Positions 1 through 64,000 of a stretch of DNA of 64,000 bases are shown piece by piece. The position numbers and the translations under genes were made by a program. The stretch is from Opitutales bacterium (GTDB lineage Bacteria; Verrucomicrobiota; Verrucomicrobiia; Opitutales; JABSRG01). Position 1 is the stretch's first letter. Each line of letters begins with the position of its first letter. The stretch spans positions 1-64,000 of the forward strand of contig JBMYOQ010000001.1 of NCBI GenBank assembly GCA_049599475.1. The letters run 5' to 3'. The notes under the pieces are model-generated. The model was not told the origin of the DNA and searched no databases. It worked only from the letters and a program-made list of their open reading frames with translations.

Positions 1-51
1 GGTGCACTTTGACCCGCAAACGAGTGGTGCACTTTAACCCGCAAAATGACA
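1..51. mobile_element. Terminal end of an IS21-family insertion sequence (element extends left of the window)
   Basis: Two near-identical 20-bp direct repeats GGTGCACTTT(G/A)ACCCGCAAA at 1-20 and 26-45, ending in ...ATGACA (reverse complement TGTCAT...). Tandem transposase-binding repeats with a TG..CA terminus are the IS21 hallmark. Confidence 0.75.
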
Positions 52-234
52 TCTAAATCTTTGGAATTGATGGTTTAGCAGATGCTTGCCTGGTTTACGC
101 AGCGGGTTCCGCCCAATTTCATCAAAATTGGAAAAACAGTGATTTTTTTCGGAAAACGTGAATGGGCGCAAAAGTCCCAGCCAATCTCTATAGGGAGATA
201 TCCTCAGGTAGTTGCGCTCAACGTTTAGAACGTC

Positions 235-744
235 TTAAGCTTCCAACTCGTCGTCTTTTTGCAGTAGGAAGATCAGGATAATTCCCATGATCCCGAACAT
301 GCGCCACGCCGCATCTTGTCCATTCCAGTGGGATGCCCACATGTAGAACCATTCGCCTCCGACGGTGATGAAGGCCAGATACCAGAGCATCATCCCGACC
401 CCCAGCGCGATCACCGCCACCGATTTTGCTCTCTGGAATACCGCAGATGAGGCCTTTAGGTTTTTAAAAAGAATACCAGCTCCGAGAAATGACAGGACCG
501 CGACGGCTAGTTCCCAAAGTATGATGCTCCAGTAGAAGATGGTGTGGATTGTTGGGCCGGTGATCGCTCGCCATTCCACGCGCTCACCGGTGCCCTCGAA
601 CTTCATAGAATCTATCGAGAGGACGTGCTGAACGAACGCTGCGTTGGACGGATGGTCATCGATCGCATTATTGAAAAATACGATCGCGAAAAAGAGTCCA
701 GTTACTTTGAGCAGTCCGATTTTTAGAAGGCGTGTAGCGAGCAT
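235..744 (-). CDS. DUF2165-family small integral membrane protein
   Basis: 169 aa, 4 hydrophobic helices, motifs FNN..D..SN..FV.HVLS.D, WRAIT, GGEWFYMW.S..WNGQ..A.R. Confidence 0.85.
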   Translation of the reverse strand: MLATRLLKIGLLKVTGLFFAIVFFNNAIDDHPSNAAFVQHVLSIDSMKFEGTGERVEWRAITGPTIHTIFYWSIILWELAVAVLSFLGAGILFKNLKASSAVFQRAKSVAVIALGVGMMLWYLAFITVGGEWFYMWASHWNGQDAAWRMFGIMGIILIFLLQKDDELEA

Positions 745-946
745 GTCGGCAGCATGAGCATTTTTTCCGCCAGGCGAAATACCTTAGTAAGCTTCCTACG
801 GTAAAGCCTGTATTTTGGGCCCTAACGCCAAAATTCGTATTCAGGATTCGAAGGATTCGTCCGAATTGCGTCGTTGATTTCTAATTTTGCTCACGGCGGG
901 AGACTGCCTGGGCGCCCGAATATTATTCCCCCCATTATTAGCTGTT

Positions 947-3613
947 ATGAAAACCCCAATTGCGCAATTGCGCTTACTATTCTTATTACTCGGAGCCCTC
1001 GCATTTAGCATGGGCCCCAGCCTCATGTACGCAGACTCGCTCGTCGGGAGTGCCGACACGGAGGAAGGATCTGATGACGAAGAAGAAGGTGATGAAGAGC
1101 ATGATGAAGAGGAGCACGACGGTGACGATGCCGATCTGAGCTCGCTTCAGGAACGTGCTTACGACGTCTACGGTGGGCGTGTCTCAGACATCGCAGTCGC
1201 TGAAATTGATGAAAACGTAACTCGAATCGCCGTTTCAACAGAAAGTGCAAATTCCGTTTTCGTGGCGGATCTTGATTACTCTGAAGAAGATCCCTTCGCT
1301 GACTTTTTCTTTCACGTGATCCCCTCCATGAGCAGTGTCGCGAATCTGGGCACTGTAAAGCCGATCGCGGTGCACGGAGCATCAGGCAAAGTCTTTGGTA
1401 TCAATAGCGGAAAACTCGTCGCAGCGTCTGAAGAGCACGAAGACGAGGAAGTCGAAATCGTAGCTGAAACTGCAAGCTTTTCGGCCATGAAGATTGTCGA
1501 CGATCGCATGGTGGGCCTCACCGGTAATGGCATCATGATCATCGACATCGACGATGAAGGTAATATGGACGGCGAAAATGTCGTGGAACTCACGCTGCCA
1601 TCGAGTGCTAACAATGGTCAGCTCGTTGTTGAGCAGGTCGAAGAGCGGATCGTTGTCATGTCCGTTGGCACCTCTGCACAACTTTTTATCACAGACGACG
1701 CACTGGCGGATGCTTCGAGTTCTACGAGCTTTGATGAAATTTCGCTTCCTAGCGCAATCACTACATGGACCTCCGGAGCGGAGGTTGTGACAGTTGCTCC
1801 CGACTCCAGGTTCATCATCGGCGGCAGCACCAGCACAGGCAAGGTCATCGCTTATTCTGATGACAATGGCTCAAACTGGACAGAGGTTGACACTGGAGTA
1901 GCAGGCATTGCGGGCCCGAACATCATCGCTGTGGGTGATGCCAACGATTACAGCGTTTTCTTCGGATCCGCGAAATCCAATGACCGGGGCTCCAATTGGT
2001 CCAACATTGCGAGCGGCAATACCAACCCGAATGATGGTCCGGTGGTCCAAGATCCTTTGAATACCAACATTTACTTCACTGACGATCAGGGCCTAGCAGG
2101 CTCTCCTGACCTCGGTAGCAGCTTAGAAGGTCTTTCAGACGGTCTTCTTGCGGTCCAGGTGAATGATTTCGACATGACCACCGCTCAAGATGTTGGGTGG
2201 ATGGCTGCAAAATCAGGCATTCGCAAAGTGAATGGATTCAAAACTGAAGAGCCCTCTTGGACTCAGCCTATGTATCCTAACAACGACGGCTCGCCGTATT
2301 ACTCGGTTGCCGTTGAGCGTAGTGACACGACAGGCTCCACTGCATACGCCGGGAACACACGTGTCTATAAGACTGCGAGTGGCGGAGAAGGTTGGGAAAA
2401 GATCTTTAATACCGACGATGATCCGATGGTCTCGGGCATCAACACCGGTGGCGGCTACTTCAGTGCGATCGAGGCCTACGATTCAGTGGTCTACGCGGGA
2501 TACTACACTACGCAGAATGTAGGCTCGGATGATGGCGATGCTCGCGGCTTCATCATTTACTCAGATGATGGCGGCGACAACTTCTCTATGGTCGCTACAG
2601 AGGTCCTTCTGAATGTCACTGACATGCTTCTGGACTACAACGAAGAGACTGAAGAGCACCGCATTTTTGTATCCTCTGAGGCGACGGATGGATCGGGCTA
2701 CGTTCTTATGATTGAGGACGGAGAAGTCGTCTCCACTTGGGATTTCGAAGCTGAGGACGTTAGCGATCTCGATTTCGATTTCCAATTGGGAATCCTCTAC
2801 GCCGTGGCCAACGATACGGAGAGCAATGGAGCTCCCACCCTTTACTACTATGACTCCGAAGACAGAACGGAATCGTTCGTAGCGAAGACTACCGATGGTT
2901 TGCCCTCGAGTGCGACTTCCCAGAATGGATCGCGCCAGTCACTTGTGAGTTTCGGTCGCCTCTACTATGAGGACGACGAAGACGATGAAGAAGAGCATAG
3001 TGACTCCGAAGAAGTATCGACTGAGGAAACTGAAGGCAGCGAAGAAGGAGACGAGAATTATGAATCCTTCCTGGTCGTTGCAGTCAGCGGCACAATTTAC
3101 GTCTACCTGGACGATGAAGAATACTGGGAGGCGGAATATAATTTCCCAGAAGGGACCGCGGTGAACGTCCTGTTCTTCGACGACCTTCTCGTCGGCACGG
3201 GCATCGGTCTATATGACCAACCTCTTGGCGAAGAGACCCGCGCTTACGACCTGTTCGGCGATGAAGAGACCGACAGTATCGACGAAGAGTGGATGTTCCA
3301 TGAAGACTTGGGTCCTGTCTATCTCGGGCGCTATCCATGGCTCTACCAGTCTGGAATGGGCTGGTTCTACGTGGAAGACGCAGGCGAGGGCGAAGATGAT
3401 GAAGGCACGGTCTTCTTCTACATGGAAAACCTCGATTCATGGGGCTACTTCGACAAGGAAGACTTCCCATATCTGTATCTCTTTACGGGCGAAAAGTTCG
3501 TCTACTTCGATCAGGACACCCTCAGTGGTCCTACTGGATGGGTGTATGATTTCGAAACGGATCAATGGCAGGATATCGGACCTCAGGAGCCGACCGAAAC
3601 GCCATCTGAGTAG
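947..3613 (+). CDS. Secreted, highly acidic BNR/Asp-box beta-propeller protein with aromatic C-terminal domain
   Basis: ATG at 947 gives a signal peptide (MKTPIAQLRLLFLLLGALAF). Asp-boxes YSDDNGSNW, SNDRGSNW, YSDDGGDNF; D/E-rich tracts; C-terminal W/Y-rich domain. Confidence 0.7.
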   Translation: MKTPIAQLRLLFLLLGALAFSMGPSLMYADSLVGSADTEEGSDDEEEGDEEHDEEEHDGDDADLSSLQERAYDVYGGRVSDIAVAEIDENVTRIAVSTESANSVFVADLDYSEEDPFADFFFHVIPSMSSVANLGTVKPIAVHGASGKVFGINSGKLVAASEEHEDEEVEIVAETASFSAMKIVDDRMVGLTGNGIMIIDIDDEGNMDGENVVELTLPSSANNGQLVVEQVEERIVVMSVGTSAQLFITDDALADASSSTSFDEISLPSAITTWTSGAEVVTVAPDSRFIIGGSTSTGKVIAYSDDNGSNWTEVDTGVAGIAGPNIIAVGDANDYSVFFGSAKSNDRGSNWSNIASGNTNPNDGPVVQDPLNTNIYFTDDQGLAGSPDLGSSLEGLSDGLLAVQVNDFDMTTAQDVGWMAAKSGIRKVNGFKTEEPSWTQPMYPNNDGSPYYSVAVERSDTTGSTAYAGNTRVYKTASGGEGWEKIFNTDDDPMVSGINTGGGYFSAIEAYDSVVYAGYYTTQNVGSDDGDARGFIIYSDDGGDNFSMVATEVLLNVTDMLLDYNEETEEHRIFVSSEATDGSGYVLMIEDGEVVSTWDFEAEDVSDLDFDFQLGILYAVANDTESNGAPTLYYYDSEDRTESFVAKTTDGLPSSATSQNGSRQSLVSFGRLYYEDDEDDEEEHSDSEEVSTEETEGSEEGDENYESFLVVAVSGTIYVYLDDEEYWEAEYNFPEGTAVNVLFFDDLLVGTGIGLYDQPLGEETRAYDLFGDEETDSIDEEWMFHEDLGPVYLGRYPWLYQSGMGWFYVEDAGEGEDDEGTVFFYMENLDSWGYFDKEDFPYLYLFTGEKFVYFDQDTLSGPTGWVYDFETDQWQDIGPQEPTETPSE

Positions 3614-3639
3614 TCTTCATTCATAGAAACTTACTTCAC

Positions 3640-3676
3640 AAAGCCTGCTTCCCACACTCGGGGAGCGGGCTTTTTT
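3640..3676 (+). terminator. Intrinsic terminator
   Basis: AAAGCCTGCTTCCC-loop-GGGAGCGGGCTTTTTT directly after the stop codon. Confidence 0.85.
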
Positions 3677-3767
3677 GTTGAATAAGCGGGGCGCAAGAGG
3701 AGTTGAGGGTTGCTTAGGGGCTCAATGAGCGTTTTCTTCCCGCATTTCACACAAACCTGTGTTGATC

Positions 3768-5273
3768 ATGAGTAAGCAAGCACCCAATACCGATAACAGC
3801 TCGGACCAGTTCGCGGTCCGCAACGAAAAGTTGGATAAGCTCCGTACTGACGGGCAGGATCCATTTCGCCAAAATTGGGAGCAGAAACATACCTCGAAAA
3901 CCGCGGTAGCTCTCTATGATGATTCTCTGGCTGAAGACCAAGAGCAGGCACGTGTGTCGGTAGCTGGACGTATCCTTACCTTCCGTATCATGGGTAAGGC
4001 GAGTTTCGTAAAGATCATGGATCGCGACGGCATTATCCAGCTTTACGTTACCCGCGATGCGCTTCCTGAAGGCGTGTATAATACCTATTTCAAGAAGCTG
4101 GATCTGGGCGATTTTATTGGTGTCGAGGGACCTCTCTTTAAGACTAAGACAGGGGAAGTCACAGTCCGCGTTCAGAGTTATGGCTTGGTTTCAAAATCCC
4201 TGCGCCCCTTGCCTGAAAAGTGGAGTGGCCTGACGAATAGCGATCAAATTTACCGCCAGCGCTACCTCGATCTTATCTCAAGCGAAGATTCTCGTAAGCG
4301 CTTCAAATTGCGCAGCGATATCATTCGCGCGATCCGTGAGTTTTTCTGGTCCCGTGACTATAAAGAAGTCGAGACACCAATGCTGCACTCGGTTGCGGGT
4401 GGGGCTGCAGCACGTCCTTTCGAAACACATTTCAATGCCCTAGACTGCGACTTCTTCATGCGTATTGCGCTTGAGCTGCACCTCAAGCGTATGCTTGTCG
4501 GTGGAGAAGACCGCGTGTTTGAGATCGGCCGTGTCTTCCGCAATGAAGGCCTGTCGCGCCGCCACAACCCAGAGTTCACGATGCTCGAGGCTTATGAAGC
4601 GTATTCGAGCTACGAGGGCATGATGGAATTGGTGCAAAGCTTGATCCAGACGGTTGCCCGCGACGTGGTCGGAAAGCTGGAAATTCCAGTATTTGGAAAG
4701 GACGATATGGCCATCAACCTGGGTGAACCTTTCCGCGTGGCAAAGTATAAGGACTTGGTCATTGAAGCGACGGGCGAGCCTGATTGGTTCAGCTTCGACA
4801 AAGCGAAGAAGCTCAGCATCACTGAGAAAATGGGCATCGAGGTGAATCCTGAGCTCGAGGACTACGAGGTGAGCAACGACGTCTTTGAAAAGCGCGTGGA
4901 GCCCAATCTGATTCAGCCGACATTTGTGACACACGTTCTCAAAGAGTTGGTGCCGCTGGCAAAAATCAGTGTCGAAGATCCAGACACGGTCGATGTCTTT
5001 GAACTCTGCATCAACGGACAAGAAATTGCGCCTGCATACAGCGAACAAAACGATCCGTTTGTGCAGCGCAAAATTCTAGAAGCGCAGGTAGGCGAAGAGA
5101 TCCAGAACCTGGATGAAGACTTCTTGACGGCTCTCGAGCACGGTATGCCTCCCGCAGGGGGAATGGGTATGGGAATCGACCGCCTGGTCATCATGCTCAC
5201 CAGTGCCGCCAATATTCGGGATACGATTTTGTTCCCGACCCTGAAGCCTGTTGTAGCCAAGCCACAAGAGTAA
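3768..5273 (+). CDS. lysS: Lysine--tRNA ligase (class II)
   Basis: YRQRYLDL, GGAAARPF, FRNEG..RHNPEFTMLE, GMGIDRL motifs. Confidence 0.98.
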   Translation: MSKQAPNTDNSSDQFAVRNEKLDKLRTDGQDPFRQNWEQKHTSKTAVALYDDSLAEDQEQARVSVAGRILTFRIMGKASFVKIMDRDGIIQLYVTRDALPEGVYNTYFKKLDLGDFIGVEGPLFKTKTGEVTVRVQSYGLVSKSLRPLPEKWSGLTNSDQIYRQRYLDLISSEDSRKRFKLRSDIIRAIREFFWSRDYKEVETPMLHSVAGGAAARPFETHFNALDCDFFMRIALELHLKRMLVGGEDRVFEIGRVFRNEGLSRRHNPEFTMLEAYEAYSSYEGMMELVQSLIQTVARDVVGKLEIPVFGKDDMAINLGEPFRVAKYKDLVIEATGEPDWFSFDKAKKLSITEKMGIEVNPELEDYEVSNDVFEKRVEPNLIQPTFVTHVLKELVPLAKISVEDPDTVDVFELCINGQEIAPAYSEQNDPFVQRKILEAQVGEEIQNLDEDFLTALEHGMPPAGGMGMGIDRLVIMLTSAANIRDTILFPTLKPVVAKPQE

Positions 5274-5292
5274 GCATCTACCAAAGCTCGGT

Positions 5293-5805
5293 GTGAAAAT
5301 TGAAACAGCACATCAAGCTTGGGCGGAATTCATTGCGTCGCACCCAGAACACGCGCTCCGCGTGCGGAGCGCAGGAGCCGGTGATGATCTTTCACTCTTC
5401 GCAGAGTATCTCGCAGGTGCCTATCTCTTGAGTGACGGGCACTCTTTGCTCAAAGCGGAATTTTTCCGAGATCGTGTATTGTCGCCCCGACGCCGAGATC
5501 GCGCCAAAACCTGCGATTTTGAGACGGCGGCAGCCCCAGGGCAGGCGAGCCTCTTCGTCGAGGTCAAACACACCTCTGAAGATTTGTCGACGGGATCGGA
5601 CTTTTCCAGTTTTCTGAAGAGCGCCTACCTGAAGGGGGCTCGGTGCTTGGTCGTCGTTTCGTTTCCCGAAAATGCTCGGGGGTTGAGTCAGATTGCCATC
5701 GAAGAAATCGAGGGCGCAGGCTGGAGCGCATGGCTCTCATCGAAACAGATACTCAAATTTAGGCGCAATGGGCTTGTGAGGCTGGTGGTGCTGACTATTT
5801 CCTGA
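5293..5805 (+). CDS. Hypothetical protein with a PD-(D/E)XK-like motif
   Basis: 170 aa ORF filling the lysS-coaE gap (19 and 8 bp spacing); CDFE...LFVEVK. Confidence 0.55.
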   Translation: MKIETAHQAWAEFIASHPEHALRVRSAGAGDDLSLFAEYLAGAYLLSDGHSLLKAEFFRDRVLSPRRRDRAKTCDFETAAAPGQASLFVEVKHTSEDLSTGSDFSSFLKSAYLKGARCLVVVSFPENARGLSQIAIEEIEGAGWSAWLSSKQILKFRRNGLVRLVVLTIS

Positions 5806-5813
5806 GGAAGACA

Positions 5814-6425
5814 ATGGCATCACAGACGGCATCCGAAGATATTCCGACCCACTGGGCGCTTACCGGCAGCATGGGTGCGGGGAAATCCACGGTCTTGCAA
5901 ATGTTCAGTGATGCGGGGTGGCTAACGCTCGATTCGGATCAAATTGTGCGTGGCCTGTTGACTGAAGATCCTGAAATTCTCCAAAAAATTTCCGAGCGTT
6001 GGGGCCCTGGGGTCTTGTCAGAGGACGGCTCGGCGAATCGGCCGGAAATCGGAAAGATCGTCTTCAAAGACCCAAATGAGCTTCGATGGCTTGAGGATCA
6101 ACTGCACCCAAGGGTGCGCCAGCGATGGATGGACTTTTTGCAGACTGCTGGGACAGTGCCTGTAATTGTCGAAATCCCCCTTCTGTTTGAGAAAAATTTA
6201 GAGCCTCACTTTTCTCAGACAGTGTGTCTTTCGATCAGTCCTGATCTCCAGCTCGAAAGGTTGGCGAAGCGTGGTATGGCCTCCGATACGGCGCGGGATC
6301 GTTTGGCTCGGCAGCTGCCTACTTCGGAGAAAGTGAAGCGTGCGGACAAGGTGATTTGTAACGATGGATCTCTTGCATTTTTACGGGCACAAGTGGAGGC
6401 TCTGTTGAGGCCATTTTCCAACTAG
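5814..6425 (+). CDS. coaE: Dephospho-CoA kinase
   Basis: LTGSMGAGKST P-loop, LHPRV, EIPLLFE, ADKVICNDG. Confidence 0.96.
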   Translation: MASQTASEDIPTHWALTGSMGAGKSTVLQMFSDAGWLTLDSDQIVRGLLTEDPEILQKISERWGPGVLSEDGSANRPEIGKIVFKDPNELRWLEDQLHPRVRQRWMDFLQTAGTVPVIVEIPLLFEKNLEPHFSQTVCLSISPDLQLERLAKRGMASDTARDRLARQLPTSEKVKRADKVICNDGSLAFLRAQVEALLRPFSN

Positions 6426-6753
6426 ATGCTCACTGTTCGCCGTGAGCTGGTGTCTACAGGGGAGGACCGGGTGTGCCTGTGCACGGAGAATACACATTTG
6501 CACATCATTCACATTATTTGCCTTAAAAGGCTTGTAATTGTGAAACGACTCTCTCTTGTTGGGAGCCAGAAGTGCATCGGCTCCCATCTTAAATAGGACG
6601 GCTTCCGGTGGTTTGATGAAGATCTCTAGGTTTATGCTTCATCAACTTTGCGCGTTTCACACTGCACGACTCGCTACACTTGAACTCCTCCCGAGCATAG
6701 GCGCCGTCTGTAGAACTTCCCCTATTTCCTTTTTGAACGAACTGCATTAAACT

Positions 6754-8769
6754 ATGGCTTCTGAAGATTTGCCAAACGAGTCTGAATCGACTGAAAACCC
6801 TCCTCCTGCCAAAAAGGCTGCTGCGAAGAAAAAGCGTGCGCCTCGCAAAAAAGCTGCAGCTAAAAAGAAGGTAGCTAGGAAGAAAACCGTAGATCAGGGT
6901 GAGCTCTTTGATACGCCTGAAGCTCCTGCCGAGGCGAAACCTGCAAAAGCTGCGAAACCTGCAAAGAGTGAAAAGGCTGAAAAGTCACCGTTGCTTTACT
7001 CGAGTGACGATGATTCGGGCGATTCTTACGACGATAAAGGGAGTGCCGCTTCAGACGAAGGGGATGCAGCGTCTTCGGAATACCCGGATGCGAAAAAGTC
7101 GAAGGTTATGAAATTTGCGAGCATCGCTGCGCGTCCAGAATTTCGCAGTGAGGACGAAGAAGCCCCTTCTGAAGGATCGGATTCGAATGACGGGGCTCCA
7201 CCTAAAAAGGGAGGTGCTCATCATCGGGGCCATCGCAATGATGGAAACCACGGGGGTGGGAAACCGCCTTTCAAGCGCGGCAAAAAGGAAAAATTCCAAC
7301 CGAAGAAAAAAGAGAAATTCCAAAAGTTCTCGAAAACACAGCGCAAACAGCGCCAGCGTCGCCGCCAGTTTGAAGAAGAGGTCGGTCTAGAATTCGGCAA
7401 TCTTCAGTTTGATGAAGGGCTGCAGGACGCAGAGTCGCTGGAAACTCTATTTTCGGAAGTCGCGAATTTGGAGGAGCTGGAACTCGATTTCAACCGCCTC
7501 TACCGCATGCAGCTTAATGATCTGCGTGCTCGGGCTGACCGCCTCGAAATCGATTTCGAGACCGCGCCATCGCGCATTCTGCTCGTTCAAGAGATCTTGC
7601 GTAGTGCTGCATCTGAGAAGCAGCCATTGCGGGTTGTGGGTGTTTTCGATCCGATTCCCGATGCTGAGGATGATTCGGGAATGCTCGTCTACGAGATCGA
7701 TAATTATCGCCAAAAAGCTCTTTCATCCTTTGTCCCAGGTTGTTTCGTAAAGAAATATGGACTGCAGCCTGGGCACATCGTGGATACATACGTGCATGCT
7801 CCGCGCGAAGATGAGAGCTGTCCTTTTGTCCTCAAGGTAAATACCGTGATGGGCCGCGATCCTGAGGAAGTTCAAAGCATCACTCCGTTCACGGAGCTCG
7901 TTCCGTACTACCCGACTGAGCGTATTCTTTTGGAGACGCCGAAGGAAGCGGGCATCAAAATCACCTGGGACGACGTATCTATGCGGGTAGTGGACTGTGT
8001 GTCTCCTGTTGGTTTTGGTCAGCGCGGTTTGATCGTGGCTCCGCCTCGAGCCGGTAAAACGGTACTCATGCAATCGATCGCTCATTCGATTCAAACCAAT
8101 TTCCCGAATGCACATATGATGATTCTATTGGTCGACGAGCGTCCTGAAGAAGTGACGGACTTCCGTCGCCAGGTGCACGAGGATGTGGAAGTCATCGCCT
8201 CGACTTTTGACGAAAATGCCGAAAGCCACGTACACGCCGCGGAAGTGGTCATTGAAAAGGCCAGGCGCATGGTCGAGGTAGGGAAGGATGTCGTAATTTT
8301 ATTAGATTCGATTACCCGTCTTGCTAGAGCTTACAACACGACGATGCCCAACAGCGGTAAGATCCTGTCGGGTGGTGTAGAGGCGAATGCTTTACAAAAG
8401 CCGAAGCGCTTCTTCGGCTCAGCGCGTAATATCGAAGGGGGCGGATCGCTGACTATTCTCGGGACGGCCCTCGTTGAGACTGGTAGTAAGATGGACGAAG
8501 TGATCTTCGAAGAGTTCAAGGGCACTGGTAACATGGAGCTCGTTCTCGATCGTGAACTCGTCAATAAACGCGTCTTCCCGGCATTGAGCTTCGAAAAAAG
8601 TGGAACGCGGAAAGAAGAATTGCTTTACCACCCTGAAGAGATGAGCAAAATTTACTCATTGCGCCGCGCCATGAAAGGCGTACCGTCAGTCGAAGCTATG
8701 GAAATGCTGATACAGAGAATTAAGAAAACCCGCTCTAATGCCGAATTCCTTTTGACTCTGAATCGCTAA
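6754..8769 (+). CDS. rho: Transcription termination factor Rho with long N-terminal low-complexity extension
   Basis: [56 protein letters not shown]. Confidence 0.98.
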
Positions 8770-8809
8770 TACCTCCCGATACCAATCAACATTTACTACC
8801 CCTGTTACC

Positions 8810-10537
8810 GTGACATCTGCTGATGAATTCGTCATCCAACTGATCATCGACCGCGAACTCGTATCCGAGGACACGATCGACAATGTCCGCTCTCAAGCAG
8901 CTGATTTGAGGCCGGATGACGATCCTGACACTGCAACTCTGGAAATGCTCATTTCCGAGGAACATTTGACGCACGGGGCGCTCACCTCTGCGCTCGCTAA
9001 CGAGTTTAGCATGGAAATGGTCGAGCTGGACGATGTCCGCTTGTCTCCAGAGTGCGAAGAGTTGGTGAATGCCGATATGGCGCAAAAGTATCATGTGTTT
9101 CCACTCGAAGTGGATGATACCAGTATTCAGATCGCGGTCGCCGACCCTCTGGATGTAGACACGATCGACAATCTGGGGCATATATTAGGTAAATCCGTAG
9201 ATGCGCGCCTCGCTACCTATACAGGCATCGAAGAAGCCATCAAGGAGCACTATAAGGTCAAAGAATCTTCTGCTGAAATGTCTGAGTTGTTCTCTGGCAT
9301 GGATGAAGGGGGCGATGATACAAGTGCCACCGAGGCCTTGACTAAGGCTGTCGCCGCGGATGATTCCGAAGGTCCCATTGTCCGCTTCGTCGAGATGCTT
9401 ATTTCGGAGGCTTTGCGTCGCCGCAGTTCGGACATTCATTTGGAGCCACTGGAGAAACGCTTCCGAGTCCGTTACCGGATCGATGGCGTCTTGCAGGAAA
9501 TCGAGAATCCACCCAAGCGCCTCCAGCCCGCCATTATTTCCAGACTTAAGCTGATGGCGAAGGTATCCCTTGCGGAGAAACGTATCCCGCAGGATGGTCG
9601 TATTTCTGTAACGTCGAATGGCAAAGAAATCGACTTACGTGTCAGTGTTCTCCCGACAGCTTTTGGTGAGAGTATTGTAATGCGTATTCTCGATAAGGAA
9701 GGTTTGAAGCTGGGTCTGCCTCAGCTTGGATTTTTCTCGGACGACCAAGCAATGTTTGAGCGCATCATCGGCATGCCGGACGGTATTTTCTTGGTAACAG
9801 GTCCTACCGGTTCGGGTAAGTCGACTACGCTTTACTCCGCTCTGAACGTAATTAACCATCCAGACCGAAAAATCATCACCGTTGAAGATCCCGTGGAATA
9901 TGAACTTGGAGGTATTAACCAAGTACAGGTCCGTAAGGACATCGGGATGACTTTCTCCGCCGCACTGAAGGCAATGCTCCGTCAAGCGCCCAACATTATC
10001 ATGGTGGGGGAAATTCGGGATAAAGAGACGGCCGAGATCGCGGTAAACGCGAGTCTGACGGGTCACATGGTTTTCAGTACGCTGCACACCAACGATGCTC
10101 CGAGCGCGGTAAGTCGTCTCGTGGATATCGGTGTAAAGCCATTCTTGGTGGCCGCCTCACTGAGAGCCGTCCTGGCTCAGCGCCTCGTTCGCCAGATTGA
10201 TCCAAACCACCGCCAGCCTTACACCCCTACGGATGCCGAACTGGCTATGATCGGCCTGCGCTCCGACCAACTCTCCGACGACGCTAATTTCATGCAGGGA
10301 GTGCCTCACCCAGCTAATGGCGGCACCGGTTTTAAAGGGCGAAAAGGGCTCTTTGAAATGTTCATGGTGAATGAAGAGATGCAGCAAATGGTTTACGAAA
10401 ATCGCACCCTGGTCGATCTGCGTCATAAAGCTCGAGAGCTGGGTATGCGGACTCTGCGAGAAGACGGTGTTCGCAAGGTCGTCGCAGGCATTACATCGAT
10501 TTCTGAAGTACTTCACGTCACTGTTGCCGATTCTTAA
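8810..10537 (+). CDS. pilB: PilB/GspE-family assembly ATPase (paralog 1, no tetracysteine motif)
   Basis: [48 protein letters not shown]. Confidence 0.9.
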
Positions 10538-10579
10538 GTTTAGCCCACAACCCTAGAAATATCTCAAACTACCCCAAAT

Positions 10580-11653
10580 ATGTCTTATGAGATGAATGAC
10601 CTCCTTACCTTGATGGTAGATCAAGGTGCTTCCGATCTGCACCTGCAGGTAGGGCAAGCCCCGACTCTGAGGTTGGGCGGAGGGATGGTCCCCGTAGACG
10701 GACCTGATTTGACACCGCAAGACACCGAAAGCCTGATGAAGGCGATCGCGTCTGACGGTCACCAGCAGAAAGCGAAGACTGCAGGTAGCGCGGATTTCGG
10801 TTTTGCGTTTATGGATAAAGCGCGTTTCCGGGTAAGTGTCCTGAAAGCTAAGGGCAATTACGGCATGGTCCTGCGCCAAATTCCCAATACACTTTTCAAA
10901 ATTCGCGAGCTGGGTCTACCGGACAAAATTTTGGATTTACTGAAACGTCCGCGAGGATTGATCCTTGTTACCGGGCCGACGGGTTCGGGTAAATCAACCA
11001 CGCTCGCTTCGATGATCAATTGGATCAACGAGAACACGGATGGGCATATTATTACAATTGAGGATCCGATTGAGTATTACCATGAACACAAGCAATCGCT
11101 GGTGACCCAGCGCGAGGTAGGTATTGATGTTACCTCGTTCTCGGATGCTATTCGTGGCGCCTTGCGTCAAGATCCCGATGTGATTCTGGTGGGTGAAATG
11201 CGGGATTTGGAGACTATTGAAGCTGCAGTGAGTGCGGCGGAGACAGGTCACCTCGTATTTGGAACCTTGCACACTACCGGTGCTGCGCGCACGGTTGATA
11301 GAATCGTGGACGCATTTCCATCGTCCACGAAGGACCAGATCCGGACGCAGCTGGCGTCCTCTGTGGTTGCCGTAATTTCGCAGGTGTTATGCCGAAAGGT
11401 AGGAGGCGGGCGCATCGCGGCGTATGAGATCATGATCACCAATACGTCTATCGCTCAGCTAATTCGTGAAAATAAGACTTACCGTATTAATTCTGACATT
11501 CAAACTGGTGGTAACCAAGGTATGATCATGCTCGATACATATTTAATGAGTTTGTACAACCGGGGTTTGATCACTGCAGATACTGCCCTTTCTAAAGCTC
11601 AAGAATCCGAAAGTATGCGAGCTAAGCTCCAAGAATCCGGTGCAGACGTTTAA
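10580..11653 (+). CDS. pilT: Type IV pilus retraction ATPase
   Basis: [59 protein letters not shown]. Confidence 0.95.
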
Positions 11654-11713
11654 CCCACCCCCAAACACACTCTCTTTCCGCTTTGCAAATCCTACTCTTC
11701 CGAAACCAGTCAC

Positions 11714-13408
11714 ATGTTTGAGGACCATAACGATACTATCCTAGATATTCTCAAAGAGACAGATACTCTCACGTCTGATCAAATTGAGGAGCTGTACAAC
11801 GTCCACATCGAGACTGGAAAACCATTGGCGAACGCCGTTTTCGACTCTGGACTCATCAACCGAGAGCAGCTCTTGGAGCTTATTGCCGAGTACTTGGCTC
11901 TTGAATACATGGAGAGTCCTCCAGGCGCGATTGATGACGAATTGATCCGTGTGGTTACCGCCAATACGGCACGCATGTATCGAATTCTTCCGATACGTAG
12001 TGATGACAGCTCTATCACGGTTCTGGCGAAGGACCCATTTAATAATTCGATCGTGGACGACCTTACGTTTACTCTGGGTAAAGATATCGTGGTTGTTGTA
12101 TCTGATCCGAAACTGATCGAAGAGAGCGTCATCTCACATTACGGAGAAGAAGATAACTCAATTGATAATCTGCTGAGTGAGATCGGAGAGTCTAATTTGG
12201 AAGAATCCACGGAAGGTGACCTTTCTGATACGGAGCTTACCGCGATGGCGAATGATACGCCGATCATTCGTTTTGTGGCTCTCGTATTACAGCAAGCGAT
12301 CCGCGATAAAGCATCCGATATCCACTTCGAGCCTTTCGAAGATGAATTCCGTATTCGTTACCGTATTGATGGTGCTCTTTACGAAATGGCTCCTCCGCCG
12401 AAGCACCTCTCAGTTCCCGTTATTTCCCGGGTAAAGGTACTTTCTAATATGAACATCGCAGAGCGTCGTATCCCTCAGGATGGACGTATCAAGATGACGA
12501 TCGCGGGCCGCCCAGTAGATTTGCGTGTATCGACGCTTCCAACTCAGTTTGGTGAGAGTGTGGTATTGCGTGTTCTCGATAAGTCTGTGGTCAATCTCGA
12601 CCTGGAGAATCTCAGTATGCCTGAAGATATTCTTACGAATATTCGGAAGACTGTGGATCGCCCGAATGGCATTTTCATCGTAACGGGACCTACTGGTTCT
12701 GGTAAAACAACTACGCTTTACTCCGCACTTCGTGAGGTAAATAAGGTAGAGACGAAGATCCTCACTGCTGAAGACCCGATCGAGTATGAGATCGAGGGAA
12801 TTATGCAGGTGGCTGTGAACCACAATGTGGGGCTTACGTTTGCTTCGGCGCTACGCTCGTTCCTACGTCAAGACCCCGATAAGGTGATGGTCGGGGAAAT
12901 CCGTGATATCGAAACCGCGCAGATTGCTGTGCAGGCCTCACTCACGGGTCACGTGGTCCTGTCCACGCTGCACACCAATGATGCTCCGGGAGCGGTAACA
13001 CGTTTGGTCGACATGGGCCTCGAGCCCTTCCTGATCTCCGCATCCCTTGAGGCGGTATTGGCTCAGCGTCTCGTTCGCCGCATTTGTCGCACGTGCCGCA
13101 CGCCTTACGAACCATCGGCTGAGCTCATCGAAATGCTCCAAGTTGACCCACTGGACATCGCTGATAAGGATTTCTATTTCGGCTCAGGGTGCCCGGAGTG
13201 TAATCGCACAGGATATCGCGGACGAATTGGTCTTTTCGAGATGATCATGGTCACGGACACCTTTAGAGAGTTGATCACCGCGAAGGCTCCGACCTTGGTT
13301 ATGCGCCAGAAAGCGATCGAGCAGGGTATGCGGACACTCCGAGATGATGGTCTTCGCGCGATTTTTGATGGTCATACCACGATCGAAGAGGTCTTGAAAT
13401 ATACCTAA
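11714..13408 (+). CDS. pilB: PilB/GspE-family assembly ATPase (paralog 2, with CxxC...CxxC)
   Basis: [29 protein letters not shown]...GCPEC..TGYRGR. Confidence 0.92.
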
Positions 13409-13524
13409 ACCGGTGCGGAAGCTTTTACAATTCACCTTGCTTAACAGGTTAAAGGCTTTTAATCCTTAAAGTTTATTTCTGTTCTACCGCATTTTATTCT
13501 TAGTACATCCCTATACCCTCAGCT

Positions 13525-14772
13525 ATGGCCCGTTATAAATTTACTGCTATTGATCGTTCAGGTAAGCAAAAATCCGGAAACGTAGAAGCTGCTTCAGAAG
13601 ATGAAGCGAAGGCAAAAGTGAGCGGAATGGGCCTTATGGTCACCAACGTTTCGGTCACCGGAGGCGGTTCTAAAAAGGCGCCCAAGGCGAAAAGCTCATC
13701 GAAGAGCGGCGGCGGTTTTTCTTTTGGCTCCGCTATCAATCAGGAAGGCCTCACCGTATTCACGCGGCAGCTCGCCACTCTTTTGAACTCAGGGCTACCG
13801 CTTTTGCGCGCTTTAGAGGTCATGATTCGCCAGGAGAAGAACCCGAAATTCAAAGCGATGCTCGACAGCTTGGCTGAATCTGTGCGCTCGGGTAATACGC
13901 TTTCTGATTCTCTTCAGCAGTATCCTAAGACTTTTGACAAATTATTCGTAAACATGGTGAAAGCCGGTGAAGCGGGTGGTGTCCTCGAGGTGGTCCTCGG
14001 CCGTTTGGCTACATTCATGGAAAAATCCGTGAAGACGAAAAAGAAGGTCAAATCGGCTATGGTTTATCCAATGGTTGTCGTATCAGTGGCGATTCTGATT
14101 GTCGCGGGTCTGATGGTATTTGTTGTTCCGCAGTTCCAGGGTATCTTTAATGATATGATGCGCGAAGCTCCCCTCCCAGGGCCTACTCAGATCGTCATCA
14201 ACGTCAGTGAATTTGTTAAGTCGAACATCATCGCCACGGTCTTATTGGTCGCAGGTGTTGTGTTTGTTTTCTCTTCAATTCGAAAATTTGAAGCAGGTCG
14301 AAAATTCGCGGACAATGTTGCTCTGGTGACTCCCAAAGTTGGTGATCTAGTTAGTAAAGCAACGATCAGTCGATTCACCCGCACCTTCGGTACTCTCCTC
14401 TCCAGTGGGGTGCCTATCCTGCAAGCTCTACAAATAACACGTGAGATCGTTGGTAACTCAAAGTATGAGGCAGCGATTGACCGCATTCATAATAGTGTCC
14501 GCGATGGTGAGGCACTTTCCGCCCCGATGGAGCGTGAGAAAGTGTTCCCGACCATGGTCACATCGATGATCGACGTAGGTGAAGAAACCGGTGAATTGTC
14601 CGAAATGCTCAACAGAGTAGCCGACAATTACGATGAAGATTTGGATAATGCAGTCGCTTCGGTGACCTCTATCATCGAGCCGATTATGATCGTATTCCTC
14701 GCGGTGGTTGTTGGTTTCATCGTTATCGCACTCTTCCTGCCGATCGTTGAAATCATCCAAAAGCTCACCTGA
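13525..14772 (+). CDS. pilC: Type IV pilus/T2SS inner-membrane platform protein PilC/GspF
   Basis: [38 protein letters not shown] motifs. Confidence 0.93.
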
Positions 14773-14811
14773 TTTCGACGGAGTCGGAATCCATTTGATT
14801 TGAATTTCATC

Positions 14812-14840
14812 AAGGGTCTCCGCTTGCGGAGGCCCTTTTG
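14812..14840 (+). terminator. Intrinsic terminator after pilC
   Basis: AAGGGTCTCCGC-TT-GCGGAGGCCCTTTTG. Confidence 0.8.
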
Positions 14841-14857
14841 TTTATTAGGGTTTCTGA

Positions 14858-16588
14858 ATGCGCCGATTTGTTCAGTTGTTTGAGGAGCTCAATGCTTCAA
14901 ACCGAACACAGCACAAAATCGATGCCCTTAGGGCTTATTTCCAAGAGTCCGAGCCTCGAGATGCTATTTGGGCCCTGTATTTCCTGACTGGCCGTAAACT
15001 GAAGTCGCTGACTCCTTCGAAAAATTTAAGGGCCTGGGTCGCTGAGCTTTCAGGGCTTCCCCTTTGGTTGATTGATCGGAGCTATGAGGTCGCGGGAGAT
15101 CTCGCGGAAACGCTTTCTCTCGTATTACCTGAGCATTCTAAGCACGATACGGCCCAAGAGTCTCGCCCTTTGCACGAAGTGGTTGAACGGGTCCTAATAC
15201 CCTTGCAGGACCGATCTGAGGCATCGAAGTTTGAGCAGCTCCGTGATCAATGGCAGATTATGACTCTAGATGAGCGCTTCGTCTTCAATAAGCTGATCAC
15301 TGGAGGCCTGCGCCAGGGCGTAAGTCGAACCCTCGTTGAACGAGCATTAGCAAAGGCCCTTGAGCTTCCAGAAGCGACCGTAACCCATCGTCTGACTGGG
15401 GATTGGTCGCCAAACCTGAGCACCTGGGAATTATTGTGCAGTCGAGAGGTAGGAGGCCTTGATGATGCGGCTCCCTATGCCTTTTGCCTTGCCTATCCAT
15501 TGGAAGAGCGCTCTGTCGCGATAGACGGGAAAAATACAGATACTGCCTTTCAGAAACTTCTAGAACTCGGGCCCATCTCCGAATGGCAAATCGAGTGGAA
15601 ATGGGATGGAATACGGGCTCAGATGATTCGCCGAAAGGGCGTGGTTATGTTGTGGTCTAGAGGAGAGGAACGAGTTCATGAAATGTTTCCAGAGCTTACC
15701 ACAATTGCTGAATCTCTCCCGGAGGGCACTGTGCTTGATGGCGAGATTGTAATATCCCGAGAAGGGGGCGTAGGCAGTTTTTCAGATTTACAACACCGCA
15801 TCGGACGTAAGGGTGTATCGGAAAGTATCTTACGTGATTATCCCTGTGCTTTTATAGCCTACGATTTGCTGGAATGGGAAGGGAAAGATATGCGCGATGT
15901 CGCACTGGATCAACGAAGGGAACGACTGGAAGAAGCCATTAGCGCCATCGATGTATCCAAGAATTTAGGGCAAGACTCATCGATGGGATATCAAATTGAT
16001 TTTTTCTCAGAGCTCGATGATTCCAAAGAGTCGATAGGGTTATCTCGATTGCAATGTTCAGAAACGTTGAGTCTGTCGAGTTGGGAGGAGGCAGTGTCGC
16101 TTCGTGAGAGTGCGCGTGAGCGAAGGGTTGAAGGTTTTATGTTAAAACGTAAATGTTCAGTCTATCGAAGCGGTCGCGTAAAAGGTGATTGGTGGAAGTG
16201 GAAACTGGACCCATATACTGTGGATTGTGTTTTGCTCTATGCGCAGGCTGGTCATGGAAAGCGGGCAGGCTTATTCACGGACTATACCTTCGGTGTGAGA
16301 GATGGAGAAGACCTCGTGCCAGTTGCCAAAGCTTACTCTGGCCTGACCAAAGCCGATATCCAGAAGGTCGATGCATGGGTAAAGAAGAATACTTTGTCGA
16401 AAAAAGGGCCGGTGCGCATGGTTGTCGCAGAACTTGTGTTCGAGGTGGCTTTCGAGAATATTCACTTCTCCGATCGTCATCGTTCAGGGCTCGCCCTCCG
16501 TTTCCCGCGAATCGTCAGACTACGTCCGGATAAGCTAGCTAAGGAAATTGATACGCTAGAGAGTCTCAGAGCCCTCGTATCCGAATGA
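14858..16588 (+). CDS. ATP-dependent DNA ligase
   Basis: EWKWDGIR adenylation motif, LDGE, YDLLE, EGFMLKR, WWKWK, ALRFPRI. Confidence 0.93.
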   Translation: MRRFVQLFEELNASNRTQHKIDALRAYFQESEPRDAIWALYFLTGRKLKSLTPSKNLRAWVAELSGLPLWLIDRSYEVAGDLAETLSLVLPEHSKHDTAQESRPLHEVVERVLIPLQDRSEASKFEQLRDQWQIMTLDERFVFNKLITGGLRQGVSRTLVERALAKALELPEATVTHRLTGDWSPNLSTWELLCSREVGGLDDAAPYAFCLAYPLEERSVAIDGKNTDTAFQKLLELGPISEWQIEWKWDGIRAQMIRRKGVVMLWSRGEERVHEMFPELTTIAESLPEGTVLDGEIVISREGGVGSFSDLQHRIGRKGVSESILRDYPCAFIAYDLLEWEGKDMRDVALDQRRERLEEAISAIDVSKNLGQDSSMGYQIDFFSELDDSKESIGLSRLQCSETLSLSSWEEAVSLRESARERRVEGFMLKRKCSVYRSGRVKGDWWKWKLDPYTVDCVLLYAQAGHGKRAGLFTDYTFGVRDGEDLVPVAKAYSGLTKADIQKVDAWVKKNTLSKKGPVRMVVAELVFEVAFENIHFSDRHRSGLALRFPRIVRLRPDKLAKEIDTLESLRALVSE

Positions 16589-16608
16589 TTATTACGAATA
16601 AGTTTCCT

Positions 16609-17955
16609 TTAGAAACCCATGCCTGGCATGCCGCGCCCGCCGGAGGCTTTCATGCGTTTCATCATCTTCTGGCCCTTGGACCCCTTCATCATTTTCATCA
16701 TTTTTTGCATCTGACCAAATTGTTTAATGAGGGCGTTTACGTCTTTCACGGCAACCCCTGAACCATTGGCTATGCGGAGGCGTCGAGAGCCGTTGATGAC
16801 TTTCGGGTTTTGGCGTTCCTTAATCGTCATGGACAGGATGATGGCTTCGGTGCGCTTGAGTTGATTTTCCTCTTTGTCGCCGACTTTCACACCATTCATG
16901 CCCGGTAGCATGCCCATGATGGAGCCGAGGGAGCCCATCTTCTTAATCTGCTTCATCTGCGCGAGGAAGTCTTCGAAGTTGAACTCCGCGCGCTTCATGC
17001 GCTCGGCGAGACGGGTGGCTTCATCTTCGTCAATTTGCTCCTGGGCCTTTTCGACCAGAGAGACAACGTCGCCCATGCCGAGGATGCGGGAGGCAATACG
17101 ATCCGGGTGGAAGAGTTCAAGGTCTTCCACTTTTTCGCCCACACCGGCAAACTTGATCGGCTTGCCGGTGATGTGCTTCATGGAAAGAGCCGCACCGCCG
17201 CGCGCGTCACCATCGAGCTTGGTTAGAACAATTCCTGTGATGCCTAGGGCCTCGTCGAAATGCTTTGCGACATTCACTGCTTCCTGGCCGAGTGCTGAGT
17301 CCGCGACCAGAAGAATCTCATCGGGATTGATGGTATCCTTGAGCTTTTGGACCTCTGCGATCAGCTCTGTGTCGATTTGGAGTCGGCCAGCGGTGTCGAA
17401 AACGAGGACATCCGCGTTTGCCTCGATTCCCGAGTGCAGGCCCGCTTTACCAATCTTCGAGACATCCTGATTGCCGCGATCGGCGTAAAAGTGTGCGCCT
17501 GTTTGCTTAGCGAGAGTCTCGAGTTGATCGATCGCTGCAGGACGGTAAATATCCCCAGCAATGAGGGCTGTGGTCTTCTCCTTTTTCTTGAAATAGTGAG
17601 AGAGCTTGCCCGCAATCGTCGTCTTACCGGAGCCTTGGAGACCCACCAGCATGATCTTGAGCGGGCGCTTCTCGGCGAGAGCGGTGGCGCCGGAGCCTAG
17701 CAGCTCAACGAGCTCATCATTGAGGATTTTGACGATCTGTTGCCCGGGATTGACGGACTTGATGGTCTCTTGGCCGAGTGCTTTTTCTTTTACGGCATTG
17801 ATGAACTCGCGCGCTACTTTGAAGTGTACGTCTGCCGAGAGAAGCGCGGTCCGCACCTCTTTGAGGGCCTCGGACACGTTCTCTTCTGTGATCTTATTGA
17901 GCCCCCGCAGGTTGCGAATGGCCGATGACATTTTCTCGGTAAGCGATTCGAGCAT
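16609..17955 (-). CDS. ffh: Signal recognition particle protein
   Basis: [35 protein letters not shown], Met-rich M domain. Confidence 0.98.
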
Positions 17956-18009
17956 TTGAGGCAGTGTGGGAGAAAATCAGCATAGGGCAACTTTGGAGTT
18001 GGGTACATG

Positions 18010-18043
18010 AAAAAGACGCCAAGCTGGAGGGCTTGGCGTCTTT
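18010..18043 (-). terminator. Bidirectional intrinsic terminator after flagellin 1
   Basis: AAAAAGACGCCAAGC-TGGAGG-GCTTGGCGTCTTT; paralogous to the terminators after flagellins 2 and 3. Confidence 0.88.
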
Positions 18044-18060
18044 GAATGATGGATAGATGA

Positions 18061-18873
18061 TTATCCGATAAGTCTCAGCGCGACCTGTTGACTCGCATTT
18101 GCCTGAGCAAGCATCGCCGATCCAGACTGGACGAGGATGTTGTAACGGGCGAAGGCTGTCGACTCGGATGCGATATCCGTATCAGCGATACGGCTATTCG
18201 CGGCCTCGAGATTTACCTTATTGGTGTTCAGGGTTTCTGATGCGAAGTTCAGACGTGATTGTTGCGCACCATTCACAGCGCGTTGTGTGGCGACCTCCTG
18301 GATGGCATCGGTAACATTAGTTACGGTTACGCCGGATAGGGAGGTGGCTGCTGTGACTGTTGCTACATTGGAGCCGGTTTGGTTGAAGTCAGCTTGGGAG
18401 ACTGTGACGTCGCCTCCTCCGCCTTCAGTTGTGGCTACAGTGAGTGATCCGTCTGCTGCTGCGAACAGATTTACCCCATTGAACTGTTCGTCATCGAGAT
18501 TCTGGAGCTGTGACACGAGTTCTGTGAACTCTGAATCATAGTTGGCCTTATCGCTGGTGCTCTTCGTGACGTCTTCATACATCGTTTTGAGCTCAGACAT
18601 ACGGTCCAGGATCTTGGTGGCTGTCTTCAAAGCGCCGTCTTGTGTCTGGAGGAACGAGACTGCGTTTTGTATGTTCTCATTGACTTTGGTGGTGCGGTTA
18701 ATTGCTGAACTCAATTTCATTGAGACAGCCAAACCACCCGCATCGTCAGATGGGTTTACAATTTTTGAACCACTCGACAAACGAGCAAGGCTATTTTTGA
18801 ACATAGCGTTGCTACCGTTGAGGCTATTTGCTGCTGAAGTCGCAGCGGTGTTGGTATTGATTACCAATGACAT
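18061..18873 (-). CDS. fliC: Flagellin 1 (270 aa, D0-D1 core only)
   Basis: MSLVINTN, LARLSSGSKI..PSDDAGGLAVS, AANSRI.DTDIA.E, MLAQAN. Start at ATG 18873 by homology with the paralogs. Confidence 0.97.
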   Translation of the reverse strand: MSLVINTNTAATSAANSLNGSNAMFKNSLARLSSGSKIVNPSDDAGGLAVSMKLSSAINRTTKVNENIQNAVSFLQTQDGALKTATKILDRMSELKTMYEDVTKSTSDKANYDSEFTELVSQLQNLDDEQFNGVNLFAAADGSLTVATTEGGGGDVTVSQADFNQTGSNVATVTAATSLSGVTVTNVTDAIQEVATQRAVNGAQQSRLNFASETLNTNKVNLEAANSRIADTDIASESTAFARYNILVQSGSAMLAQANASQQVALRLIG

Positions 18874-19172
18874 GATGATCTTCCTTGATTCGTGGTAACT
18901 CCCTGTTACCCAGGGCCAATTTTCGGCAAGGGGATTGGCACCCCAACCGGAACGTCCGTGCTCCGGAAGACTGAGGCAGGTAAGCGTAGCGCTGCTTATG
19001 GCAGCCAAATACGCATGTGCTCAGTGCAACTTGGATTATATAGCTTTGGATTGAATCAAGCTGGATCACCTCACGACTTCGGAGGCAAATAATCCACGAT
19101 TTGATTTTGAACAGTTACTATCATTAGTCCGATGCTTAGTTGTTTAGCATCGCTGCTATATGAACTGTTAGA

Positions 19173-19184
19173 CTATCAATGAAC
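19173..19184 (-). promoter_or_regulatory. boxA-like motif (variant GTTCATTGATAG) in flagellin 1 leader
   Basis: Same position relative to the promoter as the GTTCTTTGACAA copies in leaders 2 and 3. Confidence 0.5.
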
Positions 19185-19219
19185 GATACGCAGGGTATCG
19201 ATCGTGGTTGTTGAACTAT

Positions 19220-19246
19220 AGATCGGCAAAATGTTCGGTAAATTGA
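19220..19246 (-). promoter_or_regulatory. sigma28 (FliA)-like promoter for flagellin 1
   Basis: TCAA-N15-GCCGATCT versus consensus TAAA-N15-GCCGATAA. Confidence 0.7.
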
Positions 19247-19452
19247 ATTTTATTTTAAAGATTTAATCTCGCTGCCGACAAAGTGATTTTGAATTCGAAG
19301 TATCAGAAGGAGCGATAGGGTAAGTTTGAAACAAGTGCCGTTTGAGGAAGCAATCTAACTCTTAGGAGTAGTGCTCTGCTATATGTTTGAGGGCTTGTTT
19401 ACTCTGGATGTTATTTGAGTATGGGTGTAGATTTGTATCTGAGAATGGATAC

Positions 19453-19487
19453 AAAAAAGACGCCAGGCTGGCGGGCCTGGCGTCTTT
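19453..19487 (-). terminator. Bidirectional intrinsic terminator after flagellin 2
   Basis: AAAAAAGACGCCAGGC-loop-GCCTGGCGTCTTT. Confidence 0.88.
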
Positions 19488-19504
19488 CTTATTTTCCGGA
19501 TGGA

Positions 19505-20317
19505 TTATCCGATAAGTCTCAGTGCGACCTGTTGACTTGAGTTTGCCTGAGCAAGCATCGCTGATCCAGATTGGACGAGGATGTTGTAACGAGCAAACGC
19601 TGTAGACTCGGACGCGATATCTGTATCGATGATACGGCTATTCGCGGCTTCGAGATTTACCTTGTTAGTGTTTAGAGTTTCTGAAGCGAACTGCAGACGT
19701 GATTGTTGTGCACCATTAACGGCGCGCTGTGTAGCCACTTCCTGAATTGCGTCAGTAGTGTTGGTCACAGTGACATTCGCCAGGCTAGTCTGAGCAGTGA
19801 TCGTAGCGACGCTCGAACCGGTTTGGTTGAAGTCAGCTTGAGACACAGTTACATCTCCGGATCCAGTTTCAGTCGTAGCGACGGTGAGCGCACCGTCCGC
19901 AGCGGCGAATAGATTTACCCCATTGAACTGCTCGTCATCCAGATTTTGAAGTTGAGCGACGAGTTCGGTAAACTCCGAGTCATAGTTTGCCTTATCGCTA
20001 GAACTCTTCGTGACGTCTTCATACATCGTCTTGAGTTCAGAGACGCGGTCCAAGATTTTCGTAGCTGTTTTCAAAGCACCGTCTTGTGTCTGGAGAAACG
20101 AGACTGCGTTTTGAATGTTTTCATTGACTTTGTTGGTACGGTTAATGGCTGAACTCAATTTCATTGAGACGGCCAAACCACCCGCATCGTCAGATGGGTT
20201 TACGATTTTTGAACCACTTGACAAACGAGCAAGGCTATTTTTGAACATAGCATTGCTGGAGTTGAGGCTGTTAGCTGCAGAAGTTGCAGCGGTGTTGGTA
20301 TTAATTACCAGTGACAT
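19505..20317 (-). CDS. fliC: Flagellin 2 (270 aa)
   Basis: Flagellin N- and C-terminal motifs; close paralog of flagellins 1 and 3. Confidence 0.97.
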   Translation of the reverse strand: MSLVINTNTAATSAANSLNSSNAMFKNSLARLSSGSKIVNPSDDAGGLAVSMKLSSAINRTNKVNENIQNAVSFLQTQDGALKTATKILDRVSELKTMYEDVTKSSSDKANYDSEFTELVAQLQNLDDEQFNGVNLFAAADGALTVATTETGSGDVTVSQADFNQTGSSVATITAQTSLANVTVTNTTDAIQEVATQRAVNGAQQSRLQFASETLNTNKVNLEAANSRIIDTDIASESTAFARYNILVQSGSAMLAQANSSQQVALRLIG

Positions 20318-20621
20318 GATGATCTTCCTTGATTCATGGCAACTACCTGTTGCCGAGGACCACTTTTTGCCGAAGGGAATGGCGCCCTAACTGGAGCATC
20401 CGTGCTCCAGAAGCCTGAGGCATCGTTACAGGCGGACACGCGCGTCGCGTCTCCAGTATGTAGCTTTCTCAGTTCGACTTGGACATAGCTGGCTATGAAC
20501 CATGTATTACCGTCACCGTGCTGCGGGCAACTAACAGTCTCCGTGTTCTGTTATTCTGTTGATCATTGGATTTCGGAACCGAGCTTGGAATAGTCGGATC
20601 AGAATTTTAAAAACCACAGAA

Positions 20622-20633
20622 TTGTCAAAGAAC
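20622..20633 (-). promoter_or_regulatory. boxA-like motif GTTCTTTGACAA in flagellin 2 leader
   Basis: Identical 12-mer in leader 3; resembles the rRNA-leader boxA. Confidence 0.65.
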
Positions 20634-20671
20634 AGGTGAATCAATTGGATCGTGGTTAATTGGCTCTTAAA

Positions 20672-20698
20672 TAGTCGTCATGGAATGATCAATACTGA
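20672..20698 (-). promoter_or_regulatory. sigma28-like promoter for flagellin 2
   Basis: TCAG-N15-GACGACTA at the position equivalent to the flagellin 1 promoter. Confidence 0.55.
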
Positions 20699-20794
20699 AT
20701 ATAATGATGAACTATTTTAAGAAAATTAAGGGTTTAAGAGCGGCGATTTAGTCTGAGTGAAATAAGAGAAATTGGGATTTATACGTACGCGAAT

Positions 20795-20824
20795 AAAGAC
20801 GCTAGGTTGGAGGACCTAGCGTCT
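20795..20824 (-). terminator. Terminator hairpin after flagellin 3
   Basis: AAAGACGCTAGGT-TGGAGG-ACCTAGCGTCT, with compensatory changes versus the other two terminators. Confidence 0.8.
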
Positions 20825-20839
20825 CTAATTGGTGGATAA

Positions 20840-21652
20840 TTATCCGATGAGTCGTAGTGCGACCTGTTGGCTGGAATTTGCCTGTGCAAGCATCGCAGAT
20901 CCAGATTGGACAAGGATGTTATACCGAGCAAATGCAGTGGACTCAGATGCGATATCCGTATCAATGATACGACTATTCGCGGCCTCAAGATTTACTTTGT
21001 TCGTATTTAGAGTTTCGGAGGCGAACTGTAAGCGTGATTGTTGTGCTCCATTTACAGCACGTTGTGTAGCGACCTCCTGAATGGCATCAGTGGTGTTCGT
21101 TACTGTAATGTTTGCAAGGCTGCTTTGTGCAGTCACAGTTGCGACACTTGAACCGGATTGGTTAAAGTCCGCTTGTGATACTGTGACATCTCCTGCGCCA
21201 GTTTCGGTTGTTGAAACTGTGAGGGCACCATCGGCGGCAGCAAACAGGCTGACTCCGTTGAACTGCTCGTCGTCTAGGTTTCCTAGCTGAGCGACCAGTT
21301 CAGTATACTCTGAATCATAATTTGCCTTATCGCTGGCACTCTTCGTGACGTCTTCATACATCGTTTTGAGTTCAGAGATACGGTCCAAGATCTTCGTAGC
21401 CGTTTTCAGAGCACCATCTTGTGTTTGGAGAAACGAAATGGCGTTTTGAATGTTTTCGTTGACTTTCTGGGTGCGGTTGATGGCGGAGCTCAGTTTCATT
21501 GAGACCGCCAAACCACCAGCATCGTCAGCGGGGTTTACGATTTTTGAACCACTCGACAAACGAGCAAGGCTAGATTTGAACATAGCGTTGCTTGAGTTGA
21601 GACTGTTCGCTGCAGACGAGGCAGCTGTATTGGTATTGATTACTAGTGACAT
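20840..21652 (-). CDS. fliC: Flagellin 3 (270 aa)
   Basis: Flagellin motifs; start at ATG 21652 (MSLVINTN). Confidence 0.97.
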   Translation of the reverse strand: MSLVINTNTAASSAANSLNSSNAMFKSSLARLSSGSKIVNPADDAGGLAVSMKLSSAINRTQKVNENIQNAISFLQTQDGALKTATKILDRISELKTMYEDVTKSASDKANYDSEYTELVAQLGNLDDEQFNGVSLFAAADGALTVSTTETGAGDVTVSQADFNQSGSSVATVTAQSSLANITVTNTTDAIQEVATQRAVNGAQQSRLQFASETLNTNKVNLEAANSRIIDTDIASESTAFARYNILVQSGSAMLAQANSSQQVALRLIG

Positions 21653-21922
21653 GTATCTTCCTTGATTCACGGCAACTCCCTGTTGCCCAGGGCCAATAGG
21701 AGTAAAGGGATTGGCGCCCTAACTAGAACGTCCGTGTTCTAGAATGCTGAGGCATGTCTACGGAGAGTCATTATTTTTTACTCTCCATTTGTCTACTCAG
21801 CTTCTCTTGGATATTTTCTTGTGAATCTTGGATACCAATGGCTGCCTCGCGCTGCGGGCGAGGGTCTCGATAGGTTGCCTACATGAAATACGTATATGCG
21901 TATGTCGGGTTTGTAGGCAAAG

Positions 21923-21934
21923 TTGTCAAAGAAC
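21923..21934 (-). promoter_or_regulatory. boxA-like motif GTTCTTTGACAA in flagellin 3 leader
   Basis: Identical to the leader 2 copy; about 36 nt downstream of a sigma28-like -10 (GCCGATGT, 21970-21977). Confidence 0.65.
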
Positions 21935-22076
21935 TATTGAATCAATTTGATCATAATGTTGGCCGACTCACATCGGCAGGAATTGATTAAGTGTCTGAGT
22001 TGATACCGTCTTGGATGGGGGTAAATAACCCACATTCAAGACGGTATCAGGGAACACAGTGTTACCAGCACTGTGC

Positions 22077-22120
22077 CCCTGAACACCTTCACTTGTCTAT
22101 TCCGTCATTCGTATCAGAAA
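22077..22120 (-). repeat. Conserved 44-nt element 3' of flagellin 4 (copy A)
   Basis: CCCTGAACACCTTCACTTGTCTATTCCGTCATTCGTATCAGAAA; differs from 23783-23825 by one indel. Confidence 0.9.
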
Positions 22121-22129
22121 CTGATTCTA

Positions 22130-22942
22130 TTATCCTAGGAGTCGGAGGGCTGCCTGTTGGCTGGAATTCGCCTGAGCCAACATCGCGGTGCCCGACTGGA
22201 CAAGGATGTTGTATCGTGCGAAGGCAGTAGACTCTGCTGCTACGTCGGTATCGACGATACGGCTATTCGCCGCTTCCAAGTTCAACTTGTTGATGGACAA
22301 GGTGTCGATTGCGAACTGTAGACGTGAAGTCTGTGCACCATTAACAGCACGTTGGGTAGCTACTTCCTGGATGGCGTCTGTGATGTTAGTAACAGTAATA
22401 CTCGTTAGTGAACTCACGCCAGTGATCGTTGCGACGTTGGAACCACTTTGATTGAAGTCCGCTTGGGAGATTGTAATATCTCCACCGCCTTGCTCTGTGG
22501 TTGCTACAGTGAGCGCACCATCTGTGGCGGCGAATAGATTTACCCCATTGAACTGTTCATCGTCGAGGTTCTGAAGTTGTGCGACGAGTTCGGTGAATTC
22601 CGAATCATAGTTTGCCTTATCGCTGGAGCTCTTGGTGATGTCGTCATACATCACTTTGAGTTCAGAGATACGGGTTATGATACTGGTTGCTGTTTTTAAG
22701 GCACCATCCTGACTCTGCAGGAATGAAATTGCATTTGACAGGTTCTCTTTTACTTTTTCGGTCCGGTTGAGTGCCGATGTGAGTTTTAGCGATACCGCCA
22801 ATCCCCCAGCGTCATCAGCCGGATTTACGATTTTACTACCGCTCGATAAACGAGCGAGGCTCTTTTGGAACATTGCAGAGCTACCGCTCAAGTTTTGTGC
22901 AGCTACTGATGCTCCTACATTTGTATTGATTACTAGTGACAT
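22130..22942 (-). CDS. fliC: Flagellin 4 (270 aa)
   Basis: Flagellin motifs; close paralog of flagellin 5. Confidence 0.97.
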   Translation of the reverse strand: MSLVINTNVGASVAAQNLSGSSAMFQKSLARLSSGSKIVNPADDAGGLAVSLKLTSALNRTEKVKENLSNAISFLQSQDGALKTATSIITRISELKVMYDDITKSSSDKANYDSEFTELVAQLQNLDDEQFNGVNLFAATDGALTVATTEQGGGDITISQADFNQSGSNVATITGVSSLTSITVTNITDAIQEVATQRAVNGAQTSRLQFAIDTLSINKLNLEAANSRIVDTDVAAESTAFARYNILVQSGTAMLAQANSSQQAALRLLG

Positions 22943-23059
22943 GATCTTATCTTCCTTGATTTTACCGCTACATCCATGTTGCGGTTTTCCAGCGTTTTAA
23001 TTTTGGCAGTTGGATCGCCGTTTGAGTATTATTACTCGATTCGTGGTTGTGGTTGAACA

Positions 23060-23725
23060 CAGAACATTGATGGAAACAATGCTCTGAAAGAATGGGCTTG
23101 CCGCATAGCCTTCCGCGTGTGGAAGAAATATGGGACAAGCCGGAAAGTCCCCGGGCTCCTTGGGCGAGCCCCGGCGTGGAATGCCGGAGCTCGCAGCGTC
23201 ACTTTATCTATACTATTGCTTTATCCAAGGAGCCTGAGTGCGGCCTGTGAAAGGGCCTAACGGATGCATGCCGGTTACTCACGCGCGGCAGGGTCCGCGC
23301 AGAACCTTGGCTTTTAAGCGTATCGCGTAAATGCCGTGTTCTGCTGGTTCGGGGTTCGAAAAAAAGCGATTTGATTAACGAATACAAAATAGCTCCATTC
23401 CGAGTTGTTCATTCAAGACTCGATCTTTGATATGTCGGTGCACTCGAAGAGAACGAAACGAGTGCAAATACAGACTGGCTTCTATCGAATGCCCTCGAAA
23501 GAGGGTTTCGCTAAAAGTCGAATCTGCCCTGGATATACCGCAGGAGCCTCTAGACGCGTCAATGGATGCGCTTTAGTATTGCGTTGACTCTCCAGCCAAC
23601 GGGTTGGCGCATCCTATATTTTCACAGGCGTGACAAGTCTAGGAGCTCCTGGCGTGTATTATGTCAAAGAACGAGCTATTGTTTGGCTCAGATAAGGAGT
23701 ATAGAATGGCGGGCTCCTCACCCGC
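23060..23725. ncRNA. Candidate large structured RNA / very long leader between flagellins 4 and 5
   Basis: No credible ORF; dense nested stems (e.g. GGCTCCTTGG/CCAAGGAGCC, GCAGAAC/GTTCTGC, GCACTCG/CGAGTGC, CCCTC-GAAA-GAGGG); boxA-like motif at 23661-23672. Confidence 0.5.
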
Positions 23726-23782
23726 AGGAATAGGTCTATGTGTCGGTGGAGAACAGGGCTCGAGCCGGGTCGGACGGAACGT

Positions 23783-23825
23783 CCCTGAACACCTTCACTT
23801 GTCTATTCCGTATTCGTATCAGAAA
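23783..23825 (-). repeat. Conserved 43-nt element 3' of flagellin 5 (copy B)
   Basis: Near-identical to 22077-22120. Confidence 0.9.
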
Positions 23826-23836
23826 AATTGGAGACT

Positions 23837-24649
23837 CTAACCGAGGAGTCTTAGCGCGGCCTGTTGGCTTGAGTTCGCTTGGGCGAGCATCGCAGTTCCG
23901 GACTGGACTAAGATATTGTATCTCGCGAATGCTGTGGATTCCTGGGCAACATCGGTGTCGACAATTCGGCTATTCGCAGCTTCAAGGTTCAGCTTGTTGA
24001 TGGATAGCGTGTCGATCGCGAACTGGAGTCTGGATGTTTGGGCACCGTTGACTGCTCGCATAGTTGCGACTTCTTGGATGGCATCCGTAAGATCGGTTAC
24101 CGTTATGCTGCTCAATGTGCTTGCGCCGGTGATTGTGGCGACTTCGCTGCTGGTTTGGTTGAAGTCTGCTTGGGAGATCGTGATATTCCCTCCCCCGGTT
24201 TCTGTAGTGGCGACTGTCAGGGCTCCGTCTGCTGCGGCAAACAGATTGACTCCATTGAACTGCTCTTGGTCAAGGTTACCCAGTTGGGCAATGAGTTCGG
24301 TGAACTCAGAATCATAATTCGATTTATCGTCTGTGCTCTTGGTGACGTCGTCATACATCACTTTGAGCTCCGAGATACGGGTTATGATACTGGATGCTGT
24401 TTTCAATGCACCATCTTGGCTTTGCAAGAAGGAGATCGCATTGGACAGGTTCTCTTTGACCTTTTCGGTGCGGTTGAGGGCCGAGGTGAGCTTGAGCGAG
24501 ACTGCTAAGCCACCAGCGTCATCAGCCGGATTTACGATTTTGCTTCCGCTCGATAGTCGAGCGAGACTCTTTTGGAACATCGAGTTGCTGCCGCTTAAGT
24601 TTTGCGCTGCAACTGATGCGCCGACGTTTGTATTGATTACGAGTGACAT
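23837..24649 (-). CDS. fliC: Flagellin 5 (270 aa)
   Basis: Flagellin motifs. Confidence 0.97.
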   Translation of the reverse strand: MSLVINTNVGASVAAQNLSGSNSMFQKSLARLSSGSKIVNPADDAGGLAVSLKLTSALNRTEKVKENLSNAISFLQSQDGALKTASSIITRISELKVMYDDVTKSTDDKSNYDSEFTELIAQLGNLDQEQFNGVNLFAAADGALTVATTETGGGNITISQADFNQTSSEVATITGASTLSSITVTDLTDAIQEVATMRAVNGAQTSRLQFAIDTLSINKLNLEAANSRIVDTDVAQESTAFARYNILVQSGTAMLAQANSSQQAALRLLG

Positions 24650-25094
24650 ATTATATCCTCCATGATATGTCGTGGCTTAGTGCCACGGTTGCTGGTATTT
24701 TTTGAATGGGCCGCCAGCGGACCTTCGAGCATCCGTGCTCTTGGTATTTATTTGGATAATGCGCTTTTGTTTTTATTCACGCATTCTGCCAAAAAGTCTC
24801 ATGATCATCGTGGTTTTGATGTTTCTTGTTATGTTTACGGTAAGGTGATTTCTTTGGATGTGTGTTGCGATAGTTGCGCTCCTGGGCTTTTTCGCGATTA
24901 CGTTTGCGGGGGTATACTCCCGCGATGGCATCATCTAAGTAATCTGTGTAGTTGTATGTGTATGATGAAATTTTCATATCTTTGTATCCTTGATTTAGTA
25001 TTACATTTGGGTGGGGACTCAGCCATCGAGTCTCGAGGTATGAGATGTATTTGCTTACTCATTGAGTTGTTGAGGCTGAGGTTTTAACTTCTCC

Positions 25095-25898
25095 TTATTG
25101 GAGGAGTCGTAGGGCTGCTTGGGATGCTTGGTTCGCTTGTGCAAGCATTGCCGTGCCGGATTGGACCAGAATGTTATACCTTGCGAACATCGTGGATTCT
25201 TCAGCTATATCAGTATCTTTGATACGGCTGTTTGCGGCTTCGAGATTGAGTGCATTGACGCTCAGCATATCGATGGAGAATCCAATTCGGCTGGATGTTG
25301 CACCATTGATTGCTCGCATTGTGGCGACGGACTCGATTGCGGTAACTACATCTGTTATGGTGATCGATGTAAGTGAAGAAGCCGATGTTACCGTGTTTGT
25401 AGTGCCTTGGAGGTCTGCTTGGCTGATATCTACCGTTTGTTGACCGTCTTCGGTAACAATTGTGGATAATGTGTTTCCGCCGTTGGCAAACAGGCTGACA
25501 CCATTGAAATTTTCATTGGTCAGAAGGCCGAGTTGGCTTTGTAGCTCAGTGAACTCTGCGTTGTAGTTCGCTACGTCGTCTGTGCTTTTTGCGACGTCTT
25601 CCGCCATGATGCGGAGCTCTGACATGCGATCTAGGATCTTGGTAGCGTTTTTAAGAGCTCCATCCTGAGATTGTAGGAATGAAAGAGAGTTTTGAAGATT
25701 GTTCTTCAGCGCTCGTGTGCGGCTGATCGTAGCATCGATTTTCAGAGAAACCGCAAGACCCCCAGCGTCATCGGCAGGGTTAACTATCCTTGAACCACTC
25801 GAAAGTCGGGCCAAGCTTTTCTGTAAACTTTGATTGCTATGTGTAAGATTAACTGCGGACGCACTGGCCGCGATGTTGGTATTGATGACAAGTGACAT
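25095..25898 (-). CDS. fliC: Flagellin 6 (267 aa, most divergent)
   Basis: Flagellin motifs. Confidence 0.97.
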   Translation of the reverse strand: MSLVINTNIAASASAVNLTHSNQSLQKSLARLSSGSRIVNPADDAGGLAVSLKIDATISRTRALKNNLQNSLSFLQSQDGALKNATKILDRMSELRIMAEDVAKSTDDVANYNAEFTELQSQLGLLTNENFNGVSLFANGGNTLSTIVTEDGQQTVDISQADLQGTTNTVTSASSLTSITITDVVTAIESVATMRAINGATSSRIGFSIDMLSVNALNLEAANSRIKDTDIAEESTMFARYNILVQSGTAMLAQANQASQAALRLLQ

Positions 25899-26000
25899 TT
25901 TTTATCCTCCATGATAAAGCGTGTGCCGTCCATGGCACCCGCGCTCAGATTTGTCAGGCTTGAGCTTCCTGGTAACAACCTCCTTGTTGCGACACCTTAT

Positions 26001-26028
26001 ATATCGCTCAGGTGTTTCCTGAACTTTA
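26001..26028 (-). promoter_or_regulatory. sigma28-like promoter for flagellin 6
   Basis: TAAAGTTC-N12-AGCGATAT versus extended consensus TAAAGTTT-N11-GCCGATAA. Confidence 0.6.
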
Positions 26029-26218
26029 AAAGAAAATCGAGAAAAGTGCGTATTTTCTCTTAGTGATAATTGAGAATCAGGAGTTGTTTGAAAGGTGAAT
26101 CATACCTCTCTTGGAGAATCTGTAATGTCCCGGCTATCGTGAGCTTTGCGCGTGAGCCCTGATAGATCAAAATATTAGCAGCCTAGATATCTGCTATATA
26201 AATTAAATAGAGCGGAGC

Positions 26219-27169
26219 CTACTTTTGTCTAAACGTGTTATCTACTGAGTGTTTTTTGAAATCCTCGAATGCATGGGCGATTCCCGTTTTGAGATCGTAT
26301 TTTGGCTCCCAGCCGAGTGAGTTTATGAGGCTGTTGTCCATTAGTTTGCGTGGAGTGCCGTCGGGCTTGCTTGTATCTTGGACGATATTTCCGTCAAAGC
26401 CGACTGTTTCGGCGACTATTTCCGCTAAGCCGCGAATACTGATCTCCTGCCCACTACCAATGTTTACGAGATCTGGTGGGTTCTCCATTTTGAGGAGGTG
26501 GACCATGCCCGCGGCGCAGTCGTCGGAGTGAAGGAACTCGCGTAGGGGGGTGCCTGTTCCCCAGAGAACGACTTCTTTCTGCCCGGACTCTGCTGCTTCG
26601 TAGAATCTGCGTATGAGTGCAGGCAATACGTGAGAATTCTCTGGATGGTAATTATCTCCAGGGCCGTAGAGATTGGTGGGCATTGCAGAGTGATAGGTTA
26701 CCCCGTATTGACGGCGATAATACTCACACATCTTTAACCCTGCGATTTTTGCAATGGCGTAGGCTTCGTTTGTCTGTTCAAGTGCTCCGGTTAGCAAACA
26801 CGACTCTTCCATCGGTTGAGGCGCCATGCGTGGGTAAATGCAGGAACTTCCGAGGAAAAGAACACGCGCTACGCCATGCTGATAGCTGCTGTGGATCAGA
26901 TTGTGGGCGATTGCGAGGTTTTCCTGCATGAACTCTGCAGGATATGTATTATTTGCATGGATACCACCTACGCGTGCTGCTGCGATGACCACGACTTGTG
27001 GCTTTTCCTGTTTGATCCACTGGTCGACGGCCGCGGCATCGGTGAGGTTGAGCTCTGAGCGGGTCCGTGTTATGATATTCTCATAGCCTTGTTGCTTGAG
27101 GTTTCGGCAGATAGCCGAGCCCACCATGCCGCGGTGTCCGCTTACATAGATCTTGGAGGATGTATCCAT
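26219..27169 (-). CDS. fcl: GDP-L-fucose synthase
   Basis: [48 protein letters not shown]. Confidence 0.96.
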
Positions 27170-27182
27170 TCTTTATTACGAT

Positions 27183-28196
27183 TTAGTAGGTCGCTTCCTT
27201 TATTGCTAGTTCCTTGCGGGCAAGTTTTAGATCGGACTCCGTCATGATTTTGACGAGTTCCTTAAACTTTACTTTTGGCTCCCAGCCGATCTGCTTCTTG
27301 AGCTTTGCCGGGTCTCCGATGAGTAGGTCTACTTCAGCGGGGCGCTCATAGCGTGGGTCGAATTTTACGTATTCCTTCCAGTCTAGATCGAGAAGGCCGA
27401 ATGTTTCTTCGACAAATTCCTTAACAGTGTGAGTTTCGTTCGTCGCGCAAACGTAGTCATCTGGGTTGTCTTGCTGTAGCATGAGCCACATGACCTCTGC
27501 ATATTCCTTAGCGTATCCCCAGTCGCGTTTAGCATCGAGATTGCCCATGTAGAGTGAATCTTGCAGTCCCATCTTGATGCGTGTTGCTGCACGTGTGATT
27601 TTGCGGGTTACGAAAGTTTCTCCGCGGCGTGGGGATTCGTGGTTGAAGAGGATGCCGTTTGAAGCATGCAGGCCGTAAGATTCGCGGAAGTTGACGGTTA
27701 GCCAATATGCGTAGACTTTCGCGCAAGCGTAGGGTGATCGTGGCCAGAAAGGTGTTTCTTCTGTCTGAGGAACGTGTTGAACCTTTCCATACATTTCAGA
27801 TGAAGATGCTTGGTAGTAGCGGCATTTGTTGACGAGGCCTGCTTCGCGGATGGCTTCTAGAATGCGGACGGCTCCGACTCCGACTACGTCGCCTGTGTAT
27901 TCTGGAATGTCAAAAGATACGCGCACGTGCGATTGAGCTCCTAGGTTATAGATTTCATCGGGCTTGAGATCGTAGAGGAGCTTTATGAGCTGTGTGGAGT
28001 CTGCGAGATCACCGTAATGAAGGAAGAGCTTGGTCCCGTGAATGTGTGGGTCATTATACAGGTGATCGATACGGTCGGTATTGAAAGTGGAGGAACGGCG
28101 GATGATACCGTGGACTTCGTACCCCTTTTCAAGGAGGAGTTCTGCGAGGTAAGATCCGTCTTGGCCGGTGATTCCTGTAATGAGTGCTCGTTTCAT
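27183..28196 (-). CDS. gmd: GDP-mannose 4,6-dehydratase
   Basis: [47 protein letters not shown]. Confidence 0.98.
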
Positions 28197-28295
28197 AATT
28201 TATCTCTAAGGGTGGAAAATGATTTTTACGGTATGATACCGAAAGCTCTAAGCTTTGTCTTTACGTAAAAGCGTAATAAGTTTAATGATTTGCGA

Positions 28296-29411
28296 ATGAG
28301 GGTCGCAGTTCATTCTGAATTCTCCGGTGCCGGGCAGATGGCGTTTTATGCGGGTTTAGACGCTGGAAATCGCGCCGCCGGGAGTCCGATATCTTTTTTC
28401 CCATTGAGAGAGCCCCTCGAGAGTATCTGGGGCCGCTCTAAATTGCTGCGAGAGGCGGATGCATGTGTTGGGAGTTTGGTGAGTGATCGGTGGCTTGGAG
28501 GGGACAAGCAGGCTGGGATACGCTGTATAAATCTGGGGCAATGGTCGAAGATTCGATCTGTTCCAACCGTGGGCGTGGATTATTTCCAGATCGGAAATCT
28601 TGCAGCCGAGAGTTTGTTGGAAGCCGGTGCTGAGGAGATATGTATCTTTGCCCCAGTAGGACAGTGGCGATCCGAAGAACTCTTTCGGGGGGTGAGGTCG
28701 ATGGTCGATCATGCAGCGCGGATCCAGGTCTATCGGGGGCCGAGGGTGGGCACGGGTGCTCTGGGTGAATGGTTGGGCACTCTAAGATCAGATACATCCT
28801 ATGGAGTCCTTACGATTAACGACGCAGCCGCGCTCCGAGTGATCGAGCAGGCCTATGGTCGAGAGATTGAAATTGGGAAGAACCTACATGTAGTCGGAAT
28901 AGGAGATGATCCAGAGGCATCCGTTCTGTCACCGGTGGCGATTGCCTCAGTTCCGATACCCTATCATTCGATCGGGCGAAGGGTCGCAGAACTCTTGATC
29001 GATTCGCCCGTTTCAGCGGAATCCGAGGCGCTATTGCTGCCACCCGGTTCTGTGATTCGCAGAGCGAGTCTTGAAATGGAAGAGGAGCGAGAGGAAATTG
29101 TAGAGCGCGCCCTTGACCTTATGAAACGCTCTTTGCGCGCACCGTATAGCATACAAGAATTGTCGGAAACGCTGGGAGTTTCTCGGCGTGGCTTAGAATT
29201 GAAATTTGCCGCCTCGGGTTTGGAATCTCCGGCTAAGTCTTGGATGCGGTTTAGAATCGATGAGGCGAAACGACTCTTGCATGAAACGGACTGGCGCTTG
29301 AATGAGATTGCCGAGCGCACCGGTTTCGCGTCGCAACAGCGTTTTTCCCAGGCCTTCAAGGAGCATGTCGGTATCCCTGCCAGAATTTGGAGATCTCAGG
29401 AAGTCGGGTAA
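28296..29411 (+). CDS. XylR-like regulator (LacI-type ligand domain plus AraC HTH)
   Basis: N-terminal periplasmic-binding-protein-like fold (NDAAA, VVGIGDD); C-terminal AraC double HTH (IAERTGF...FSQAFK). Confidence 0.85.
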   Translation: MRVAVHSEFSGAGQMAFYAGLDAGNRAAGSPISFFPLREPLESIWGRSKLLREADACVGSLVSDRWLGGDKQAGIRCINLGQWSKIRSVPTVGVDYFQIGNLAAESLLEAGAEEICIFAPVGQWRSEELFRGVRSMVDHAARIQVYRGPRVGTGALGEWLGTLRSDTSYGVLTINDAAALRVIEQAYGREIEIGKNLHVVGIGDDPEASVLSPVAIASVPIPYHSIGRRVAELLIDSPVSAESEALLLPPGSVIRRASLEMEEEREEIVERALDLMKRSLRAPYSIQELSETLGVSRRGLELKFAASGLESPAKSWMRFRIDEAKRLLHETDWRLNEIAERTGFASQQRFSQAFKEHVGIPARIWRSQEVG

Positions 29412-29466
29412 GCGGAGGTTCCCTTAGCGTTGCCATATCGATTCAAATACGCTTCTAGCATTTGTA

Positions 29467-30417
29467 ATGGAAAATCTTCAATCTACCGAGCGCTTTGAAT
29501 TTGAGGTCCCGGAACGAGTCCGGAAAGCGGAGCGGGTGGATAAGGTTTTAGCGGCTGAATTCTCGGATCGTTCGCGTTCTCAAATCCAGCGAGCTTTGGA
29601 TGCGGGGTTAATCCTGCGTGAAGATGGGGTTTTGGCTAAAAAGGCCAAAGTAGCGGCAGGCGATATCCTAAGTGTCTCATGGGTGGCCGCTGTCGAGCAG
29701 AGTGCAGAGCCCGTCGATATCCCCTTAGAGGTTTTGTTTGAGGATGAACATATGATCGCCGTGAGCAAGCCGGTGGGTATGGTGACGCATCCTGGTGTAG
29801 GCACCGGGCCGGATACTTTAGTGCACGCGCTTCTATTTCATTGTCAGGGAAAGTTAGCATCTGTGGGTGCCCCCGACCGACCCGGAATCGTGCATCGCCT
29901 GGATAAAGAGACTTCGGGAATCATCGTCGTAGCGAAGACCGACAAAGCATATCACGCGCTTGTGGAGCAGTTTTCGGAGCGCTCTATGCGCAAAATATAT
30001 CAGGCGTTGGCGATCGGAGTGCCCACTGAGGAAGCGGGCTCTGTCAAGCAACCTATTGGGCGCCACCCGGTCCACCGGACGCGCATGGCCGTCGTGCCCA
30101 ATGGAAAATTTGCGCACACAGACTGGAGTTTAGTGCGAGCTCTGGGAGATCGGGCGGCCTTGATGAGCTGTCATATTCACACCGGTCGCACGCATCAAAT
30201 TCGTGTGCACATGCAGCATCTGGGGCATCCTTTGCTTGGGGATGCTAATTACGGTTTTAAAACGAATCGCCTGCCCGGAGTTGCTGTGCCGCGCGTCATG
30301 CTGCACGCACATACTCTGGAATTAAATCATCCTGTTGAAAAACGGAGAATGGCTCTCGAGGCACCGATACCCGAAGATTTCCTCTCATTGATTCGCGAAA
30401 TCGAGCAGCGTGACTAA
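29467..30417 (+). CDS. rluD: RluA/RluD-family 23S rRNA pseudouridine synthase
   Basis: S4 domain, RPGIVHRLDKETSG, TGRTHQIRVH. Confidence 0.9.
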   Translation: MENLQSTERFEFEVPERVRKAERVDKVLAAEFSDRSRSQIQRALDAGLILREDGVLAKKAKVAAGDILSVSWVAAVEQSAEPVDIPLEVLFEDEHMIAVSKPVGMVTHPGVGTGPDTLVHALLFHCQGKLASVGAPDRPGIVHRLDKETSGIIVVAKTDKAYHALVEQFSERSMRKIYQALAIGVPTEEAGSVKQPIGRHPVHRTRMAVVPNGKFAHTDWSLVRALGDRAALMSCHIHTGRTHQIRVHMQHLGHPLLGDANYGFKTNRLPGVAVPRVMLHAHTLELNHPVEKRRMALEAPIPEDFLSLIREIEQRD

Positions 30418-30518
30418 ATATCTGGGGGTGAAATAGCGCAACTCTATGGAAATCATTGAGAAGCGTAGTCTTTAGGTCTTGAGTTTTGAAAGTCCGCTCT
30501 CACCTTAATGATTCCAGA

Positions 30519-31376
30519 ATGCAGCAAGTCGGGGAAAAACTAGAAGAAGCGCGGAAACGCCAGGGCATAACCATCCGTGAAGCCTCGGACGCTACGAAGA
30601 TCCGCGCCGATTTTCTCGTTTCATTCGAGCAGGGGTCCTTCGATATCAAGTTGCCTGAAATTTACCGTCGGGGATTTGTTAAAAACTACGCGCGTTTTCT
30701 GAAGCTCGATCCCGATAAGATTATGGTCGAGTATGCTGCTGTAACGGGCACCAGCAACTTGAGCCGCTCCTCGCGCCGCGAGAATCGTGAGACATTGGGC
30801 CGCATGGATTTTGATCAGGCGACTTCTGGTGGAAACAACACCAAGCCCAGCATTCGTCCGTCGTCTACAAAGCCGAGTGCGCCAATGCCTGAGGCCGAGG
30901 AACTTCCCGCTGACGGCGCGAAAGCAGACAAGCCGTCGATTTCGATAGACAACAGTGTCTATTGGAAAATTGGTCTCGTGGTAGGGGCCGGCCTGATCTT
31001 CATCGTAGTGGTCGTTTCAGTTATCAATCTTATTACGCAATTCTCGGCCGAGGATTCGGATTTCGAGGTAGCAGGGACGGAGGAGACCGTGTCGACTCCA
31101 TCTTCTCCAGGCGATACAGCGGTGTCTGCCGGGGCCTCGGCTTCGGATGAGTTTACGCTCATTGCTTCGGACCGTGTGTTTGTGATCGTGAAAGAAATGG
31201 AAGGCGATCAACAGATTTTACGCCGCTATCTTGAGGCGGGAGAGGAAGTGACGGTCAGTGCATCAGGGCCAGCGACCATCTCCTATGGCAACGCAGAGAA
31301 TTTGAAAGTGCGTAAAGGGGGCTCCACCTACCAAGCGGCGCCGGGTTCGTATTCGATGCGGACTGACCAGTTCTAA
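30519..31376 (+). CDS. rodZ: RodZ-like protein (HTH_25, TM helix, C-terminal domain)
   Basis: GEKLEEAR...TKIR...YRRGFVKNYARFL; single TM; C-terminal GNAENL. Confidence 0.8.
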   Translation: MQQVGEKLEEARKRQGITIREASDATKIRADFLVSFEQGSFDIKLPEIYRRGFVKNYARFLKLDPDKIMVEYAAVTGTSNLSRSSRRENRETLGRMDFDQATSGGNNTKPSIRPSSTKPSAPMPEAEELPADGAKADKPSISIDNSVYWKIGLVVGAGLIFIVVVVSVINLITQFSAEDSDFEVAGTEETVSTPSSPGDTAVSAGASASDEFTLIASDRVFVIVKEMEGDQQILRRYLEAGEEVTVSASGPATISYGNAENLKVRKGGSTYQAAPGSYSMRTDQF

Positions 31377-31394
31377 AGATCTTTAGAAGGCTGT

Positions 31395-32066
31395 ATGACA
31401 CCGATCAGCCGAAAGTCGCGGGCCTCGAAATACGAGGTCATCCTATGGGACAACGACGGGGTCTTGGTCGATACCGAAAGGTTGTATTTTGAAGCCACGC
31501 GCTCAGTTTTCCACGAGCAAGGGGTTGATCTAACGATGGATCTCTACTTCGAGTATTTTCTGGAAGGTTCTCGAGGCACATCTCGGCTCGCTCGCGAACG
31601 CGGTTTAAGCGAGGATGTTTTGAGGGAAATGCAGCATAGGCGTGGTCTGCGATATCAAGAGATGTTGGAGCGGGAGGATCTTGTGATCGATGGAGTGCGT
31701 GAGACGCTAGAAAGTCTGAAGACGCTCTATCCGATGAGTATTGTAACAAGTGCACCGCGGGAGTATTTCGACAGCATTCATAGCAGGACCGGATTGCTTG
31801 AGTGTTTCGAGTTTGTGATTGCACGCGGGGACTATGCGAATAGCAAGCCAGCCCCGGATCCTTATCTCACCGCTATCGAGCGTTGTGGGCTGCCCAAGAG
31901 CCAGTGCCTGGCCATTGAAGATTCACCGCGAGGGTTAGCCGCAGCCCAGGCTGCCGGGATTGAGTGTTGGATCATACCCAATGAACTGACTCGTCGAGCA
32001 GACTTCTCGGCAGCCACCCGAGTCTTGGAAAGCATTTCCGAGGTTCCCAATATACTCCTCAGTTGA
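31395..32066 (+). CDS. HAD-superfamily phosphatase
   Basis: WDNDGVLVDTE, SKPAPDPY, IEDSPRG. Confidence 0.92.
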   Translation: MTPISRKSRASKYEVILWDNDGVLVDTERLYFEATRSVFHEQGVDLTMDLYFEYFLEGSRGTSRLARERGLSEDVLREMQHRRGLRYQEMLEREDLVIDGVRETLESLKTLYPMSIVTSAPREYFDSIHSRTGLLECFEFVIARGDYANSKPAPDPYLTAIERCGLPKSQCLAIEDSPRGLAAAQAAGIECWIIPNELTRRADFSAATRVLESISEVPNILLS

Positions 32067-32176
32067 GCGATGAAACGCTTTGGAGTGGTATTAGGCCTCT
32101 TTGAGAGAATCCGACTTTACCCTGCGTGATTTGTAAAAGCTTGAAAGCTAAATAAAGATCTGTATTTTGGTCGATT

Positions 32177-32428
32177 ATGAATACTGTTTTAAGTCCTTAT
32201 TCGGCCAGTGTTTCCGAGTTGAAAAAGAACCCAAGCTCTATTTTAGAACAGTCAGGAGGGGAACCTGTTGCTATCCTAAACCACAATAGGCCAACCGCTT
32301 ACCTCGTTTCGGCATCAATGTATGAGGAAATGTTGGAGATGCTTGAGAACGCAGAGTTGCTCGATGTTGTACAGTCCCGATTAGGTGAGAAGAAGGACGC
32401 GGTAGAGATAAGTTTGGATGAGCTATAG
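32177..32428 (+). CDS. Phd/YefM (StbD-like) antitoxin
   Basis: SASVSELKKNP, PVAILNHNRPTAYLV; overlaps the toxin gene. Confidence 0.9.
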   Translation: MNTVLSPYSASVSELKKNPSSILEQSGGEPVAILNHNRPTAYLVSASMYEEMLEMLENAELLDVVQSRLGEKKDAVEISLDEL

Positions 32429-32708
32429 TCTAAGGTTTCTTCCGAGTGCCAAACGAGGGTGGGATAAGCTCGGGTCGACAATAAGAGAGCAATTCAAAGC
32501 GAAGCTTGCTGAGCGTTTGCTTGAACCTGAAGTGTCTGCAGATCGACTGCATGGCCGGCTTAACTTTTACAAAATCAAGCTCCGCTCAGCCGGATATAGG
32601 CTGGTGTATGAAGTCGAGAAGGGGGAGTTGATTGTATATGTGTTTGCGGTTGGAAAGAGAGAGCGAGGGCAGGTGTATTCCCGAGCTTTTAGAAGGATCC
32701 GAGACTGA
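32418..32708 (+). CDS. relE: RelE/StbE-family toxin
   Basis: WDKLGSTIREQF..KL.ERL, YKIKLRSAGYRLVY, AVGKRER. Confidence 0.9.
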   Translation: MSYSLRFLPSAKRGWDKLGSTIREQFKAKLAERLLEPEVSADRLHGRLNFYKIKLRSAGYRLVYEVEKGELIVYVFAVGKRERGQVYSRAFRRIRD

Positions 32709-32826
32709 CTGGACAGAACAGAAGCCGGGTATATGAAACAGATTGTTTGACCCGAGATCGCCGGTTTGTGGTAGGAGGAGTAAGTTTTTGTTCCAGATCT
32801 GAGATTCTAGCCATCTGTGTATGGCC

Positions 32827-33441
32827 TCAGCGATATTGTGACGCGAGGCTCGGGTCGAGGCGGACCATGCGCTCAATGTATTTGCCGACTAGATCAAACT
32901 CTAGGTTTACCTGGCTGCCGGCTTGGCGGGCCGATAGGTTTGTGAGTTCCAAAGTTTTTGGAATCAGCCAGCAGGTAAACTGCGAATCTGTGAGTTCTGC
33001 GATTGTGAGGGATATCCCATCGATGGTGATGCTTCCTTTGTCGATCAGGCGGTGTGCGTTTCCCTGAGGAATTGCGACATCTAGGCGGACATTCTTTCCG
33101 TCCTGCTCAATTTGGAGGATCTGCGCTGTTTGGTCCACATGACCGCTTACGATGTGGCCTCCGAGTTTGGCCTGCATGCGTAGCGCGCGCTCAAGGTTTA
33201 CGATGTCGCCGACTTTCAAATCTACCAAATTGGTGATGCGTAGGGTTTGGTCGAGAATGTCGAAATCCACGGTCTCGTTCGAAAATTCTACGATCGTGAG
33301 GCACACACCATTTACCGCGATACTATCGCCGAGCGCAGCATCTTCTAAGGCCGCAGCGCAACGAATACGGAATCGCCAAGCTTCTTGGCGATTTTCAATG
33401 AGTTCGATCGTGCCGACTTCTTCGATGATTCCGGTAAACAT
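32827..33441 (-). CDS. ribE: Riboflavin synthase alpha chain
   Basis: Invariant MFTGI N-terminus (ATG 33441), GDSIAVNGVCLT, VNLERAL, GGHIVSGHVD. Confidence 0.96.
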   Translation of the reverse strand: MFTGIIEEVGTIELIENRQEAWRFRIRCAAALEDAALGDSIAVNGVCLTIVEFSNETVDFDILDQTLRITNLVDLKVGDIVNLERALRMQAKLGGHIVSGHVDQTAQILQIEQDGKNVRLDVAIPQGNAHRLIDKGSITIDGISLTIAELTDSQFTCWLIPKTLELTNLSARQAGSQVNLEFDLVGKYIERMVRLDPSLASQYR

Positions 33442-33489
33442 GAATTTACCTTTAGCACATGTACAAGCGTCGGCAATAATCGGGTGCAC

Positions 33490-33518
33490 AAAAAAGCGGC
33501 ACCCTGTATGGATGCCGC
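33490..33518 (-). terminator. Intrinsic terminator after the 1211-aa gene
   Basis: GCGGCATCC-loop-GGGTGCCGC-TTTTTT on the minus strand. Confidence 0.8.
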
Positions 33519-33545
33519 CTGTTAGAAGGTATTCGTGGAGACCGA

Positions 33546-36500
33546 TTAATACACGATTGAGAAATCGAAGTCGTGTCGGTCGCCGCCGTCGGTGTCTACT
33601 GATTCGATGATCACGTAGATATTATCACCGGCAGTGACTTCACCGACGCTCAATTCGGCGACATTCAGAGTCGTGGTGTAATCGTAGCTCGTGATGAGCG
33701 TGTCGTTAACATATACGTGTGTTCTGATTGTCTTGGTCGAGACACCTGTGTCGATGCTTAGATCAGTAATCGTGTGGATGCCCGAAATCTGTGCTTGGAA
33801 CGCGGCTACCAACGCTTGATTTCCACGAGTGTTGGTCTTGCCTGTATTCACCCAAAATCCGCGTGATCCGGTATTCGTGGAGTAGCGTTCGTTATCGAGG
33901 CTCTCGTTGATGAGGTTCAGCGCTCGGTGCTGTGATGAGTTGCCAATGCGATCGATCCGAACTTTTTGGTAAGACCAGCCAGCATTCTCATGAGTGATGA
34001 GATTGCTCAGGAAGTTGGTCGATTTCATCGGGTCCGCTGGGAAATTGACGAATGTCACGTTGGTCAAAACAAGCGCTATGCCTTGGATGCCTGAACCGTC
34101 GTCGTCAGCAAAAGGGGTTGCACTGAAGGTGTAGGTGCTGTTTGGGATTTCACTTCCGATCAAATCGCCGTTTGCGTCTGTTCCGAACAAGGAATAGGGC
34201 GCTGTATTTTCCGCGGCGTCCTCAACATATACCCAATTGTCATCGGCCATGTAGAACACGACGCTGCCTTGAGCTGCATCAAGATTTGCGCGAATCGCGA
34301 GATTGTTCACTTGTCCGATTGCGTTGAAATCCACCACGCTGTCGTTGCTGAGATTCATAATCGGCTGTTGCGTGTCTGCGTCGAAGAGCATGAGGGAGCC
34401 CACGCTTCGAGTTGATGGGTCGATGCTCTGCTTAACGTAAGTGTCGATGACGGAACCTTCGATATTGCTGAGGTCCGCGCTGTTTCCTGAATTGAGCCAA
34501 TTCTCGGGAATCGCGCCGAAGACGCGTCGAGGAGCCTGCATGGGTAGGCGTCGGGTGTCATCCGCGGCTGTCAGAGAGCGATCAAGTAGGAGCGCGCTGG
34601 AGGCGAGGCCTTGTTTTGAATCGGGTGTATGGCACGATAGACAGAATGGATTCGTGAGGCTGTCTGGGCGCGATGCATCGTGGAAGAGGGGACTCTCGGG
34701 GAAGATGATTTGGTTGCGCAGGCTGCTCACAGCTGAAGGAATATTCCCAAGGTGGGCTGCCATGTCGTCGGAGTAATCATACCAGACGGCATAGTGATCA
34801 AAGGTGTCTTGGCCGCCTAGATTGAGGAAGAATTCGATTTCGCCTTGTCCGAGGGCTCCGTAAAGGGCCGCTTGAGTTTCGAGCTCGGGGTGGTCGCCTG
34901 TGTTAAATCCGACGAGGGTTCCGCGAGCGAAATTGGCGCATACTTCGGGAGCAAATGTGTGGGCAAACACTTTAAACTCGTCGATCCACCCATTGAACCC
35001 CGCTAATCCATCTGAAGGCACGTCGCCCACGTAAAGGGTGCCGTTATTGTCAGAATCGCTCTGGTCTCCGTCAGTCATGCGGAAAATCGGGTTTGCAGGA
35101 TCCTCATAATAGTCGAGGAGGAATCCATTGTGATAGAGGTCGACGCGCGTGCCGCCATTGAAGATTTGGACTCCGATATGCGCCCAGGCTGCCAGGGGTA
35201 AGCCGAGTTCACCTGCGAGGGCAGTCGTGTGAAGGACAGTGCCTGTAGCGTCCTTGAAAAGAAGTGTGCTGCGGCCAACTGTGTGAAGCGCGCTTCCATC
35301 CGGGAAAGTGAGTAGAGAGCGCTCAGCAGTGCTGTCGGGATGACGTGTGTCGAGGAAAATACCGACATACCAATCCGCGCCCGTGAGTGCGCTGGGGCCA
35401 TCTGTTTGATCAGGGATATTGTAGCTCAGGCCGGAATTGCCCTCGAGCCAGAGCCCCTTGCCGGAGATGCCGCCGTTGGCGATAGGTTCGATACGCACAC
35501 TGCCGTGGGTGTCGGCATGCGTTGGAATAGTCCAGCGGTCGGGGAGCGCGGTGGCGTAATTGCCTACCAGTACTGGGTTGTTGAATCCATTGCCGTCCCA
35601 TCCGTCATGATGAATCATAGTGCGACGGCTGTTGGGGTCGAACTCCAACGCGGCATGCATGTTGGAAACGATGAAACTGTCTACATTGAGGTAATCGTCG
35701 AAGGAAAATTCGGCGGTAGCTTTACCGTTACTCACCTGCCAAACTACGTCGTAAGGAAGCAGAGTCGCCATGCTGTCCTGGTAGGCCATCTTATTTTCCA
35801 AAGAATCGAAGAAGGCTGTGTTGGAGTCGATGGCTGGAGCATTTTTCCCTGCTCCGTTTTCGCGACCGGTTCCTACACGCTTGGTGCCGTCGTAATCGCC
35901 GTTGGCTTCGTAGAGAGTCACAATGGAGTGCTCGGTATCACGCGTGCCCATTCCGTAGTCGGTATTATTGAGCAAATTATCGATGACGACCATTTTGCCG
36001 TGTGTCCAAAGTCCCATGACACTGTGTCCGCGTGTTGAGCTGGCTTCTTCGTTATCGGGAGTGGCGCCGTTGATAAACGGCACGTTTGGATAACGGGCAT
36101 CGTTCCCATCATTGAGTCGAGCACTAATTGTAGTGAAAAATAAATTATCGCCCTTGTGGTCAATCCATGGGTAACTGCCTTGAAGGTCGACACCTGCGGG
36201 GAAGAGGTTGCCCAATGAATCGCGCATAGGATGCATCGCGAAACCATAGCGCTGGTTGATGCGGGCATCGCTGTTGGCGAAAGTGATTGGGATCAGGTTT
36301 GCAAACCCTTCAACGTCGCCGTCTGCAGAATATGAATACGCGATATCTACGTAGTCTGCCATTTCTAGGGCGCCCGTGTTGGGATTGGTCCATTCGAAAT
36401 CGCGCTCGTTTATTCGGCAGACCAAGAGGCGACCATCTCCAGTTACCATGGGCTCTAGGATATCTGATGGAATCAGGTCTTGGGAGTTCATTACAGGTGC

Positions 36501-37181
36501 CACCGTATCATCTACTTCGACGAGTTCGATCTGTGCGGCTGCAGTCTTGGGATTGCTTACATAAACCTTAATGGGAGTGAGCTGGAATCGAGAGTGGTCC
36601 ATGCCGTCGATTGAAAATTGAAGTGTCGCAAAGACTGTCAGGTAATAGACGTCGTGAATTTCACCGTTGAAAATCTCTGCAACAGGATTGTTGATACCGT
36701 TAAACCCGGTCGGATCACCGAACTCTTGAGTCTGGTCCATGATGGTGAGTTGGCGCACGCGAGCATTGCTACGGGTAATTCCATCATTGATACCATCGAG
36801 CAAATTTCTGAAGTGCGCATCACTGATTCTGAAAGGGTCTACGCTGCTTAGGATGTCATGGGCTCCGAATGACACTGTGGGGTCTGTGAAATGGGTTGAA
36901 AGGCCCTCTGGGTTGACTAGATAAAAGCGGAGGTCGCCGCCCTTGAGTTTGAGGTCCACCCCGATCCGTCCGTCTCCTGAAGTTCGGAATGCGGGGATGT
37001 GGGGTGCGATCATCTCAGTCTCAGAGATAGGCTCGCCGTCTGGATTGACTCCAGTTACGCGGGCATGGACGGGGCGATCAATGGCAGGGCGTTCGGGAAG
37101 GCCTGAGGCAATGTGGGACATCACCGTAGCGGTAATAAGCGCGACAACGCTACCGCGAAATATCGGGGTGGATATTCGCAT
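33546..37181 (-). CDS. Large secreted protein with LamG-like domain and a single CxxCH motif
   Basis: Signal peptide; WAHIGV...LYHNG...FNGWIDEFKVF (LamG-like); CLSCH. Confidence 0.7.
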   Translation of the reverse strand: MRISTPIFRGSVVALITATVMSHIASGLPERPAIDRPVHARVTGVNPDGEPISETEMIAPHIPAFRTSGDGRIGVDLKLKGGDLRFYLVNPEGLSTHFTDPTVSFGAHDILSSVDPFRISDAHFRNLLDGINDGITRSNARVRQLTIMDQTQEFGDPTGFNGINNPVAEIFNGEIHDVYYLTVFATLQFSIDGMDHSRFQLTPIKVYVSNPKTAAAQIELVEVDDTVAPVMNSQDLIPSDILEPMVTGDGRLLVCRINERDFEWTNPNTGALEMADYVDIAYSYSADGDVEGFANLIPITFANSDARINQRYGFAMHPMRDSLGNLFPAGVDLQGSYPWIDHKGDNLFFTTISARLNDGNDARYPNVPFINGATPDNEEASSTRGHSVMGLWTHGKMVVIDNLLNNTDYGMGTRDTEHSIVTLYEANGDYDGTKRVGTGRENGAGKNAPAIDSNTAFFDSLENKMAYQDSMATLLPYDVVWQVSNGKATAEFSFDDYLNVDSFIVSNMHAALEFDPNSRRTMIHHDGWDGNGFNNPVLVGNYATALPDRWTIPTHADTHGSVRIEPIANGGISGKGLWLEGNSGLSYNIPDQTDGPSALTGADWYVGIFLDTRHPDSTAERSLLTFPDGSALHTVGRSTLLFKDATGTVLHTTALAGELGLPLAAWAHIGVQIFNGGTRVDLYHNGFLLDYYEDPANPIFRMTDGDQSDSDNNGTLYVGDVPSDGLAGFNGWIDEFKVFAHTFAPEVCANFARGTLVGFNTGDHPELETQAALYGALGQGEIEFFLNLGGQDTFDHYAVWYDYSDDMAAHLGNIPSAVSSLRNQIIFPESPLFHDASRPDSLTNPFCLSCHTPDSKQGLASSALLLDRSLTAADDTRRLPMQAPRRVFGAIPENWLNSGNSADLSNIEGSVIDTYVKQSIDPSTRSVGSLMLFDADTQQPIMNLSNDSVVDFNAIGQVNNLAIRANLDAAQGSVVFYMADDNWVYVEDAAENTAPYSLFGTDANGDLIGSEIPNSTYTFSATPFADDDGSGIQGIALVLTNVTFVNFPADPMKSTNFLSNLITHENAGWSYQKVRIDRIGNSSQHRALNLINESLDNERYSTNTGSRGFWVNTGKTNTRGNQALVAAFQAQISGIHTITDLSIDTGVSTKTIRTHVYVNDTLITSYDYTTTLNVAELSVGEVTAGDNIYVIIESVDTDGGDRHDFDFSIVY

Positions 37182-37611
37182 ATAGTATTTGGGGTATGAG
37201 GGGTTTATTTCAGAAATTCAGGGTGCTGGGGTAAGCGAGAGAGGGGAGAATTCTGAGAGATATTATTGAGCGCTTTCTAAGTCGTTTCCCAAGTGTGCAA
37301 TGTTAGCAATTCTGAATTCTGCAGTTAAAATTCCTTCTTATTGATAATTAAAAAACGTATCAAAGAAGTGGATTAATGGTTTTGATTTTCAATTATCGAA
37401 ACCTTTAAAGCGTTGATCTTTAGTGCTTTAAGTGGAGTTAGTTTGTCTGTTTGGGTTTGTTTAAAATCCCCCATATTTAAAAAACTGTTAACGAATCGGG
37501 CGCTCGTATTTCACCTAATAATAGTATTTATAGAATACAAATACGGGAAGTGGGGTGTGAATAACTAGGTTGCTATGAAAATATGCTTCAGGGTCTCCAG
37601 AAAGGGTATTT

Positions 37612-38352
37612 TCAAGCTTCCAATATGAAATCTATGATCGTTTGAGCGGTCGTTTCTGGGCACTCAAGATGTGGCCGATGGCCGGCCCCTGGGATCGAAA
37701 CATTTGAGACATGCTTGGGCTGCGCGAGGTGATGATGAAATTGTCGAAACTTGTGATCGTGCTCACCGGATAGAAGCAGTGCTGGATTGTTTAGGGTGTT
37801 AAAGGGGTGATCCAGGTAGGGTAGAATCCCATTGCCCAGTCCCTGCATGCTGGCGATCCATCCGTTTGCATCTGCTTCAAGTTTTTGGGAGCGGAGCGCT
37901 GTTTGGACCTCTTGGGGAATGGGTGTGCTTGTGTTGAATACGGGTTGGCGTTCCCAGGTGTCTAGCCAATCTGAGCGCTCCATGGATTGAAGCTTTGTCA
38001 TCCATTCCTGATCTTGGAGGATGCGCGCTGCTCGGGCTTCCACTGATTGGATGCCGGGGCTCGTGCTGATTAGAATTATTTGGTCGAAGCGGTCAGGCTC
38101 ATGAGTGGCCCAGTTTAGGGCAATGCGTCCTCCCATGGAATAGCCCAATAAGATCCGAGGTCCCGGTTTCTGTTGCTCATAAATTTTTTTTAGGGTGTCG
38201 AGCGTTGAATCGAGCGTGATCTCGCGATCGCCGCCTCGACTCCCGTGTCCGGGTAGATCTGGGGCGTAGAGCGCGATACGCGATTTGAGGGCCTCCTTTA
38301 GGGGGTCGAAATCGGAGCCGCATCCGAGGAATCCATGGAGAGCAAAAATCAT
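37612..38352 (-). CDS. menH: Alpha/beta hydrolase, MenH-like (SHCHC synthase)
   Basis: LHGFLG, DLPGHG, GYSMGGR, SPG...R...D, GE.D.KF, AGH..H.E. Confidence 0.8.
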   Translation of the reverse strand: MIFALHGFLGCGSDFDPLKEALKSRIALYAPDLPGHGSRGGDREITLDSTLDTLKKIYEQQKPGPRILLGYSMGGRIALNWATHEPDRFDQIILISTSPGIQSVEARAARILQDQEWMTKLQSMERSDWLDTWERQPVFNTSTPIPQEVQTALRSQKLEADANGWIASMQGLGNGILPYLDHPFNTLNNPALLLSGEHDHKFRQFHHHLAQPKHVSNVSIPGAGHRPHLECPETTAQTIIDFILEA

Positions 38353-38387
38353 TTTTTTAGAAATCGACGATTCATTGGCGCGTAAAT

Positions 38388-38957
38388 GTGACGCTAGATA
38401 ATTACGATAAGCGTATGATTGGAAATGTTGAAGCGGTAAGTCGAAGCGAGGTTCTCTCGTTTAGCAAAACAAACTGTGAATACATCGACCTCCGGGCAGG
38501 ATTTGGTGTGAAAAATGAGGCATGCGTGTACGAGGGGCCATCCAAGATTCGAGCGACGCGGTGCTCTTCTCGAGAGACGAAGATTCAGACGGTGCGCCTA
38601 TTGAGCATCGAGATTATCGAAAAGCTACGTGAGCGCGGTTTTCGTGTCCGACCCGGTGTCATGGGAGAGCACATCACGACCGGAGGGATCGATATATCGG
38701 ACCTTCCTTTGCATACGCATCTGCATGTGGGACCCGAGGTGGTCATCAAGGTCGTGGTATCTCGACGGGACGAGAGCCCGCCAGAGGAGGGCCGTGTGGA
38801 TCCGATCAGCGGTCTCACGAGCGACGATTTTTTGTTAAGCCGATCCGGGATTGAGGGTATTGTAATTCAGGGAGGGCGTGTGCGTCCGAATGATTTGATT
38901 GAGATCGAGCTCCCGATCGCTGACTTCTCGAACGCTGAGCGCGAATACTTGGGCTGA
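38388..38957 (+). CDS. MOSC-domain protein (degenerate)
   Basis: PGVMGEHITT.GID, LHVG, GIEG.V.QGG.VRP.D.I; catalytic Cys motif absent. Confidence 0.7.
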   Translation: MTLDNYDKRMIGNVEAVSRSEVLSFSKTNCEYIDLRAGFGVKNEACVYEGPSKIRATRCSSRETKIQTVRLLSIEIIEKLRERGFRVRPGVMGEHITTGGIDISDLPLHTHLHVGPEVVIKVVVSRRDESPPEEGRVDPISGLTSDDFLLSRSGIEGIVIQGGRVRPNDLIEIELPIADFSNAEREYLG

Positions 38958-39016
38958 TTGGCTGGCTTAGCTGCATTCTCATTGCACTGTTCTTCTGCGC
39001 GCCTATGACGCTATGA

Positions 39017-40393
39017 ATGCCTTCGCTCTCCAAAGATGATATACCGGGTGCCCTGCGCACCATTGGTGAAGCTGTGTCTTCGGCGGGAGGGCGCGCATAT
39101 AAGGTCGGCGGCTGTGTGCGTGATGCTATTCTCGGACGAGATTGTAAGGATTTCGATCTCGAGGTCTTTGGGCTCGATCAGGAAAAATGGGAACAGGTTT
39201 TAGTTTCCATTAATCGGGTTGAGCAGGTGGGTAAGCAATTTGGCGTATATAAGTTGTCTGGGCTGCCTATCGATGTCGCTCTGCCGCGCCGTGAACGCAA
39301 GGTGGACGCCGGGCACCGAGGGTTTAGCACCGAGCCGGATCCTTCGATGTCGCTGGAAGCGGCAGCACAGCGGCGAGATTTTACGATCAATGCGATTTAT
39401 CAGGATCTTTTAACTGAGGAGATGTTGGATCCAGTTGGCGGAGCTTTAGATCTCAAAGAGAAGCGATTGAAACACGTGTCAGCAGCGTTCAGTGAAGACT
39501 CATTGAGAGTTTTGCGAGGTATGCAGTTTATTGCTCGCTTTGATCTTACCGCAGTACCGGAAACGGTGGAGCTGTGTCGCTCTATTGATGGCGACGATCT
39601 GCCCATGGAGCGGGTGGGTGAAGAGTTTTACAAACTGATCGTCCAGGGACAGGAGATTGGCAAGGGGATGCGCTTCCTAAGCGAAGTGGGATGGCTCCGT
39701 TACTTTCCAGAGCTGAAGGCGTTACAAGGCTGTCAGCAGGATCCTAAATGGCATCCCGAGGGCGACGTATGGGTGCATACCTTACACTGTTTAGATGTGT
39801 TCGCAAAAGAGCGTATTGGAGACTCTCGAGAAGACTGGGTCGTTGGTTTGGCAGTGCTCTGTCACGATCTCGGTAAGCCGGACACCACAGTCTTCGACCA
39901 GGGGCGGTGGAAATCACCTCGTCACGAGTATGTTGGGATCTCGGTAACGGAGCGATTTCTGCGTCGCATCACTCAAGAGAAGTCTCTGATTACAAGTGTC
40001 CTACCATTGGTCGAGTGCCATATGCGGCCCTTTCAACTATTTAGTGGGGGTGCTCGTGATGCGGCCGTTAGACGCTTAGCGAATAAGGTAGGTCGTATCG
40101 ATCGGCTTCTGCGGGTGTGCCGCGCAGATAAGCAAGGAAGACCCCCGATTGTCCCCGAAGGATTTCCTGAGCTCGAAGCTTTGGCCGAGCGAGCAGACCA
40201 ATTACAGCTCGCGGATTCAGGGCCGCAGCCTCTGCTTCAAGGGCGACATTTGGTGGCTGCGGGCCTTGAGCCATCCAAGCAGTTTAAGAGGATCCTGAAC
40301 GCTGCGTTTGAAGCGCAGCTCGATGGGGCGTTTTCCGATGAAGCGGGTGCGATCGAATGGTTTAATAATCGGTCGTCAGACTCCAAGTCGTAG
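39017..40393 (+). CDS. cca: CCA-adding enzyme / poly(A) polymerase family with HD domain
   Basis: VGGCVRD..DFDLE, RRDFTINA, EDSLRVLR, WHPEGDV..HT, HDLGK. Confidence 0.9.
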   Translation: MPSLSKDDIPGALRTIGEAVSSAGGRAYKVGGCVRDAILGRDCKDFDLEVFGLDQEKWEQVLVSINRVEQVGKQFGVYKLSGLPIDVALPRRERKVDAGHRGFSTEPDPSMSLEAAAQRRDFTINAIYQDLLTEEMLDPVGGALDLKEKRLKHVSAAFSEDSLRVLRGMQFIARFDLTAVPETVELCRSIDGDDLPMERVGEEFYKLIVQGQEIGKGMRFLSEVGWLRYFPELKALQGCQQDPKWHPEGDVWVHTLHCLDVFAKERIGDSREDWVVGLAVLCHDLGKPDTTVFDQGRWKSPRHEYVGISVTERFLRRITQEKSLITSVLPLVECHMRPFQLFSGGARDAAVRRLANKVGRIDRLLRVCRADKQGRPPIVPEGFPELEALAERADQLQLADSGPQPLLQGRHLVAAGLEPSKQFKRILNAAFEAQLDGAFSDEAGAIEWFNNRSSDSKS

Positions 40394-42608
40394 CCAGGTC
40401 GTTCACCTCGGCGATATATTCTGCCTCGGTAAGATCTGTGAAACGGGTGCGCCGGTAGGTGCGTGTATTCGGGGTACCTGGAGGGTAAAAGCCCTCGCTG
40501 CCAAATTTCGCGTGGAAGCCCCAGTTACGACCCGGCGCTCCGTATACGCCGCCTTTGCCCCAGCGCTCGACGGCGACTTCACTGTTGAATAGTGCGACCA
40601 ATGATCCACGGAGCATGAATTCGACGCCCGACCATTTTTCGAGGAACCGGGGGAAATTTTCGACGCCACCACTGTAGGTGGACCCTCCATAGAAGCCCGA
40701 AGGCACTTGTCCTGAAAGGAAGGCTGCAGAGACTTCCGTGAAGGATGCTCTGCGGTCGTTTAGAGAATTGGTGCTGTTGGCATCTACCCAACTATTGCTC
40801 AATACATTGATTGCATCCGCTGCGATGGCTGCGGGCGCTTCCTGTCCTGTCTGCGCGAAAGTATCTGCATCGTCGGCTAGGGTCGCACTTCCGGTATCTG
40901 GATCGCCGTCGGCATTAAAGTTCCCCTGGACGTAGATGTAGGTATTCGTTGAAAAGGTTGTGCCGTAGTTTCCTTCAGCTACTGCGAAGCTAGGATTTGG
41001 AATTGTGGAGCCATTTTGGAGGCGGACAGCGATCGTGTTGTCTGCGGGGGTTACCCAGTCGTCGCGGGCGGGTGCTGAGCCGTCGAGGGGTGTTTGTATG
41101 TAGACGACGCCATTCCAAAAATTAGCTGGTTTCTCTGGAGCAGCAGAGTCCGCTGAAGCGGCCCCCCATTCTTGCTCGTCGTTGTTGTCGAGTAGCGTGC
41201 GTAGCATATCCACATCGATTTCAACGAGATCAGGGGCGCGTCCCTCGCGGGGATCTGTGAAGGCCCCTGAGGTGTCTACGGTCCAGAACTGATCGGCTGG
41301 ATCTATGTTTAAAGTTGTGCGTATCGGAGTGCCGTCGGCGGCGTAGGTGAGGTCTCCATCGGCGTCTCGGGTATAGGTATAGGCGCTCACGGAAGAGCCG
41401 TCATATTCGAGAACGAGGCCAGCCTTGTAGGCGAATTTTTCCTTCTCAAGCTCGCGGCGTTGATTGGCTTCGGCGTAGCCCTCAGGATCGACATCGGGGT
41501 CGGGGAGGGCAAATGTGGTTTCGTTGAGGACGGGTTGGATGAGGTTGTAAGCGTAGTTGAGTGGATCCCAGGCTGCGGTGCTCGGATCGGTGTCGGCTAC
41601 GTATTCATCCACTGCTACGGGGTTTTGCTCGTTGATACCGTGCTCACGTGTTTGGACTTGGCCGTTCCAAAGTTGCGATGCGGTTTCGCGCCAGTCGTCC
41701 ATACTGCTATTCACACCGCTGTTCATTTTAACCAGTGTTCCTGAGCCATCATCGATATAGATGGTTCTGCCGTCGGTGTCGCTGCGATAAGCTGGATCGC
41801 GTCCGTGAAAAATGTCGCCAGCCGTCGTGACGGAGTCATGAAAGTTAAGTCGACTGTTTCCCTTAAGATACATGTCTGAATTGGCGTGAACAGGGCCATA
41901 GATATCCATTTGAGGGCCGGGTGCGATCTCCATAGAAAGCCCGTTGTAGAAGATTGCGTAGGCGAATAGGGGCGAGTCACGCAGTTGCAGGGTCTGTGTC
42001 GTGTAGGAGGCTTGCTCGCGTCCGGTTACAGACGATATTTTTGCTTTGGCGAAGACTTGAACGTAGCGTTCGAAGACTTGATTGCCCTTCATTGGATCAT
42101 TCTCGTTCCCTGGGACATTGGGATCGACAGTGGTCCAGCCAGTGGTCTCGACAACGCCCCCGATGAGCTCGAGATCTTGGCTTCCCCAAGTCGCCGTTTC
42201 ATCGAAACCGCCTTCTGGGACAATTAATTCATAGGTGCCCCATCGATTCGAATTTTCGTCCCCGAGTGTCAAAGTCATGCCCGAAGCGGGGCCTGCCGTT
42301 CCCTTGGAGTAAGTGTTGTAAAAGTCGTCTGTTAGCTCGAGTGGGTTGTTGCTGGGTTTGAGCTCATCTGTTGCGAACGACCACTGGTTGTCAAAACGCT
42401 CCTTGAGCTGTGCGAATCCATACTCTGCTGCGGCTTCCGAAGCCTGCTTCGCAATTAGGTTGGATTCTGCCGCGTAGTTGAGCCGTTGCTCTGTGACGGT
42501 GTAGTTAAAAAGGGATGCAACAACGAGTCCAATCGCTGTGGTAATCATCACGACTGTGAGGACGGTGGAGCCGGTGCGCCGGTCTCTCAGAGGTTGGGGC
42601 GTCTTCAT
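40362..42608 (-). CDS. PilX-like N-terminal large pilus-associated protein
   Basis: RRTG/STVLTVVMI PilX-type leader; LFAYAIFY, GPVHANSD, SGGVENFPRFLE.W. Confidence 0.75.
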   Translation of the reverse strand: MKTPQPLRDRRTGSTVLTVVMITTAIGLVVASLFNYTVTEQRLNYAAESNLIAKQASEAAAEYGFAQLKERFDNQWSFATDELKPSNNPLELTDDFYNTYSKGTAGPASGMTLTLGDENSNRWGTYELIVPEGGFDETATWGSQDLELIGGVVETTGWTTVDPNVPGNENDPMKGNQVFERYVQVFAKAKISSVTGREQASYTTQTLQLRDSPLFAYAIFYNGLSMEIAPGPQMDIYGPVHANSDMYLKGNSRLNFHDSVTTAGDIFHGRDPAYRSDTDGRTIYIDDGSGTLVKMNSGVNSSMDDWRETASQLWNGQVQTREHGINEQNPVAVDEYVADTDPSTAAWDPLNYAYNLIQPVLNETTFALPDPDVDPEGYAEANQRRELEKEKFAYKAGLVLEYDGSSVSAYTYTRDADGDLTYAADGTPIRTTLNIDPADQFWTVDTSGAFTDPREGRAPDLVEIDVDMLRTLLDNNDEQEWGAASADSAAPEKPANFWNGVVYIQTPLDGSAPARDDWVTPADNTIAVRLQNGSTIPNPSFAVAEGNYGTTFSTNTYIYVQGNFNADGDPDTGSATLADDADTFAQTGQEAPAAIAADAINVLSNSWVDANSTNSLNDRRASFTEVSAAFLSGQVPSGFYGGSTYSGGVENFPRFLEKWSGVEFMLRGSLVALFNSEVAVERWGKGGVYGAPGRNWGFHAKFGSEGFYPPGTPNTRTYRRTRFTDLTEAEYIAEVNDLATTWSLTTDY

Positions 42609-42635
42609 AGATATGGGGTTGGGGCTCGATTAGAG

Positions 42636-43328
42636 CTAGTTGCGGGGGTAGATCGCGAAGTTATAGGTGTCAGTGACCTCTTTTGCTGCGTTACCGTGGA
42701 TTATTTGGCCGTTCACGATCACAGATTTATCGCGTAGATTTTGGAAAAGATAGTCGTTGGCTAGGCCTTTGGCTAGATCCACGAGTTCGACTTCGCTGCC
42801 CTGATTAATAGCTGTGGAGACGTAGCTCTCGACAGTGGCCAGCGAGGGGTCCGCGGGTGTGCTAAAAGTGTGGTTTATACGTCTTACGGGTCCTTCGTCT
42901 TCTTCGTTGGTATCCCGATAATAAATGGAGATTTCAGTGTAGTGTAGCGGGTCTGATTCGTTGGGATGAGGCTCTAGGGTGACTAGGACTAGCATGTCGC
43001 CTGCTTCGCCGTCGTCCAACTGATCGGCCGTAGCATCGCGGTCTGTTGCGGTGATCGATCGGTAGAGGAAAAAGGCGTTGGCCTCTCTAGCTTCTCCGAA
43101 CAAGTCTTGCGTGAATGAGCGAACATCTGAATTGATGCCTAGTTTGTGACGCGTGGTAAACATGATCTCCGCGGACTGAATCGCCAACGCGGATATCATG
43201 GTAAAGGTTAAGGATGCTACGAAGGTCGCTATCATTATCTCCGAGAGCGTAAATCCTTGGCGTTTCCTGTTAGAACCTACAGAACCTCGATTGGGGTGTG
43301 GACGGGCTGTCTCAGAAGGTAGGAACAT
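42636..43328 (-). CDS. Prepilin-type N-methylation domain protein (PilW-like minor pilin)
   Basis: RQG/FTLSEIMIA class III signal peptide. Confidence 0.85.
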   Translation of the reverse strand: MFLPSETARPHPNRGSVGSNRKRQGFTLSEIMIATFVASLTFTMISALAIQSAEIMFTTRHKLGINSDVRSFTQDLFGEAREANAFFLYRSITATDRDATADQLDDGEAGDMLVLVTLEPHPNESDPLHYTEISIYYRDTNEEDEGPVRRINHTFSTPADPSLATVESYVSTAINQGSEVELVDLAKGLANDYLFQNLRDKSVIVNGQIIHGNAAKEVTDTYNFAIYPRN

Positions 43329-43815
43329 TGGAAATGATGCTTGAGATTGAACTCAGAAAGATACGTTCTGTCAGCGGTTTCTCGTAACCATACTGAATGT
43401 CCAGCTGGACGGCATCGAGGCCGGTGATCGGGCTTAGCTTGATGCGAATGTATAGATCTGCGGTAATGGTCGTAGTGCCTTCGGAATCTGCATCGATCGG
43501 GATGACCAAGACGCTCTCCACATCATGGGTCAAGGTAGCACTCGAATCGCTGCTGATGACGTATTCGAGGGTCGAAGCATCCCCGTTCGCGATGTCCTCC
43601 AGTTCACTGAATGACATGGCCTTCGTCTGTTCGACAAATCCAGTGACGACGGTTAAGATACTGGAATGGTAAATATTCGCCTCGCTGGCCTTTCGGGTAC
43701 TTAGGACGCTGGGCACCAAGGCAATCGCTGCCATTGAGAAAATGGCGATACCTAGCATGAGCTCTATCAGAGTCATGCCGCATGGCGATGGGCGTCTGGT
43801 GTGTGGATCGTTCAC
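43312..43815 (-). CDS. Prepilin-type N-methylation domain protein (PilV-like minor pilin)
   Basis: CG/MTLIELMLG class III signal peptide. Confidence 0.85.
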   Translation of the reverse strand: MNDPHTRRPSPCGMTLIELMLGIAIFSMAAIALVPSVLSTRKASEANIYHSSILTVVTGFVEQTKAMSFSELEDIANGDASTLEYVISSDSSATLTHDVESVLVIPIDADSEGTTTITADLYIRIKLSPITGLDAVQLDIQYGYEKPLTERIFLSSISSIISNVPTF

Positions 43816-43970
43816 GGGAGAAGGGGAGTCGTCATTATAGCTCCTATTGAATTGTGTTTTAATCCGTTGAAATACGTATAACGATCACGCTTGGTTGTTA
43901 ACCGCGCAATCTCATCCCCATAGGTCGAAGTTTCCCGTGCTGTATTAAGGACTTCTAGGGCTTTGTAACA

Positions 43971-44747
43971 TTAATTTGACGGGTTCCCGCCTTGGAAAGA
44001 TTTGTTAAAGCAATAGATGCTAGCTCCGGCGACTAAGAGCCCAGGGGCGAGTATCCAGCCGATGATCGGAATGAGCATCAATAGTTGATAGGCGCAGCCA
44101 AGACCGAGCAGGCCGAAGCGTTCCTGTCGGCAATAAAGAAACGTCTCCCGGATACTCAGCTCTCTTCGTTCTAGGCAGGGATCGATGCTGCCCATCGCCG
44201 AGAAGTATCCATTGATCATGAAAAAGAGCGCGACCGAAGTGATTTGTCCAATTAAGGGGATCCAAGATATTACGAATGCCAGGCCTAGCCACAGGATCCA
44301 TTTACTCAGAGTTATCGCTAATACGGACAGCGCTCGGATAATGTCTTTTGCAAATCCAATTGTCGAAAAGGGCCTGCCAGCCGCGCCACCCAGATGTGCC
44401 TCGATCTTTTCAGACATTATTCCGAAGAAAGGCGCATACAGGGCGAGGACCAGCTGAGACCCGATGAAGAGTGTCGTCAATGCTCCGAGAACCCAGAGAA
44501 CGCTGGCAGCGATGGCGCTCAGCCAATTGATTTGCGCCCAGTCAGGTAGAGCACCATGAAGCCAAAGCGCGAATTGACCATAATACAGTATGCTCGCGAC
44601 GATGATGGCTGGGATCAGAGCGCATATTAGCACGCCAGGGGCGATTACCCAGTGCCAGAGGCGCGCCGCAGAGAGTACTCTGGCCGCGCGAGGGATGCTT
44701 CCAAACCCTTCGGCTAATTGCTTGAAAGGTCCCTTGGGTTTACTCAC
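43971..44747 (-). CDS. EI24/CysZ-like membrane protein
   Basis: APFFGIMSEKIE, WIPLIG, D..LERR, LIPIIG. Confidence 0.8.
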   Translation of the reverse strand: MSKPKGPFKQLAEGFGSIPRAARVLSAARLWHWVIAPGVLICALIPAIIVASILYYGQFALWLHGALPDWAQINWLSAIAASVLWVLGALTTLFIGSQLVLALYAPFFGIMSEKIEAHLGGAAGRPFSTIGFAKDIIRALSVLAITLSKWILWLGLAFVISWIPLIGQITSVALFFMINGYFSAMGSIDPCLERRELSIRETFLYCRQERFGLLGLGCAYQLLMLIPIIGWILAPGLLVAGASIYCFNKSFQGGNPSN

Positions 44748-45313
44748 TTACTGCCCGGTTTGCTTACAGGAACCGCTGCTAAATCAGGTGGCAGGGCGTT
44801 GGGATCGTAGGTCGGGAAACTGAGCTGGACAAGCGGAGTCAGCGGCGCGGAGAATTGTGCTTTTCCCTCACTGCGGTCGACCAAAACACCGATGGATGTG
44901 ATGTTTGCCTTCAGTCCTTCAAGAATGTCGACAGTTTCTTGGACGCGGCCGCCGCGTGTAATGACGTCTTCGATGATGATGACTTTCTCGCCTTCCTTCA
45001 GTTTGAAGCCGCGCCGCATTGCAAGGTTACCCTCTTCCTTCTCTACAAAGATGAAGCGCTTGCCGAGTTGGCGGGCTACTTCTTGCCCGAGGACGAGTCC
45101 GCCCATCGCGGGGGCGACCACAGTCTCACAATCGATCTCGCCCATACTCTCGATGAGGAGTTCAGCGAGACGAGTGACTTTGTCCAAATACTGACACACC
45201 TGTGCGCACTGGAAGAAATGTCCGCTGTGTAGCCCACTGCGCAGCACAAAATGGCCTTCTTGAAGGGCGCCTGTTTCTTTGAAAATGGAGATGATTTCGT
45301 CTTGTTGATCCAT
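44744..45313 (-). CDS. pyrE: Orotate phosphoribosyltransferase
   Basis: GHFVLRSGLHS, APAMGG, IIEDVITRGG, VDRS. Confidence 0.95.
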   Translation of the reverse strand: MDQQDEIISIFKETGALQEGHFVLRSGLHSGHFFQCAQVCQYLDKVTRLAELLIESMGEIDCETVVAPAMGGLVLGQEVARQLGKRFIFVEKEEGNLAMRRGFKLKEGEKVIIIEDVITRGGRVQETVDILEGLKANITSIGVLVDRSEGKAQFSAPLTPLVQLSFPTYDPNALPPDLAAVPVSKPGSK

Positions 45314-46420
45314 GGGTAAGCTCGGGGAATAAAATCGTGGGTCGGCGAAAAGACAAGTTAAACGCCTTATTGATTTTATCGAAACCTATAAGCGTTGGTT
45401 CGGGAGCCATTTATCTGTCAGAAGCAAACTAAATAGACTGATGGGTTCTCTAGGGGGTCGGGTTAAAAATGTGATGGCGACCGTCAATATTAAATCAGAA
45501 GTTATTGGGATGATTTTTGTTATATTTTGGGCTTTGAGAGAAAAAATATGAAAGACTTTGTAAGGTTTGTACAACAGTAGACATATACTGAGTAACAAGT
45601 CACAGTGAACGCTTCGGCGTTCGTAATCCCTTACCCTACTACCTCCCATGTTGCATTCTACCCCCGATACCGCGACAGGTGCCAATGCTGAGACTCAAAG
45701 AATGGCATCCACTACGACTTTCCTTTTCCGAGTGCAGGAAAACGCTCAGAGATCGTCTCAAAGCTCTCGGGAAGAAGCACATATAACGAGCACAAGCGAG
45801 ATCCCCAGCGGCATGTTCTTTAAGCACGCCGGACGTATCATTCGACTCTGATTGTGTCCTAACGTTAAAGGCGTGATTGGCTATCTGGAGCGTCTTCAAC
45901 TGGCCCTTCAAGGTGGCTCGCTCGCGCCAATGGGGCAACTGGATTAACTTCTATCACCATTGCCTTCTCTCCGACTGAATATGCGAATTCAGATTTTTAA
46001 GAGCCCCTCTATCAGAGCCTCTGAGTAGTTGGAACAGTCCTTACGGCCTTAGCCTTCGTGTTCTGCACAAGCTGGTGAGTCCGTAAGCCATTTCATCCCA
46101 CTCAAGCCTGGCTCTTTCAGATGAGATCCAAGTATTTCGCACAAAATCTGTCACTTGGGGGAGGTCCTCAGAGGACGCTCGCCTCTATCAATCAAAACCT
46201 TGTTAGCAGGGAAATAATAGGGGCGGGCGTCTTCGTTGTTCCGCACCGAAACGGTCAAGGTGTGCCATCTATACGGTTTCCCAAGAGTCCGTTTGCATTG
46301 AGCTCTAGTTGTAATCGTGAGTTTTCCGAGAGAGACGCTGTCTCAAAAGTGGTGGCGCCGGATCACCGGATCCGGCATGAGTGCGTTAGCCCAAACGACT
46401 ATCGCGGACAAGGCCGAGTC

Positions 46421-46446
46421 ATGCTCGCTCGGTGAGCGAGCGCTCC
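46421..46446 (-). repeat. REP-like palindrome (GGAG-type)
   Basis: GGAG-CGCTCGCTCACCGAGCGAGC; same core as the copies at 59.0 and 63.3 kb. Confidence 0.55.
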
Positions 46447-46540
46447 AAAAATAGAGATTTATCAGAATTTTAAGAAACGCTCCATCTAACACGGAACGCT
46501 CACCTCAAAATGACTCGCCCAAGTGAGTGAAAATAAAAAT

Positions 46541-46559
46541 AAATTGTAAACAATATTCA
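46541..46559. promoter_or_regulatory. Putative GntR operator (TTGTAAACAA)
   Basis: 19-bp AAATTGTAAACAATATTCA, repeated exactly at 47206-47224; related palindrome at 53314-53323. Confidence 0.65.
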
Positions 46560-46587
46560 AATAAGCTATGCGTTAGGACGTTTCTTC

Positions 46588-47214
46588 ATGTCACTGAACC
46601 TCCAAAACCGAAAAATTGTCCCTGTCATTGTGCTCGATGATGCTGCCGACGCAGTCCCGCTTGCAGGGGCGCTTCTTGCTGCAAACCTCGATATCATTGA
46701 AATAATGTGCCGGACACCAGCCGCTTTCCAAGCGATTGAGAATGTCCGTATCGCCTTTCCAGAAATGTTGGTCGGCGCAGGAACGGTCGTAACGTCCGAG
46801 CAGGCGCAGCGCTGTGTCGATGCTGGGGTGTTTTTTGGGCTCGCGCCCGGCCTCAACCCGAAGATCGTCTCCTTTTTTCAAGAGCGCGAAATTCCCTTCG
46901 TTCCTGGGGTGATGACGCCTACCGAGATTGAGAAAGGTCTGAGTATGGGATGCACCTTGCAGAAGTTTTTCCCGGCAGGACCCGTGGGAGGCGCGAAATT
47001 CCTCAAGGCAATGGCAGCTCCCTACGCATCTCTGGGACTTCAATTCTGCCCGACCGGAGGCGTCAACCTCGATAATATGGGTGAGTATTTGATGTTGAGC
47101 TGTGTAGCCTGCGTTGGCGGCTCATGGATCGCGACGCGAGATCAGATCCGCGAAAAACGTTGGGCTGAGATCACTCAGCAAGCATCGGATGCATTATTTG
47201 AATCAAAATTGTAA
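46588..47214 (+). CDS. eda: KDPG/KHG aldolase
   Basis: E..RT, GAGTV, PGVMTPTEI, KFFPA, PTGGV, GGSW. Confidence 0.93.
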   Translation: MSLNLQNRKIVPVIVLDDAADAVPLAGALLAANLDIIEIMCRTPAAFQAIENVRIAFPEMLVGAGTVVTSEQAQRCVDAGVFFGLAPGLNPKIVSFFQEREIPFVPGVMTPTEIEKGLSMGCTLQKFFPAGPVGGAKFLKAMAAPYASLGLQFCPTGGVNLDNMGEYLMLSCVACVGGSWIATRDQIREKRWAEITQQASDALFESKL

Positions 47215-47224
47215 ACAATATTCA
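47206..47224. promoter_or_regulatory. Putative GntR operator, copy 2 (overlaps the eda stop)
   Basis: Exact 19-bp repeat of 46541-46559. Confidence 0.65.
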
Positions 47225-47301
47225 CATTTACAAAACTTCTAAAATCTACCGGTGTTTTCTTCAGAACACTCCCCGGAAACCTAATTTTGTTATAGGCAAT
47301 C

Positions 47302-48756
47302 ATGCATAAGCACCCTTTATCCAAATTAATTGGAATTTGGCTCCTAGCACTCATTCTTGGGTCAGTAGCAATCGGCAAAGCGAAGCAGCCGAATGTCCTG
47401 TTTATTTTCATCGATGACCAAGGCTACTACGACTTGAGCAGCTATGGCGCAACTGAAGTCAAAACACCTCATATCGATGGATTGGCCGAACGAGGCGTTA
47501 AGTTCACACAATTCTATTCCGCAGCGCCGATTTGTAGCCCTTCTCGGGCCGGTCTCCTTACGGGGCAGTATCCGCGCCGTACCGGGAATGAAGTATGGGT
47601 GCACCGGCCGGATGCGCATGATGGTATTCCGGAGGAATCGGTGACGATGGCTGAGACCTTCCGAGCCGCCGGATATGCGACAGCATGTATCGGAAAATGG
47701 CATTTGGGCTTTAAAGAAGAGTTCCTCCCATTGAATCAGGGGTTCGACTATCACTATGGGATTTTGCACAATCTCGATCAATATGAAGTGGATCACTTCA
47801 AGGAGGAAGGGGGCATGCCTTTCTTAAGAAATGGAGAGGTGATCGCGAGGAATGTATCGGCGGATGATCTCACAAAAATGTATACAGATGAGTCGATTGC
47901 TTGGATTGAAAAGCAAGCCGGCGCAGACAAGCCATTTTTTCTCTACCTGCCTCACACTATGCTCCACGACCCTCTGGGCGTAAGCGCAGAATTCCGCGGC
48001 AGTTCTCAATGGGGAGAATACGGGGATGCGATCCAGGAAATGGACCATAATGTCGGCCGCATGGTAAAGGCGTTGGAGCGTCTTGGCATCGCCGATGATA
48101 CCCTGGTAATTTACAGCTCAGATAATGGCCGCTGGCCAGGGCGCAACAAGGACCAGCCGATCCGCGGATCTAAGCTCAATACGTTTGAAGGCGGATTGCG
48201 TGTTCCAGCGATCATTGCCGGTGCAAGTGTGGCCAAAGGGATTACAACCGACGCTGTCGCCCACGCCATGGACTGGTATCCGACGCTTGCTTCTTTGGCC
48301 GGTGTAGAAATCCAAGAGGACATCATCCTGGACGGTCGCGACCTCAGTGCGATGCTCGAGGGAAAAACAGAGGATATCCCAGCCTTCGATAACAAGGTTT
48401 CGCTGAATGCTGAGGTGCCGCTCCGTCGTCCGGTCATCACAGATACTGAGTGGGACCCGCACTTTACCCAGGAAGAATACCTGAATGCCTTTTTCTATCA
48501 CGGCAGTCACGGAGCTTTGTCGGCTGTGAGATCCGGCGCGTGGAAGCTCTATCTACATCCGAAGCTGACCTTGTATAATCTGGAAGACGATCCTGGCGAG
48601 CGTAAGGAAATCCATGCTACCTGGCCGAAAGCGGGTGATATTCCGAAGACGGAGATGGCTAAGGCACGTGCGGAAGCATGGCGTATCAAATCCAAGCTGC
48701 GTGGCATGGTCATTCAGTTCCAACGTGAGATGAATCAATATATTCGCGAAAAATGA
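47302..48756 (+). CDS. S1 formylglycine-dependent sulfatase, secreted
   Basis: Signal peptide, IDDQGY, CSPSRAGLLTG, GKWHLG, SDNG. Confidence 0.95.
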   Translation: MHKHPLSKLIGIWLLALILGSVAIGKAKQPNVLFIFIDDQGYYDLSSYGATEVKTPHIDGLAERGVKFTQFYSAAPICSPSRAGLLTGQYPRRTGNEVWVHRPDAHDGIPEESVTMAETFRAAGYATACIGKWHLGFKEEFLPLNQGFDYHYGILHNLDQYEVDHFKEEGGMPFLRNGEVIARNVSADDLTKMYTDESIAWIEKQAGADKPFFLYLPHTMLHDPLGVSAEFRGSSQWGEYGDAIQEMDHNVGRMVKALERLGIADDTLVIYSSDNGRWPGRNKDQPIRGSKLNTFEGGLRVPAIIAGASVAKGITTDAVAHAMDWYPTLASLAGVEIQEDIILDGRDLSAMLEGKTEDIPAFDNKVSLNAEVPLRRPVITDTEWDPHFTQEEYLNAFFYHGSHGALSAVRSGAWKLYLHPKLTLYNLEDDPGERKEIHATWPKAGDIPKTEMAKARAEAWRIKSKLRGMVIQFQREMNQYIREK

Positions 48757-50222
48757 GAGCGGCCCTGCTTATAATAAGTCTGGTAGCGTGCACAGCCTTT
48801 GGGTGGGGCAAAAAGTCGCCAAACATTGTCGTAATCCTTGCGGACGACTATGGTTACGGTAGCTCCAATATTTATGGAGCAAGCGAAGAGCATATTCGTA
48901 CGCCCAATATTAACCAGCTTGCGCATGAAGGTATCCAATTTATGGATGCGAGCACGCCTGCTTCGGTGTGCACACCCACGCGCTATGCGATGCTCACGGG
49001 CAGATATGCATGGCGTGGAAAGATCAAATACGGTGTGTTGAATCCGCCGGAAGGTCCCTTGGTCGTTGAAGACGAGCTCTACACCATGCCAGAATTTCTT
49101 CAGGATAATGGATACCGCACGGCGCACATCGGAAAATGGCATCTTGGATACACAACTTTACCAGAAGTGGAAGATCTCTCGGCTCAACCGCTGTCGCCCG
49201 GACCGCGCTCAATGGGCTTTAATTACCATTTTGCCGTTCCCAACCAGATCGACTGGCTGCCCAAAATTTATGTGGAGAACGAGTCTATTTGGGGCCTGCG
49301 CTCTAAGGGCAAGAATCCGTATGGTAAGAGCTACTACAAAGGCCGTAGTTACCATGGTTATGATGCGCCGCAGCGCGTGACAACTGAAGTGACGGAGGAT
49401 CTCTCTCAGCACGCAGTGCGCTGGATCCGGGAATCACTGCGCGAGCACCCGGACAATCCTTTCTTCCTCTATTTTGCACCCGTGGCGGTGCACCATCCGA
49501 TTGCTCCAAGCGAGCGTTTTCGGGGCACGAGCACTATCGGGCCTTATGGCGATTTTATCCACGACTTAGATTACAGTGTAGGGGAAGTCATGGACGCCCT
49601 TGCTTATGCAGGCGTGACCGACGAGACCCTGATCATTTTTACCAGCGATAATGGCGGTGATGTTTCTATGGAAGAGGACCAAGGACGTCAGAAAGGATTT
49701 TTGGTCAACGGAGAGCTACGCGGTGACAAGCACCTGATCTGGCAAGGAGGCTTAAAGGTTCCCTTCGTGGCGAGGTGGCCAGGCGTCATCGAGCCGGGGA
49801 CAAAAACCGACCGGATGATTAATATCGTAGATCTTTTTGCGACCTTCCAGGAACTCGTCACGGGCCAGGTTGCACCCGCCGAGCAATATGCACCGGATAG
49901 TTTCAGCTTTTTCGGAGAACTCGCAGGGGTAAATCCCGTGAGTGAAGTGCGTTCGTCGATGATCCTCAATGATGTTCGCGGAACTCACGCGATTCGCGGT
50001 GGGGCCTGGAAATATATCGAGTCCAAGCCCAAGCGTCCCATCGACCTGGCTCAGATGAAGAAGAATCCGAATAAATTTCAGCCCATGCTCTTCAATCTCA
50101 ATGAAGATCCCTGTGAGGAAAACGATGTTATCGCCGAATTTCCCGAGATCGCCGAGAAGATGCAACGGAAGCTAGATCAAATTCGTGATGCTGGGTCCGA
50201 ACGCCTTGTATCCAAAATGTAA
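48753..50222 (+). CDS. S1 sulfatase (arylsulfatase-like), secreted
   Basis: ADDYGY, CTPTRYAMLTG, GKWHLG, TSDNG. Confidence 0.95.
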   Translation: MRAALLIISLVACTAFGWGKKSPNIVVILADDYGYGSSNIYGASEEHIRTPNINQLAHEGIQFMDASTPASVCTPTRYAMLTGRYAWRGKIKYGVLNPPEGPLVVEDELYTMPEFLQDNGYRTAHIGKWHLGYTTLPEVEDLSAQPLSPGPRSMGFNYHFAVPNQIDWLPKIYVENESIWGLRSKGKNPYGKSYYKGRSYHGYDAPQRVTTEVTEDLSQHAVRWIRESLREHPDNPFFLYFAPVAVHHPIAPSERFRGTSTIGPYGDFIHDLDYSVGEVMDALAYAGVTDETLIIFTSDNGGDVSMEEDQGRQKGFLVNGELRGDKHLIWQGGLKVPFVARWPGVIEPGTKTDRMINIVDLFATFQELVTGQVAPAEQYAPDSFSFFGELAGVNPVSEVRSSMILNDVRGTHAIRGGAWKYIESKPKRPIDLAQMKKNPNKFQPMLFNLNEDPCEENDVIAEFPEIAEKMQRKLDQIRDAGSERLVSKM

Positions 50223-50322
50223 GTGTCGGGCGTCAGCATAGAGACCTCGTGTGCGGGAAAGCAATGGAGCATGTGGGGTCAATTTTGGCACGGGTCCTAT
50301 ATCCCCCTTCTTATCCTCAATT

Positions 50323-52635
50323 ATGAAAAAAATCCTCTCATCCTTCCTCTGTGCAGTCGTATTCCTTAATGGGCTGGCTGCAAAAGATGTGCTCGACCAT
50401 GTTAATGTCTTTGTGGGTACGGGTTACCACGGACACACCTTCCCGTCGGCCACGGTCCCTTATGGTTCCGTCGCACCGGGACCGGATACCTCAATACGTG
50501 GCTGGCATGCGGCTGCTGGATACCACTGGGATAAGCCGACTATTTTAGGTTTCAGTCAAACTCATTTGAGCGGCACGGGATTGATCGAGTGGGGGGATTT
50601 TATGATAATGCCTCGCAGTGGTCCTGTTCGTTACAAGCCAGGCCCGGAGGACAAGCCAGAAGTTGGCTATCGCTCTCGCTTTTCACACGATGATGAATCG
50701 GCGTCCCCGGGCTATTATCAAGTGCGCCTCTTGGATTATGATATTAATGTCGAACTCACTGCCACCGAGCGCGTGGCCTTCCACAAATATACATTTCCGG
50801 AGGGAAAAGATCGCCATGTAATTATGGATTTCATGCACCACATCGGTACTCCGATCGATGTGAAGCATGCCTATGTCCGAGTGCACGACGAATACACTGT
50901 AACTGGCTACCGCATCACAGAATCTCGCTGGGCTTCCAGCCGTTTCATGCATTTCGCTCTAAAATTTTCGGAGCCGATCGCAGAGCATATTCTGCGCAAT
51001 GAAGGCCGCGATTTGCTATACCCCAATATGCCAGATCTTGCGGCTCAACATATGCAAGCTGTATTTAAATTTTCGGACGCTACCGATGAGCCTCTGAAGG
51101 CGAAGATTTCGGTGTCTGCGGTATCTATGCGGAATGCTTTGGAGAATCTTGAAACTGAAATTCCACACTGGGATTTTGATAAAGTCCACGATTCGGCCCG
51201 CGGAAAGTGGAGAGAGCAGCTCAGCAAGGTCGACGCAAAAGGTAATGAGGAAGATCTGACCACCTTCTACTCTGCGCTCTATCGCACGATGATACATCCG
51301 GATGTTCACCAGGACGTAAACGGGGAATACCGTGGTATTGATAAAGAAATACACAAAGCTGACGGGTTTACCAATTACACTGTGTTCTCTTTGTGGGATA
51401 CCTTCCGCGCGGCTCACCCCTTGGCGACGATTTTGCACCCAGAGCGTACCGGGGAATTTGTAAAGTCGATGATGGCTCACCAGTCCTAGAGCCCGCATGG
51501 TATGCTACCCAATTGGTCCATGCATCATAACGAGAATTTCTGCATGATCGGTATTCACGCGGTCCCTGTAGTGGTGGACGCCTACATGAAGGGCCTTACG
51601 GATGTTCCGGAAGATCAACTGCTCGATGCGCTGGTGTCCACGGCGACGGCTCCAGGTGCTCACAAAATGAAATTCCGTGAATACCCTCAGTGGTATGGAC
51701 AAAAGCACTACGTTCGCTTAGGTTATTTCCCGGATGAATTAGTACGTTCAGGTGCGTCACTCACGCTTGAACACGCATATGATGACTGGGCAATTGGCCA
51801 TTTTGCGGATACCATCGGAAATGATTCGGTGGCCGAGGAATACCGGAAGCGTGGGCAAAACTACCGCAATGTGTGGGACCCCGAAACAGAGTTCTTCCGG
51901 GCTAAAATGTCCGATGGATCGTGGCATCCATTTTTTGATCCAAGAGCCTACCACCGTGAAGATCACAAAGATCGCGAGTACACGGAGGGTAATGCCTGGC
52001 AGTATCTCTTTTTCGCACCTCACGATGTCTATGGTATGATAGATCTCTTTGGTGGAGAGGACGCATTTAAGAGCCGCTTGGACATGCTCTTTTCCTTAGA
52101 GCCGGAAAAGGATGCCCCCGAAGTGAAAGATGTCTCTGGTCTTATCGGCGACTACGCTCACGGCAACGAACCCTGCCATCATGTGGCGTATCTCTACAAC
52201 TATGTCGGTGAGTCTTGGAAGACGCAGGAGCGCATCCGCGAGATTGCTGATCTCTTTTATCACCCCACGCCGGAAGGACTGATCGGTAATGAAGACGCTG
52301 GGCAAATGTCTGCTTGGTATGTCATGAGCTCATTTGGCTTTTACCCCGTGAACCCAGCGGGAGGCATTTACGTGATCGGCACTCCCTTGCTTCCAGAGAT
52401 GACACTGAACCTTGAAAACGGGAATCAGTTCGAAATCAAAGCCAAGAATTATGGAGCCGATCGTCCTTATATCCAGTCTGTGAAACTAAATGGAAAGCCG
52501 CTGGAGCGAGTCTGGATCCAGCATTCAGATATCACAGCAGGGGGTGTTTTGGAGTTCACCATGGGTGCTGAACCCAGTGAATGGGGCGCTAATTCGCCGA
52601 AAGTTCCGCTTGCGGACGGCAAGACATCTTCCTAG
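50323..52635 (+). pseudogene. GH92 alpha-mannosidase-family gene interrupted by a single in-frame TAG (51487-51489)
   Basis: GHTFP.A..P.G, GFSQTHLSGTG, SLWDTFR, YTEGNAWQY, HGNEP.HH, GNEDAGQMSAWY; both halves in one frame, joined as AHQS*SPHGMLPNW. Confidence 0.85.
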
Positions 52636-52658
52636 TTTGCTGAGAATAAGCAGCAATT

Positions 52659-53270
52659 GTGGAGTATAAAAACGTAAGAGACATCGTAACGGATCGCCTT
52701 CGCGAGGAGGTCCTCCTAGGGAAATTCAAGACGGGCGAATCCATTCGCGAGATACCTTTGGCGGAGCGCTACAAGGTGAGTCGAGGTCCCATTCGCGATG
52801 CTCTCTTGCAACTCAGTCAGGAAGGCCTGCTTGAAAATATTCCCAATCGCGGTGTCAAAGTAGCCAAGGAATGGGACGAATCCCTCGTCATGGTAATGGT
52901 GGGCATTCGTGTCGAGCTGGAGTCTTTTGCGATAAAAGCGCTGGTTGAGAATCCTTCCGATGAATACTTCCGTTTGGTGCGGGATAATCTTCGCATGTTC
53001 AAACTCGCCTGTGAAGACGCAGATATGCCGACGGTCGTACAGCTCGACCTTCAGTTCCACCGTTTGATGCTGCGCGAATGCGGGCATACCGGCCTGGAAT
53101 CCGTTTGGTTGCCCATGCTGGGTGGTTTGCGTCTGCCTTATTCGCGGCACCAGGACCTCTCTGAGAGCTATGATGAGCACGCAGCCATTGTAAAAGCCAT
53201 CGAGGGTGGAGACGCGAAAGCCGCGATCAAAGCGCTGAAGCAGAACATCGAAATCCCCTTCAAAGACTGA
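52659..53270 (+). CDS. GntR-family (FCD/FadR-type) regulator
   Basis: LAERYKVSRGPIRDAL wHTH; D..FH and EH..I in the FCD domain. Confidence 0.93.
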   Translation: MEYKNVRDIVTDRLREEVLLGKFKTGESIREIPLAERYKVSRGPIRDALLQLSQEGLLENIPNRGVKVAKEWDESLVMVMVGIRVELESFAIKALVENPSDEYFRLVRDNLRMFKLACEDADMPTVVQLDLQFHRLMLRECGHTGLESVWLPMLGGLRLPYSRHQDLSESYDEHAAIVKAIEGGDAKAAIKALKQNIEIPFKD

Positions 53271-53313
53271 TCTAGATCGCTGAGATCCAACTTTAGGCTC
53301 GCTTTTTAAATAA

Positions 53314-53323
53314 TTGTTAACAA
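53314..53323. promoter_or_regulatory. Putative GntR operator, copy 3
   Basis: Perfect palindrome TTGTTAACAA just upstream of the aldehyde dehydrogenase start. Confidence 0.55.
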
Positions 53324-53332
53324 AATGCAAGT

Positions 53333-54820
53333 ATGGATTTATTAACCGATGTCCCCTCCAAGACTCGACACTTTGAGCAGTGGATTAATGGTGCCTATGT
53401 TGCCCCGACGTCTGGAAAGTACATAGAACGGATTAGCCCCGCACATGATACCCCTGTCACGGAGATTCCTGAGGGTAGCGCCGAGGACGTAAACATCGCC
53501 GTTGCAGCGGCGAGGAAGAGTTTTGAAGCAGGTGATTGGGCTCAGACTCCCGGAGCCGAGAGAGCAGAATTGCTCAATGCCGTAGCTGCTACTCTGATTG
53601 AGCGTAAGGATGAGCTTGCAATGCTTGAGACTCTTGAGAGCGGAAAACCGCTCAAGCAATCGGGCTTCGAAGTGGAGTGGGCAGCCGGTCTTTGGAAACA
53701 TGCCGCAGCCCTGTGCCGCCATCTATATGGTGAAAGTAGCAATACCTTAGGAGAGGGCACCCTAGCGATCTCGATTCGCGAGCCGATCGGGGTCGTCGGT
53801 CTGATCACGCCTTGGAATTTCCCGCTTTTGATCGCGAGCCAGAAGATCCCGTATGCCTTGGCTGCAGGATGTTCGATGGTCGTCAAGCCATCCGAGCTCA
53901 CATCGTCGACTACCTTAGTCCTGGGCGAAATTCTGAAGACATGCGGACTTCCCGATGGCGTCCTCAATGTCGTAACGGGATATGGAAGTCCAGTAGGTCA
54001 AACCCTCGTCGAGCATGAAGAGGTCGAGATGATTTCATTTACCGGCTCTACTCAGGTGGGTAAGGCTATCAGCCGAGCGGCAGCCGGGACCCTCAAGAAG
54101 GTCTGTTTGGAGCTCGGGGGTAAAAACCCAATGATCGTCATGGACGACGCCGATTTGGATGCCGTCATCGACGCCGCACGCTTGGGTGGATTCTTCAATA
54201 TGGGTGAGTGCTGCAATGCGAGCAGCCGTATTCTGGTCCAAGAAGGGATTGCGGACGAATTTGTCGACCGCCTCACCGCATTTGCGAAAGAACTCAAAGT
54301 CGCGGATCCATTGAATGAAGACTCCAAATTGGGCGCTATTATTAATGATACTCAGGAAGAAAAGATTCTGGGTTACATTCAAGCAGGACGGGAAGCTGGC
54401 GCCACTGTCTGCTGTGGTGGTGGAAAGTTGGATACAGAGAAAGGTCGATTTCTAGATGTGACAATTTTGGATAAGGTCCCAGCAGATTCGCCGGTTGCGA
54501 GCGAAGAAGTTTTTGGGCCCGTGCTCTCTATCATTCGAGTGAAATCCTTAGACGAAGCGATCCACATCGCCAACGATTCACACTACGGTCTCTCTGCAGG
54601 TATCTTTACCAACGACTACAACCAGGCGATGAAAGCATCTCGCTCTTTGCGCGCAGGTACTGTCTGGGTGAATACATGGCTCGAAGGGCACCCTGAAATC
54701 TCTTTCGGCGGATATCGTCGGAGTGGTCTCGGGCGTGAACTCGGCAGTCGCGCTGTAGAAGAGTATACCGAAGAGAAAAGCATCCTGTTCTCACTTGGTA
54801 AGCGACAGCCTTGGTGGTAA
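53333..54820 (+). CDS. NAD(P)-dependent aldehyde dehydrogenase
   Basis: ITPWNFP, KPSE, FTGST, LELGGK, GECC, EEVFGP. Confidence 0.95.
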   Translation: MDLLTDVPSKTRHFEQWINGAYVAPTSGKYIERISPAHDTPVTEIPEGSAEDVNIAVAAARKSFEAGDWAQTPGAERAELLNAVAATLIERKDELAMLETLESGKPLKQSGFEVEWAAGLWKHAAALCRHLYGESSNTLGEGTLAISIREPIGVVGLITPWNFPLLIASQKIPYALAAGCSMVVKPSELTSSTTLVLGEILKTCGLPDGVLNVVTGYGSPVGQTLVEHEEVEMISFTGSTQVGKAISRAAAGTLKKVCLELGGKNPMIVMDDADLDAVIDAARLGGFFNMGECCNASSRILVQEGIADEFVDRLTAFAKELKVADPLNEDSKLGAIINDTQEEKILGYIQAGREAGATVCCGGGKLDTEKGRFLDVTILDKVPADSPVASEEVFGPVLSIIRVKSLDEAIHIANDSHYGLSAGIFTNDYNQAMKASRSLRAGTVWVNTWLEGHPEISFGGYRRSGLGRELGSRAVEEYTEEKSILFSLGKRQPWW

Positions 54821-54838
54821 TCGACCCTAGCATGCTAC

Positions 54839-55606
54839 ATGAAAACCTCAATACAACTCGAGATAAATGAGGGCGTCGCGAGTCTGCTCTTGTGTCCTCC
54901 TGAAGGAAAACCTCCGACGCTGGACGGAGAGGTCTTGGCGGAGCTGGAACATGCCGTGGTGCAGGCCAAATCCGCGAACCCTCGGGTCTTAGTCGTTAAA
55001 AGCCAATCGGCAAAATTTTTCTGTGTGGGCGCCAATATCAATGTGCTCAAAGAGACTACTGAGAAAACCATCGTGCCCTGGGTGATGGAGGGGCATCGCA
55101 TATTAAATATGCTCGAAGACCTGCCTTTTCCCGTGTTGGCAGTAGTCGAGGGCTACGCCATGGGAGGTGGTCTGGAATTGGCGATGGCCTGCGATATTAT
55201 TTATGCGTCCGAATCAGCAAAAATCGCGCAGTCTGAAGCAGGTTTGGGTTTCATTCCTGGATGGGGTGGCACCCGACGTCTAGCCCAGCGAGTGGGTGTC
55301 GGCCAAGCAAAGAAAATTTTCTACACAGGAGAAATGTTGGATGCTCAGAAAGCATGTAACTTAGGTCTCGTGGACGCTGTTTACACGAGCGAACAGATGG
55401 CAGAGGAGGTCGAAGGCTTTTGTAATTCGGTCCTCAAGAATAATGCCAACGCAATATCCCAATTCAAAACCATCCTCGAAGCAGGAGAGCGCGCGGCACG
55501 TAATGCCAACGCCACCGAAGAAGCATTTAGATCTGTGACTTGTCTCCAAGATCCTGATGCAAAAAAGCGCCTCGAGGATTTCTTAAATAAGAAAAGATCT
55601 AAATAG
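54839..55606 (+). CDS. Enoyl-CoA hydratase/isomerase (crotonase) family
   Basis: FCVGANI, AMGGGLELAMACD, E..LG.IPGWGGT. Confidence 0.92.
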   Translation: MKTSIQLEINEGVASLLLCPPEGKPPTLDGEVLAELEHAVVQAKSANPRVLVVKSQSAKFFCVGANINVLKETTEKTIVPWVMEGHRILNMLEDLPFPVLAVVEGYAMGGGLELAMACDIIYASESAKIAQSEAGLGFIPGWGGTRRLAQRVGVGQAKKIFYTGEMLDAQKACNLGLVDAVYTSEQMAEEVEGFCNSVLKNNANAISQFKTILEAGERAARNANATEEAFRSVTCLQDPDAKKRLEDFLNKKRSK

Positions 55607-56803
55607 ATGATTCAAAAAGAAGCACTTTCCGGCATCCGTATACTCGACTTTAGCCATGTCTATCAAGGGCCTGTGGGTACGCAGATTCTTGCAGACTATG
55701 GAGCGGATGTCATCAAGGTAGAACGTCCAGGTAGCGGTGATTGGAGCCGTGCCTGGGGGCCATTTGTCAAAGAAATTTCATTACCATTCGCGAATCTAAA
55801 TCGGAACAAGCGCTCGATCACCGTCAACATGAAGAGCGAATCGGGTAAGGAGATTATTCGAAAACTCGTGAGAGAATCAGATGTCCTGGTGCACAACTTC
55901 CGACAAGGTGTCATGGAGAAGCTGGGCTTTGGCTATGAAGACCTTAAAGAGATCAACCCATCTCTGATTTATGCGACATCAAATGGTTGGGGTGATACGG
56001 GACCTTATGCAGAAAAAGGGCGTGCGGGTCATGATATGATGGCGCGAGCTGAGGCAGGGTGGTTTGTCTCATACGACGATGAAAAGGCCCCGATTCCCGG
56101 CGGTATCAGCATTGATTATGCAGCTGGCTTGAATCTCATGGTCGGTATCTTGACTGCGCTGGTCCATCGTTTGAAGTCTGGGGAAGGGCAGTATGTGTCT
56201 ACCGATTTGTTTAGCGTGGCGTTTCACGGACACGCATGGGATGCGGCGTCTCGCCTTAATTCTGAAAAAATTGATCGAAATGCTGCAGTGGGCGGTACCG
56301 AGGCTGCAATCAATAAGGCCTTTAAGACGGCAGATGGCTTTATCGAAATTTCTCCAGTTTTCTCCGATAATGCGCTGCGCGATATTTCGACCGCCTTGGG
56401 CCTTGGAGATTTGTCTCAGAAGCCTGAATACTCTACCGAGCCGCTGCAAATTGAGAATAATATCGAGCTGAATGCGACGCTCGCTGAGGCTTTCTTAACG
56501 AAAACAACTCAAGAATGGATGACCGAGCTCGAGGCGAGTGGCGTATTGTGCGCTCGAGTCAATTCCTTTGAAGATGCGGCTCAGGATCCGCAAATCGAAC
56601 ACAACAAGATGATTGTGTCGATGGATGATGAGGCTGCAGGCCCCCTAAAGCTTCTTGGTAATCCAATTCGTTTACAATCTACACCGCCTAAATTAGAGAA
56701 ATTCCCCCCACGCCTAGGCGAACACAATCGAGATGTGGCCCTCGAGATCGGTTATTCCGAGGAAGAGGTTGCGCGCATGGAAGAGGAAGGGGTTCTTGGA
56801 TGA
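55607..56803 (+). CDS. CaiB/BaiF family III CoA-transferase
   Basis: LADYGADVIKVE, NRNKRS, DVLVHNFR, IDYAAG, PPRLGEH. Confidence 0.94.
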   Translation: MIQKEALSGIRILDFSHVYQGPVGTQILADYGADVIKVERPGSGDWSRAWGPFVKEISLPFANLNRNKRSITVNMKSESGKEIIRKLVRESDVLVHNFRQGVMEKLGFGYEDLKEINPSLIYATSNGWGDTGPYAEKGRAGHDMMARAEAGWFVSYDDEKAPIPGGISIDYAAGLNLMVGILTALVHRLKSGEGQYVSTDLFSVAFHGHAWDAASRLNSEKIDRNAAVGGTEAAINKAFKTADGFIEISPVFSDNALRDISTALGLGDLSQKPEYSTEPLQIENNIELNATLAEAFLTKTTQEWMTELEASGVLCARVNSFEDAAQDPQIEHNKMIVSMDDEAAGPLKLLGNPIRLQSTPPKLEKFPPRLGEHNRDVALEIGYSEEEVARMEEEGVLG

Positions 56804-56997
56804 TAAGCGAATTTTCCCTGGGCATCTGCGATCTGGCCTCTTCGAGACCGAAACAAAACCTTTCTAACCCGCCGACATATTCACCCTTCAGTGGCTTCCT
56901 CGCCCTACGCAATTCGGCTGGCTCTGCTGTCGCTCGCGGAGGTGTTTATCAGACATCCCCTCAAATTATTATCTGCTAAAATAACACATGCTCTCTC

Positions 56998-58377
56998 ATG
57001 AATAAGAAACTATTTTTATGGTCATTAACCTCTGCCTTATCGGGCTTCCTGTTCGGATTCGATACGGTGGTTATATCTGGGGCTGAGCAGGCCTTCCAGG
57101 AGTTTTGGGCGCTGAGCAATGTCATGCACGCGTGTGTCATGACATCGGCCCTGGTCGGTACTATCATAGGTGCGGTTTTGGGTAGCTGGCCCTCGGACAA
57201 GCTTGGACGCAAAACGACTCTGCTTTGGATCGGTGTCATGTATTTTATCTCAGCCTTGGGATCCGGGATCGCACCCGATCCATACACGCTGATGATCGCC
57301 CGATTCATCGGAGGTGTCGGCATTGGTATCTCCACCGTTGCCGGGCCGCTCTATATTTCTGAAATGGCTCCCGCTAATATGCGTGGGCGTCTGACCGGTC
57401 TCTACCAGTTTAATTTGGTATTCGGTATCTTGATCGCTTTTGTCTCTAACATGTTGCTCAACAAATTTATGGGTGATGCCTCATGGCGCTGGATGCTGGG
57501 AATCGAAGCAATCCCTGCGATTCTCTACACAGTAATGTGTATCAAAATTCCTGAGAGCCCACGTTGGTTGATCCTTAACAAGGGCGACACAGCCGCGGGT
57601 GCAGCTGTCTTGAAACAGGTAAATCCTGAGAAAAGTGAAGCAGAGATTACGGCTATGGTCTCTGAGATCGCTGCTTCAGGTGGAAAGAAAGGGGAGAAGC
57701 ACCCTTTCTTCACCGCAGAACTCTTCAAGCCAATCATGCTGGTATTCTTGCTTTCAGCGTTCAACCAGTTGTCTGGAATCAACGCGGTCTTATATTATTC
57801 AAAACGCATTTTTGAAATGGGTGGCTTCGAGACCGAGGCAGCTTTGATGGCTTCGATCGGTATTGGCGCGACCAATTTTATCTTCACCTTTATTGGCTTG
57901 TGGATGATCGACAAGTTCGGTCGTAAGACGAATCTGTTTATTGGTTCGATTGGTTATATCACCTTCCTCTTATTAATCGCTTGGTCCTTCTCCACGGATA
58001 ATGAGACGATAAAATCGATCATGCCCTTCTTTGTATTCGGATTTATCGGCGCCCATGGCGTCGGACAAGGGGCTGTGATTTGGGTGTATATTTCCGAGAT
58101 TTTCCCTGCGCATCACCGGGCTCATGGTACGTCGTTCGGGGTATCGGTTCACTGGGTATTTGCTGCCGCGATCACCTTCATTTTCCCGATCGTGGTCAAT
58201 GCCTTTGAGCCGGTTTACATCTTTGGGTTCTTCGCATTTATGATGGTTCTGCAACTCATCTGGGTGGTCACCATGGTCATCGAGACGAAGGGACGCAGCC
58301 TTGAAGAGATGGAGCAAATGCTCGGCATTAAAAGTAGTGCCGAAGGGACTGCTGCAGTTTCGGCAGCTCAGAAGTAA
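56998..58377 (+). CDS. MFS sugar porter
   Basis: GFLFGFDT, DKLGRK, PLYISE, PESPRW, NQLSGIN, ETKGRSLE. Confidence 0.95.
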   Translation: MNKKLFLWSLTSALSGFLFGFDTVVISGAEQAFQEFWALSNVMHACVMTSALVGTIIGAVLGSWPSDKLGRKTTLLWIGVMYFISALGSGIAPDPYTLMIARFIGGVGIGISTVAGPLYISEMAPANMRGRLTGLYQFNLVFGILIAFVSNMLLNKFMGDASWRWMLGIEAIPAILYTVMCIKIPESPRWLILNKGDTAAGAAVLKQVNPEKSEAEITAMVSEIAASGGKKGEKHPFFTAELFKPIMLVFLLSAFNQLSGINAVLYYSKRIFEMGGFETEAALMASIGIGATNFIFTFIGLWMIDKFGRKTNLFIGSIGYITFLLLIAWSFSTDNETIKSIMPFFVFGFIGAHGVGQGAVIWVYISEIFPAHHRAHGTSFGVSVHWVFAAAITFIFPIVVNAFEPVYIFGFFAFMMVLQLIWVVTMVIETKGRSLEEMEQMLGIKSSAEGTAAVSAAQK

Positions 58378-58440
58378 CTGAGGGGCTAATACAACTTCCC
58401 TTCCGAGGTGATTCAGGAGGGGTTTTCGTGAGATGGGGGC

Positions 58441-58962
58441 CTAGGATTCTTTAGAATCCTGGGCCTTCTTTTTGCGTTCCAAAAAGTCAGTCCGAACGGA
58501 TTCGATCATGTATAGAATTACGCCCACCACGATTGCCGAGTCTGCGATGTTATAAACCGGCCAGTGATAATTGATAAACGGGATGATGTTCAGGATGAAA
58601 TCGGTGACAAAGCCCTGCCAAACACGATCGATCAAGTTCCCGACGATGCCGCCCGTGATCAAACCGAATATAAACTGGATCCAAGTGCGGTGAAGCTCGA
58701 GTTGCTTCCGAAAGAAGCCAATCGCAAAAATGGCAGCCACCGCGAGAATGGAGAAGAGCCAACCGAAGCCTTCAAACTGTCCCCATGCAGCACCCCAATT
58801 GCCTACGTGGACAAAGTAAAAGTAGTCCGGGATGATCTCTATGGAGTGGGGTCCAATGTAAGACTCGAAAGGGATGGTTTGCCGCACCCACGCCTTCGTG
58901 ATTTGGTCTGCAACCAAGATCCCTAAGCCTAGGCCAATAACGAGTTTATACTTACTCAACAT
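58441..58962 (-). CDS. lspA: Lipoprotein signal peptidase II
   Basis: DQITK, N.GAAWG, GNLIDR, VTDF, YNIAD. Confidence 0.95.
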   Translation of the reverse strand: MLSKYKLVIGLGLGILVADQITKAWVRQTIPFESYIGPHSIEIIPDYFYFVHVGNWGAAWGQFEGFGWLFSILAVAAIFAIGFFRKQLELHRTWIQFIFGLITGGIVGNLIDRVWQGFVTDFILNIIPFINYHWPVYNIADSAIVVGVILYMIESVRTDFLERKKKAQDSKES

Positions 58963-58967
58963 CCTAG

Positions 58968-59159
58968 GATAGAGACGGACTGGTGAGCCGTCTAATTTGG
59001 AATTTTGGGGCCATCCTTAGGGTGTCGCTAATCTCCGAGCGGTGGATATTGTGATCAGGCTCAGCACCTACTCCGGTTTCGAACCCTGTTGCGAACACAC
59101 CTGCGCTGCAGGGATGCCATTCGAGCTGCCAGCGGCCCACCGAGACGGTTCGCCCTACC
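58968..59159. repeat. Cluster of degenerate REP/REPIN-like palindromes
   Basis: GATAG-AGACGG..GAGCCGTCT (58968-58993); GGTG-TCGCTAATCTCCGAGCGGTGG (59021-59045); minus-strand GGTAGGGCGAACCGTCTCGGTGGGCCGC (59132-59159). Confidence 0.55.
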
Positions 59160-59259
59160 ATTTCGTTAAGAAAGAATCCTAGAGAGAACTTATAAATTGC
59201 GGTAAGGCGTGCGCAGTTGGGAGTGTCAGGTGGAAAGAGAGCTTAGGGCTGAGCGAGGA

Positions 59260-60081
59260 CTACTCTTCGTCATCGTCGTTGGCAAGGCGAGGGGCATCCT
59301 CATCTTCGTCCATGAAGACGTTGCCACGCTCGATCTTGCGACGATTGGTGCGCTCGTATTCGGCCTGACCTTCCACAGAGTGGCGGGCAAACGGTACGGC
59401 CTCGAGGCGCTCTTCGGCGATCGGTTCACCTGTCATCTCGCAGACGCCGTAGGTGCCGTTGAAAATGCGTTGAATGGCCTCTTCGATTTCAATCAGAGCC
59501 TCCTGTTCGGAAGATACGAGGCTGAGGGCCAAATCGCGGTCGAAAGTCTCTGTGCCAGCATCTGCTTGGTGTTGGCCGTAGCCTGAAAGATCTCCGGAAT
59601 CATCGCGAGATGAGCGACGCAAGGTCTCCTCTGTGTGGTAGTTGATACCTTCCTGGAGCTGAGTGCGCATATCGAGAAGTTTCTTGTACCACTTCTTATA
59701 TTTGGGAGCGACCCGCTCGTCTGCTTCATTTGCAGGCTTGGGCTTACTTGCCGCGGGGTTGAAACCAAGAATGTCAGCAATTGAAGCAGCCTGGTAGGAC
59801 TTCTTCTCGGTTGGCACATTGTCCAAATTTGGAGCTGGTTTTTTCTTCGCAGCGGCCTTTTTCGCCTTTGGGGCCTTCTTCTTAGGCGCCGGTGTTGCGG
59901 GTTCGACCTTGCGTGTTTTGATGATCTTTATCGCGTCCTCGGGCGTGAACGGAGCAGCGGCAGCCTTCTTTGTGCGGACCTTGAATACGGCCGGAGTTTC
60001 CTTGCGCTTACCTTTTAGGCGTTCAAATGCTTTGGGCTGTGTAGATTCCATTTCTTCTTTTGCTGTATCTGTTTGTGCCAC
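59260..60081 (-). CDS. dksA: TraR/DksA-family protein with Lys/Ala-rich N-terminal extension
   Basis: HQADAGTETFDRD, IEEAIQRI..GTYGVCE..GEPI...RLEAVP. Confidence 0.85.
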   Translation of the reverse strand: MAQTDTAKEEMESTQPKAFERLKGKRKETPAVFKVRTKKAAAAPFTPEDAIKIIKTRKVEPATPAPKKKAPKAKKAAAKKKPAPNLDNVPTEKKSYQAASIADILGFNPAASKPKPANEADERVAPKYKKWYKKLLDMRTQLQEGINYHTEETLRRSSRDDSGDLSGYGQHQADAGTETFDRDLALSLVSSEQEALIEIEEAIQRIFNGTYGVCEMTGEPIAEERLEAVPFARHSVEGQAEYERTNRRKIERGNVFMDEDEDAPRLANDDDEE

Positions 60082-60226
60082 TGTATTCTATAAAGTTTTC
60101 TGTATGTTTGGGGTCTAGTTCGTTGTATCTGTTCGGATCAATTCGCCTTCAGTTCGGCTGTGCTTTAATCGATTAAAATTCGGAAAAGTATAGGGTATAT
60201 TTAGCTGAAGGTTGAGGTTGATGCTC

Positions 60227-63064
60227 TCAGGCAAACTTTGTTTGGAGTGCTTCGGCACATCGAGGAGATACATCGCCCCATGCGCCTGCGCTGGTAAGTT
60301 CAGGAACCCAGCGCCAACTTCGTGGGCAGCGCACCCAGCCAGAATCGGCAGCAGGTGCCGCGGTAACTTGGATAGATGCTTCTGATTCCGAAGTCGCAGT
60401 GACCGAGACGCCTGAAACGTTCAAGAGTTCCGTAAGCTGCTCGTTGTCGGTGGATTGTAAAAGTGAACTCAATGCGTGCGTTTCTGAAATGTTGATATCT
60501 ACGCGGGCGTCAAGTGATTGACCGATCTTTTTTTCCTGGCGCAGACTTTCCAAGACCTCATTAACATGATCGGTTTTGAATTTTAGCAAGTTGCTGACCG
60601 ATTCTGATGCTTCTGGATGTTTAAAGAAGTCGGTCACCTGCGGCCAATCGTCGCTGCTGAGCGGTGTGTCTCCCAGTTCACTGCTTGCGGTGAAGTAGCT
60701 CCACGCCTCGTCCGTTGTGAAAGGAAGCATGGGGGAGAGCAGGGCGGTGAGGCTCTTAAAGATGTGGTAAAGCGCTGTCTGCGAGGAGCGACGCTCGGGT
60801 GCATCAGGAGCCCAGGTGTAGAGACGATCCTTGAGGATGTCGTGATAGGTCGCCGAAAGCGTGATCGATACGAAATTCGCGATGAGCTGATAAGCGCGGT
60901 GGAACTCGTAGGCGTCGTAGTAGGCCTGAACCTGCTCTATGAGTTCCCCCATCTGATGGAGCGCCCATTTGTCCAGATCAGTCAGCGCATCCACCGACAC
61001 GCTGTTTTGCTCCGCATCGAAATCGTAAAGATTTCCATGGAGGAAACGGAAGGTGTTGCGCAGAGTGCGGTAGGTGTTGCCAACATTTTTGATCAGCTTT
61101 TCGGAAACAGGGATGTCCCCGCGGAAATCTTGTGAGCAGATCCAAAGGCGCACCACATCGGCTCCAAACTGCTTGATGTAGCTGTCGGAGGTCTGTGGTT
61201 TGGATTTGGTGCCGTCGGACTTCGAAATCTTGGTGCCGTCTTCCTTTACGATGTAGCCGTGGGTGACGAGCTCCTTGTAAGGGGCATTCCCGTGCGTGAA
61301 GCTACCGATCCAAAGAGAGCTCTGGAACCAGCCGCGGTGTTGGTCGCTACCTTCCAGGTAAAGGTCGGCTGGGCGTGCGAGGTCTGGGTGTTTCGCAAGG
61401 ACTGCGTTTTGCGAGGACGCGGAATCGATCCATACGTCGAGTGTGTCGCGCCCAAGGGTGAGTGCGCTCGCTTGTGGCCAATCTGCCGGAAGCTCGACGC
61501 CTTCGAGGATTTGCTCAGCGCTCCACTCGAACCAGATGTTCGAGCCGTGTTGGCGGACTTTTTCAGCGACACCATGCACGACGGAGGCTTCCATGTAAGC
61601 CTGGCCGTTTGCATCGTAAAATGCGGGGATTGGCACACCCCAGGAGCGTTGGCGTGAGATGCACCAGTCTGGACGAGTTTCCACAGCACCAGTGATGCGG
61701 TTCCGTCCCCAATCGGGGATAAAGCTTACGGCCTCGAGAGCCTTGAGCGCTTCGTCGCGGCTACCATCCTTATCCAGAGCGATGAACCACTGATCCATCG
61801 CGCGGAAGATCACGGGAGTCTTCGAGCGCCAGCAGTGCGGGTAAGAGTGTGTGTAGGGCTTGAGCGAAAGCAGTGAGCCATTGCCTTCGATGATCTGGAG
61901 GACTCCCTTGTTTGCCGCCGCGCGGCCCTTGATCTCAAGAGTCGACAGTCCGACCAACTCTGCCGGGATCTGACCATCGTCGATGTAGCAGGCGTTGTCG
62001 TCGAGAGGACAATAAATTTCGAGGCCGTATTTGAGGCCTGTCTGGTAGTCATCGAGACCGTGCCCAGGCGCGGTGTGCACGAGGCCCGTTCCGCTGTCGA
62101 TTGTTACGTAGTCTGCCAGGACGACAGGGCTCGAGCGATCGATGAAAGGATGCTTGTATGTGAGCTTATCGAATTCGGATCCCTTGTAGACGTTTTCGCC
62201 GATTACCGCGCCTTCCATCTCGCAGGTCTCGGCGACCGATTCGGCGAGCTCCTTTGCCAGGATGAATTTTTCACCACCGTGGGATACGATGACATACTCG
62301 ATCTCGGGGCCAGCAGCTACCGCCAAGTTGGCGGGAAGGGTCCATGGAGTCGTGGTCCAAATGACTACGTTGAGAGGGCCTGATTCACCGATGGCTTCCG
62401 GGTTCTCAACTGCAAACTTCACGTAGATCGACGGGCTCTTCTTTTCCTTATACTCGATCTCCGCTTCGGCCAGAGCCGTCTTGCAGGGGATAGACCAGTA
62501 GACGGGCTTTTTCGAGCGGTAGAGGAGGTCTTTTTCGACAACCTTTGCGAGCCCGATCAATTCTTCGGCTTCGTAATCGGGGTCGATCGTGCGGTATTCT
62601 TCCTTCCAATCAGCGAGGATGCCGAGACGTTGGAACTGGCCGCGCTGGATCTCGATAAAATTGTTCGCAAATGCCTCACACTCCTTGCGGATCTGGAGGG
62701 CTTCGAGGTCCTTTCCTGCATCCTTGAGCTGAGTCATTACCTTGTGCTCGATCGGTAGACCGTGGGAATCCCAGCCTGGAATGTAGGGGCAGACGTAGCC
62801 GCGCATGCGTTTGTAGCGCAGAATCGTATCCTTGAGAGTCTTGTTCAAGGCAGTGCCGATGTGCACATCGCCATTGGTGAATGGAGGTCCGTCATGCAGG
62901 ACGAAAAGCTCACCTCCGTCGGCTTTGTTCTTTTCCGTAATTCGTTGATAGACACCGGTTTGGGCCCAATGCTCAATGCGTTTGGGCTCGCGCTCAACAA
63001 GGTTGCCGCGCATGGGAAAGTCGGTTTGCGGCAGGTTGAGGGTATCTTTCAATTTATCACTCAT
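60227..63064 (-). CDS. ileS: Isoleucine--tRNA ligase
   Basis: LHDGPPF, HIGT (HIGH), WTTTPWTLP, WCISRQR, EGSDQHRGWFQSS, KISKS. Confidence 0.98.
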   Translation of the reverse strand: MSDKLKDTLNLPQTDFPMRGNLVEREPKRIEHWAQTGVYQRITEKNKADGGELFVLHDGPPFTNGDVHIGTALNKTLKDTILRYKRMRGYVCPYIPGWDSHGLPIEHKVMTQLKDAGKDLEALQIRKECEAFANNFIEIQRGQFQRLGILADWKEEYRTIDPDYEAEELIGLAKVVEKDLLYRSKKPVYWSIPCKTALAEAEIEYKEKKSPSIYVKFAVENPEAIGESGPLNVVIWTTTPWTLPANLAVAAGPEIEYVIVSHGGEKFILAKELAESVAETCEMEGAVIGENVYKGSEFDKLTYKHPFIDRSSPVVLADYVTIDSGTGLVHTAPGHGLDDYQTGLKYGLEIYCPLDDNACYIDDGQIPAELVGLSTLEIKGRAAANKGVLQIIEGNGSLLSLKPYTHSYPHCWRSKTPVIFRAMDQWFIALDKDGSRDEALKALEAVSFIPDWGRNRITGAVETRPDWCISRQRSWGVPIPAFYDANGQAYMEASVVHGVAEKVRQHGSNIWFEWSAEQILEGVELPADWPQASALTLGRDTLDVWIDSASSQNAVLAKHPDLARPADLYLEGSDQHRGWFQSSLWIGSFTHGNAPYKELVTHGYIVKEDGTKISKSDGTKSKPQTSDSYIKQFGADVVRLWICSQDFRGDIPVSEKLIKNVGNTYRTLRNTFRFLHGNLYDFDAEQNSVSVDALTDLDKWALHQMGELIEQVQAYYDAYEFHRAYQLIANFVSITLSATYHDILKDRLYTWAPDAPERRSSQTALYHIFKSLTALLSPMLPFTTDEAWSYFTASSELGDTPLSSDDWPQVTDFFKHPEASESVSNLLKFKTDHVNEVLESLRQEKKIGQSLDARVDINISETHALSSLLQSTDNEQLTELLNVSGVSVTATSESEASIQVTAAPAADSGWVRCPRSWRWVPELTSAGAWGDVSPRCAEALQTKFA

Positions 63065-63268
63065 AAGTTGCGTCTAAGAAATTCATCTTGGGACGAAGCG
63101 CGACAGCATGCTTCAGCGAAACGGTGAGTCAAGACACTCCGACCCTCAGTGGGGCTTTATTCTAAACCGAGTGGATTCTAGTCGGTTAACACGTCGTTCA
63201 GGTGCCTTGTGGCGCCTCGGATCGTTCAGCGAGGACGCCGGAATGTCGCTAACTTGAGGATGATGTCA

Positions 63269-63359
63269 GGGGTAGCAGCCGATTTCCGAGCGGCTGTATG
63301 CTGCGTAACAGATGTGCGAAATTGCTGTCTTCCACCGCTTGGAGATCGGTGGCTACCCC
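63269..63359. repeat. REPIN-like inverted REP doublet
   Basis: GGGGTAG-CAGCCGATTTCCGAGCGGCTG ... CCACCGCTTGGAGATCGGTGG-CTACCCC; each copy is a GTAG-preceded hairpin. Confidence 0.7.
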
Positions 63360-63475
63360 AATTTCCCTCAGAAGGTAGCAATATCCGAGGGCGCTTTGCC
63401 CTGCTTCAGATTCATGAAGAATTCTAACCGAAAAGGCTTTTTATCGGGAGAAACCTTTGTCAGGTTGCGAGGCCG

Positions 63476-64000
63476 ATGACTTTGCTCGCTTTCATCTCTA
63501 TTCCCTACGCATCTTTTGCTGTCTGGCTCCTGCTCATCCTGATGGTCGTGGGAATCGCTCTGCTGTATTTTGGAGGCGACTATCTTACTCAGGGTGCCTC
63601 GGGCTTAGCGCTTGGACTGAAAATCAATCCGATCGTCGTAGGTCTTACTGTGGTATCGATCGCGACCTCCGCTCCAGAATTGCTCACGGCCTTATTCGCC
63701 GTGATGGCGGGTCAGGATGATCTGGCGATGGGTAACATCGTGGGCAGTAATTTGGCTAACATCGGCCTGATTTTCGGAATCGGGGCAATGGTGTTCCCCA
63801 TTGGGATTCAAAGGCGTCTCATCAAGGTCGAGAATCCCATTTTGATGGCCGTTACCCTTACCTTTTTCTTCTTTTGTTTTGAAGGCGAAATCAATCGTAC
63901 TGAGGGCATTATCCTGCTGCTGATCATGGCAGTTGCGATTACCCTGTTGGTGAAGTTTGCCAAAAGTGGGACTGCTCCTGAGGGCGAGGAGATTGAAAGT
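63476..64000 (+). CDS. Calcium/sodium antiporter (YrbG-like), truncated by the window end
   Basis: Open frame from ATG 63476 (not in the ORF track): GLTVVSIATSAPEL, AMGNIVGSNLANI alpha-repeat motifs. Confidence 0.9.
   Translation, partial: MTLLAFISIPYASFAVWLLLILMVVGIALLYFGGDYLTQGASGLALGLKINPIVVGLTVVSIATSAPELLTALFAVMAGQDDLAMGNIVGSNLANIGLIFGIGAMVFPIGIQRRLIKVENPILMAVTLTFFFFCFEGEINRTEGIILLLIMAVAITLLVKFAKSGTAPEGEEIES

What the first reader, a model, noticed from the sequence alone, without database searches (positions are those of the whole stretch)
18874..23672. rRNA-type boxA antitermination motif at the start of long flagellin leaders
Seen: four flagellin upstream regions carry, on the coding strand, GTTCATTGATAG (19173-19184), GTTCTTTGACAA (20622-20633), GTTCTTTGACAA (21923-21934) and GTTCTTTGACAT (23661-23672), with otherwise divergent flanks. 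In leaders 1-3 the motif lies about 36-39 nt downstream of a sigma28-like -10 and about 270-305 nt before the ATG; in leader 4 it is about 720 nt before the ATG. Known: boxA binds NusB/NusE (S10) and protects untranslated rRNA and some CRISPR transcripts from Rho. Inference: these flagellin mRNAs have very long untranslated leaders shielded from Rho by ribosomal-type antitermination, linking flagellin output to Nus/S10 availability. I know of no described boxA-leader-flagellin cassette.
Basis: partly seen in the sequence, partly recalled or inferred. Interest (0 to 1): 0.82.

Follow-up and report, generated by a model that had tools for sequence, protein, structure and literature searches.

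The report
rRNA-type boxA in flagellin leaders
Several flagellin genes of this marine bacterium carry, far upstream of the start codon, the same short signal that its relatives use in ribosomal RNA operons to keep RNA polymerase from stopping, which suggests, without proving, that flagellin messages borrow the ribosomal anti-stop system.

Summary
Six tandem flagellin genes lie on the minus strand, and four upstream regions carry GTTC[T/A]TTGA[C/T]A at the stated coordinates. The window's genome has no assembled rRNA. In relatives of the same order the rrn boxA reads GTTCTTTGA(A/C/T)A, so three of the four motifs match it over 11 of 11 bases. In this genome and in a second genus, every copy outside long reading frames is a flagellin leader or an rrn leader. 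The motif recurs 282-391 nt before flagellin start codons in two other genera and one metagenome contig, although the flanks no longer align. It is the top shared word in an unbiased search. A sigma28-like -10 lies 43-55 nt upstream in 6 of 8 leaders. The last ~105 nt of the leader fold into covarying hairpins with GGA loops, the CsrA type, and csrA, fliW, nusB and rho are all present.

Not shown: the transcription start, NusB/S10 binding, and any effect on Rho. "Leader 4" is composite and contains a flagellin pseudogene relic. Motif 1 has an A where rrn boxA always has U. Verdict: a probable (about 0.5) new target of a known element.

The parts
18061..18873 (-). flagellin gene 1 (270 aa)
   Evidence: Pfam Flagellin_N 2e-25, Flagellin_C 5e-19
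19505..20317 (-). flagellin gene 2 (270 aa)
   Evidence: Pfam
20840..21652 (-). flagellin gene 3 (270 aa)
   Evidence: Pfam
22130..22942 (-). flagellin gene 4 (270 aa)
   Evidence: Pfam
19173..19184 (-). boxA-like motif 1, GTTCATTGATAG (A at the position that is U in all rrn boxA seen); 311 nt before the ATG
20622..20633 (-). boxA-like motif 2, GTTCTTTGACAA; 316 nt before the ATG
21923..21934 (-). boxA-like motif 3, GTTCTTTGACAA; 282 nt before the ATG
23661..23672 (-). boxA-like motif 4, GTTCTTTGACAT; 730 nt before the ATG of flagellin 4 and about 318 nt before the pseudogene relic
   Evidence: covered by RNA-library contigs 23651-23944
19220..19246 (-). sigma28-like promoter candidate TCAA-N15-GCCGATCT, leader 1
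   Evidence: inference from consensus
20672..20698 (-). sigma28-like promoter candidate TCAG-N15-GACGACTA, leader 2
21970..21998 (-). sigma28-like promoter candidate TCAG-N17-GCCGATGT, leader 3
20637..20651 (-). near-palindromic block GATCCAATTGATTCA between the -10 box and the motif (leader 2); identical in metagenome contig L083
21938..21952 (-). the same block in leader 3, GATCAAATTGATTCA
18874..18981 (-). conserved proximal leader 1. It holds TGCCTCAG, hairpin H1 (18947-18966, loop ACGGAC), a long-range helix, hairpin H3 (18894-18910, loop AGGGA) and the SD AAGGAAG (18880-18886)
20318..20422 (-). conserved proximal leader 2 (H1 20391-20410, H3 20338-20354, SD 20324-20330)
21653..21757 (-). 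conserved proximal leader 3 (H1 21723-21742, H3 21671-21687, SD 21657-21663)
19456..19487 (-). intrinsic-terminator-like hairpin after flagellin 2; it bounds the upstream end of unit 1
23221..23354 (-). relic of a flagellin 3' end inside 'leader 4' (QAALRLLG plus stop, 8 of 8 identical to the flagellin 4 C-terminus; QNTAFTRY upstream)
   Evidence: the individual E-values are weak, but the hits are collinear

Best explanation
Flagellin genes 1-3, their orthologues in sister genera, and originally a now-deleted paralogue upstream of gene 4, are each separate transcription units. Each is probably driven by a sigma28-type promoter placed about 320-440 nt before the start codon, rather than the roughly 100 nt usual in other families of this order (inferred). 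About 25-45 nt into the transcript lies a boxA identical to the lineage's rRNA-operon boxA. The most likely mechanism is that nascent boxA RNA is bound by NusB-S10 (NusE). That binding converts RNA polymerase into the Rho-resistant rrn-type elongation complex, so that it crosses the long untranslated leader. It may also cross the coding region while CsrA blocks translation at the conserved GGA hairpins and Shine-Dalgarno site. What is shown: sequence identity with rrn boxA, conservation, strand, position, and the presence of the factor genes. What is inferred: the transcription start, Nus binding, and the antitermination outcome.
For: (1) rrn boxA of the lineage. In 14 of 16 rrn loci from relatives, GTTCTTTGA lies 109-202 nt before 16S and is followed by TTTGTGCGAT. 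In 11 of 16 it also lies in the 16S-23S spacer, where it reads GTTCTTTGACAG in same-family genome G006. The site list is, which also found an rrn-leader copy at a contig end in G003. (2) The one freely varying position among the 29 rrn-locus sites, N in GTTCTTTGA-N-A (A 19, C 6, T 2, G 2), is also the variable position in the flagellin motifs (C, C, C, T, T, A, C, C). (3) Conservation as an island. G003 has GTTCTTTGATAA and GTTCTTTGAAAA 388 and 391 nt before two flagellin ATGs. G005 has GTTCCTTGACAG at 351 nt. Metagenome contig L083 has GTTCTTTGACAT at 313 nt. All 8 copies are on the coding strand. In an unbiased 10-mer search of the distal leaders, the top word was CGTTCTTTGA, present in 7 of 7 with at most 1 mismatch. 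In 100 dinucleotide shuffles the best word reached 4 of 7 in 25 shuffles and 3 of 7 in 75. These sequences are kin, so this is not a probability. (4) Specificity. In G000, 3 of 10 sites lie outside long reading frames, and all 3 are flagellin leaders. In G003 the 11 sites are 2 flagellin leaders, 1 rrn leader and 8 inside open frames of 120 aa or more. (5) A [GC][AC]CGA[TC] hexamer lies 43-55 nt upstream of the motif in 6 of 8 leaders, against a background density of 0.004 per nt. Four of these have a T[CA][CA][AG]-N15 partner. (6) The orthologues fla2, L083 and L084 keep conserved blocks along the whole leader, together with hairpins of different sequence at the same place. The proximal leader has 22 predicted pairs, 11 of them with compensatory changes. 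(7) nusB, two rho homologues, adjacent csrA and fliW, and two FliA-type sigma genes are present. (8) The Aquifex rrn boxA naturally has C at the position where G005 has C (passages of PMC3177189). (9) An RNA-library contig runs from within flagellin 4 to 269 nt upstream of its ATG. The next contig continues to 23360, and another covers motif 4. Contigs carry no strand information, come from one study, and may include DNA.
Against: No transcription start is known. The promoter call rests on a degenerate match: TCAA, TCAG or TCCA in place of TAAA, and GACGACTA in leader 2. Leader 4 and G003 flagellin 2 have no such hexamer in the window. Motif 1 has A at boxA position 6, where transversions abolish binding in lambda boxA. 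The leaders have no C-rich, G-poor stretch beyond genome background: the best 78-nt C-minus-G value is 0.08-0.21, against a genome 95th percentile of 0.15. A need for protection from Rho is therefore not evident from composition. In another family (G056) the homologous ~95-nt proximal leader sits directly behind a sigma28-like promoter, so a proximal start in this family cannot be excluded. A perfectly conserved near-palindromic block sits next to the motif, which would suit a DNA-binding regulator. Outside this family no full motif was found: it occurred in 2 of 70 flagellin upstream regions of the order, both from G003.
Confidence: 0.5

Rival explanations
1. The motif acts as DNA. It would be part of a promoter-proximal operator or other protein-binding site for a flagellar regulator, perhaps together with the adjacent near-palindrome GATC(C/A)AATTGATTCA. 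Its likeness to boxA would then be coincidence.
For: The 22 nt just upstream of the motif are 100% identical between G000 flagellin 2 and L083, and they are near-palindromic. No transcription start is known. A looser relative of the motif, YTTGAAAGTC, with a variable 5' half (GATC, GTTG, AGTC), lies upstream of flagellins of another clade. There the boxA-critical bases are not kept.
Against: The motif itself is not palindromic and always lies on the coding strand, in 8 of 8 cases. The distance between the palindrome and the motif changes from 16 to 22 nt between orthologues. Leader 1, G003 and G005 keep the motif without the palindrome. The pattern of invariant and variable bases copies that of rrn boxA. 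Read as a sigma70 -35 box, the motif fails: 0 of 8 leaders have a -10 hexamer with 4 of 6 matches or better at 16-18 nt, and the window scan paired no motif copy with a -10.
Confidence: 0.25
2. The motif is transcribed and binds NusB-S10, but not to stop Rho. It would work as on suhB (repression) or as an RNA-folding tether that helps the long leader fold. Or it could be the site of another RNA-binding factor or small RNA.
For: BoxA can promote rather than prevent Rho termination, and it represses suhB (abstract and passages of PMC5725501; review passages of PMC12360218). The leaders show no clear rut-like composition. The leader is highly structured.
Against: The motif lies 270-390 nt from the Shine-Dalgarno site, whereas suhB-type repression acts close to the ribosome-binding site (passages). 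No complementary small RNA or other candidate partner was looked for or found.
Confidence: 0.15
3. The motif has no function of its own and is carried along with duplicated flagellin upstream regions.
For: The genes are tandem paralogues. An 11-mer is expected about twice per genome by chance.
Against: The flanks have diverged beyond blastn detection while the motif is kept, both within the genome and across three genera plus a metagenome contig. Shuffles never approach the observed sharing.
Confidence: 0.07

Closest known systems
rrn operon boxA and the rrn antitermination complex (NusB, NusE/S10, NusA, NusG, SuhB, S4)
   Same: The 11-nt sequence is the same as the rrn leader and spacer boxA of this order. 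It lies on the sense strand, early in a long untranslated stretch. nusB and rho are present.
   Different: The element sits before a protein-coding gene. No boxC-like TTTGTGCGAT follows it, and an upstream boxB-like hairpin is present only in some leaders. Binding and antitermination are untested.
suhB 5' UTR BoxA and the predicted BoxA sites upstream of other genes in gamma-proteobacteria (Baniulyte et al. 2017, PMC5725501; abstract, passages and section 13 read)
   Same: It is a boxA on an mRNA leader outside rRNA. It was found by matching the rrn consensus and supported by conservation.
   Different: Those sites lie within 50 bp of the start codon and repress translation, which promotes Rho termination. 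Here the motif is 280-390 nt upstream. 'flagell' does not occur in that paper's main text; its supplementary gene list was not seen.
boxA in CRISPR array leaders protecting long untranslated arrays from Rho
   Same: A boxA at the start of a long untranslated transcript acts as protection against Rho. This is the same logic as proposed here.
   Different: The product there is non-coding RNA. Here the boxA precedes an mRNA whose translation is probably held back by CsrA.
FliW-CsrA-flagellin partner switch on the hag leader of Bacillus subtilis and relatives (recalled from memory)
   Same: The proximal leader has GGA motifs in two hairpin loops and in the Shine-Dalgarno site. csrA and fliW are adjacent in the genome.
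   Different: That system has no boxA and a short leader. CsrA binding was not tested here.
CsrA-controlled Rho termination in the pgaA leader (review PMC12360218, passages)
   Same: It is a long leader on which CsrA and Rho meet.
   Different: There CsrA exposes a rut site and promotes termination, and no Nus element is involved.

Membership tests
boxA (NusB/NusE loading site) | Sequence matches the organism's own rrn boxA consensus | tested here: met
   The own genome has no rRNA assembled. Relatives of the same order and family carry GTTCTTTGA(A/C/T/G)A in the rrn leader and spacer, as does the rrn leader fragment of G003. Motifs 2-4 match 11 of 11. Motif 1 differs at boxA position 6 (A).
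boxA (NusB/NusE loading site) | Lies on the transcript, downstream of the promoter, on the sense strand | tested here: inconclusive
   The motif is on the sense strand in 8 of 8 leaders. A sigma28-like -10 lies 43-55 nt upstream in 6 of 8. No 5'-end data exist. RNA-library contigs cover motif 4 only.
boxA (NusB/NusE loading site) | Critical bases kept (G2, C5, pyrimidine 6, U7, U8 in the numbering of PMC3177189) | tested here: met
   7 of 8 leaders keep all of them; G005 has C6, as in Aquifex. Motif 1 has A6.
boxA (NusB/NusE loading site) | Binds the NusB-S10 heterodimer | not testable with these tools
   nusB is present at G000:C16. No RNA-protein test is available.
boxA (NusB/NusE loading site) | Changes Rho-dependent termination downstream | not testable with these tools
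   Rho homologues are present. Leader composition is not rut-like beyond background.
rrn-type boxB-boxA-boxC leader | Hairpin just upstream of boxA and a boxC (TGTGCGAT-like) just downstream | tested here: not met
   A hairpin abuts the motif in 3 of 8 leaders (G000 fla1, G000 fla4, G005 fla1), and in G003 fla2 a hairpin ends 9 nt before it. No TTTGTGCGAT follows any flagellin motif. The rrn leaders have it.
CsrA-regulated flagellin leader | GGA motifs in hairpin loops and overlapping the Shine-Dalgarno site; csrA and fliW present | tested here: met
   H1 loop ACGGAY, H3 loop AGGGA and SD AAGGAAG; 11 of 22 pairs have compensatory changes in 9 sequences. csrA and fliW are adjacent at C100. Binding was not tested.
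sigma28 (FliA) promoter | TAAA-N15-GCCGATAA upstream of the start site | tested here: inconclusive
   Only degenerate forms are present: TCAA-N15-GCCGATCT, TCAG-N15-GACGACTA and TCAG-N17-GCCGATGT. The consensus is recalled from memory. Two FliA-type genes are present.

The most novel reading that the evidence does not exclude
In one family of marine bacteria, flagellin mRNAs are made by rRNA-style, Nus-modified RNA polymerase. A boxA at the start of a 300-400-nt leader would load NusB-S10, so that the transcript is completed even while CsrA keeps it untranslated and therefore exposed to Rho. This would tie flagellin supply to the pool of free S10 and NusB, that is, to ribosome synthesis. It would be the first boxA-controlled motility gene and the first case of Nus antitermination combined with a CsrA switch.
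Probability: 0.35. Interest if true: 0.7.

Novelty: new member of a known kind. Interest (0 to 1): 0.52.

Why it matters
BoxA and Nus factors were long regarded as dedicated to rRNA and lambdoid phages. Only a few other targets have been tested, such as suhB and a Citrobacter gene. A conserved boxA at the head of long flagellin leaders would add a highly expressed structural gene to that list. It would also give a reason for the element: translation of flagellin mRNA is normally held back by CsrA until the hook is finished, and untranslated RNA is what Rho attacks. The case is testable with a 12-nt RNA, two proteins and a reporter. It would also show how a leader can grow threefold in one family once it carries its own antitermination signal.

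Tried and rejected
- **Rfam.** There was no family at gathering score in the window, and only one chance-level hit (rnk_pseudo, E 4.9) in 17900-26500.
- **Own rrn.** No 16S or 23S is present in the 146-contig assembly, so the comparison had to use relatives.
- **The search for related loci in genome contigs.** With flagellin 2 as query, no relative was confirmed.
- **RNA runs.** Four poly(A)-selected seawater RNA libraries from one study, held as contigs only.
  - No contig covers the distal leaders 1-3 (19024-19304, 20429-20709, 21553-21833).
  - The contigs on flagellin 1 stop at 18925-18949.
Contigs also carry no strand or 5' ends.
- **sigma54 promoter.** There was no match of 8 of 11 or better with correct GG/GC spacing in any family leader.
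- **Motif read as a sigma70 -35 box.** No usable -10 was found.
- **rut-like C>G composition.** It is not above genome background.
- **Accessibility of the motif in full-leader folds.** Mean unpaired probability over the 12-nt motif was 0.37-0.71, against leader means of 0.38-0.45. This is uninformative.
- **boxB-like hairpins.** They are inconsistent in the flagellin leaders and also absent from some rrn leaders.
- **Order-wide search.**
  - The full motif occurred in 2 of 70 flagellin upstream regions, both from G003. A looser pattern added one weak hit, in G056.
  - The 7-nt core GTTCYTT gave 11 sense and 7 antisense hits in 28.5 kb, so there is no clear enrichment outside the family.
- **Metagenome loci.**
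  - 76 of 77 were examined; L134 has no upstream sequence.
  - 9 carry the pattern: L083 plus 8 loci of another clade with GGTTCCTTGAAA 152-187 nt upstream.
  - In that clade's relatives the 5' half varies (GATC, GTTG, AGTC), so I do not count them as boxA.
- **Literature.**
  - 'boxA, flagellin, NusB' with 2 of 3 terms required gave 286 papers. The 20 listed include none on this topic.
  - 'boxA, flagell, antitermination' gave 6 papers. I read passages of one, PMC12360218, where flagella appear only for a C. difficile invertible element. The other five were seen as listing only.
- **Earlier scan notes.** None concern flagellin.
- It failed on a mistyped frame and was repeated correctly.


Full report
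**What is there**

The window holds six tandem flagellin genes on the minus strand: 18061-18873, 19505-20317, 20840-21652, 22130-22942, 23837-24649 and 25095-25898. All have Pfam Flagellin_N and Flagellin_C. They sit between an SRP54 gene and GDP-sugar genes. They lie 311, 316, 282 and 730 nt before the start codons. The sigma28-like -10 boxes are GCCGATCT, GACGACTA and GCCGATGT. They end 35, 38 and 35 nt before motifs 1-3. Terminator-like hairpins follow the genes, so each gene looks like a unit of its own.

**Is it chance?**

GTTCTTTGACA occurs three times in the 4.68-Mb assembly, and all three copies are here. Of the ten matches to GTTCTTTGA[ACT]A, only these three lie outside reading frames of 120 aa or more. 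By blastn, leaders 1-3 align only over the last ~105 nt, plus 30 nt around the motif between leaders 2 and 3.

**Is it the lineage's boxA?**

The assembly has no 16S or 23S, so I took rrn loci from relatives.

- In 14 of 16 loci, GTTCTTTGA lies 109-202 nt before 16S and is followed by TTTGTGCGAT.
- In 11 of 16 loci it recurs in the spacer.
- In the same-family genome G006 the leader reads GTTCTTTGAAAG and the spacer GTTCTTTGACAG.
- An rrn-leader copy also sits at a contig end in G003.
- Across 29 rrn-locus sites only the base after GTTCTTTGA varies freely (A 19, C 6, T 2, G 2). The flagellin motifs vary at that same position.

**Conservation elsewhere**

The family has seven genomes in the collection, and four of them have matches to this flagellin.

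- G003, another genus, has a four-gene cluster. Two of its genes carry GTTCTTTGATAA and GTTCTTTGAAAA 388 and 391 nt upstream.
- G005 has GTTCCTTGACAG at 351 nt.
- A metagenome contig, L083, whose flagellin is 88% identical, has GTTCTTTGACAT at 313 nt.
- G000 flagellins 5 and 6 and G003 flagellins 3 and 4 lack the motif.

An unbiased word search of the seven distal leaders then in hand put CGTTCTTTGA first, present in 7 of 7 with at most one mismatch. In 100 dinucleotide shuffles the best word reached 4 of 7 at most. The sequences are kin, so this is a description and not a P value. In G003 the 11 genome sites are two flagellin leaders, one rrn leader and eight inside long open frames.

Outside the family the full motif is missing from the other 66 flagellin upstream regions sampled across the order.

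**Where does transcription start?**

This is the weak point.

- In other families of the order, 15 of the 80 upstream regions scanned have a TAAA-N14-16-GCCGATAA-like match ending 94-107 nt before the ATG. One of these is flagellin 6 of this window.
- In G056 such a promoter abuts the homologue of the conserved proximal leader.
- Leaders 1-3 have no such box at that place, and no sigma54 box either.
- Instead, 6 of 8 motif-bearing leaders have [GC][AC]CGA[TC] 43-55 nt before the motif. Four of these have T[CA][CA][AG] 15 nt further up.

A start at that upstream box would put boxA at about +25 to +45. The orthologues fla2, L083 and L084 keep conserved blocks all along the leader, and they have hairpins of unrelated sequence at one and the same place. 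That pattern fits RNA better than spacer DNA.

The RNA libraries I could lay are poly(A)-selected contigs from one study. One contig bridges the flagellin 4 ATG and 269 nt upstream. The next reaches 23360, and another covers motif 4 together with the 3' end of flagellin 5. They give no strand and no 5' ends.

**The proximal leader**

Nine sequences from five sources fold into three helices with 22 predicted pairs, 11 of which have compensatory changes. The sources are this window, G003, G005, G056 and two metagenome contigs. GGA sits in the loops of H1 (ACGGAY) and H3 (AGGGA) and in the Shine-Dalgarno site AAGGAAG. csrA and fliW are adjacent on contig C100. This is the layout of CsrA-controlled flagellin leaders; the comparison is from memory. 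The genome also has nusB, two rho homologues and two FliA-type sigma factors.

**Mechanism I think most likely (0.5)**

A sigma28-type promoter would lie far upstream, with boxA early in the RNA. NusB-S10 loading would make the polymerase Rho-resistant across a 280-390-nt leader. The protection could extend across a coding region that stays untranslated while CsrA is bound.

The points against this reading are:

- the start site is unknown;
- the leaders are not rut-like in composition;
- motif 1 has A at boxA position 6, where transversions are not tolerated in lambda boxA, whereas C, as in G005, is natural in Aquifex;
- a perfectly conserved near-palindrome, GATC(C/A)AATTGATTCA, lies beside the motif in leaders 2 and 3 and in L083, and it could be an operator.

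The rivals are a DNA-level site (0.25), a Nus- or RNA-level role other than antitermination (0.15), and no function (0.07). Reading the motif's TTGACA as a sigma70 -35 box fails for lack of any -10.

**Leader 4 is not what it seems**

Between flagellins 5 and 4 lies the 3' relic of a flagellin gene, at about 23221-23354. It encodes QAALRLLG plus a stop, 8 of 8 identical to the flagellin 4 C-terminus, with QNTAFTRY further up. The region also gives a blastn hit to a G003 flagellin 3' end. Motif 4 lies about 318 nt before that relic, which is the usual motif-to-gene distance. It therefore most likely belonged to the deleted paralogue.

**Comparison and novelty**

BoxA outside rRNA is known from suhB, and many further sites have been predicted in gamma-proteobacteria (PMC5725501: abstract, passages and section 13). 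It is also known from CRISPR arrays (recalled from memory). BoxA can either prevent or promote Rho action (review passages). I found no paper that links boxA to flagellin. The supplementary gene list of PMC5725501 was not seen.

Earlier notes of this scan report boxA before phage RNAs and before island genes of another bacterium, but none concern flagellin.

I file this as a new member of a known kind. It is supported by sequence and comparison only.

Noticed in passing
window 23221-23354 (-): A flagellin 3' relic (QAALRLLG plus stop, with QNTAFTRY upstream) lies inside the 894-nt gap between flagellins 5 and 4. A paralogue appears to have lost about its first 200 codons while keeping its leader and boxA-like motif.
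   Followed up: partly
window 24777-24977 (-): A 66-aa, very basic, His/Lys/Asn-rich ORF lies between flagellins 6 and 5. Its AAGGAT ribosome-binding region resembles that of the flagellins. It has no Pfam match. RNA-library contigs cover 24660-24857.
   Followed up: partly
window 20637-20651 and 21938-21952 (-); L083: The near-palindromic block GATC(C/A)AATTGATTCA lies between the sigma28-like -10 and the motif. Including its flanks it is identical over 22 nt between flagellin 2 and metagenome contig L083. It may be an operator or an RNA element.
   Followed up: partly
window 19027-19035, 20475-20483, 21803-21811 (-); G003 L036: A conserved block, ATCCAAGT(T/C)GA(G/A)C, lies 60-75 nt before hairpin H1 in all long leaders. 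It is followed by a hairpin whose sequence differs in every leader. Its role is unknown.
   Followed up: no
window 6754-8769 (+): A Rho homologue of 671 aa carries the RNA-binding domain at residues 305-371 and the ATPase at 410-616, so it has an N-terminal extension of about 300 aa. A second Rho-like match lies on contig C33, within a 407-aa open frame.
   Followed up: partly
G000:C3:121857-122528 and G000:C7:14952-15632: Two FliA/WhiG-type sigma factors score above the NCBIfam cut-off. This could explain two classes of flagellin promoter: canonical before flagellin 6 and degenerate before flagellins 1-3.
   Followed up: no
G000:C29 (L034) and G001:C262 (L020): A seventh, unlinked flagellin and its same-genus orthologue share a conserved island, GTGTTCTTT(A/G)CCA, in upstream regions that are otherwise about 40% identical. 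In G001:C262 it lies about 205 nt before the ATG. It matches the 8-nt boxA core but not the rest of the motif.
   Followed up: partly
G005:C214:317-327 and G005:C255:2156-2166 (L180, L181): Two non-flagellin sites with GTTCTTTGACA share about 23 of 25 nt of upstream sequence (CGCCGTTTTCCGCCAAWTCGCCC). One lies just past a TonB-dependent receptor gene on the opposite strand. The other lies 496 nt before a 322-aa ORF with no Pfam match.
   Followed up: partly
metagenome loci L087, L088, L090, L093, L096, L097, L098, L110: Another flagellin clade carries GGTTCCTTGAAA(GTC) 152-187 nt upstream, flanked by runs of GTCAG/GTCGG repeats. Related genomes of the order have GATCTTTGAAAGTC or AGTCCTTGAAGTTC at that place. 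It is unclear whether this is a boxA variant or a different element.
   Followed up: partly
window 26219-28196 (-): A GDP-mannose 4,6-dehydratase and an NAD-dependent epimerase lie directly upstream of the flagellin cluster. They may make a sugar for flagellin glycosylation.
   Followed up: no
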